64,000 nucleotides of DNA, taken from positions 5,084,001-5,148,000 of the forward strand of contig OZ316776.1 in NCBI GenBank assembly GCA_973851085.1, written 5' to 3'. The position numbers were made by a program, and so were the translations under genes. Below, one piece after another: positions 1 to 64,000 of this stretch. This stretch comes from Ptychomitrium polyphyllum. Taxonomy: Eukaryota. The notes beneath the pieces are model-generated. The model had not been told where the DNA came from and made no database searches. It saw nothing but the letters and a program-made list of their open reading frames with translations. Positions within the stretch are counted from its first letter, which is position 1. Each line of letters starts with the position of its first letter.

Positions 1-12105: not shown

Positions 12106-12452
12106 AGCAATTGAATAAAAAGACAAATCCAATGATGAATTAATCTTTTTGCCTCAAGTTTATTCTTGCGTACAGATATTGACACCCTTCAACACCTCCG
12201 TATATTAAAACATTATAACACATAATCTTTTTGATTAATTAATATGTTAATGATGGAAGTGTGTGACATGGCACACAAAGTAATGCAAAAGGTAATTCAA
12301 TTGAAATCTCATAGAAAGTGGAGATTGAAATGTAAGGTTCTCATAAACAGTTCGTTTCCAAAATTCTAGAATTAATGATTCAAAATTTGTTTGTGATGAT
12401 GATCATAATAATAATGATAATAAGAATAACAGGTATAGTTATAGTTATACTT

Positions 12453-12470
12453 ATAATAATAATAATAATA

Positions 12471-12508
<38 letters not shown>
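12453..12508. repeat. Palindromic trinucleotide microsatellite (AAT)n abutting (ATT)n
   Basis: ATAATAAT...AATAA|TTATTATT..., symmetry centre at 12471/12472. Confidence 0.9.
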
Positions 12509-12509
<1 letters not shown>

Positions 12510-14149
12510 TTAAAAAAATTATTTCCACTTTTGACTTAATTTTCAAATTATCATATGATGTCAGATTATATTATATTATATTATTAATACAAAAGTGTAA
12601 TTATAATACCTACATTATTTGATTCTTCATTTCAATATATGGTATGACTCAAACACATTTTAAGTGCATTTGTAAGGAATTGTAGATATTGCACGTTCTA
12701 AGAAATGATGCTTTTTATAACATTTAGCATTATATTCAAAATAGAGTCAATTGTTTCTTACAATGGCTATGAATTTTTAGTTATTATAGTTTTTTCTATT
12801 AAAATTGAGAATGGTTGTTTTACCAAACAAACAAGGGTCAAAAATGGTCTTTTACAAGCTGGATGGATAAACAAACAATTTTGCCCAATAATGAAGTAGA
12901 TAAAAACATGTAAAATAATAAAATCAATTGTTTTTCTTGATTTACACTTGATTTCCAAATCCCAATATGTTTGCTTGTCTGCATTCCTATTTGCCTATAT
13001 ACATGCATATTTGCCTCATATGGGCACCTTTGTTGGACATTTGCTTTACGTGGATGTCATTATAGCATCAAAAAACCACTTAAAAATAGTATAATATTTT
13101 AAACAACTATCATTAATAAATACAAAATTTGATTTATTATGGTTAATTTGGAGTTTATAATAGTCTTTTATCCATTATTCATAGACTTATATAAATGAAA
13201 ATAATCATTATAAATAAGTTGTAAGATAAACACAAATACCCTTAAAATATTATTATAATATTAATTAAGTCAATGACCCATATGTTGTGATAATAATATT
13301 TTTCAAACACTAAACATTGTATTCATGACATACTTGTCCAAATAATTAATTATAGAAATAATGTAACATTTGCATAATTTGTCTTTCTACATATAATGAT
13401 TATTCCTTAATATGAGCTTGTTTAGTTTCTAAACATATCTTTAGTATTAATTAAAAACAACAAATAAATGTTGTTGTAACACTTCATTTTCAAGCATCAT
13501 CCTTGGAGTTTTTTTGTTCATTAATATTTGTGTTGATATTTATTGCAATATTATGGAAATTTCCAAAAATATTAAAATTTTTCAATTTAAATTTGAATTT
13601 GTAGAGGTACATATCCATACACGTATAAATGTATGCAATATTTTGTCATTCACAAAATTAAATGTTAGTAAATATGTATTTTTTTTCTATATATGTTTAT
13701 AGATTAATATATATATTTATACCATCTTATACAAATATGTGAATATGTATGTCTATGTGGTGGTTCAATACATACTTTTATGCATTATTATAAAAATTCA
13801 TAAAAGATAAATTATATAATTGGAATATTATGGTAATTTGATAATTGTGAATTTTTATTTATTTTTATGTTAAGAATTATAAGAAGTAGTTTGTACAAGT
13901 TTTCTAGATGCATATCAACAATACTTTAGTTATTTAAGAAATTACTATATAACACAACTTGTTCTGAAAAATAAATAGTATAATTTTATATATTATTGGT
14001 AAAAAAAGTTGTTCAAATCTTCATATACTTTTTTGGAAAGATTGAGACATAACGTGTTATAGATGGAAATACAAATAAAAAATTAACGCTAAAGAAAAAA
14101 ATTAATTAGACTTTACTTCAAAACGAGAAATCAAAACAAGATACAAGGC

Positions 14150-14600
14150 TAAAAATTTTAGAACAAAGTCAACAAGATTTAGTTGATCAATTTTAAAGTA
14201 TTGATTCCAAAGTAATATATGAAAAATGCACAAATCATAGTTTTTTACTTTTAAATTTTTGACGAACTTTAGCTTGATTATCAAGGCTTTAAAAATTTCC
14301 ATGTGCATAGATGAACCATGGAGTTGAACTTGTAATCAGCAATAGACATTTGACATGTTAAAGCAAAAGTTTGATTCAACTTTAATGCTTCAATATCTAA
14401 ATATTATCAAATTCATTTAATTGCTCATTAATTGGAATACAAAAAGACAAAGAATAATATTGACATTGATGGATGAAGAAAGGAGAATATATCATTGCAT
14501 ATGCTTCTTTGAGTAATAATAATGTGGGTTTCAATTAATAATTTTAAAGAAGAAAAATTTTGATAGCAATTCTACCATTGCTCACTTCTATCTTTATCAT
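14150..14600 (+). mobile_element. Older Ty3/gypsy pol fragment (RT connection/RNase H), left part of an interrupted host element
   Basis: Degenerate frames resembling W...Q..FD.LK.K and DEE..EY.IAYAS.SNN, with many stops. Confidence 0.5.
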
Positions 14601-17600
14601 AAAAGAGTAGGGAGTCTAGGGTAGACCACAAGAAATGCATTGTTGAGGCTAAGATCTCTTCAATTTCAACTCTTCAATTTCAACTCTTATATATACTAGG
14701 ACTACAAGCCTTAGAAGCTTGTTTAGAAGCTTTCAATACAATGGTCAATGCTCAAGTAACTTTAGGTTGCTTCATTTGAAGCTGTTTTAGCAAAGATAAT
14801 TTCTTTGGAAGCTTTTTTAGCTTTGTTAAACTTTCTAGGAACCTTTTTAGAAGCTTCAAACCTTTTTAGAAGCTTCAAATGTTTATGTCTATGAGATCGC
14901 CTCCTGTTTTAGCTTTGAGGTCTTTAAAGAGCATATTGCAATAAATGCTTAAAGTCATAGAAGTCAAAAATTTATTGCATCGTATTTGCAACATATTTCA
15001 ATTGTTTTTTACAATTCAAATGATTTATGGATCCTTGCAACTACTGGTAGTGACTAATGTTTTTAATCTAAAAGCAAGCATGAACTTTTGTATCTTTGCT
15101 GTAAAAGCATCCTTTAAACATTGCTTTCAGATAAATCTCATAGGCATGTTCCATTCTATGTCATGTATAGAGTTCAGAAACTTATGTTCAAGGAATTCCT
15201 TCCTTTCATGCTTAAAAGCTCAAGAATTAAGAATCTTCAAGGTTACGCAACATTATTGGGCCATTCTTTTTTGTGCTGCTACTTTTGGTTTAGATGGATG
15301 TTGTTGATAGAACTCATGAATTTTACTGGCAACTTTTCAAAATTGTTAGCTGGTTCACATGTGCATTCAATAATGTCATATCTGTTCAAATGGACCAAAT
15401 ATTCCAACTTCCTATGTTTTATCCACAAATCAAGCACTTTTTTTACTTCAAATTCATAGTGATTATTAATTTCCACCATAGAAGATAATAATTGTTTCAT
15501 GTATAGGCTTCTAAAAATAAAACATAGAAGATTGGATGTACTTTCACTGATGTTGGTACTTTTATTACCACAAGTTTGATTTATTTTTGAATTACAAGAG
15601 GTTCCAATTTGCAACTTGTTGTACAATCATTTGGTTTTTATTTTGCATAAAAAAAGCCACATCTTTTCAGTAACTTGAAATGGAGGCTATTCCTATCTTA
15701 TTGTAGATAATGCTACTTAATATTGTTCTTGAGCTTCTTCTAATTTAGTCTTCATAATTGCTTGAAGTTTTTTCATTTTTGTGACAAGTTTTTTTGTTGT
15801 TGGATTCTTAGATCATGGAGGTTATAACATATTCATTTTTGGACGATGACCATACTTGGAGTAAAATGACATTTGTTGACTGGAAGCGTAAGCGGTATTA
15901 TTGTAGACAAACTTAGCTAATATTAAATAGGAAGTCCAATTGTCTTATTGGTAATTAATAGTACACCTTAGATATTGCTCCAAGCTTTTGTTGACTTACT
16001 TTGTTTGGCCATGAGTATAAGGTTGGAAGGCGGAAGAGAGTCTAATGTCTATTTTAAGGATCTCAAAGAATGACTTCCAAAACCTTGATAAGAATTGTGG
16101 CCGAGGATCTAATAAAATATTGTCAGGCAATCCATAGTAGCTGTAGACATTATTCATATAGAGTGTGGCAGTATCTTTGCTTGTAATCGTTTATTTGCAA
16201 AGTACAAAATGTGCCATCTTAGTCAATTAATCTACTACTACAAGGATGGTATCAATTGAATTTAAGAATGAATAATCTGTGATGAAATCCATAGAAATAA
16301 AAAACTACGATTGCTTTAATATAGGTAGTGGTTGGAGAAGTCTGTATTGGTGGTGCCTAAGATTCTTTGACCAAGAGCAAGTATCACATGTGAATACAAA
16401 CTTCTTAATGGCCTTTCACATTTGAGGCCACCAAAAATCTCAAGAGAAGAATTCCAAAATCTTATTGAATTCAAAATGTTCAGTCGCAGAAAAGTCATGA
16501 CATGTTTAAAATATACAAAAGCAGACTAGTCCTTCAAGAATATATAGGCATTCTTAAAAGTAAAGGAGGTTGTCCTAAAATTTAAATTTAGACACATTTT
16601 AGGAAGACTGTTGGAAAAATGTTTTATCAAGGATATGAAAGTCTGTAGTAGGTTGCCATACAAACCTAGTGAAGATATGATGAATATCCTAAAACTAAAA
16701 CAATAGTTGTTCATATACAAAATTGTTGAAGTTTCAATATAATTGCTTGTTGTTGATTATATGCTACCTCACCTTCTTTTGACGCAAGATATGACTGCTT
16801 GAACAAAGCATTTGACAACTCTTGTTGTTTTCCTAATTAATATGTGATATTAAATCAAACCGAGATAGAAATATATTCAAAATATGGATTGACATAAAAT
16901 ATTTAAGGATCTTGTAATTTATATATATAGTAACAAGATATGTGGCACCTTCAAGCAAATGGTGCCATTCTTAGAAGGAATCAACAATTGCAAGGAGTTT
17001 CTTATTGTAGATCTTATAGTTAATTTCTACAACTAATTTTTTTTCTAGAATGAAATGCCACTAAGTGGAGTCTCCCCTCCTCTCTTGATAGTGATAAAAT
17101 TGCTTCTAATGCATAGCCAAAAGCATCTGTCTCCACATAAAGTAACTTTAAAAAATCAAAATGGATCAAAATAAGAACTATAATAAAAGCTTGTTTCAAA
17201 ATTTGGAATGCATCCTTGGCATCAAATCTCCACTTAAATTTTTTTGCATATTAATTGCATAATGGACTCAGTTATTTGGAAATGGTCCTTAATGAAGATT
17301 CTACAAAAGTTTGCAAATCCAAAAAAACATTAAACATCAGGTAACGATTTTGGCCTTATTTAATTGTTGATTGCTTCAACCTTCTTTGGTTCTATCAATA
17401 GTTCTTTATTAAAGATGATATAGCCAAGGAATTCTACTTGAGGCTGGTGGAAAATATAGTTATCTAGTTTGGCGTACAATCTAGCATCTCGTAGCTTTTA
17501 TAGGATTATGCAAACATGTTATTTGTGCTCCTTTGGATTCTTTGAATAAATCAAGATATTATCCAAATAACATATAATAAGATCATTGAGGTACTTGCAA

Positions 17601-20280
17601 AATATATCATTCGTCAGGTATTAGAAAATGGCAAGTGCATCAATAAATCCAAAACGCATAATACTGTATTCAAAATGTCCATATTTAGTTTGAAAATATG
17701 TCTTCTATTTATCTTTTTTTTTAATGCACATGGAATTATAGGCCTGTCACAGATTTATTCTAATATAGATCTTTGCTTAAATAAATTGATTAAGAAGTCC
17801 AAATACCAACGGCAATGGATATCCGTTCTTCAGTAATAAAAGTTATTAGTTCTTTAGTGGCAATGAATATTGGTTCTTCACCATTATTTTATTGATGCTG
17901 CAATAATTAACATACAATTGTAAAGATCTATCCTTCTTCTTCACAAAAATTATTGAAGCATTAGTATAAGATTCTAAATGTCAAAACAAGTTTGTGGCTA
18001 AGTTTTTATCAATATATTTTTTTAATGCCAAAGGTTTCTTTTAAATAAGTTATAAATAGGTCCAAATGGTGATTAGGCGCCGTTCTGGAGGTTAATAGTA
18101 CAATTGTAGGGACAATATTCTGATAGAATGCCTATATATATTTTTTCAAATACATAATCAAACACTTTACACTTCTTTGCAATTGTCAATGATAAAGCCA
18201 CAAATTTGGGCATTGAAATTGCATAAACAACAAAAGAAGTGCCATTCTTTGTTGCCTTCATAAATGCTTTAACTCCAATAGAGAAAGACTTTATGATTTT
18301 AGATGAGTAAGATGCTTAAGCTTCCTTTCTAGGCTTGGTAATTACAAATCTAGTATAAGAAATTTTATTTTATAAGATATCCAATTTATATGCAAATTGT
18401 ACCTTTTTAGCAAATAAAACCTTCGAATGATGTATCTTAAAGGAAATCTAATAATATTAGGTATTACTTGGCTACTATTCTTATCCACTGTTATTTTTAA
18501 TGGAATGAAACCATGAATAACAACTCCAAAAGATAAAAGTTGTCCATCTATGACTTTTATAAGGACGGCTTGGATTTTTTAAAAACAAAAAACTTATGGA
18601 TTTTCAAAAATTTCTCATCAATAAAGCAAGCAAAGGTCTCCAAAGTCAACAATGCAAGGCTTTTGAATTTCCAAACATGCAAAGAAACATATATAGTAAA
18701 ACAAAGAAAATGATGAACCAATAGTATAAGACCTTTTTTTGCTTCGAAAGCAAGTAAATTTAGCGGCACAATTCCTATAGTGGTTGGACGTCCTCGTTTT
18801 TTGCATAATATTTGGTGCCATAGTTGTATCCTTCATTTAACATTTACGTAGGGGTTTTTCAGGGCAATTATCAACCTTGTGGATAAGTTTTCTACACTAC
18901 AAACACAAGCCATACTCCCTTTGACGTTTCTTCTTATATTTGATAAGGAGCCTAAAACAAATTGCATCAATCTGCATGACCTTTGCTTCCAAACACTCAT
19001 TGGACATAAATAGGGCCAAGATTACTAAGAAGTTGATATATGGTCACAATGTAATCAAAACTCATTTATCTTGCTAACAATAAATAGATGATTATTGCAC
19101 TTTAGAGCTTGGCTGATGGCCGCATCAAGTGTCTGGGCATCTGGCATGGACAATAATAATTTTATAAGCATACCATTTACATCCCAATAAATCTAATTCA
19201 TCAAAGCTTCTTCTTCTTAATTAATATTGTATGCAAGTTGTCAAGATTTTTATTCATAAATCAACATCAATTGTAGTTTTTAGTGCAAGGCACAAATCTT
19301 AATGGTTGCAAAATGAAGCTTATCATGGTCATTAAATGTTTTTGCAAACGCGGTTAAGAATGAATTAAAATTATTAAATATGGAAGGATTATTCTCAAAA
19401 AGTAGTACAAACTAGGACAATAATTGTTTTGAAAGCAATGTTTCCACCAAACCAATGCAAGAAGCATCGATAGGATATTATTGAGATTGGAATAATGTAA
19501 CAAGTTGAACTTGGTTTACAAAGCCTCAAAATTTTAAACGTGTATTGTCAAACTTTTATAATATACTGAATTTTGATTCTTTTGTTGTTGATATTGATTT
19601 ATTGACTTAAATTTGTGCATCTTCTACTAAAGCAAATGTAGGCAATGGAGTATTTAAGGTAACTTAAAATAGCAATTGAGATGCTCTTGTTCCTTGACCA
19701 TTATGTAGAGTCAATTAAGGTTTTTCATTTTGCTTGAATAGTCTTGGTCTTGATTTTCAATGCTTCAAGGGCATTTATGATTGAATCTAATTTAGCTTCT
19801 TTTGAATCCATCATATTGATTTCTTTACTTCTTGGCATAGAAAAAAATTAAAAAATTAAAAAAAAATACATTGTTAAATAAAAAAAATATCAAAAAAAAT
19901 TCAAGGGCAATACCAATGTAAAAGAAAGTAATCCGCAACCTTTAAAGCGCTACAATACTTCCAAAAAGATGGATAATCTACTTTCTATCAAGAAAGATCA
20001 AGCTGTAATACTATTGTATGACAGTTTTGACAAATTGTTAAAGACATAGTAATAACAAGGTAAGGATTTAGGAGTCCAAAATATTGAAGGAAGTATGCTC
20101 AAGGTATATTGGAAATAAAGGATTATTACAAGGTATAAAGATAGGACTAAGAAGTTTGAAGTAGACTATAAAACATGCATTGTCAAGACTAAAGAGTTCT
20201 TCAGGTTTGATTCTATATACATTAGAACTTAAAGCCTTCAAGAAGGTTTGATTCTATATACTTAGAAAGATTTCTAAATG
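14601..20280 (-). mobile_element. Degenerate Ty3/gypsy chromovirus LTR retrotransposon (gag-PR-RT-RH-INT-chromodomain)
   Basis: Minus strand order: gag ~19800-18850 with Zn-knuckle remnant; protease ~18650; RT YLDNILIYSK-like ~17570-17540; RNase H ETDAFGYALEAILS ~17135-17090; integrase ~16400-15900; chromodomain FEVKKVLD..RKLEYLVH..YD..ECT.EP ~15460-15330; PPT-like tract ~15195-15207. Diverged LTR-like direct repeats at ~14602-14712 and ~20148-20240. Confidence 0.88.
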
Positions 20281-21700
20281 TTTCTAATATGTAAAGCACA
20301 TAATATAAGCTTTAATGAAGTACATGATATATTCCAAATTGTTGGCATTGTATGGTTAGATCTTGCAGTCTTGTACAAACTTGAATAAGGGACTTTTTTT
20401 TCAACCATCTTTGTTATGGAACATTATATAATTGACTACTAAATGGCTAGTTTTTATTGAAAGGATGGCTTATTATTTTATTTGAAGCCAAATGGAGTCA
20501 AAAATACAATTTTGTAGCCAAATCATATAACCTTTTTAATATGGCAAGTACACAAGGATCTTGTTCATTATAAAGTGCACAATGCACATTTTATTTTATG
20601 CAATCAATACTAATGGAGTAGTATGTATATCAAGTTACCACATATGTTTCTTAGTGTGAGGTGTTTCTTGTATTTAGATTAAGTTTTAACACCTTCTTAC
20701 CTTAGCTAAGACCTTTGTCCATCATAATGTCATAAGTTTGGACTTTGCCAAATTGCTTAAGGTTACTGCATTCATGATTAAGTACATAGTAGTGATGGTG
20801 AAGTATTTTATCAATTAGATTATACTTGTTGCCTTATTACAAAATTCTTCTGAGGCAATGCTTATGGCTTTTGTTGATTTTATTGTAACATCTTTTGGAA
20901 GAATTATTGAGGAATTGATAGATTAAGGGAAGAAGTTCTTTAATTCTTTTAAAAAATTGTACAATAAGACTATATTAGATCATTGCACCACCTCAACAAA
21001 TTACCTTAAAGAGATGGCTTAGCAGATTATTCAAACAACCAAACACGGTTTACAAAAGTATGGATTTGCTTTGTAGAAACCAAAATAAATGGAAGTTGAT
21101 GTTGCCATGAATTACAATGGATTATCATTTTAACTGATAAGCATCATCAGTAGTTTACAGCCCCTATCATTTATTATATGGATGGAAGTCTATTTTGCTT
21201 AGCTTAATGTGTGAGAATCTGCTTTAATTGTAGATTTGAGTGACCTTGATGTTTGAATGCAATGTTTATATGATTGAACAAGAGGTTTCTAGAGAGCCAT
21301 GCCAATGGTTATGGAAAACCTATTTATTGATCAATGTTGTGATACTTAGGATTATGTTTGGCACTTATTGATCTCAATTGTGGAGCTTTTACAGATAAGA
21401 TTATGTGGACTTGCAATTTAAAGTGCCTATTATTCTTGATATTAAAATAAGGTGCAAAATCCTTTTGACAAGGGATGTGCTTCCTAATGATATTTCGTTA
21501 CTTGAAGGCAAGAATGGATAAGAATATTGAAAGTATTCCAAAAGTTTTACTTTATGCTATTTCTTGTTGATGATATTGTGCATTCTGTACAATCATTTGT
21601 GCCAGTTATTTTTATTTGTTTTGTGTATAGTGAGAAAAAATAGGAAACTGTAATATTATCAATTAAGCAATGCCAATAGAATTGCTATAATAGCATGTTT
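20281..21700 (+). mobile_element. Older Ty3/gypsy integrase fragment, right part of the interrupted host element
   Basis: Degenerate integrase-like segments, including a DGLA-type motif near 20980-21030; same strand as the 14150-14600 fragment. Confidence 0.5.
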
Positions 21701-23240
21701 GATATCTTTCTTTCAACTTTGCTTTTTGAAGATTAGATTTACCTTTATTGTAAGAAACATTCTAGCTATGTTGCATCTTTTGATAAGAGCTAAGGATTTT
21801 GCAAGAGTTTACCATATTTTAGTAGCTAATCTACCATTTGCTTAATGACTACTAATTTTATATTCAAGATTTGAACTTATTAATAAATTTAAATATAGAA
21901 AGTGATAACTACAATTGACAAAGGCAATTAAAGATGGAACTTATATGACATTTGGCCTTCAAATATTTTAGTTATTTTTTACGTAGCTTCCTTGTTTGAT
22001 TAGCAAAACATCATAACTAATGATGTTTAGTTAAATGCTCCTTATATAGTTATAAAGGGGCACTTAACTAAATAATAATTAAATGATAACTAAATGAAAG
22101 TAGATGCTACTGATTAATTAAAAGGAGCATTTAAAGATCTATTTGTAATGTTATTTTATTTGGTTTTGTTTATTACAAATTCAATAATGGTTATTGTACT
22201 TGTTCTATTGTTTGTGGCAATCTTTACTTACATAACTAAACAAAAACAAATCTTCAAAGTTCCAATTATGTAGATTCCAAATTTGTAATTGAAAGCCTTA
22301 GATGTTAATGATTTATTAAAATTACCTAGTGCATTAATATATAGCTATTTGGAAAGATAAGTTATGCAATTCTGTTCAATCATTGCAACCTCTCATATTC
22401 TTCGCAGCAAATTACTATGGACTGCAAAATACTCACATCCAACTACATTTCTTAAATTCTCTTGAATATCTCGTATAATATTCAGACTTTGATGTAGTAA
22501 ATACTTTAAAGTTACTTCTTCACTACACAACATGTGCACAGTTTCTTTGTATTGCAAGGAAGCGTAAATCATTGAGGTGGACCAAACGGGATGTTTGTTA
22601 CATTCGTCGGAGCGTCCAATTCCAAATTGGAGCGAAGGCTGCTTGAAACGGAGCCTTGGTACGACGGACCACGCGAAAGGCCAGGCGGCGTAGGCGATCA
22701 CGTGGAGTAGGCTACTGTTCTAGAGCACCCGCATAGCTCTCGAAGTTGGCGAAGCCCCGAAACAGTAATTTACTACGGAATAGAAATAATCCAGTGAGTC
22801 TGTCCGTCCTAGTCTCCTGGTCACTCCGAACTCTACTGTTGACCATCCGGCGCCAGGTCCATCGATCCCAGGTATTCTATTCTAGGCAGTCTACAATGCA
22901 ATCTCTCACCCCGAGCTATATGCTAACCCGATCTCACTAGTCACTAAACAATCTTGCCTCATCGAATGGCCCTAATCGTCCTTTAACAGCCGCTAACGCT
23001 AGAAAACTACTCGAGATCCTTAATCCCATTTGATCCAACGGTCCGGATTGCCCCTAGTAGCTCCTCTTGGTTTGATCTCAGTGCTGCAGCGATCGGCCAT
23101 CAGTCTACAAGCAGAAGCACAGGCGGAAGAACTAGCAGAAGAACTTGCTCCTACTCGTGCTTAGTTAATACTGCCGTGGATCACCAGTATTCCTGGTGTT
23201 GTTTGTTTTCTGCTCTCATTTCTACTGGATTCGCGGACTG

Positions 23241-23357
23241 ATGCAAAGGCCGCTTACTCACAGTTCCACTATATCCATCCTCCACTCTGACATATCCGAG
23301 GTCTCCATCTCCTCCCAAGCCTTATATTATCTCTACTTCCTTCACGGAGGGAGCTAA
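23241..23357 (+). other. 38-codon upstream ORF in the probable 5' leader exon of the bHLH gene
   Basis: ATG 23241 to TAA 23357 (MQRPLTHSSTISILHSDISEVSISSQALYYLYFLHGGS), followed by a strong donor AAG|GTGAGT at 23384/23385. Confidence 0.35.
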
Positions 23358-23959
23358 CGATTATCCATTTCAGCCCCTGCAAAGGTGAGTTTTGCTTGGG
23401 TTTGAGTTTTAAATTTTTTTCAAGGGTGCGTTTTGCTGTGGTGAAGAGGAGATCGGTCTCTGTCCGTTAGTTCGGCAGGAGAGATGGAGAAGGTTTTTTG
23501 GCTTTTGTGATAGTGGACGGGACGGTGTTTTTTGCAACAGGTACTGCAATTTGCTCTTCAATTTTACTACTCCACGTTCTGATTCGATGAGTCTCAGCGT
23601 GGGAGCCGATGATTGCGACGAGATCCCGTCTATGGAGAATTGGTACAGTTGTCTTCCCCGTTTGTCTTCTTGCCCAACAACTGGCGATACGTAGCCTCAA
23701 CTAATTTTTAACGAGTGGAATGAGAAAACGGTTTGCCACCAGAACAATTTAACCTAAACTAGCAAACCTCTGGTCTACAGGTTTCCTAGCAAAGTATTGT
23801 TTTTCAGTGCTGCTGCAGAATAGTTGCAGACGCTTGAAGATCAATGTTGATATTCACAATAACTTCTGCCAATCAACAATCTATGTGTGTAAATGTTGTT
23901 ACCTTTTCTTGAAGACCTTGGAAAAGTGTTGGTAGTAGCAGCAGCCATTGTGCGTCTAG

Positions 23960-25568
23960 ATGATCAATTTAAGCAACTCTATTGGATGTGTGGAATGTTC
24001 TGAAGGTTGAATGTCGGAGCCGATTGGACGGAGCACCATGAAATCATTGACTCGCAAACCGCAAGCACGCCACTCTTCTACAACGTAACGCAAGCGTCCA
24101 CCACCTTGGGCGTGAAGGTGCCCGATTCCGTGTTCTCGATTTCCTTGCACAAGGACGCCGTGCCTCTCACCACTCACCCGTTCCTCAAGTTGGATACTCT
24201 GGAGCTCTGCAAGGAGAATCCGGACGTGGTGCTGGTGAGGACCGGAAGCTCAAGCATGGTTGACTCGTCCAGCAACGAAGACGAGATGAATTCCACTGGG
24301 ATGTCGGTGGCGGTGCCGAGCTTGCTGGATCGTACTCTGAGCTTGGACGACGTGAATTTGTGCGTGGAGGCGGATAGCCCACGAGGGCCGTTGTCGCCTG
24401 CGGCTCTCCAGCTCGGGAAGTCGCCCAGGCCGACGGGTATCAAGCGTCAGTTTGACGATCTTCAGGCCGCACCTGGCGTTGGGTACACGCCCTTTGTGGC
24501 CATGGCGAGCTCGCCGACGTTCTTGCCAGCGAGTGCCAATGTTGGGGTCACTGCAGCGCCTGGGATCATGTTTCCGGCTTCGCTGACGCTTCCGAATGTG
24601 CCGAGTCTGGAAGAGATTGCGCAATCGCGGCCGAAGCGGCGCAATGTAAGAATCTCCAAGGACCCGCAGAGCGTGGCGGCAAGGCACCGGCGCGAGAGGA
24701 TCAGTGATCGCGTGCGCGTCTTGCAGCACTTTGTGCCCGGCGGAACGAAAATGGACACGGCGTCCATGCTTGACGAAGCCATCCAATATGTCAAGTTTTT
24801 ACAGCACCAACTCCAGGTCTGGTTTTACAATCTTAACTCCCTTCGTCGAATATCGTCGAGTGTTTCATCATCGCACAGACTTGCAATTCACCTATAGTTT
24901 TCCAACATTTCCCTGTAATTCTTGTTTGAAGTACGGAACTCGTGATCTGCATCTAGTACTTTCTCTTAATTCCAATCTCTTGTCCTCACTTCATATCACT
25001 TCATATCCAAGAGCTCATGATAGGCCATGCAAATTTTTACGAAGTGAGGACCAGAATATGACTTCATTTCTTGGAAGTTTGCTAACCAAATCCTTACCAC
25101 TCGTACGAAGGTTTTGTGAAGGAAAATAAGGAGGTGATATACGTAGAGACAGGTTGAACGTAGCCTTGGTGCAAATTTGAATACTTCTCAGAACTCGTGA
25201 GGTTCGCCCTTGATTGTGGGTCACGCAGAGACAGTTAGAGAATATCCTTGGTCGATTCTTCTCAGGCTTATCGCCTAATTATTGGAAGCTCGCATCCAAA
25301 GCTCATCGTTGTACGGAATTTTGTTATGTGTTTCAGACATTGGAGCGGCTAGGAAACGCCTATGTCGCAAGGAGGTCCCGTGATGATGTCCCATGTTGGA
25401 AATAACGGGCGCTCATTCGACCTAAACTGCGCAGTGAACCAATCCTACCCGTCCACGTCCATGATTCAAGCCACTTCGCCTGCATCGCAACCTCAACCTA
25501 CATGGCCGACCACGAGGTTCTGCAGCCAGAGCTTCCCGGACTCCGCCCAGGAGCAGTTTTGTCACTAG
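23960..25568 (+). CDS. HECATE/INDEHISCENT-like bHLH transcription factor (subfamily VIIIb-type); start and C-terminus uncertain
   Basis: [59 protein letters not shown]. Intron 24817-25336 (CAG|GT..TTTCAG|) continues to TLERLG. First in-frame ATG is 24256; ATG 23960 needs a frameshift at ~24007. The C-terminal frame ending QEQFCH* (25568) needs a shift at ~25361 or acceptor 25353. Confidence 0.88.
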
Positions 25569-26912
25569 ACACTATCATCGTAACCAGTTGCCCGCATTCA
25601 TTAGGTTTAGGCCTTCCGGAGGTGACTACCAAGCGCCACCGGATGCATGCGCTCTTGGAGAACGATCGACAACCCTGGATTCCAGATCCTGACACAAGCG
25701 TATTGTCACCTTGAGACGCAATCTATTGGAGGCCATTTTGAGGGAGAATTAGCATGCGTTGCTCGACCAAGAACTTCCAAAGCCGAGCATCCCGTGTCTG
25801 CCTGCTAAGGACGTTCGATCACTTCTGAGTACTCAAGAAAAAGCGTGTTACCGAGAACTTAAATGTCTCAGATAGGAAGATAATCATGCGCATGAGAACG
25901 GGAGATGAAGCCGCTGCAAGAGAGAGAGCGAGACGGAGTGATGGAGTAATCGAACACCCGACCGCCTGTTTTCTCTTCAGAATTTCTTAGCAGCAATCTG
26001 GGAGTCTTGACTGATTTCTGCATCTTTTTGAGTTTTTTTTCTGTTTCTTGTACAGTCGATAGATTCAAACCCCAGTCTTCTACTTTCTGCAAATACCTCG
26101 AGCTGCAATCGGTTGGGAGTATACTGAAAGAGTTAGGGGACGGTAGTGATCTGGAGCTTTTCTCTTGCAGTGCCTGCAGAATGTGGTTGCAGCGTTAAGC
26201 CTATGAGTAGATCTCATGAGTGTAATCCTTTCCCCTTCGTTCGTCTATTTCTTTTTCTAATATTTTATCGTTTAGCTTGTGGAATTAAGGGAATCATGCA
26301 GAGTAGCTTAGCCTAGCATCTGTTCAGGTTCTATCTTATTCCCTGTAGCCCAGGCTGTACTGTAAGGTGAATTAAGTTGGGTGCAGGAATGGGTGATGAT
26401 TCGTTTGTACCAAAATGTACATATGCAATGCTTAGGTATTGCTCTTTCTTTTACAAGGATGTGGAAGACGGACTACTGCCACAGTTCCTGAATTGTGAAG
26501 ATACTACGATTTGTGTCCAGCTCACTCTCACGTTAATGTTTCTCGTTTCGCATTGTGTTGATGAATTGTTCGCTATTTGATGAATTTCACATGACTATTG
26601 TATGATATTGATTTGAATGGTGTGAGGTGTCATCAACTAGAGTTCACCTGGCACGAGACGTTGAGACATTCTGCACAAATTTTCAGTGCATGACCAATAG
26701 TTTGGCTGTATCATTGAAAGGTAAGAGTGCTGTAAGATTGTGTACAGATGATAGAACAGCTGCTCTTGAATCAACTGATCTAACCAGAATAACTAACTAG
26801 AAGTGAAACCCTGCGCACACGGCTGGTGTCTTGTGACGCGTTACGAATCTTCTGGAATCTGCTGAGTGTTAGATCACAAACATGGGCAATATCTCGAGCT
26901 GTGGACCAGTCT

Positions 26913-29754
26913 TCACGAGAACGCCACATCAGGCTTCGTTCGTTTGTAAGTCAAATTGTCTCTGAAGTTATTGGATATTGGTAGAAATGACAACGGCAGC
27001 TCGTCATTACTTGTTATGTAGGAACTGAGCGGAAAATTGGTCCACGCTTCTGGCCCCTTCCGTTTTACCAACACTTGATCGGCATATCGAGCAGCCTGTT
27101 CAGGGGTGTCTGGAACCATATCCGGCAAACAGTGAGTCATTCCTAGCATATATCTTGTTATAAATGTTCTAGGAGCAAGCTTTGAGGTGCCAATATATAA
27201 AAGAACTCGTCGCTCAGAACTTACCGAAGGTGGTCAGAAATGTTCGTTTAGGTTTGCCTGTCTTTGCATTGCTGGAACTAACGGGGTCATCGCTCACGGT
27301 GGAGAAATATCTTGTGCCTTTCTTCTTCCCTGACCATCGCCTGAAACCGAAGTAAGATGCTATTGAGTGTGCATTATGTAGCCAACTCAGTGCACTGTTT
27401 AAGATCAATTTTGAATCCCTTAAGGTAGACAGGAGTGAGAAACTTAGTAGGCATTCTCACCGGCCAACATGTTTGTAGTTCACAGCACCGTCCTTCAATA
27501 ACCCTCTCCCCCTGCTCACCACTTTGCAGATTTGTCTGAGTTGGTTAAAAAGATGACAAAGACATGCAAAACAATGAGATCCTAGTCAAAGGTTTATTGC
27601 TCTGCTGGAATAGCAAAACCTGCCTGAGCCTTAATTCGCAGACGAGGTCAACATGATGCTTGCCTTCCCATCGTTTCAATTCGTCAATATACCTGTCGGC
27701 CTGTTTTATCAAGCCCAAGTAGTTCTCAATATATTTCGACTTTCTTGAACAATACATCCTAGAGGAATCGTCGGGAAAATCCAGATGGAAGAGATTCCGG
27801 ACGGTGAGTTCAAAACAACGTCAGTGCACGCTCAGCCATATCCACACTGAGTTTTAAGGATCTCGAGTGAAGTACAAAACTTGAACAACATATTCTCTGG
27901 GAAGGTTCGACTTGAGAAAAGCTAATAATATTGGGATGTCATTCTTACTGTGTAGGGAAAAATTATCTGAGCATCTTCTCCTTCATGCAATAATGCTACT
28001 AGGTTATACGCATCAATTGCTTCCTCATGTGTTGCATACTCCCCTGCACATAAATCACCAAGCAATGTTTAGAGTTTCAGTACAAAGTGTACCACGTAGA
28101 AGATTGTCATTCGTCCATCTGTAACTCAGAAAGGATGCTTTTATCACTAAACCAGAATTATTAGTCGAGAAAATTGACTGCATAGTATCTCATTTCACCT
28201 CTACAACAAAGCGTTTCTGACTGGAATTCTGTAACCAGAGCTTCAATTGAATGGTAACACCGAACCTAGACAATTTATTGGGTACCTAGGAAGACAGAAC
28301 TGTCATCTTCTGTCCAATATGAAGGTCTGTAGTAAGCCGTAAAGCGCTCCTCAGACCCATCGTATCGCCTACACAAGCATTAAATCGAGTTGCAACTAGG
28401 TTATTGGATGGAAAGGAAGACAACGTCGGACAATTTCTACATGTGACTGCAAATCCCCGATAAGTCAAGATTTGATTAAAATTCATTTTAGAATTATTAT
28501 ATGTTCGTCAATATAATTTCTCTGCAATGAAATTGTCTCAGCAAAACCCCTCCAAAGCGAACCAAAGCATTATAATTGCACCTACATTGCAACGCCATTG
28601 TGGTCCACAACCAACTTCTCTCTCCCTCGCTTCTGGCATATCTGGCTGCCCTGCTGCAGCTCTGACTGTTTCGAAGTTGTTGGAATTTCCTCAGGTTGTT
28701 CAATCAGCATAACAGAAGGTCCCAATTCTGCAGCAGCTTCGTTAAGAAAATTCTCATTATAATATTCACTCTTTGCTTCCTGGAGCACCGGTTGGTACTC
28801 CAGCATGAGTTCCTGCACAGCTAGATTAAGTTCTTCTGTTTCATGCTTCACGCTATAGCCGATAATATCCAAGTCCTGAGCAGGAGCCAAGGCAGGCTGA
28901 TATCCCTGTTCATGATCTGTTCTGTAGTTCAGGTTAATTCCCAAATTCACCTCAGGACCACCATATGCTCTACTGGCATTGACATCCTCACTAGAAGTAT
29001 ACGTGCAATCCGGACAAGCTTCTCCCTCGCCATGTAGCCATGTATCTGGGCAATATTGCTGGCAGAATGCATGATCTTCCCCTGTGTAAATCCCTTCAAC
29101 TTCGTGAGATGCAGAGATTGGATATGAATCCATTGAGTCTGGAAAGCTTTGGAAGAATTGGCCTGTTCTCGACCTAGCCTCGTTTGTTGTGCTCTCGTAA
29201 GCATTCTCGATATCCAAACGAGGTGCAGAATTAGCTGAATATGTGTTCAGAGGGTCCGTAAATGTTTGAAATTGGTCCAGTTCTGGTGAATCCAAGCCAG
29301 GTGCAGATTCACCAAAATATGCCGCCACTGGGTCGACAGGGATCAGACTCTGGAATTCGTTCTTTACGGCTGGATCTTGGTAAAGATAATTGTTGAGACA
29401 AGATTCTAGCCCGTTCTGGTTTCCGTCATGTATCTGAACCTCACTATCCCACGATTCCCAAAATTTGTCAACTGTAACCAACAAATTCTTAGGATTTATT
29501 TTTTCAAGACTAATTTCAGATTCAAGGGAAGTCATTAATTCCAAGCCCTGATCATTATCAGCCTGAAAATCCCCTGCTGTAACTGATGGACCGTCAATGG
29601 TCGGCTTCGAGGACGTAAGCTCTGCAGAATTTGCATCTTCCATCAGGTTGGCGCCCTCCCATGAAGCCAGATTTCGATACAAATCATCGAGTATGGCGTC
29701 ATTGTCGAGAAAAGAAGGAAGTGGCCCAGAGAAGAGGATCCCCTCGCAGTCCAT
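26913..29754 (-). CDS. Highly divergent double-AP2-domain protein (AP2 subfamily, ANT/WRI-like exon structure), ~603 aa
   Basis: Exons 29754-28586, 28368-28286, 28043-27949, 27700-27624, 27535-27461, 27340-27225 and 27109-26913 total 1812 nt in one open frame. Repeat 1: HNGVAMRYDGSEERFTAYY...VFLGEYATHEEAIDAYNLVALLHEGEDAQIIFP. Linker: YIDELKRWEGKHHVDLVCELRLR. Repeat 2: NYKHVGRRWSG...TFLTTFDTPEQAARYADQVLVKRKGPEAWTNFPLSSY. The acceptor at 27700 is the least certain junction. Confidence 0.82.
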
Positions 29755-30788
29755 CTCACGAGAAGTTAAAACTCAACAGACAACGGTTGAAAAGCTGATT
29801 AGTATCTAAGCGGTGAAAAGTTGTAGCACACTCTGCTGGATAATTAGTTCGACTTCTTTGAGTTTGGATAATCGGCAATCTCTGTTGGCAACGGATCAAA
29901 CCTGATGATGAACTTGCGAGAATGTGGAAATTTAAAGCTGTATCAACGGCATGCGTAAGCTAAGATAACCGACAACCGAGACTTCGTTGCAACGTCCAGA
30001 TCCTCGAGTCCATTTTCCTATGTGGTTACAAAGATTCCCCAACCGTTCATCTGGTTAAATACAAAGATATACGCTATCCTACGAAAGTTGAAAACATTGG
30101 AAAAAAAATAAACCACGTTGAGAAAGAGAGATAGTAGGAATGTAGAAGGTGAAACTGAAAAAACAAGGCTCGGCTGACCTGACAGGAGGGACCTCCCCGA
30201 ACCTCATGCCGACTAGGACCTGTTACCGCTGTGGATGGCGTTTGAGTCTACTGCAAATCCTTCTTTACCGTTGGAATCCCATCTTCATGTCGATGATCTC
30301 CCGACTTCTGATTCAGACAGGTCAGAATTTGTTAGACTTGAGAATCATATCTGTATTGTTTTAGAGACCGACCAAGTCGAATCTGTTAGTCTGTACATTC
30401 ACGAACAGGAGTTGCGATCAGAGCTCAAGTGGACAAACTCTAAGGTCAAGTAAAGAGCATGCTAGTTGATTAACACCAAACTCAACTTCATGTCATATGC
30501 CTTCATGTCAAGCGTTTGAGGGTTTTAAACACTTTTGATCGAGATTCACATAACTGTTGCAAGGAAGTTGGATAACTCTGGAAACACCCTCTGGCGTTAA
30601 ATGCTGCGAATGAGCTCATATTTAACATGGTGAAACCTTGCGATTACAAACGAATCAATAAGTGAACTTTCTGTTCTCTAAAATGGGGGCTGCTTGGACC
30701 ATATTCTATTGACACCTACTCTATTACTAACTAGAAAAATTAAATGGCCGGTGAATAAACGACAGAAAATCCCATATGAGGTCCTAGT

Positions 30789-33089
30789 CTAATTTACAGC
30801 TTGCTCGAAACGAAATGTCTGCCATTCATGTAATAAAGCCGATTGCAACGCTTGATGCTCCAGATCTTCAGAAGAAGGTAAAAAAAAATAGTAGGATTTT
30901 TCTTTGGCTTTGTTTCTAAGCCTATCAGCAAGCTATCATCTTCTTGTCAGTGTCGAATTCAGGTTCGGACTGAGCTGGTGGCTTCGCCTTAATGACAGCT
31001 AAACCTCCAGCAATCTCTTAATTTTTCAGTAGCAGCAGCCTGTCAAAAGGAATACCAAAGGTCATTGGGATATTGTAGCAGAAACATGTAGATTAATTGC
31101 TATGATGTTGACAAATTGTAGAGATTACACGATTCATTATTCTATTAAATATAAAGAGTCCACAAGAATACTTGGGACACCCAATCAGGGGACGCATGAG
31201 AAAGATTTATGCTGCAATGCTACTAACCTCCACTTTCCTTCGGAGACCTTTCGAATAGAATTGTCAGTCAAATCGTCAAGCCAGGTTTGAACATCAGCAC
31301 TGGTCTCATCCACAAGTTTTCCCGACGATGCCCTAACCACAAACTTGCATACCATGGTGTTTGTCTCTTTACCTAGACCAACATCTCTACTAACTTCGCT
31401 AGCTCCAAAGATCATCATACCTACAAAATTACCATACCAGGACTTTGGCAGTATAGCAAATCTGCACAAAGAGGCAATCACTCAGTGGTAAATCCCAAAC
31501 ATAGACACTAAGCAAATTATCGGGGTAGCCGTGAGATTCAAACGAGAATACCAAAACAAAACGCTCGAGGCAAGAAGAGCAGGAGCAGTAGAAGGGCACG
31601 GAGTACCATGATGTTGCACGACCTTAAAGGAAGCCAGAATCGGACATGAATATCTTTCATCTTAAGGACCATTTATTATCTGCGACAGGATCCTTGCCAT
31701 TCTCTCTGTTCGCCAATCCAACTCCGCCAAAGAATGGATAATATAAGAGTTGTACACAAATTGAGCAGCGCTCGGAACCTGACACTCCAACAGTAACACT
31801 GGACAAAACTGGATCTTACATAGATGTGCAGAAACAAATACACATATTTGCATGGATACATAGCTTTTTAGACAGTAAAGGCTCATATGGCTTATCAATT
31901 GGTATTCAAAATACAAAAGAAATGTCCTTGTAATAGCATCATTCTTAGTTTCAGGTATCACGATAATCAGGTCTTAAATACTTTTGTCCCTATTACTCGA
32001 CCCTAGCTCACAGAAGAAGGGTAGTGAGTCCAAAAGCTTACCTGTGAATAAAGTTGCTGCAGTTGAATGACACCCTGAGGAGAACCATCTATAAATCCGA
32101 ACGCGCCGACGAACCGAACACGAACATCCACCCGTTTGAGTTCTTGTACAGTCAGGTTCTAAAAGCACACCTAAAAGTGTACGACCACAGGTTACCGATT
32201 GCTTTACAAGCTAAGGTCCCCAAGACACCTAGGGAAGCTCCCAGCCTCTGCCACTATGCTTCTTAATTATGATTTCAAATACGGACAAGGTTTTTTGAGA
32301 ATGCACCAACTAAGCATCTAAGTGAGAAATTCCACAGAATCGTCCTAAAAGTGACACACAAGTAGACCATTACACAAGAATAGGGCGGCAGCTCTTTCCA
32401 TACCTTAAGATGTAAAGTTAACCGCTTCTCATGTGGATCAGTCAAATGATGGCCTCCACAAAGGATCGTTGCTGCCAGACAAAGTGAGGGGAGTTGGTGG
32501 ACCATTCGTGTCAGGCGTCGTCAAGGTAAGTTCACTCTGTGCAGGTCTCCAAAGCTCCTAGAGAGGAGTGCGGACCAGATCTTTAATCTTAGATCCTGAG
32601 CTGCCGAATCATCAAAGTACTGGACGGAAAGATTATGGTGTGTGAAAGGATAGCCGCCTGTCATTCCTGAATTTCCTACCCATCTTTACAGAAGAAAAGG
32701 GCTCCATTTGACAAGAAGCGGAGCATTGGGTGTAAAATACGCACCTGGTCTAGACCATTAAGATCAAAGTGCTCTGCCAGAGCCCAGATTACACGGACTC
32801 TCAGTCATACAGTTGTAACCTGAACTCAAGCAAATAGGAATCAAAACAAAAATAAGCACAGGAGGATTTCGATTATTAATTTAAGAACAATATTCACGGA
32901 TACAGATTTGCAACACTTATCAAGTTATAACCTCGATGTGATCTTTCGCCAAAGATGGTAGAGAAGCACTATCTCTGGCCTTCTTCACCACTCCAACAGT
33001 AGCATAGATATTGCACAAAAATCACGAGCAACTTCAAGTAGCAGGTTATGGCATATGGTTGACCTGCATCAAGTGGATAGCCTCATCAC
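30789..33089 (-). pseudogene. TPLATE: Unprocessed, 5'-truncated TPLATE pseudogene (TPLATE complex endocytic adaptor)
   Basis: Collinear fragments: YAITCYLKLLV/LCNIYATVGVVKKARDSAS; VIWALAEHFDLNGLD; GYPFTHHNLSVQYFDDSAAQD; ELWRPAQSELTL..TLSGSNDP; RLTLHLK; NLTVQELKRVDVRV..FIDGSPQGVIQLQQLYSQ; DPVLSSVTVGVS..VQLLYYPF; WYGNFVGMMIFGASEVSRDV.LG.ET.TMVCKFVVRAS..WLDDLTD; EHQALQSALLHEW..VN*. Stops, frameshifts and internal deletions present; intron remnants retained. Confidence 0.88.
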
Positions 33090-33216
33090 CTGTGCATACA
33101 TCAAAACTGGTTTGTTATTTATACGAGTCTCACAGATCTAAAATGGAGGTGAGATATGCAAATCTGAGTTCTACAATCTTGTAATGGAATCTTAATGCTG
33201 ATTCTATTATTAAATC

Positions 33217-33264
33217 TTTACTAATATAGTTGTTGAACATTTTACTAATATAGTTGTTGAACAT
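33217..33264 (+). repeat. Exact 24-bp tandem duplication
   Basis: TTTACTAATATAGTTGTTGAACAT x2. Confidence 0.95.
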
Positions 33265-33980
33265 TGTTTGAGAACGTTTTGGTACCAAAAAAAACTAATA
33301 TAAAATATCCATGTATCCGAAATTGGTGTTAAAATTAGTATCAAAATTTAACCAAAATTTTATAGAAGAAAAGGTGTCTAGAATTGAAATCCTTTGTATT
33401 AAAATGCTTGTAATACTTTAAATTCATTTAAGTCTTTTTCTTACCAAACGGCTTTCAAGGTCTCAATGGTTTGATGTTACAAAGTTTATAAACTAACATC
33501 TTTAAAAGCCCTAATTTAGAAATGAGGTTTAAATATAGTACAAAGGAATAATTTTTAATAATGAATAAATTTTAATACATTGCCTTAAATCATGTTCCAT
33601 TCAACCGTCAAAAAAGAACAAAGGTTATATTTTTATTTTCGATTGCTATAATTCAAAATTAAATTAGTCTCTAAATTGGCCACTTCCAATAGTGCATAAT
33701 TTTTTTGCTCACTTAAATTAAAGCCTCTAATTTTATATTTCATTAGATCTCAACAAAGTCACTAAGATCTTTAAAATAAGAACTATGTTAAACAATAATA
33801 AAAACAAAAAAATCTACTACACAACACTATATAATTTATATAGTTCAGACATTAGTACTTCTAACATTAGTTTGAAATTCTCTCTCTATTTTCACCCTGC
33901 ACGCTAGAAACATTTACCCTTCGGAACCGGAGCTTGAACTAAACTTCAGAATGTAAAAAGTTCGAGATTGATAGCAATCC

Positions 33981-34101
33981 GCCACGTCATACTACCAAGT
34001 AGGATGACCCTACAGCGGTGGGGGGGCCATGTGGCATGAGGAGTCAGCACACTTTGCCATCTCGCTCGCTCGCTTCGTTGTTTGTAGTAGGTTTAGGGTT
34101 T
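33981..34101 (+). promoter_or_regulatory. TSR3 upstream module: GCCACGTCA element and telo-box
   Basis: GCCACGTCA 33981-33989 and TTAGGGTTT 34093-34101, upstream of ATG 34288. Confidence 0.6.
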
Positions 34102-34287
34102 AAGAACCTTCCCGTCTCGCAAGCATCACTCACATGTGAGCTTGGATTCTCGCTGCCGTGGGAATAATCTCTTCAGGCTCAGCAATCGACTGTTAATTCT
34201 GCAGAGCAAGTCAGGTTGCAGAGCTCGTGCATAGCTTGTGAGGTGCCAGGCAGGGGGGGCCCCCCGAAGGAGGAGGAGGTTGTGGCG

Positions 34288-35247
34288 ATGGGGCGTAACC
34301 GCTATTCGAAGAAGGGCGGGTCGTCGCAGCACCTGCAGCGGACCGTATTCTGGGAGGACGGCAAGGAACAGCAGAGCTTGCCGTCGTCGACGACACCTCC
34401 GCCCGGCGAGTGCAGCGACCGAGGCGCGCCCAAGCACCTGGCGGTGCATCTGGCCATGTGGGACTTCGGCCAATGCGACTCCAAACGGTGCACTGGGCGG
34501 AAGCTGTCGCGCCTCGGCTATCTGCGGGAGCTTCGCGTGCAGCAGCGCTTTGGAGGAGTGGTGATGAGCCCCGTGGGGAAGAAGTGCGTCTCTCGTGAGG
34601 ATCAGGCTTTGATTCGTGAGAGGGGGCTGGCTGTTGTGGACTGCTCGTGGAAGGGATTGGCTGAGGTTCCTTTTGCACAGCTGCGGTGTGGCGCTGCCAG
34701 GCTTCTCCCGTGGTTAGTGGCTGCCAATCCTGTGAATTATGGGAAGCCGTGTAAGCTTACTTGTGTGGAGGCCTTGGCGGCTGCGTTGATTATTTGTGGG
34801 GAGAATGAAGTGGCTGAGCAGATTCTGGGGAATTTTAAGTGGGGGCACTCGTTTCTGTCTTTGAACAAGAATTTGTTGGATGCGTATGCAGCGTGCAACG
34901 ACGGCGCTGAAGTGATCGTAGTGCAGAATGAGTTTCTTGATTCTGCTGGGAAGCATACGGAGGGGCCTCTTAGAAATTATGATAACGAAGATGGGTCAGA
35001 TGATGACTTGCCTCCTCTTGAACGGAATACTAACCATCTCGACGAGGACGAGGATTCGGCTGGAGATGAAGATGAAGATGAAGAGGAGGACGAAGAAGAT
35101 GCGAATGTTTCAGACGAAAAGGATGATGGCTTAGTAGATACGAAAACTAGTGTAAAGGTAGATGGTTCTGTACAGAAAGGAATCGATGTCTCTGATCATG
35201 AGCGTGGGCTTGAGAGTTTGTTGAAGCAGAGTCGCTTGAGTGAGTGA
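34288..35247 (+). CDS. TSR3: 18S rRNA aminocarboxypropyltransferase TSR3, single-exon CDS, 319 aa
   Basis: LAMWDFGQCDSKRCTGRKL, LAVVDCSW, RLLPWLVAANPVNYGKPCKLTCVEALAAAL, FKWGHSFLSLN, acidic C-terminal tail. Confidence 0.95.
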   Translation: MGRNRYSKKGGSSQHLQRTVFWEDGKEQQSLPSSTTPPPGECSDRGAPKHLAVHLAMWDFGQCDSKRCTGRKLSRLGYLRELRVQQRFGGVVMSPVGKKCVSREDQALIRERGLAVVDCSWKGLAEVPFAQLRCGAARLLPWLVAANPVNYGKPCKLTCVEALAAALIICGENEVAEQILGNFKWGHSFLSLNKNLLDAYAACNDGAEVIVVQNEFLDSAGKHTEGPLRNYDNEDGSDDDLPPLERNTNHLDEDEDSAGDEDEDEEEDEEDANVSDEKDDGLVDTKTSVKVDGSVQKGIDVSDHERGLESLLKQSRLSE

Positions 35248-37925
35248 GTGACTATTCGTTCTCATACAAGACTGGAAAATTGGACCAGCAGATTGTGCAG
35301 ATAAAACTTAAGACGCGCAAAGAGCCAGTGGTGTTGGACTTTGGTACCTCTCCAGAAGGCCGAGTAAGTAGCTATTGGGGGACCTCAACATGTTGAAAAA
35401 ATAGTCTGCCTTTCCACTCCCCCATTTGCAGAAATCTGGATTCGGGACATACGGATTGAGTCTACACTAGGGATCTGCACATTCATGTAAGAGGGAGAAT
35501 CTTGTGAATACAAATGTGCCTCCTGGCCAAGTACAGCGGGCTGTGCTGAGATTGGAATTTTTATGTCTCCTCCAGCTCAGACATTGATGTTTTCCCTCTT
35601 CAAAGGTTTCTACATCTCTGCTCCGGTGTAGCGCTTGGTTGATGAGTTGCGGAATGCATCGGTTCCTGCTCAATAATAAGAAAGCTGTTACAGATACATT
35701 GTTCTTTCAGCTGTATTGCAACGTGTGTCCTGACTTTTCTGCCGTCGGTCCACAGTCAAGGAATGCTTTTGCACTCATGTGTCACTTGCTGAGAGTCCCT
35801 TAATACGTGACTTACTCTTTTCGCAACTAACTTAGTGACTGGGAACTCTCGAGGAGCCTACACCATCGTATTTTGAGGTGAACTCAAAATACTCAAACCT
35901 TCACTTGACAAGAGAGCACGAAAGTGACTCTCTCTGTGTGAATCTTTTAAAGCCTTCAAACCGTGGCAACCGGGACAGAATCACTGCATTTAGGACTCTT
36001 CCTCTGTATGTTTAATTGTCAAAATAATACAGACATGCTGTCTTGTCAACCAATCTTCTGAAGGCAAGTTCCAGATGAGCCATCGATGACAAGATCGGAT
36101 GCCTTTGGATGCATCCTCGACTGCTAACTCGATTTCTCACGGGCCCCAATTCATGAGCTGGCATGGGAGGTACACAGAGATTCTAAAGAATGTTGCATAG
36201 TGCATTAGACTTCATGTAGGAAAATGATATTTTCTGTGTGGACCACTCCACGTGTTGGGAGTATTTGTTAGAGGAACGTGATAAGCTCCCGAAATCTTAA
36301 GCCGGCATATGACGATGAGCGTGGCGTCGAGACCATGATATCAGGATGTGATTGCGAATCCTTGCTTTTGCTTGTGACGATGTCCGAGCCTGGTCTTTAC
36401 GCTTTCTTATTTCCAAGCTTGAATCGTTTCTACTTGGAAGGAATTGCAGAAAATCAGGCGCTTCCACCTATGCCGTACCTGTGGGCAGGGCGCGTGATGG
36501 TTTTTCCTTGCGGACCCCACTTTTGCTGACAAAGATTAGTAAGCTACAGCGGCGTCTTCCATCCACTCTGGATATGGTAGCCTCAGTGAGTGAGAGTTGT
36601 GCATTGATGAGGTTGGATTCATTGTATGTGAGTCACTTAGTTCGTCTGCGTGTGTCGACCTGCGTTAGGTGCGATGATAACCTTCCATACGGAAGCCACT
36701 CTCCTCTTTGCCAATTGTAGGTGTGTTAGCGCTTGCGCAGGCCGAGTATCGTCAGCTGCAGTATGTAGGCTGCCTCATAATGAGTGACGTTTCCTTGTGC
36801 GTAAAAATTTGACTCAAATTTGGTGGGAGAGATTCTGGCAGATAATCTCAATGCGTTTTGATCTTCTTGTGTTGGTGGACTACTTCAGGAAATTCTCGCC
36901 AGTCGACGCCCACATACCACGTACTAGGCATGTTCAAGTCCAGAATATGGGTTCGTCCTATTTTTCTGTGTCCACACAGAGCGAAAGTGTTCCCCGATCT
37001 TGTTTTTCGTGCTTAGATCTACATTATGCGGGACCGCTTGTGAGTGCGCAACTTATGAAAGCTTTTGTGCGATTTTGGGCACTTGGGTGCTCTCTCGTGC
37101 ACATACAGGGGGAGTGGGTCAAGAAACGGATATCTGATCGTGCACTGATCTTTTCTCGTTTGTTTGGGTTGGATCTGTTGTTTTCTGTCGGAGCTAATTC
37201 GTTAGCTGGTGCCGGGTGGATCTGTTGTTTTGTTTATCAAGAGCACATTGCTCTTCGGGCTCTTTGAGGAAGAGGGAGAGGCCAGTAGTTGTATATCTGA
37301 CAGTAACGGTGCATTTTTATCGGGCTGTCAAGCCTAAATCACAGGTAGGATCCTGCAGAATTGGCTTCGAAATGTTTAGAGACCGTTCATAGGCGCAGGT
37401 TTGGTTTTGCGAGTTCTTTTCGAAGGACCCAATTGTTTCCTGTATGTCTTGTTATCTTTAGCATTACAACGAAAGACAGTGTGCTAAGCCCTGGTGGCTC
37501 AGAATTTGACGCGCATCAGCTAGTTAAGCATGCCTGAAAGCCGTTATAGACACACCTTTACTCTATTTGAAGGGTTAGGAAAATTTCCATTGCGCAGCGC
37601 AGAGGGTGGTTATACGTTGTTTCAAGCTTCGACTAAAGAGGTTGTGTCCATAGCCGTCAACTTGGTTCCACATTTTAAACGGGCTCGAAAGCTTTAGTAC
37701 CAGAAACGTTGAGAATGATGTCTGTAGGAAACAACGCCGGTATAAGGTCGTCTGGGTCTCGATTTCAGTGTATTGGTCAATTCTTGTTGAAATCTCATAT
37801 TGTAGTTCATGTGTGCTTGCAGAATTTTTCAATTGACAGAGCAGGGTCAAGACACCGTTGAAAATCAGGCAGCAACTGAGGTTCCCTTAAACCGTAACAA
37901 GTAGTGATACAGTCAAACCAACGCC

Positions 37926-40383
37926 ATGTCTTCTGCTCAAAAGCTTGAGTACTCCTTGACGGCCTCCGAGTTCTGTTCTTTTTTCAACCCTCCGAGCACT
38001 CGAGGACGAGTTTCTCCAATGTTCAATGAGCTGTCGACGCACAGGTTTGTGTATATTGACACGCCAAAACCCAATTTTCTGGATAGGCTCAATGAAGCAA
38101 TTGAGGCTTGATGAGTGTTGATTTTCTGCCAAGAAGTTACCAAACATTCATAGGGATGACACATTTATTTTTTTAATTTTGCTAGTAAATCGGTTAGGTA
38201 GATTAGACGATGATGCAATTTCTGTTATAAAACTGCATTTTGATTGCTTCAGGATAATTCTTTTTGAGCACTGCTCAGTTCAAGTTCATGTTGTCACATG
38301 GTTTTTCTTTACTGTGATTTCTCCAGCTCTCCTTGGAATCTTACGATTGACACGACTTTGGATGACTGCGAATCTCATGATGATGGCTGTACATATTCTT
38401 CAACATCAACTTTGTGTGCCGCTCTTGGTTTATCAACCCCAAATTCTCCGAGATCTCCTACATCGCCTTCGTTCAAATCCTTTTCACCTGATTCTCCACG
38501 ATATGGCCTAAACGGTACTTGTGTAAAACCTGTTAAATTATAAGTCAATGTGAGATCTGATTTATTGCTTCAACATATGAACCAACGAGTTAAACAAAGT
38601 TCAACAACACAAACTTGATTTTATCTTAGCTATCGCCAGGAATTTGCACTTTTCTGTTGTTGATATCAATGTACACGCAATATGACAGGGTTTGGAAGTG
38701 GAAGCCGCTGGTATGCACAGACCTATCCAGCAGCGGATGTGCCTGAACCAAGTGTGGAGTTCATTGAAATCGGAAAAGGCCCGACTGTTTTCGTCTGGGA
38801 CTTGGACGAAACCCTCATAATCTTTCAAACACTCTTAGACGGGCGATATGTGGAGCTGTTTGACGGTTTCAAGGACAATCATAAGGCGACTCTCCTCGGC
38901 CGGCGCTGGGAACGTCTTATCTTGGAAGTGTGTGATGATTACTTCTTCTATAACCATGTAAGTGGTGGTTATTTTCTTGAAAAATCGAGTCTGGGGGTTA
39001 GCATGATTATGAACCAGCTTCAATGTATCTCAGAAAAGTGTTTGTTAGAGAACATCATAGAAAATCGTTATACTGTAATCGCAAGCCTTGTGCTTATCAT
39101 GTAGAATCTTATTTGAATGTCAAGCAGAGTGAATTTTCTGATGAAGCCCTGGGGTTGATTCAGGTGGAAGAATACAATTATTCTAACGTGAATTCATTGC
39201 AAGAATATGATGATGGGGCTAACCTTAGCGACTTCAGATTTGAAGACATCTTAAAGCCACCATTAAATGCTGATAATCTGCGAAACTTAAGATACTTGCA
39301 TCGATATATCAGCCAAATTTATGAGCAGGTTAATATTCTTGTCAATCATCTCTGATTGTCTCAGACGATTGTCCCATCCATTCTCCTCAATTATCTCCTC
39401 AAGGCTTGCTGTGCTGATTCGAAAGAATCACGTCTTGCACTATCTCAAACTGAAGTGTTTCTACGATCATCAGAACTTGAGTATTCGTGAAGTAATCTGC
39501 GAAATTGGTTGCGTAGAACGTTGCAGCTTACATCTTCCTTATGTGGGTTGCAATTTTGAAGGACCTGGAGACTCTTCTAAGTCCTGAACAAGCGAAGGAA
39601 TGGCGTGACCTTTATGAAGCAACTGATATGTTTACTGATGGCTGGCTTTCTGCAGGTGATCCTTACAAAAGATCTTGTTAAATTTTGCTCAGAAAAGCAA
39701 GTTATTTTCAATTGAAAGTGCTGATTTCACACTGAGATGTTTTGGATGTTGGACTCTATCAGGAAGGCAGAAACTGGAGGAACTTCAGAAGGTGAATGAG
39801 CAGGCGTTACAAGATGAGTTTCCAGAAACAACCTTGAGTGATAAAAGCGGCAAAAGCCCTTCAGCCCCAAACTCGTACAATTTCCTCGTCACTTCTGGCA
39901 CTCTCATTCCAAGTCTTGTAAAGTGTTTGCTTTTCAAGCTCAACCCCTTCTTCAGCGCCTCCAACAGTAAGACCACAGCTCTTGAACTCAAAATTCTTAA
40001 CTCACTAATTGCCTATGCATTTAACAAAAATTCAGTGGAGTCGATGTATGACAATTACTGAGGATTACCACAATTTGACGCAATATTGAGTTGGTGATGC
40101 AGTTTTCAGCTCACGAGAGGTTGGAAAATTGCAATGTTGTCGATGGATTCGTGACCGTTTCTTACACGGCGAAAAGCTTCGAAAGTTTTGCTCCATAGGC
40201 GATGGGCCTGATGAGAGAGAGGCTGCTCGAGTGCTTGCTTGGCCCTTTGTGAACATCAGCTGTGATCCAGATGCTCCCGATCAGTTACCTCTGCTATCAT
40301 ACGCAAGAGTTAAAGCGCACATGCAAGCTGTGTATAAAGATAATGCAGACATTTCCAAGGAACGCAACCATGTAATAAATTAA
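37926..40383 (+). CDS. EYA: EYES ABSENT homolog (HAD-family protein phosphatase), ~439 aa
   Basis: Exons 37926-38044, 38327-38514, 38689-38957, 39164-39328, 39562-39655, 39763-39966 and 40103-40383 total 1320 nt in frame, all GT-AG. Motifs VFVWDLDETLIIFQ, TDGWL, LVTSGTLIPSLVKCLLF, FSSREVGKLQC, IGDGPDE. The first two exons are less certain. Confidence 0.92.
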
Positions 40384-41417
40384 ATCCAACAGTACTTTCT
40401 CATAGAAGTTAAATATTTTGGCTGGGTCGAACTGAACCAGGGTTCGTCAGTTGAAACTATCAGAGGAAGCCTGTATATGGTACTTAAGAACTCCTTAGGT
40501 TTTATACAGCTTTAAAATAATCTTCACAAATAAGGCAGCTTGTGAATACAAACTTGCTTCGTTCTAGTTAAGACTTCGAGTGGTCTATTTTGGTACTTCA
40601 CTGTAATAAAGTTATTACAGATCTCACTTATGATAATCACGGTAACTGCGTTTCGCCCACCCGCTCACATTTTATTACTACAGTATCACACTACTTAGGA
40701 GTTTTTTGTTGTGAAGTGAGGTTCACACATAATACTCTAAGTCTGCACACACAGACAACGACGCTACGTATTAAATTAGAGCCAAACATGCAAATCCATC
40801 AGCTTTCAAACCCGCTCTCCTCAGACGAAGAGATTGAAAATTCATTCATCATTAAGATACTTCAGAGTGAAAGCCAATTGCTCAAAAGGGACTGCTATCA
40901 TTCTGCTACTGAAATCCGGTAGAATAACTCATCCACGCTCAAGAACGAACCGCAGGTTGAGAAATATGCAACCATCGTAACCCTAATAGTTTAACAAAAA
41001 TTTGGTTAGAAAATGATTCGCTTCTAACAATCTACACCTAAAAGCCTCCTAAACGTCTAAATTCTCGTTTTAGTGATCTCTGATGCACATAGCACCTATA
41101 ATTACATGTACAGAACCCTCTCTCCTCTGGTAACAATCCCGTAGTGTACAAAAGCAACAGAAGCAAAGAAATACCAATTTCAAGACAAAATCAAAAAATG
41201 ATGGCTCACAGGATGGGTGCCAATATAGCAAGGCGGTCGAGCAATTGAAGGTGAGCAACGCAGGCAAACCAATGGCGAAGGAATCAAAGGGAAAAAGTGA
41301 CTACACGTCCGACAGGTAAGAAATAGGTGCGCCAAGGGGAGCAAAACGTCCTTGTTGGGAAATGGCACCCATTTGAAGAAATGGGTGCCAAGGTGAGAGC
41401 GCGTGCGTCCATGGCAT

Positions 41418-43939
41418 TCAAGGCAAAGCGTTCACGTCCGGGCGAAACGAAATGGGCACCAGTGAGCGCACATCCTTGATGGAGAGCCTGCACTTCTTCC
41501 CGAACGTGATCGGTGAGCGCCGTTCGCTCCACGTTCCGTGTGCAACATCGTACGACACAACGCAGCCCTGCGCGGTGTCGCTCACCACGACGATATGCTC
41601 TCCACCCACGACGCTGCACACGCCCCACGAGCGGACGCGACGATGGAGCTCCTCCGGCATGGACGCCAGGAGCTCCCAGCGGCGCGACACGACGTTGAGC
41701 GCGTAGAAGCAGCCAACGGGGCCGTCGTCGTCCACGGGCGCCACCGCCATGATCGTCCTCCTCCCGCACACAAGTGGCGTCTGGCGCGCGCTCTCGTCTG
41801 GGAGATGCGAGGCCACCTCGGACCACACCCCGTGCTGGACGTTGTAGGCAACGAGCGCGTCGGTGCCCACCAGCATGTCGCCCGCTTGAATGTACGCCTT
41901 CTGCGCGGTGCACAAGAGAATTCCGTTCTCGAGCGCGGCGTCCTGGGTGTCGAGGTAGAGGTCCGCGGGTAAGCTCCCCGTGATGGTCCATTTGTTGCTG
42001 TCCGAGTCGTAGACCTCGGTGGCTTGAGGTTTACTCGCAGAGTACGCTTCTGTGCCCGCGAGGATGATCTTGTAGGAGGCGTCGTCGTTTGTGATTATGT
42101 GCAACACGTCGGGGCGCGACCATTTTTGGTTCGTAGGCGGCAATTCGCGGCGCTGGCCCGTCACTGGGTTGCAGACGAAGGTCGAATTGGGTTTGTAAAC
42201 CACAAGCAAGCCGCCTGCGCCTGTTACCACGCTCTTGCCAGGCGAGAGGGGCAGCGGTAGTTGCGGCAAGGGGTGCCATTTGTTGGTGGCGATGGAGAAG
42301 CCGGACCAGTGGAGGGCGCCGCTCTCGGTCTGGCTGTAGCGGACGGGGCAATAGGTGGACCAGGGCGTGGCGCTCGCGGTGGATCGTGTGAGGCGGAGGT
42401 GGGAGCTTTGGGCAATGTTGCGCCATTGCTTGCACACAGTCGTACAGCGGAAGAGGTTCGGGAAGGGGAGGAAAGCCAGAATATGCTCGTGAATCTCGAC
42501 TGGCAGGTCCTTCCAAATCATCGGGTCGAGGTTGCCGTCGCGCATCCACGCAGGTGACTTCTGGCTCGCAATCGTCCCCGTTGCCGCCACCTCAGACCTG
42601 CAAGTCGAAAGTCTAGAAACCAATAAAGTTAACTAGAATAATCACCGGCGGCGTTACCCAAGCTCCCGAATTGAAATTCTTTGCAAGAAGAAAACCAAAA
42701 CAAGACTCAACCTATTGCGCGAATGAACGTCGACCGAAACAGGTTCTATACTATTCATAAAACTCGTTCGCAACTAAGCAAAGTCTTGAGTTACTACGTC
42801 TTGTTTCATAACGACTGAAAGTGATGAAGCGTGGCAAGCTATACATCAAAGACTACCATCTCACCCTCGAATTTATAAACTCCAATTTCTTGATTCCGCT
42901 GCTGCAGCAAGGTAGCACTGCCTAAGGGCGGAAGGTGGACGTTTCTGATAACAAAGCAAAGATAGGCGCGGACACATACACGTTAGACTGGTAAGTACTG
43001 GGACTAAAGGCGCAACGCAACGAAAGTTGAATGCAATCAAGAGCCACGCTAATACGCTCCTACCAGAAACAGAAAACAAAGAGTAACACCCCTCTTTCTT
43101 TCTTTCTACCTCTCTGCATGCACTATGGGGCTGTGCTTGGAGGTTCTTGCAAAACTGCGAAAGAACATCAACAGTGTGATAAGCCATTGCGTGGCTCGCT
43201 AATCTCAAACCTCCTTTTCGAGAGAACGGTGCCTTACACTCTGGGTTCAGAGTACAAATGCTGCACCAAGAGAAGTACCTAACACACGATTAGACAGAGA
43301 GGCAGGGTACAGAATCTGAAAACGAATCCGTCACACCCAAGAAACGGTACGTCCAAAAGAAATACTCAATTATCCTGACACTCCTTAGGAGCACAATCTG
43401 CACAACGTAGCACCGTGCGTCGCTCCACACATCGCCACAAAGATCAACTCGACTCAACTCTTTCGAAAACAACAATCGAAGAAGGTATAAAATTTCGAGT
43501 CAAGAAAACATCATCAGCAGTACAAACTCAATGCCTCACTCGAACCAAAAAAGCCCAAATGAGCAAACCGATCATCTTACGTGTCAAAAACTGGTATCTT
43601 CCGAGGGTCTGGAAATGCACACAAACCCGCTACAGACCTCTCTTCCACGCTCAACAAACCTATAAGGGGCCAATACCCGAGTCTCCCGACTATTGAAACA
43701 CGACAGAGTCGATCAAAAACGCTCATGAAAGAGAATGCTTTAATCCCAGAAAAATGCTCGCGAACTCACACACAGGAAGGAGACGACGCCCCGGCACTAG
43801 AGCGTGAGCATTGCTTGAGGCACCAGAGCTTGAAGGCCTTGAGAGGCGCAGCTTCGGTGGAATTCGCATGCCGCTGATTGTGCTGCTTGCCAGCCTTCAC
43901 AGTGGTAGTGATGGTGGTGAAGCTTGCCCTCCTGCCCAT
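41418..43939 (-). CDS. F-box protein with kelch-like/beta-propeller C-terminus, ~449 aa
   Basis: F-box LDPMIWKDLPVEIHEHILAFLPFPNLFRCTTVCKQW, plus FVCNPVTGQRRELP and TEVYDSDSNKWTITG. Proposed exon 1 43939-43770 (GT|GTGAGT, phase 2) joins exon 2 42597-41418 in frame (1350 nt). Alternative start at ATG 42545. Confidence 0.88.
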
Positions 43940-46900
43940 TGTAAGTTTCGATTGCTGGCTCGTCGTGCGCACAATTTTGCGAGCTCGAAGAGCAAAGTAG
44001 GTGCTGCAGCAGCTGGATCATCCCCACTGCACTGCACTCTCCGCATGCTCTGTCTCTCAGAGTGTGCTTGTGCGTGTTGTGTTCTCTTGTTGTTCAGGGG
44101 TGGCCCCCGGTTCCACCAAAAGGGCCACCTTTCGCTACAAGCGCAGCGGTTTATCATCCATGTTCCGATCGAGATTCGTCGGATATTGGATGATATTTGT
44201 TCTCTCTGGGTGGGGCATGGTATCATGGCTCACTGTACAGCACGGTGCAACTAGATGGTGCACAGTTGTGTGATCAGTTACAAAGAGCTTTCTGGGTCAG
44301 AGTACTGTGCTGTGGAAGAATTTGTGCTATTATTACTGCACGGCCTGGTTCGATTCTTGCCATGAGTTCTTCATGAAAGGAGGTATCACCCCTCCGTACC
44401 CTTGGGCTGGCACTAATCAAAGATTGTTCCATGGAATTCGCAGCCTGTTACCATGCAAAACATGGGCTTGTGACAATAGAATCATGCTTTATCTTCACAA
44501 TGTAATGGATTGTTGTGAATGAGAGAAAAGATCCAATTTTGCACTTTTGGTAGATTAATGAATATATCAACTACATGAAATAAAATTTTCAAGAAATATT
44601 GGGAAAATTTGAAACTATTAGAATTTAATGAAGTGATTATAAGCAAATATCCATATCAACCCAAAAAGATTCACTCAAAAATTTCAATTTTATTTACCAT
44701 AGGTATAAAATACAATGAAGAACATCATGATAAATGGAAATCATTTGTACCTTTAAAATAAATAAAAATTATGCTTCAAAATAGTAGGTGTTGATTGCAA
44801 ATACAATAAAATTCTTTTTGAATCTTTTTTCTAAATTTTTGAAATAAAATAGAAGTTTTTAAAAAAATTGTTAATTAGGTCCAAGTGAAAAAAAAAAATC
44901 ATTTTCATGGCTTACATTGAGCTGAAAAAAAAGTTTGAAAATTAGAAATGTGATATTATGGTCATCCATTATTACTATTATGTTTGTACTATAAATTTTT
45001 ATAAATTCAAAAAACAACTTGAATAATATAAGATTAGTTTTTAAGGTGCAAAGAGACTAAAGAACATGTTGACAAAAAAATGGAGAACAATCATTTCTAA
45101 TGTATAGATTTATGTACTTACTTCTATTAGGAAGATTCAAAATATAAACCTTTTAATTCCTCCCCATCAACGTAATAATAATACATAATACTTTGAGATT
45201 CTACTTATGTTAATTTTAAAAACAACAAATGGATTTTTAATGAAAATAAAGTTTAGTTCATTATGTTCTAAATATAATTTGAACTACACAAGTTCTTAAA
45301 TTAATCTAATTGAAAAGCAATACGTTCAAAATTTATTTATATATAAATGAATGGCCTTAAGGTGGACTTTTAAATATAATTTACTTAGCCACTATATTCT
45401 TTAAAGTAATGGAACTTTAGGATTTTTATAAATTTGATGCTATTCATCCATCCATTGTATTTTAGAAATTTGAAAAAGTTCAAGAGCTTAATTTCCAATC
45501 CCTACATTATACTAGTTCTTATCATTTTTACATATAATAAAAAATAAATGAAATGAAGACACCTGATTATGAAGTAATTTCAAAGATGTTATTAACCTTT
45601 GAATGGACTTATAGAATGGTAGTAATAGAAAACAAAGATTCAAGAGACAATATTGGAAAATTATCAAACCATGCTAATGCAAAGATTGGATCCATTTTAT
45701 TAATGAAGGTTATATATCACAAACATTAAATTTAATCGTAGTCTTCAATTAATGTTCAAATAATATTTACATATCATATAAAGTGATTTTAAAGGTTTTA
45801 ATTTTTTTTTTAAAGTAATTATCAAATAGATTTGGTTGTTGTTTTAAGTTTAAAAGTTCTCTTTCTATTCATACATTTTTAACAAATATGCCTTGAATGT
45901 TTGTAGGTTTATGGATTTAATAAGATATATTTAAGATTTAGACCAATTTTTTTTTTAAACCATATAATAGACATGGACTTTATACATGATGGTTTTTGAA
46001 TGAAATTTAGATGATTATGTATGCAATTTATGGTACTTATTAGGTATTATTTAGATCCTTAATTTACTTACTTTGGTACTTTTAAAGGTTACTTTTGAGT
46101 ATTTGCAACTAACTTAATTTTTATACAAAATCTAAAATTCAAATTGCTTTTGTTTTTAAAAGTTAATATGAAAAAAAAATTAAAACTAAAATCATTGTTA
46201 TTAAAAAACCATCTATAAAACCTACACATAAAAACAATCCATAGTGTGGTGGATATATGCATGTTTGCTTAAATTGTATCAATTACTTTATGTATTTGCA
46301 ATATTCATAGCAAATTTGAAATTTACTAGTATCTTCATCTTCATCTTAAAAATCAAAGAAATTCATCCCGTGATGGAAAGTAGAAAGCTAAAAATAGATG
46401 AGAGTGAAGGCATATATTGTATATGAATGAAGGTATGAATCTTATTTAGCAACTTAATATATATTTTTCTTCAACCTTTAATGAAACAAGGTTTTAATAA
46501 TAAATTTGTACCTTTAGATGATTGAATTATTTGTTTGACAAAAATTATTTAGAATAGTAATTGAAGAATGTTAATTTGTTAAATAAAGTAATAAAATTCA
46601 ACTTTGACTCTAGGCCATGACTATGAATTTTTATTTTTTTCTTTAAATTAAGAATGGTCATTTTATAATATTACAAAGTAGATCTTAAATATCCAATGTT
46701 TGAACATGGCTTAAAATTTATTATTGACATTTCAATGTTCTATAGTAATCTAAGGGCTTGCTTCCATGGGCCATGGATCTTATAGAAAGGACAAAGGGTG
46801 CTTCATTGGCAAAGCTATTGGAAGACCTGAGCACATATAGTAGAATGTAGATTGTATTGAGATCTAGTGGATCCTTCCATTAATAGCAAGGATCATGGAC

Positions 46901-47501
46901 TTTCAAATGAAAACCTTTGACAAAACCTAGAAAACTTTTATTAGTACAAACTTCATTCGCTCAGTCCACATGAAAGAATAATTGTAATTTTTGAAATTAT
47001 TCCGTACAGGATGAGATCCATCTCCATATTCTTCATGGAAGAAGGTTCTAGTTCCAAAAATACACGGTGTAGACTGTGTAGACATTTACATAAGGACTTC
47101 ATGCATTCATAATAAGGTATACCATGACCACAGAGAGTTATATTTCTCCATAGTTAAAAACTGTTTTATATCATTTTAATTTAGAAAATATGAGAGCCCA
47201 CTTCCGTGATGATGACAACATGGAAAGGACCAGTCTAGCGACTTCGAGGAATCTGAATCACTCGAGCCAAATTGGACAAGCCTGCAGTGACTTCAGTTGC
47301 AATGTACTGTAGCTCTCATCCACAGAGAGAGTCAGCCTAAAATAACCTCATCATTACAAGGTTTTGAACTGCGTGCTTGGTAGCGAGGCCGAAGGAGCCG
47401 GACGGCACCGGAGTCTCAACGTCTTCTTTGAGCCTCTGACAAGCGCCACTCCACTACACCCAATAAATAATTCTACCGTCCTCTAGAGTCCACACTGCAC
47501 T

Positions 47502-48668
47502 GCTCACATTAGAACTCATCGGATGTTGGCTGGGGTGCCCCCCCCACGAACGTGTTACCCACTTGGCCTTCACCAACGCTGCCCGCTGGACATGCGAACT
47601 TGTTCGAACATGGGAACTTCTGCTCAACCCAGGGTTTGGGCAGCGTAGCCAGTCCCGCAGGGTCCCGGGTTCTCGCGCAGTCTCACAGGTCTGCTCCATG
47701 TAGTTCTTCGCACTCGGAAAGTAGTTCGCAAACTTGAAGGTTGAACCTTGGCTTGGACTCTCTCTTGAGGTTATGACTTTCATCTGTGTGGGACCTCTAG
47801 CTGTAGACCCTTACCTTCATACCGCAAGGAACATGGAAAACTTGCAAATCTTTACCGAGTGTTCAAAGATATGATGCATTGACCTCAGCAACCATCCTCA
47901 CTGCTTGATGGTCCATATCTCGGTTGCCAGATGGTATTCCACTCGGGGATGACATTCTATCGAAGATCACAGATAACAGGTCTCTGGAGTTTTTCAAGTG
48001 TGATTCTCGAATTCGCAGATATGTCATAGCACATTTTATTCGCAGCCATGTCGTACAGTCTGAATATTTGATTACGTTCGTCAACCTCGTCATTGTCCCA
48101 AGCCAACAGAATAACCAACTGCTTGGTAGAAGCACTGAGTAATACTCCTGCTCCTCTGGTAGGTTACTTGAAGAGCCTTGGCGAGTCTGCACTTCTTTCA
48201 CACTGCGAAACTTTTGAGTTTCCAAACATATTCACAAAATTTATACTTCTCACATGTGGAATAATCTTCAAGCATAAATAAGTTATCCTTGACAAAGAAG
48301 TAGCTTCACGGACAAAGCAATCATCTCAGAACTAAAACCCTTCACGGAAACAGAATCGGTGCCACGAGCATCGCAAACGCTGGAGCCTCCCAAGCGCTGG
48401 AGCAAGTTGCCATGCCAGACACATACGAAGAAGCTGGTCAGACGTGAATGGCCTCCGACCAGGTCAGGAGACTCCAAGATATGAAACCCTACATCCAGAG
48501 GGGCTGCGAGTTCGCCTCGCATGTGAACAAGTTCGCATACTCCGGGGCAAATCTGGTTAAGGCCAAACGGGCAGCCCAAGGGTTCACTGGAAGAGCGTTT
48601 TTTGGGGGGGGAGTTCGTGGGAGGGGTGGACCCCAGCCAGCCAACATTAGATGAGTTTTAATGCGAGC
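47502..48668. repeat. Diverged inverted repeat (arms ~47502-47710 and ~48425-48668) of coding-like sequence
   Basis: Reverse complement of the right arm shares blocks GCTC.CATTA.AACTCATC..ATGTTGGCTGG, CCCACGAAC, TTGGCCTT.ACCA and ATGCGAACTTGTTC with the left arm. Confidence 0.8.
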
Positions 48669-50958
48669 TACACTGCACAGCCTCACCTTTGCCCAGGCTT
48701 TACTGGAACGGAACAACCCTTCCATTTGATCTATTCCAATTGAATTCGAGCAGAGTCTATCGAAGCCAACATACTGTAACATGTGACTTTGAAAAAGTCT
48801 TGGTGGTGGCTCCTGACATATGTTTCGAATTATATTTTGCTTAAGCGAAAGTTATGCTGAAAGTGAACACAGCGAAAATTTTACAACCAGCTCCTGATTT
48901 TTGTTAGTGAAAGTCCTGTAGGGAACAAACAAAAATGAGAAGTGTCTTTACTGGTTGAAACTTGAAAGAAGAACTTACGTAGAAAAGCATGGTTACAGGC
49001 TGTAATATCCTTTCCACTTGGACAAAACCACAAACATTAACAGTGCACAGTCACGTAGTCTTGAAATTCGGTATGAACCTGGAGGCTTGAGGAAGAAAGG
49101 AGCACGTTTGTTGTTGTCGTTGTGACCAAGTGGAAGGTTGGATTCCTGGCGTGGGCCATGCTTGAGTGGGGCTCATCCTTGGCTTATTGGTCCTGCTGAA
49201 GCCTAAGTTTAATCACAGCTGCTCATGTGTCAGGCTATGCACCCATGGCACTCCAAAGGACTCCAGTACTAATATTACTAAGGCCCAGGGTCAGAATAAA
49301 CTATATTAAGCTCCCCTAAGATTCTGTGTCAAAGATACACACCTCGCCTGCGTTGCTGCTTCAGGCGAGACATTGACCTGTTTCGTGTATTTCCTCTCCA
49401 GTGATTGACAAAGTGAGATCCCTGAGATGCTGGACCCTTCGCTACGAAAATGCAGGAAAACGGGACAAACTTGCAAAGAATGGTGCACACTGTGACTCGT
49501 GTTCGATGGATCCTTGCTTACAAGCTGGAAACGAATTATTTGCATGGTGCTAGGGTCCCGAATCTGTGATTGCCGTCATCGAATTAAATATGATGCCACC
49601 CTCCCTGGCACTGCAAACAACTTGCTTGGGATGTTTTTAATAGGAAGACTTGCATGAATTTCTTGAATTGAAGTAATAGTGGCTTTCAAACCACACTTGA
49701 ATTCAACTCAACAAACTTGTTGAACAGAGAACCCTACTTCATTATGCCCACTATTGCCATTATTGTAAGTCACATTGATTATAGAAATTTCACAAGAATT
49801 TAGAATAAGAACAAAGTGTAAGTGATGATAAGATAAAAATATTTTAAGTTACAATGTATAAAAGGAACAATCATGATATTATTTATTAAGTTATAGAAAA
49901 TTTGATTGATATTTTTTTAATAAAATAAGATATTGTTAATACATTTTTCCACTACTTTGAAAAAATATTTTCAGCGTGAGAATTGGTGTTAAATTTCATG
50001 TTAATATTGGATTTCATAATAATGGCACTAATCAATATAGTAATTCTAATATCATGGTGTAAAACTCCTTAATCATAAATAACTATCAAAATCTTTAAAC
50101 TAATATTGAAAGTCATTTATATGTGATTATAATTGAAATTGAAAGAATTGTTGCAAATGTTTTTAAAAATACAAATTGTTGTTTTCATAATGCACTAGCC
50201 ACTTTTATATTTAAAATATAACTAAAATTCATTATGAATTATCCTTTTTCATTATTAAAGGTAAGATATTACTCAAATATTTATTTACCATGGATTTGAA
50301 AACTCAATATCATTAATTTGTCCAAATTTGGTAAAGATTAAATACACTTTAGCCTCACTTACAAATTTGGAGAAGTACTAAATTGATATATATAGTAGTA
50401 TGATAATTTGAAGAAGCATATGATAAAGTTTCATTTTTTGAAAAAAATACATATGTAATTTATAAGAATGAATCTTAAATTTTCAAAGCAATCTAAAAGT
50501 AGCCACTTATATAATTAAGGGTGTTGTATAATGAACTAAAAGTACTTCAATTAAGCATCTTTTGTACCTTGCTTATTTATAATTAAGTTGGAAGTAAAGA
50601 CATATCTTCATAAAATCTAAGAGATACAAAGAAAATTTATTGTATATTATTTTTCATTTGGTTAAGAATATAAAATCATTAAAATGCTTAAATATCCATT
50701 AAATTTGTTCTTTTTATAATTCTATACACATTGGTATATAGTAGCATACTTTAAGAATTAAATAGAAGTTAAAATTTTAACAACTCTTAATTAAGTTATA
50801 AAAACTATACTTTCAAACAATCATAACAAACTTAAAGAAATATATATTTGTACATTTTCACAAAAATACTTACACAAATTAAAAAACACTTTATTAGGTA
50901 CATGTTATAAAATAGATACAAAATGAAAGGATGAATTCTAAGATTGGATTGAATAGAG

Positions 50959-51068
50959 CTATAAAATTTGTAGTGCATGTGGCCCTTCTACAAATATATG
51001 ATGAATGATAATGAATTGACCTATAAAATTTATAGTCCATGTGGACACTGTACAATTGCATGATGAAT
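50959..51068 (+). repeat. Diverged ~62-bp tandem duplication
   Basis: CTATAAAATTTRTAGT.CATGTGG...TACAA...ATGATGAATG occurs twice. Confidence 0.7.
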
Positions 51069-53528
51069 GGTTAAAGCCCATGTCATCACATCACAGGTTG
51101 TCCACTCTTTGTCGGCGGCCCCACTTACCATACTTGTTGAAGTGAATGAAATTTTAAACCTCATTTCACTGGCCCAGATTTGAGCTATTTGACCTAATCA
51201 CATAAGTACTGGTATATGGGAATGAATCTGCCTGGTTAATTTATAGGTTTGCAATTGTATATTCCTCATAAACTTTCATCCTCGTATCTTGTTATCTATA
51301 CCATCATGCCATTTGAAGCATAAAGTATAAGTTACGTGGTGAGTTATCCTTGTTCCCAGCTCAAGCTCTTTTGTGATCCTTATCATAACACATCCACTTG
51401 AGGAGGAACATACTAGAACTTAGAATTGTTAAGATGATCAAGCTCACATCCAGTAGATTCCATAATTCTCTCATCTATTGCTAATGAATGCACTGCACCT
51501 ATATTGGATGTACCATTTGCATGCATCCTCCAAGAAAGTGATTTATTCCAACCTTGAGATGCTGAAACCTCGTTCATGGTGCCAATCTATTTGACTTCCT
51601 ACATCAAATTCTCACAGTTCTCTTATTATGGTGCATATTCCATATGTATCTCCTCTTATAGTATTTGTGCAACTTCAATTGCCTCCTGTTTTACTGTTTC
51701 ATAATCCTAGGCCACTACTACAATACGGTTGGCATGGTTTCAAAGCATCTCATATGCACTCATCAAATTGCTTCTGGATCTCCATTTTTGTAAGGACATT
51801 AATTCGTTCATGAAAAAATACCACTAGTACATACTCACCATATTTAAATAGGTTGGTAGATTCATCAAGAAATTCTTATTTTCACATCTAATTTGTACAA
51901 CGTGATGAGGTTTTTATGAATTCATGTTAAGCACTCAATTAATTTAAGCCAAACTTACCTTTATGGTAAAAATGATGTGAATGTAGTCATTACCAAGCTA
52001 CAGTCTACAAAGTCAAACATTTAGTTGTCCATTATTTGAATCATATTATAACTTTTATAATTTTTATAAATTATATAATTTTATAACTTTTAATTTGTTA
52101 TATATAATGTTTCAATGTGTTTTCAATTATAATTATTTTAAATCTTATTTCACACAAATCAAAGTTAAGACATTTTATAGATTTTAATAACAAAATTTTA
52201 ATGTATTGAAGAGAAGAGGTTTTACATTTTTTATAAAAGAGCTTCATTCTTAAATGTCCAAAGGATGCAAACCAAAACCAAGATGAGTTATAATATGTGA
52301 CTCTTGTACATTTCATGAACTTTGAACCAGAAATAAAATTGATATAAATGGTGTAAAGAAATCATTCTAATTATTAAAAAATAATTTAGATGAGTATAAT
52401 AAGTTACATGCAAAGTCTTCAAATTATTTATCAAATTTTCATTATATAATTATATAAAATATGGTTTTATATGTTAAAAAATTTAGTAATTAAAAAAAAA
52501 ATCAATGTTCTTTCTAAAATATATATTTTTTGATAATAAGTGATCAAATTATATTGATATCAAAGTTTCAAATGCATTGTAGATATTGTTGTAATCATTA
52601 ATGCAAACTTAATGGAACAACATAAATAAATGTGTAGATAATAAAAATAAAAAGTTTAGCATTTTAATAAAACATCTATAGGTGTATATTGAAGGTGTAT
52701 AAACCATTTAAACTTGCTCATTTATAAAAGTTATAAAATAATTAATAAAGAATAATTTACATTGTTGACTAAGAAAGTACACAAAAGTGCTTTAATTTAT
52801 TTTTTAAATGAGTGGTTGATCTATCATTATCTTGAACTAGCAAAAATATCACCTTGAAATTTACTATCGTTGAAAATAAGAAAATTAATTGAACTTCAAA
52901 TTTGATATTGAATTTGATTAATTAATTGTATGTGACATCAAACTCGTTGAAATTTTTACAAATTAGAGTTGAAACTCTAGGAAATAGAAGGCCCTATATA
53001 TGTAAATATTACATAATTTTCATAGAAGTTCAATTAATTTCACTAGAAAATATTCAATTTGGCCTTGCTTATTTTCTTAATGTAATAAAAATATGTATTA
53101 AAAACTCAACTTACCTTATTTTTGGTACAAAATTGTTGCACCTTGTTCGTATAAGGTTTACATAAAAAGTAGATAGAAGCTTAAAATTGCTTTTTGGTTT
53201 TTCTTGGGCACAGCTCGGCAACCAAGAGCCGTGACCATAAAAATGTTTTTATTCTATATAGTCACCACTCTTTATGCATAGTACAAACTGCCCATAGTTC
53301 ATGAACTTCTATCATATTCAGCAACAAAACATAAGAGGTGTATCAAAACAAAGGTCATTATAACTTGTACTGGAATTTGGTGGCCATTTCCTGGGTCCAA
53401 TGCCCTGATTACCTTTTACTGGAATTGGACCTTTCTTTTTGAGCCACAAGGAGTGCGGTTCTTCTATGGTTGATATTGCTTGCGCATGAACACCTATGAA
53501 AGCATGTCCATTAGGGCTTTTCGTTCGT

Positions 53529-53617
53529 CGATAGGTCCAGCTCATGAATCATGTAATACATTTTTTTATTTACAGAAATCTGTGATTTTTTCATAATCCA
53601 TGAGCTGGACCTGTTCG
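53529..53617. other. Fold-back hairpin (~90 nt), miRNA-precursor-like or MITE-like
   Basis: AGGTCCAGCTCATG (53533-53546) is the perfect reverse complement of CATGAGCTGGACCT (53599-53612). The stem extends inward with few mismatches. Confidence 0.6.
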
Positions 53618-56600
53618 CTAATAAATCTGTGATCTGGATAATTCCACAATCCTGTACTTGCTTTATGCAATGCAGAATAATCACATTGCTTGTTTTTGTT
53701 AAATCGTTAAAAAATTCATGATAATTGCATTGCTGCAGGGGTTTTGGGAAAAGTTGGAATTGAACTTACAAACATCCTATTTGTTTAGTTGGGATTATTC
53801 CTCAAATTTGAGACTTCTCAGTACTAAATATATGCATTTTTGGAATGTATGAAGTTGCATTTACTTAACAATTTCCTAAATTTGCATGAACATATACAAG
53901 TGTAATCAACAAAGCACATCTTAACACTTCTAAACTTGTTTTATAAGTATAGATGTAGAGGTCCTACTAAGAAATTACCATGCTAGTGTAAAACATTGCT
54001 TCCCCTTTTAGACATTTTGTGTTTGTATCTATGTGAATTACTGAAATTTGTCATTTGTAAATTACTTCTATTAGATATCGTTATTCTCAAAACCAAAATC
54101 TATTCTTTTTTTCTATTTTAAAAAGAAGGATAAATATAATAACAATTAAAAACATATTGCAATGATACAATTGCTTATTGTACAATGTCTCAATTATGAA
54201 TTGCTTTAAAGAATAAAGTTTGATGGATGTTTGATACATATGAAAAAAGTAATTGCAAATTGTGAATTTAAAATTGTACATATATAATACATATTTATAG
54301 TGTGTGAATATAATAATTTTCTATTGTTGTGCTAAAATTGCAATTTCGGTTTCTATATACGTGGCAAATAGACTTTCAATATACTAAATCAATGCAATTT
54401 TTAAGCTTTAATTAATAAAAATTCTCAAGCAATATTGCATACAAGTTACAACAGTAACAAACACATTACAAGAAGGTATATATTATAGACATCTTATTAA
54501 TTTTGACATTCTATGATGATTAGTATACTTGTCATTTTTTCTTCAATAAAATTAAGTTTGTAATTGAACTTTTACTTTCTTGCTTACATTTTGTAAAGCC
54601 TTTTTATATATGCAATTTTACACTTGTATTTTATCTTCTTTTCTATTCTTCCAAATTTTTTTTTAATATTTTTTCGATTAGATTCAATAAAGATATCATG
54701 AAAAAAAAAATGTAAGTTGCATTTTTTAATTCTAAAAAGACAACTTAATTCCAATTATCCAATGTTTTTTTTATTCTTTATATTTAAAGCTTTGTAAATG
54801 TAATGAATATGAGATGTTTTCGAATATAAACAATAAAGACATACTTTTGTTCAAAATATAGAAAGAACACTTTACAAAAGAATGATACAAAATATATGTT
54901 AATTTTTCATATAGCCAAATTTGATGAAAAGCTATTTCAATTTTTACTTCATTAAAGTGACAAGAGTAGTTTTATGCTATGAAAATTACCACTTTAAAAC
55001 ATCACATTGTAAAACTGTCTATTCAATCAATGTTAAAACAAATCATTGTAATTAAAATTGTAAGAAACTATTAATCTAAAGTAATAAAATTTTAATTAAA
55101 ATTAAATGGTTGAGCTTCCATAAACATAATCATATATACATATAAAATTAATTTAGAAATCTTTAAGTCTTATAATTACATCAATATGAAAATATTCCTT
55201 TAAGAATACTTTAAGTGCTTTTTCTAAAAATTGCATATTACAAAGAATCCTTTAAATTTTTCAAATTAAAAAATCATTAGCAATCTATATGGTATATAAA
55301 AATGTGAAAATAAATAAATTAATAATGTCATTATCTCTTTGCAAAATAGATGATTCATAATTTCTTAGAATTCAATGTATTTAATAAAAATGACTTATTT
55401 GAAATTGAATAATTTTGCTTGAAGCATGTTTTATATTGTGAATAGTGCAAATGGATTTCCTTTACTTTTTAAATAGTGCCAATTTTCATGAAACTCATAA
55501 AAGTTACATTTATTAATGCTTAAAATCCAATTCTTTTCAGAGATAAAGCACTTGATACAACATTATAATTTACTTATTCATAATTATTGAATTATTGTTC
55601 TTTTATTAGTTTATCAAAATAAAAAACGAAATTGGATGTAAAAATTGTCTTTCAATAAAAAACAACTTCAATTGTAATGAAATGTATCAAAAGATTATAT
55701 TAAATCTAATTGAGAGTTTCAAAAAATATATTTTGATTCTAGATTTATTATATTACTGTGAATCTTGTTCAATAAAAAAATATAAATAATTTAACTTTAT
55801 AAAATATCAAATATCAAATATCAAATAGCACTTATTAAAATAAAAAATTTTCTTACATTAAAATATAAAAGTAAACTTGAACAAATTTCAATTTATACCA
55901 AATTGAATCATAGGGATCTAAAATTTTATTAAATATTGAACAAAGAATAGTTTTAAAAATAATCATTTTAAAAAGAGGATATGGTAAATTTATTATGTTT
56001 ATAAAAAAAAGATGGTATAATATACAAAACAAAAGCTAAAAACGTTATAAATATGTAATATTAATACATAAAAATATTCTTCAATAATTTACATGTTTTT
56101 ATACAAATTATAATAATATTGCTAATTAGTACCTCATGCATATGTTAGTTATCAAGTTATTTCTTTAAAAGCAACTTCTACAAATTGTCATGAATCATAA
56201 GTAGCAATAAAAATTATATTGATGAGAAAAAAAATCCATGTTTTTAAAAAAGAATTGTTTAAATTACCTATGTCTAAGAATTAAAGGCTTCTTTTAATAT
56301 TCTAAATTTAGTACAATTTTTACACAAAAGATTACATTTTGATATGTCCAACTTTGATCCTAGTGCAATTCATAATATTGCTTACTAACTTTGTGCTATA
56401 AAAGTGATGGAAAAGGTTCAATGGACATTTCTAAGCTCTTCAATTGCTTTCATGCACATATTAATTCATATTGCAGCATCAAATTTATTATTTTTGATAT
56501 TTGATTCTTCAGCATCATTTTTTATTAATAGAAAGTTTATATTTGCAATTTTTTTTTAATTGAATTCAAATATTTATATTGAGTAACTTTAACCTCATCT

Positions 56601-56776
56601 ATAGCTATTCTTTTATCAAATTTTTAATCATAAAATAAATCTAAATTTGTTGAAAAACGATGAGATTTTTTGACAAATGATCATTTTCACCATTATTAAT
56701 GATAATTGGATCATTGTGAGCTATGGAATTAGCACATTATGGTTTTTTTTCTTAAAAATTGCTAAAAAGCGTTATT

Positions 56777-58339
56777 TGTAAATAGAATTAGGTTTAATTA
56801 GGGTAGAAGGGCCAAATTAGGGGTGTTCTTCATCTTTTAAGGAAATCTTAGTGTAATTTGGGCAGACACTTATGGCCTATAATGGTTAAGTCCAATAAAT
56901 AGAAAGTGGAACAAGTTTCTAAAATTAGACAAATTAGAAGTGGGATAATTAGGTAAGAAGTTATTATTGATTAGAATAATAACTAAAATTAAATAGCAGC
57001 TAAAGTTTAAAAAGAAGAGCTAAATCTAAGATAACAATTGAAAGTAAAATAACAGCTAAATTTAGACTAGCTGTTGAAATCTAAAAAAACATCCAAAGTT
57101 AGAACTACAGCTAAATTTATAACAACTGCCAAAGTCTAAGAATAGGTGAATTAAAAATATTAGCTAAATTTAAAATTGTAGCTAAAATCTAGAAATATAG
57201 CTAATTTTAGATCAATTATTATATTTAGATTAGTAATCAAAATCTTTAAAAATAGTTAAATTTAGAATAGGGGCTAAATTTAATGCAACAATTATATTTA
57301 AAGTAGTGGTTGAAATTTAAGAAATCAGCTAAATTTAGAACAATGGCTACATTTAGAGAATAGTCAAAGCATGAATTAGGGTCAAGCGGCTTAGAAATTT
57401 TAGCAGCCAATGGAAATGGAGTAGGATAGTGAAATTGCTATAAAAAGGGATGCAAGGAAGCAAAGAGATTGAGTTTTTCAAGCAAAGTTTAGTTATAAGT
57501 TCACCATTAGTTTTAGCAAGAAGGGTTATGTTAACAAAGCAAAGTGAGTTAGATTTTGAAATTAGGCTTTGAAGTTAGGATTTGAAGTTAAGGTTTAAGT
57601 TAAGGTTTGAAGTGAGGATTTGAAGTAAAGTTTAGAAGTTAGGATTTGAAGTTAGATTTTGGAAATAAGTTTTGGAGTTAGTTGATACAATTAGTTTTTA
57701 GCAAATAGGAGTTAATTATGAGCAAGGAAGTGGTTTAGTGTTTAGCAAGGGAAGTTAGTGTTTGAGTAAAAAATGTGCAACAATTAGGGCTTGAATTTTG
57801 GGCCGTCAGTCCCTCATGGTGTAAGTGAAAAAGCTAAAATTATAAGAGTTGGTAGAAAGGATTATAAGCTTTTCAACAAATTAAAGAACGCTCAATTTAG
57901 AGAAGCATGAAAGAAACGGCGGTCGTTTGAAGTGAAGGGGGTCCTTTAGTTGGACAGTCTTGTAAGCCCAACTTTGGCAAGGCACATCTTGGTGGTCACA
58001 AGTTCAATTGCTACAAGAATTGATTGTTTAAAGCCGCTTAAAGTTTAGTTTTTAGAAAATCTAAGATTTGAAAGATTTGAACCACGGAGACGGCAATGGC
58101 AGCTAATTTGGTATCAAGGGATCTGTTGCCCCTTAGAATTGAAGTGGCGACTTGAAGGTTGAAATTGGGAAGACCTTGACTAGATAATTAGTAAGTAATC
58201 TAAGAATATGGTTATTTGTATGCTGTTGATTACATTGTAATTGATGGTGCAACATCAATGTTAGACTAAATATGGGGCATTTTATTCAATTAAGAAGTTA
58301 GGTTTAATTAGACAATTTTTAATTGACTAAAATGTGACA
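56777..58339 (+). mobile_element. Probable long LTR (TG...CA) with internal degenerate repeat arrays
   Basis: TG at 56777 and CA at 58339. AGCTAAATTTAG-type repeats at ~56990-57350 and 13-bp GAAGTTAGGATTT-type repeats at ~57555-57665. Boundaries are inferred. Confidence 0.4.
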
Positions 58340-59949
58340 TAAGTAATTGCATATAGAAGTAAGATTGTGTGAATTAATATTCCTTCTACTAGTAGAGGTT
58401 TATTTGGCTCACACTAAGAAAAGAAGGATTGGAAGCTATAATAAGATAATTGATCCACTATGCAAAAGAGAACAAAATCTAACAAGAACAAGAATTTGTT
58501 CTTAAGATCTATCCAAATGTTAAGGGCAAGAAATATTTGCTAGAATATCTCTTAGCTGGTCAATCACAATTTTTTGAGTGACCAATTGGACATTTTTTAA
58601 CCAAAAACTACACTACAATCATTACTTGTAGTACAAATAAAACAACTTTTAAATTAGTTCTAAACTACCAATCACTAACACTTTGTTAATAAACTTAGTG
58701 ATTCAAAAGTGAAGAAAGAAAGGACACAAGGAAAACTTGATTAGGTTTGAAAAGCATATACAAAGTTTGCTAACTCTAGACTTTAACCTACAAAAAAATC
58801 AAAACGTAATTATTACATGCAACCTTTTAAGACGGTGTGTTTTATCACAACAATTTACCTAACTAATGTACATGTAAATTTTAAGTTTTAATCTTCTTTG
58901 ATGTTGATTACCAATGCCTAATTATTGATGGTTACTTACTAAGGAGAAATAATCAAGCAGATATTATTTCTTACTGAACATTTTGTTGGGAGATTTTTTG
59001 TAATTGTCCTTTAGTAATAATCAATTCTTAATATTGACTACCAAGTACCAATTATTGACTATTAAGTGCCAATTACCAAGCACTTAGTTTAAGGGGGTTA
59101 CCAACCCAATGTATTGATCGGTGACTGATCTTTAACAACATTCAACAGGCATTATTATAAAATATATTTCTATAGTTTAAACTGTATCTTGAGTGTTATA
59201 GAAAATATTATGAAAGATGGTACAATGGAGAAGTGAGATAGTGTGAAAAATAAGCAATTGAATGGAAAATTAAAAAATTTGAATAGAAAAATAATTGAGC
59301 AAATTATTAAAAAAAATGAAATGAGATTTTTTAATTGTAAAGAATACCATGGAATATATGGCTAGATGTTAGTAAAGTGATTCTAATAGAATGCTAGATG
59401 CAAAACCTATGGAGCAATAAGGAGATAGACAATTAAAGAGCTATGGAAAAAAATTAAGGGAATTTCATAAAACCAAAAATCAATGAACTGGATGAGTATT
59501 TTTTACCTTAAACTTGTGAGCTGTTACCAGCCTATTGGATATAAGATTTGGTACTATAGGACTTCTTCTACCAATCTCCTTCTATTGATACTATCAAACA
59601 TCCTCTAACAATAATTATTAGATGATAGTATTAATTTGTTAGTTTAGACAACAAATGTAGATCCATGATTACAGGTTTTAAAACATAGTATTTAAATCCT
59701 TAACCAAGAGAATTGAGGGTGTATTGTATTTTGTTTTCTGTTAATGATGTGGTATTTTCTAGACTAGTGGAGTATAAATCAATTATATCTTAGTAAATTA
59801 TAACTCTTGTATATATTCTTTTATTATTACAAACTTTCTTGTATTTACATATTTTATTTTTTTAGCTAGCAATATTTTTCTATCCAGCAGTTATTAACTA
59901 TAGATTTTTTCAAGTGTTGTTTATTGTTAATTATTTTAAGTTAGTAACT

Positions 59950-62900
59950 TCTAATCTTTTGCTATTTGGTAGTTACCAACCATAACATGAGCATAATAGG
60001 CTAACTAGAATTAGTCGATTCTTAGAGATTAGGCATTACTTATTGTCTAATTTAAAATTGTGCAATTATCTTGGAATTTATTAGCGAAATTTAGAATTAT
60101 CCATGATATTTGTACTTTTCTATGAATAAACTTCACTATAGAGATTTACCAGTGTTTTATAGATTGTAAAAATCTTTTGCCTACAATGGTGTAAATTTTT
60201 TAAATAAGATTAATTTACAATCATGCTACCATCAAATTCAATTGAAATCTGACAATGTATATAAAATTGCATGCCAAACTGAATATACTTTTTGTTTTGA
60301 TTGAATTGCTTGCTACATTCATGACTTTAATGAACCACATTTTACAACCATATTTGAATTAATTTTTTTGTAGTATATTTAGATAATATTCTTATCTATA
60401 ATCAAAGTATAGCCAATTACTTGGAGCATTTAAGAATAATTCTTTAAGATCTTGTGGAAAATAAGTTATATGCCAAAATGAATAAATGTTAGTTTTTAAA
60501 ATTGAAAATTGCCTTTCTAGGTCATATACTAGGTTCTTTAGGCATAAAAGTGGATTCAAAAAAAAATTCAAGCAATTCAAACATGGAAAGAACATTTATA
60601 AACCGAAATGTTTTTTGAACCAAGCTAATGAATATCAAGAATATAAATACCATTTTAATTATTAAGTTTTATCATTGATTCATTTCTTTAAGAAAAAAGT
60701 CAAATTTAATTAGACATTGAATTGTCAAATTGCCTTAAATCCATGCTCCAATATTTTTATAATTGTAGATCTAAACTTATCTTTTAAAATTCATATTAAT
60801 ACTTCAATAGATGCAATAGATGTAAATTTATTAAAAAAAAGTAAATCTATTACTTATGAATCAAAAAAATTAAATAATATTGAAAAAATAATCTATAAAT
60901 TATTAATTATAAATTAGAGTTATATGCTATTGTTCATGCTTTAAAGACTTAGCAATATTATTTGGATGAACAATATATTGCTTAACTCACTAATAATTTT
61001 AGCCTTAAATTGTTTGATTCATAACCAAATTTGTTTATTTAACAAGCAAGATGGCAATGATTCTTTGCTCAATTTCATTATGATTTGCAATACCAAAAAA
61101 GATGGAAGAATGTGGTGGTTGATATTATAAAGATTATTTGTGTATTTAAAAGGATGGTAATTTTTGCATGTTACTCCCTTGTGAAGATCATTTAGTTTCA
61201 TTAAAAAGACATTTTGGTGTTATTAAGTATTATGCATCTTTGAAATGCAATTATTTTTGGCCAAATATGTTGAGTGATGTAAAAAACTTTATTAAATCTT
61301 GCTTAGCTTGTCAACAAAAAATAAAAATAAAAATGAAGCTCGCAATTTTATTACAACCCTTTTCCAATTCCTAAAGAAACTTTTCCATGAGTATGGATTT
61401 TATCATGGATTTGTCACAAAATGAAGGTCATTTTAATGCAATGATTGTTGATGTGAATTGTCTTAGTAAATAAGCATATTCTATTCCAACTCATTCCAAA
61501 ATAAATGCCCTTGGCTTGGCAAAAATTATTTCATACAAAAAATATATTGTCACCATGGATTTCCATGCAATGTTATAAGTGATAGAGATATTTATTTTAC
61601 AAGCAATTTTTGGCAATTTCACTTTCAAATAGTGGGTACACAATTCAATATGAGTACCGCCTTCCATCCTCAATAAGATGGTCAAACCAGAGTATTATAA
61701 CCACCAGAATATTAAAAGATATATTAAGTGCATTTTTTGCCATCAATTAGAAAAATTGGAATGTGTAAAATTAGCTTTTAATATTCAATTGTAGAGGAAC
61801 AACCAAAAGCTAATATTAAAAAATTTGATTGCTAGAGAGGCAATTATAAATAAAAATACCACAACTATTGTCATGTATTTATTTTGCAAAAGACAAAAAG
61901 ACCATAATTTATTAATAATTCAATAATTTGAAGTATATTTTTTACATATTAAAGTAGTTCATAGAACTGTCTATAAATTGATCAATCTTATTATTGTAGC
62001 ATACTACAACAATATCAACTATCATATCAAAATATCAGTAAAACATTCTCTTCCAGAATCTTCTCCCAATTCAATTATTGTGAATTTTTTCTATCACTTT
62101 TTAGTATAATATTTAAATCCTTTCTTGGAATACTCAACAATAATAAGTAGTGAACCTTCAAATTCCTTTACGCAATTAGTCACTTTTATAATAATATAGT
62201 TTTTTTTAGTTCATCATTCAATTACTTCCAAACTTCAATTTTCATTCTTTTGCTTCCAATTTTTAACAAGTCATCACCTTAATAATAGTTGATAATAATC
62301 TCTCAATTCACTCACACTTTAAACATTCAAAATTTATTCACTTTTCTTCAAAAATTCCATACAATCAACAACAACATGATATACTAATAAACAAACACTT
62401 TTTATTCTGAATTTACCATATACACTTTATAAGGTGGAGACAAACTTCACTTGTCTGTTATTTTTTTTTCTTCTCTTCCTCTTCTATTATATTCCTTGAA
62501 CCAATACAATGATCCAATACTATTGTAACCACTTATCAATTGTATGTGTCAAAAGACACACTATTTCTATTAATATTTTCAACATTGAAACAACACTATA
62601 GTCTTGAAAGTCACTTTACATACTACTATAGTCTATCTAATAAATTAATTAGTCATTTGTACCCTTTCAAAGCCGTTACCTACTAAAACTAAGAAATACA
62701 TAAAAAATACACTAATTCTACATGTTGATTGTCTTCTTACAATGAAAGTTGTTTACAATTATATAGTCAATTCTACTACATAAAAGATTCCATTTGAGAT
62801 AATATATAGTAAGCATATTTTGATTCCATCAACTTTTTATAATTTAAACTTAAATATCTAGCTGCATTAGCTTTTCATAATAAATGGCAATGCAATTTAG

Positions 62901-63520
62901 TATTTATTATAGAAGTTTTAATCAAGGCTCAAGCACATAAGACCAAATATGCCAATGCACATAGAAGACATGTAAAATACAATGAAGGTTACAAAGTTCT
63001 TCTTCGCACTAAGAATTTGAAATATACTTTAATAATTTCAACAAAAGTTGTTCATAAGTTTGTGGGCCCTCTTACAATTTACAAGCATATTGGCTATGCA
63101 GCTTATGTTCTTCAATTTCTTTCTAAGATGAAATTCACATTATATTTCATGTGAATATTTTTAAGCCATATATTAAATTGGTAGATCTTTTGACAATTGA
63201 TTGGCCTAATTCTATTGAATATTTAGAAGGTGATAACATCTTTGTGAGGTTGAATTAATTTTTAACTACTATAAACATTGTTATAGTAAAAGAAATTGTG
63301 TAGATATGGAAAGATTATCCTATTGTTGAAGTCACTTAGGAACCTCTTAAAAAATTAACATATCATGATTTAATACTATAAAACTTTTGCACTTGTTTTA
63401 ATACGGTTTAACAAGGACAAGTAAACTTTTTTAAAAGAAAGGAAAATGTCATGAAACCAATTTAGACTACTTACCTAAAGCAAGACTTATTACATTAAAT
63501 ACTAATAGTAATAACCTTTA
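59950..63520 (+). mobile_element. Degenerate Ty3/gypsy chromovirus pol remnant with PPT and 3' LTR start
   Basis: RT YLDNILIY ~60375-60400. Integrase HFGVIK..NYFWPNM..DVKNFIKSC.ACQ (61168-61374), SMDFI.DL and FHPQ.DGQT (~61660). Chromodomain-like W.DYP.VE.T.EP ~63305-63345. PPT AAAAGAAAGGAAAA 63433-63446 followed by TG at 63447. Interrupted by unrelated sequence at ~61720-62840. Confidence 0.8.
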
Positions 63521-64000
63521 ATATCAAGAGTTGCCTATTTTTTGGATGTATAGATTTGAGAAGACTATAAATTAAAAATATAAAGAGTTAGAAAAAAGAA
63601 AAAAAACAAACATATTTGAGAAATTTTACATAATATATATTATGGAATTGATAAAAAAAATAGATATACATCATAATGATATTGAGCTATAAGCAAAATT
63701 CAAGGCTTTGTAATTTCATATAAGTCAAAATTACATCAAAATTCTAAAAAAGAGTATTGTAGGAGGAGAAGAAAATTCTTACAATGATTGTTCTTTAATA
63801 TAAGTTTTTTTGTCAAAGTATTGGAAGGTAGATTTAGAGTAAATAAATGAAACCTTTACCAATCTATTTTTGGCATAGCATATTCAAAAGTGGCACAACT
63901 TGTAACTATAACAAAAAATTCTTTATTAAATTTGTTTTTGATGAATTTGCAAAATGATAATCTTTTTTTGAAAAGACTTACTTTTGGTAACCAAAATAGC

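What the first reader, a model, noticed from the sequence alone, without database searches (positions are those of the whole stretch)
26913..29754. Cryptic intact gene for a radically diverged double-AP2-domain protein
Seen: seven exons join into one uninterrupted 603-codon frame, although the ORF track shows only disconnected pieces. Established: AP2-subfamily factors (AINTEGUMENTA/PLETHORA/WRINKLED, moss APB) carry two AP2 repeats with strongly conserved YRGV, WxGRYEAHLWD / GRWQARIG, YLG and AARAYD motifs. Here the helix and scaffold residues survive (FLG.Y...EEA..AY.L.AL..G..A...FP; TPEQAA...D...K.KG..A.TNFP..Y), and the intron phases (2,1,0,2,2,1) fit the ANT-type layout as I recall it. 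The beta-sheet DNA-contact residues are largely replaced (HNGV, YKHV, no RAYD), and repeat 2 has an insertion. Inference: an intact frame despite this divergence suggests a lineage-specific, neofunctionalised AP2 protein with altered or lost DNA specificity.
Basis: partly seen in the sequence, partly recalled or inferred. Interest (0 to 1): 0.88.

Follow-up and report, generated by a model that had tools for sequence, protein, structure and literature searches.

The report
Rewired double-AP2 protein of mosses
A seven-exon gene with close relatives in other mosses encodes a distant relative of the WRINKLED/AINTEGUMENTA transcription factors whose DNA-reading residues are replaced by new, strongly conserved ones, so it likely no longer reads the family's DNA motif and likely works as a partner-dependent gene regulator.

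Summary
Seven minus-strand exons (29754-26913) join into an open 603-codon frame, provided intron 4 is GC-AG; a 595-codon form (acceptor 27511) matches the spliced Ceratodon ortholog, 188 of 209 residues identical over the AP2 region. The region is double-AP2 derived: the ortholog hits WRI1 by sequence (E 3e-8) and a profile of canonical double-AP2 proteins gives 80 bits (200 shuffles: at most 9.5), yet Pfam AP2 misses it. New here: (1) the replaced beta-sheet residues are the most conserved part (31 of 34 identical to Physcomitrium, against 17 of 31 for the helix); (2) repeat 1's sheet is acidic (-3; 40 of 40 canonical ones positive) while repeat 2's is more basic with a 13-residue insert; (3) three relatives carry a C3HC4-type RING in exon 1, of which this copy keeps only the second half; (4) the GC donor looks conserved. 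Best reading (inferred, untested): a nuclear co-regulator whose repeat 1 binds a protein and repeat 2 binds DNA with new specificity. Relatives are already in databases as partial hypothetical proteins; no paper on them was found. No expression data. A new variant of a known family; interest 0.5.

The parts
28586..29754 (-). Exon 1 (1169 nt): start codon, acidic low-complexity N-terminal region (aa 1-375: 15 K+R, 67 D+E), RING remnant, basic patch, start of AP2 repeat 1
   Evidence: the same start and the same 3' end in relatives P0001, P0002, P0024
29005..29073 (-). Second half of a C3HC4-type RING finger (aa 228-250); the first three Cys ligands are missing in this copy
   Evidence: Pfam zf-C3HC4 positions 18-40 of 40, E 0.28; whole pattern in P0001, P0002, P0024
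28615..28632 (-). Basic patch KRGREK (aa 375-380), likely nuclear localisation signal (inferred)
   Evidence: K-R conserved in all 6 rows of alignment A2; coordinates
28286..28368 (-). Exon 2 (83 nt): remodelled, acidic beta-sheet of AP2 repeat 1, ending in VFL (the VYL micro-exon motif, here at the 3' end of exon 2)
   Evidence: same arrangement reported for AtWRI4 (PMC6681275)
27949..28043 (-). Exon 3 (95 nt): helix of AP2 repeat 1
27624..27700 (-). Exon 4 (77 nt): two linker helices as in WRI1
   Evidence: conserved in P0006, P0013, P0021
27512..27623 (-). Intron 4, GC-AG, 112 nt to the shared acceptor (88 nt to the alternative acceptor at 27535); retention meets a stop after 26 codons
   Evidence: read-through residue in 5 of 5 relatives fits a GC donor
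27461..27511 (-). Exon 5 (51 nt with the shared acceptor; 75 nt from 27535): end of linker and start of repeat 2 (YKHV)
27225..27340 (-). Exon 6 (116 nt): basic beta-sheet of AP2 repeat 2 with a 13-residue insertion
   Evidence: sheet 42 residues against 29
26913..27109 (-). Exon 7 (197 nt): helix of repeat 2, TNFP, conserved C-terminal tail (28 of 29 identical to Ceratodon), stop

Best explanation
This is an intact moss gene for a double-AP2 protein related to WRINKLED1/AINTEGUMENTA that likely works in the nucleus as a partner-dependent transcriptional co-regulator, with repeat 1 likely turned into a protein-binding surface and repeat 2 likely still holding DNA with a new or loose specificity. 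Shown: the exon path and open frame; orthologs in Ceratodon and Physcomitrium; kinship with WRI1 across both repeats and the linker; loss of most WRI1 DNA contacts; an acidic repeat-1 sheet and a basic, lengthened repeat-2 sheet; strong conservation of the new sheet residues. Predicted: the WRI1-like fold. Inferred: origin by duplication of an ANT-lineage gene, a burst of change followed by purifying selection, nuclear import through the basic patch, activation through the acidic N-terminal region, and the roles given to each repeat. A RING finger sits in exon 1 of some relatives; this copy keeps only half of it and is predicted to have no ligase activity of its own.
For: Spliced Ceratodon ortholog 188 of 209 identical in the AP2 region against 46 of 76 just upstream and 20 of 36 for the translated intron 4 as a rough neutral baseline. 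WRI1 (7wq5) is the top PDB sequence hit, E 2.9e-8. Profile from 57 canonical double-AP2 proteins: 80.0 bits for the 595-aa form, best of 200 shuffles 9.5. Atlas top three clusters are AP2 clusters, 0.91-0.92. Model with alignment: pLDDT 72.5; Foldseek WRI1 E 1.1e-10; VIA-align Z 14.6, rmsd 3.1, 153 aligned. In one alignment 1 of 7 base-reading, 3 of 20 other DNA-contact and 7 of 20 structural WRI1 positions match the canonical consensus (positions from PMC9401623). Repeat-1 sheet net charge -3 in all three mosses, +1 to +9 in 40 of 40 canonical proteins; repeat-2 sheet +9 against +4 to +7. Repeat-1 sheet 31 of 34 identical to Physcomitrium, helix 17 of 31; repeat-2 strands 26 of 26 identical to Ceratodon. 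Family stem about 10 changes per column, tips 0.05-0.62. Precedent for an ANT-lineage protein that takes its DNA preference from a partner: AtSMOS1-SCL28 (PMC8964727).
Against: No experiment on any member. The fold model was built with 53 canonical AP2 rows, so its likeness to WRI1 is partly imposed; the single-sequence model was poor (pLDDT 39.4) and residues 1-15 (first strands of repeat 1) stay under pLDDT 50. The profile came from hits to the ortholog, so it is not a blind test. Alignment register inside both sheets is ambiguous (differ), so residue-level mapping is firm only next to anchors. The free tree put the family beside algal proteins, not in the ANT lineage; that the ANT placement is not rejected (p-AU 0.35) does not show it. 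Both Physcomitrium models end two residues into intron 4, and no Physcomitrium repeat 2 was seen, so it may be lost or just unannotated there. The roles of the two repeats rest on charge and conservation alone.
Confidence: 0.5

Rival explanations
1. It is still a stand-alone sequence-specific transcription factor that uses both remodelled sheets to read a new DNA motif.
For: Both sheets are under strong conservation; linker and domain spacing of WRI1 are kept; repeat 1 still has three basic and several aromatic residues; acidic N-terminal region and basic patch fit a transcription factor.
Against: Repeat-1 sheet is net acidic, outside the range of 40 of 40 canonical proteins; anchored contacts R67, K94, Q98, Y100 of WRI1 map to N, E, S, F; Q98A alone lowers WRI1 binding about 10-fold (PMC9401623).
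Confidence: 0.17
2. The family's main role is a RING E3 ubiquitin ligase whose AP2-derived part picks the substrate or chromatin site; this copy is a ligase-dead member.
For: P0002 passes Pfam cut-offs for zf-C3HC4 and zf-RING_5; P0001 and P0024 carry the full ligand pattern with small deviations; all end at the same exon-1 donor motif; P0002 and the exon-3/4 fragment P0021 are each on one Logan contig of 7610 bases, probably the same one (with 11, 32; inference).
Against: The window copy lacks three ligands and the Physcomitrium model has no RING pattern, while the AP2 region is equally conserved in both, so its function does not depend on the RING; P0001 and P0024 score below cut-off; no full-length RING+AP2 protein was found (a weak test).
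Confidence: 0.13
3. It has lost nucleic-acid binding altogether and is a pure protein adaptor or decoy, for example titrating partners of APB/WRI/SMOS1 proteins.
For: The W[EQ]ARIG strand that holds R183 is absent and R183A abolishes WRI1 binding; helix and linker, which SMOS1-type partners could use, are kept.
Against: Repeat 2 is more basic than any of 40 canonical repeats, and its strands are invariant between the window and Ceratodon; a decoy would be expected to keep the old partner surface rather than fix a new one (inference).
Confidence: 0.15
4. It is a decaying gene or an artefact of choosing splice sites.
For: Needs a GC donor; half of the RING is gone; database models of relatives are all partial.
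Against: 90% identity to an independently annotated spliced ortholog, same stop position; conservation far above the intron baseline.
Confidence: 0.03

Closest known systems
WRINKLED1 and the basalANT lineage (AtWRI1, PDB 7wq5)
   Same: Two AP2 repeats with a two-helix linker; best sequence and fold match; matching intron sites at several positions; VYL-like motif at the end of exon 2 as in AtWRI4.
   Different: At most 1 of 7 base-reading residues kept; YRGV replaced in both repeats; repeat-1 sheet 34 residues and acidic (37 and basic in ANT-lineage proteins); 13-residue insert in repeat 2; long acidic N-terminus with a RING remnant.
euANT / moss APB1-4 (AINTEGUMENTA, PLETHORA)
   Same: Long pre-domain region, double AP2, same exon pattern in the domain region.
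   Different: None of the euANT1-4 motifs listed in PMC6361745 is seen in the translation (read by eye).
SMOS1 / AtSMOS1 / PpSMOS1-like (basalANT)
   Same: ANT-lineage protein acting with a partner (SCL28) that sets DNA preference (PMC8964727); functional model for this protein.
   Different: SMOS1 keeps a canonical repeat 1 and has an imperfect repeat 2 (recalled, no call); here both sheets are replaced and repeat 1 is the acidic one. No SMOS1 sequence was compared by name.
Database entries of the same family: Ceratodon M758_2G090800, KC19_2G078500; Physcomitrium XP_073396543.1
   Same: Orthologs by identity and exon path; UniRef already labels the KC19 entries 'AP2/ERF domain-containing protein'.
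   Different: All are partial or intron-retaining models, named hypothetical or uncharacterized; none includes the RING region together with both repeats.
Moss-specific ERF clade (PpERF24)
   Same: Moss-restricted AP2/ERF proteins with altered YRG/RAYD signatures (PMC9520294).
   Different: Single-repeat ERFs that keep recognisable motifs; not this family.

Membership tests
AP2 subfamily (double AP2) | Two AP2-fold repeats joined by the conserved linker | tested here: met
   (model aided by canonical rows)
AP2 subfamily (double AP2) | Pfam AP2 (PF00847) at its cut-off | tested here: not met
   no hit for P0003, P0005, P0009 or window pieces; only P0008 at 16.3 bits, cut-off 33.3
AP2 subfamily (double AP2) | YRG and RAYD elements; WRI1-type base-reading residues | tested here: not met
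   1 of 7 in the MAFFT register, register uncertain
AP2 subfamily (double AP2) | Sequence-specific DNA binding | not testable with these tools
   needs DAP-seq or EMSA
ANT lineage | 10-residue insertion in repeat 1 | tested here: inconclusive
   sheet 34 residues: 7 more than the 27-residue type, 3 fewer than ANT-lineage 37
ANT lineage | Shared intron positions and phases | tested here: met
   VYLG phase 1 (PMC8831610); 51-nt exon and flanking sites read from mis-spliced canonical proteins P0091, P0027, P0050; the site after NFP is recalled only
ANT lineage | Groups with ANT proteins in a tree | tested here: inconclusive
   very long branch, falls by algal rows; ANT placement not rejected, p-AU 0.35
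euANT (APB/PLT/ANT) | euANT1-4 motifs | tested here: not met
   motifs, translation
RING-type (C3HC4) E3 ligase | Eight zinc ligands in cross-brace spacing | tested here: not met
   window copy has only the second half; met in relative P0002
RING-type (C3HC4) E3 ligase | Ubiquitin transfer activity | not testable with these tools
   needs an assay

The most novel reading that the evidence does not exclude
Mosses hide a family in which a WRI/ANT-type transcription factor was converted into a new recognition module (an acidic, DNA-mimic-like repeat 1 beside a basic repeat 2) and fused to a RING finger, giving a transcription-factor-derived ubiquitin ligase that targets chromatin-bound regulators, with a conserved GC-AG intron switching between one-repeat and two-repeat forms.
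Probability: 0.12. Interest if true: 0.8.

Novelty: new variant of a known kind. Interest (0 to 1): 0.5.

Why it matters
Surveys of moss ANT-lineage genes name four APB and two SMOS1-like genes in Physcomitrium (PMC6361745, passages); a member that Pfam misses and gene models truncate at a GC-AG intron would be left out of such counts. It is a clean natural case of a DNA-binding domain whose reading surface was rebuilt and then frozen, testable at once in Physcomitrium or Ceratodon by knockout, DAP-seq and pull-down. If the RING is ancestral and active in relatives, it would be an AP2-RING fusion that the searches here did not find described.

Tried and rejected
No whole genome is held for the window, so paralogs and synteny could not be checked. 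No RNA holder listed; two contig runs of one sample were laid, no joints, one covers the stretch whole and may be its source, the other has a hole over the gene that proves nothing. Two scans of metagenome contigs found no confirmed locus (129 and 89 pattern matches, 0 confirmed), so no ortholog DNA and no dN/dS. No full-length relative among proteins of 505-2000 residues (weak test). Single-sequence fold was uninformative. The wide VIA-align search was not run. The tree cannot place the family; a second AU test (basalANT only) got no answer and was not repeated. One 9-nt AG..GT stretch in intron 2 is not VYL-like and is absent from the spliced ortholog: rejected as a micro-exon. P0038 is a low-complexity repeat hit, rejected as a relative. 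The exon-2 row of alignment A1 was in the wrong frame and was ignored. Atlas hits for the RING region are all under 0.9 and name no source family. No complex prediction was run: no partner is known. Three look-ups of earlier findings returned nothing. A search for printed exon sizes of AP2 genes found nothing relevant.

Full report
Observation. The region was read on both strands. Candidate donors and acceptors were listed and five exon paths translated. Intron 4 must begin with GC (27623). Three GT-donor alternatives for exon 4 broke the frame; a second GC donor gave 601 aa. Exons are richer in G+C than introns.

Orthologs confirm the path. A search with exon 1 gave 3 hits of 2704 candidates, among them Ceratodon purpureus KAG0625951.1 (P0003, partial, 288 aa). 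It is spliced like the window gene and is identical at 188 of 209 aligned positions over the AP2 region and tail, against 46 of 76 just upstream. It lacks the eight codons between 27535 and 27512, so the acceptor shared with Ceratodon is 27511, giving a 51-nt exon 5 and 595 aa. The intron-retaining Ceratodon model P0005 has Asn where the window's upstream AG lies in an Arg codon, so Ceratodon probably lacks that AG (inference). The upstream AG has the better pyrimidine tract in the window (12 against 6 of 17 bases), so this species may use either; both keep the frame. Further relatives: Ceratodon KC19_2G078500 (UniRef name 'AP2/ERF domain-containing protein') and Physcomitrium patens XP_073396543.1. 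A full HMMER search gave 103 hits; 11 have 56% identity or more and are pieces of this family, the other 92 have 29-47%, mostly canonical AP2 proteins by motif. The only named organisms are these two mosses; the remaining members are unnamed fragments, so the family's range is not established.

It is double-AP2 derived. Pfam finds no AP2 in the window pieces or in P0003, P0005, P0009; only the C-terminal fragment P0008 scores 16.3 bits, under the cut-off of 33.3. But P0003 hits WRI1 (7wq5) at E 2.9e-8 across helix 1, linker and repeat 2. A profile built from 57 of 99 search hits with two YRGV-type motifs scores the 595-aa form 80.0 bits and the 603-aa form 76.7; of 200 shuffles 37 were reported, best 9.5 (the training set came from hits to the ortholog). 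The Atlas's three best clusters are AP2 clusters (0.91-0.92). A single-sequence model failed (pLDDT 39.4); with a 55-row alignment it reached 72.5 and matched WRI1 (Foldseek E 1.1e-10; Z 14.6, rmsd 3.1, 153 aligned). That model leans on canonical rows, and its first 15 residues are below pLDDT 50.

Gene structure. The phase-1 boundary after VYLG is in print (PMC8831610, passages; PMC3724841, passages; PMC7714060, passages), and AtWRI4 has VYL at the 3' end of exon 2, as here (PMC6681275, passages). Mis-spliced canonical proteins among the 28 rows printed mark other sites: P0091 lacks exactly the 17 residues between LRR and HHH (a 51-nt exon, equal to window exon 5 with acceptor 27511); P0027 leaves the family sequence after GVAR and returns at DTQEE (window introns 5 and 6); P0050 starts to match at HRW (intron 1; one case only). 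The site after NFP, and the canonical sizes 83/9/89/74/51/77 nt, are recalled and recomputed from WRI1 numbering; the window has 83/-/95/77/51/116. The tree (36 rows: 33 of the 57 canonical, 3 family) joins the family at 100/100 on a stem of about 10 changes per column with tips of 0.05-0.62, beside algal rows; this is probably long-branch attraction, and placement in the ANT lineage is not rejected (p-AU 0.35) but not shown.

The DNA face is replaced and then conserved. With the contacts of the WRI1-DNA crystal (PMC9401623, parts 1-3 of 6 read) mapped through WRI-like surrogate rows, 1 of 7 base-reading, 3 of 20 other DNA-contact and 7 of 20 structural positions match the canonical consensus. 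The register within the sheets differs; firm are R67 to N, K94 to E, Q98 to S, Y100 to F, R169 to K, Y194 to F, Y208 to A, and the absence of the W[EQ]ARIG strand, whose R183 is essential in WRI1. Repeat 1's sheet has net charge -3 in the window, Ceratodon and Physcomitrium; it is +1 to +9 in 40 of 40 canonical proteins parsed (of 57). Repeat 2's sheet is +9 against +4 to +7 and is 13 residues longer. Identity to Physcomitrium is 31 of 34 in the repeat-1 sheet, 17 of 31 in its helix and 21 of 26 in the linker; identity to Ceratodon is 26 of 26 in the repeat-2 strands and 28 of 29 in the tail, while translated intron 4 gives 20 of 36 as a rough neutral baseline. The new surface, not the old scaffold, is what selection holds most tightly; this is the main argument for a new binding function rather than decay (inference).

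Exon-1 products of three unnamed relatives end at the same donor motif and carry a C3HC4-type pattern: P0002 passes Pfam cut-offs (25.3 and 29.1 bits); P0001 and P0024 are below cut-off with small ligand deviations. The window copy keeps only the second half (aa 228-250; Pfam positions 18-40, E 0.28; alignment) and the Physcomitrium model P0010 has none. The Ceratodon models do not reach this region. P0002 and the exon-3/4 fragment P0021 each lie on one 7610-base Logan contig, probably the same. So RING plus AP2-derived repeats likely occur in one protein in some mosses, but the AP2 part is conserved without it.

GC-AG intron 4. In 5 of 5 relatives that read into this intron the next residue is Q or H, which fits AG/GC and not AG/GT (inference from codons). 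Ceratodon has both a spliced and an in-frame retained model; in the window retention meets a stop after 26 codons; both Physcomitrium models stop two residues in. This explains the truncated annotations and could be a regulated switch; untested.

Mechanism. Shown: gene model, orthology, AP2 kinship, loss of WRI1 contacts, charge asymmetry, conservation pattern. Inferred: a nuclear co-regulator in which acidic repeat 1 binds a partner, basic repeat 2 holds DNA with new or loose specificity, and the acidic N-terminus (15 K+R, 67 D+E in 375 residues) activates; AtSMOS1 with SCL28 is a precedent for partner-set specificity in this lineage (PMC8964727, passages). Confidence 0.5; rivals are a two-repeat factor with a new motif (0.17), a pure adaptor (0.15), a RING ligase family (0.13) and decay (0.03).

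Novelty. Searches of the paper library: gene identifiers (20 of 25 listed, none about mosses), AP2 with Physcomitrium and divergence (20 of 62 listed), preANT/basalANT/euANT, SMOS1, AP2 with RING and moss-specific (one paper, on ERFs, passages), atypical AP2 with Ceratodon (two NLR papers). None of the listings or passages seen describes this family. PMC6361745 (passages) names four APB and two SMOS1-like genes in Physcomitrium. Limits: subscription papers are missing, the Physcomitrium Pp3c identifier was not known, and supplementary transcription-factor or expression tables, which were not read, may list it. Verdict: real gene, new variant of a known family, already present in databases as partial hypothetical proteins; interest 0.5.

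Noticed in passing
window 24004-24897 (+), further exons likely to about 25800: bHLH gene (Pfam HLH above cut-off), convergent with the AP2-derived gene.
   Followed up: partly
window 3537-5116 (-): Ankyrin-repeat exon followed by exons that look like an RMT2/PRMT2-type methyltransferase (name recalled; two later exons had no Pfam hit).
   Followed up: partly
window 34168-35247 (+): TSR3-like ribosome biogenesis gene (Ribo_biogen_C and Fer4_RLI).
   Followed up: partly
window 38664-40061 (+): Exons resembling an Eyes-absent-like phosphatase (WDLDET motif; name recalled; no Pfam hit on single exons).
   Followed up: partly
window 41418-42632 (-): Single-exon F-box/kelch gene.
   Followed up: partly
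window 62843-63154 (+): Retrotransposon remnant, Tf2-1-like SH3, below cut-off, in an A+T-rich stretch.
   Followed up: partly
window 29212-29256 and 29290-29334: 45-nt direct repeat 78 nt apart (71% identity): an old 26-codon duplication in exon 1, in a stretch that P0024 shares and P0001 lacks.
   Followed up: no
protein P0008 (Ceratodon KC19_VG000500 and KC19_6G225800): An identical 122-aa repeat-2-only copy is annotated at two further Ceratodon loci, one with a 'VG' tag on a 110-Mb contig, likely the V sex chromosome; duplicate or assembly artefact.
   Followed up: no
window 2211-2807 (-) and 2301-2609 (+): Short DNPES repeats on one strand over a fragment resembling an NmrA-like oxidoreductase on the other (name recalled; no Pfam hit).
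   Followed up: no
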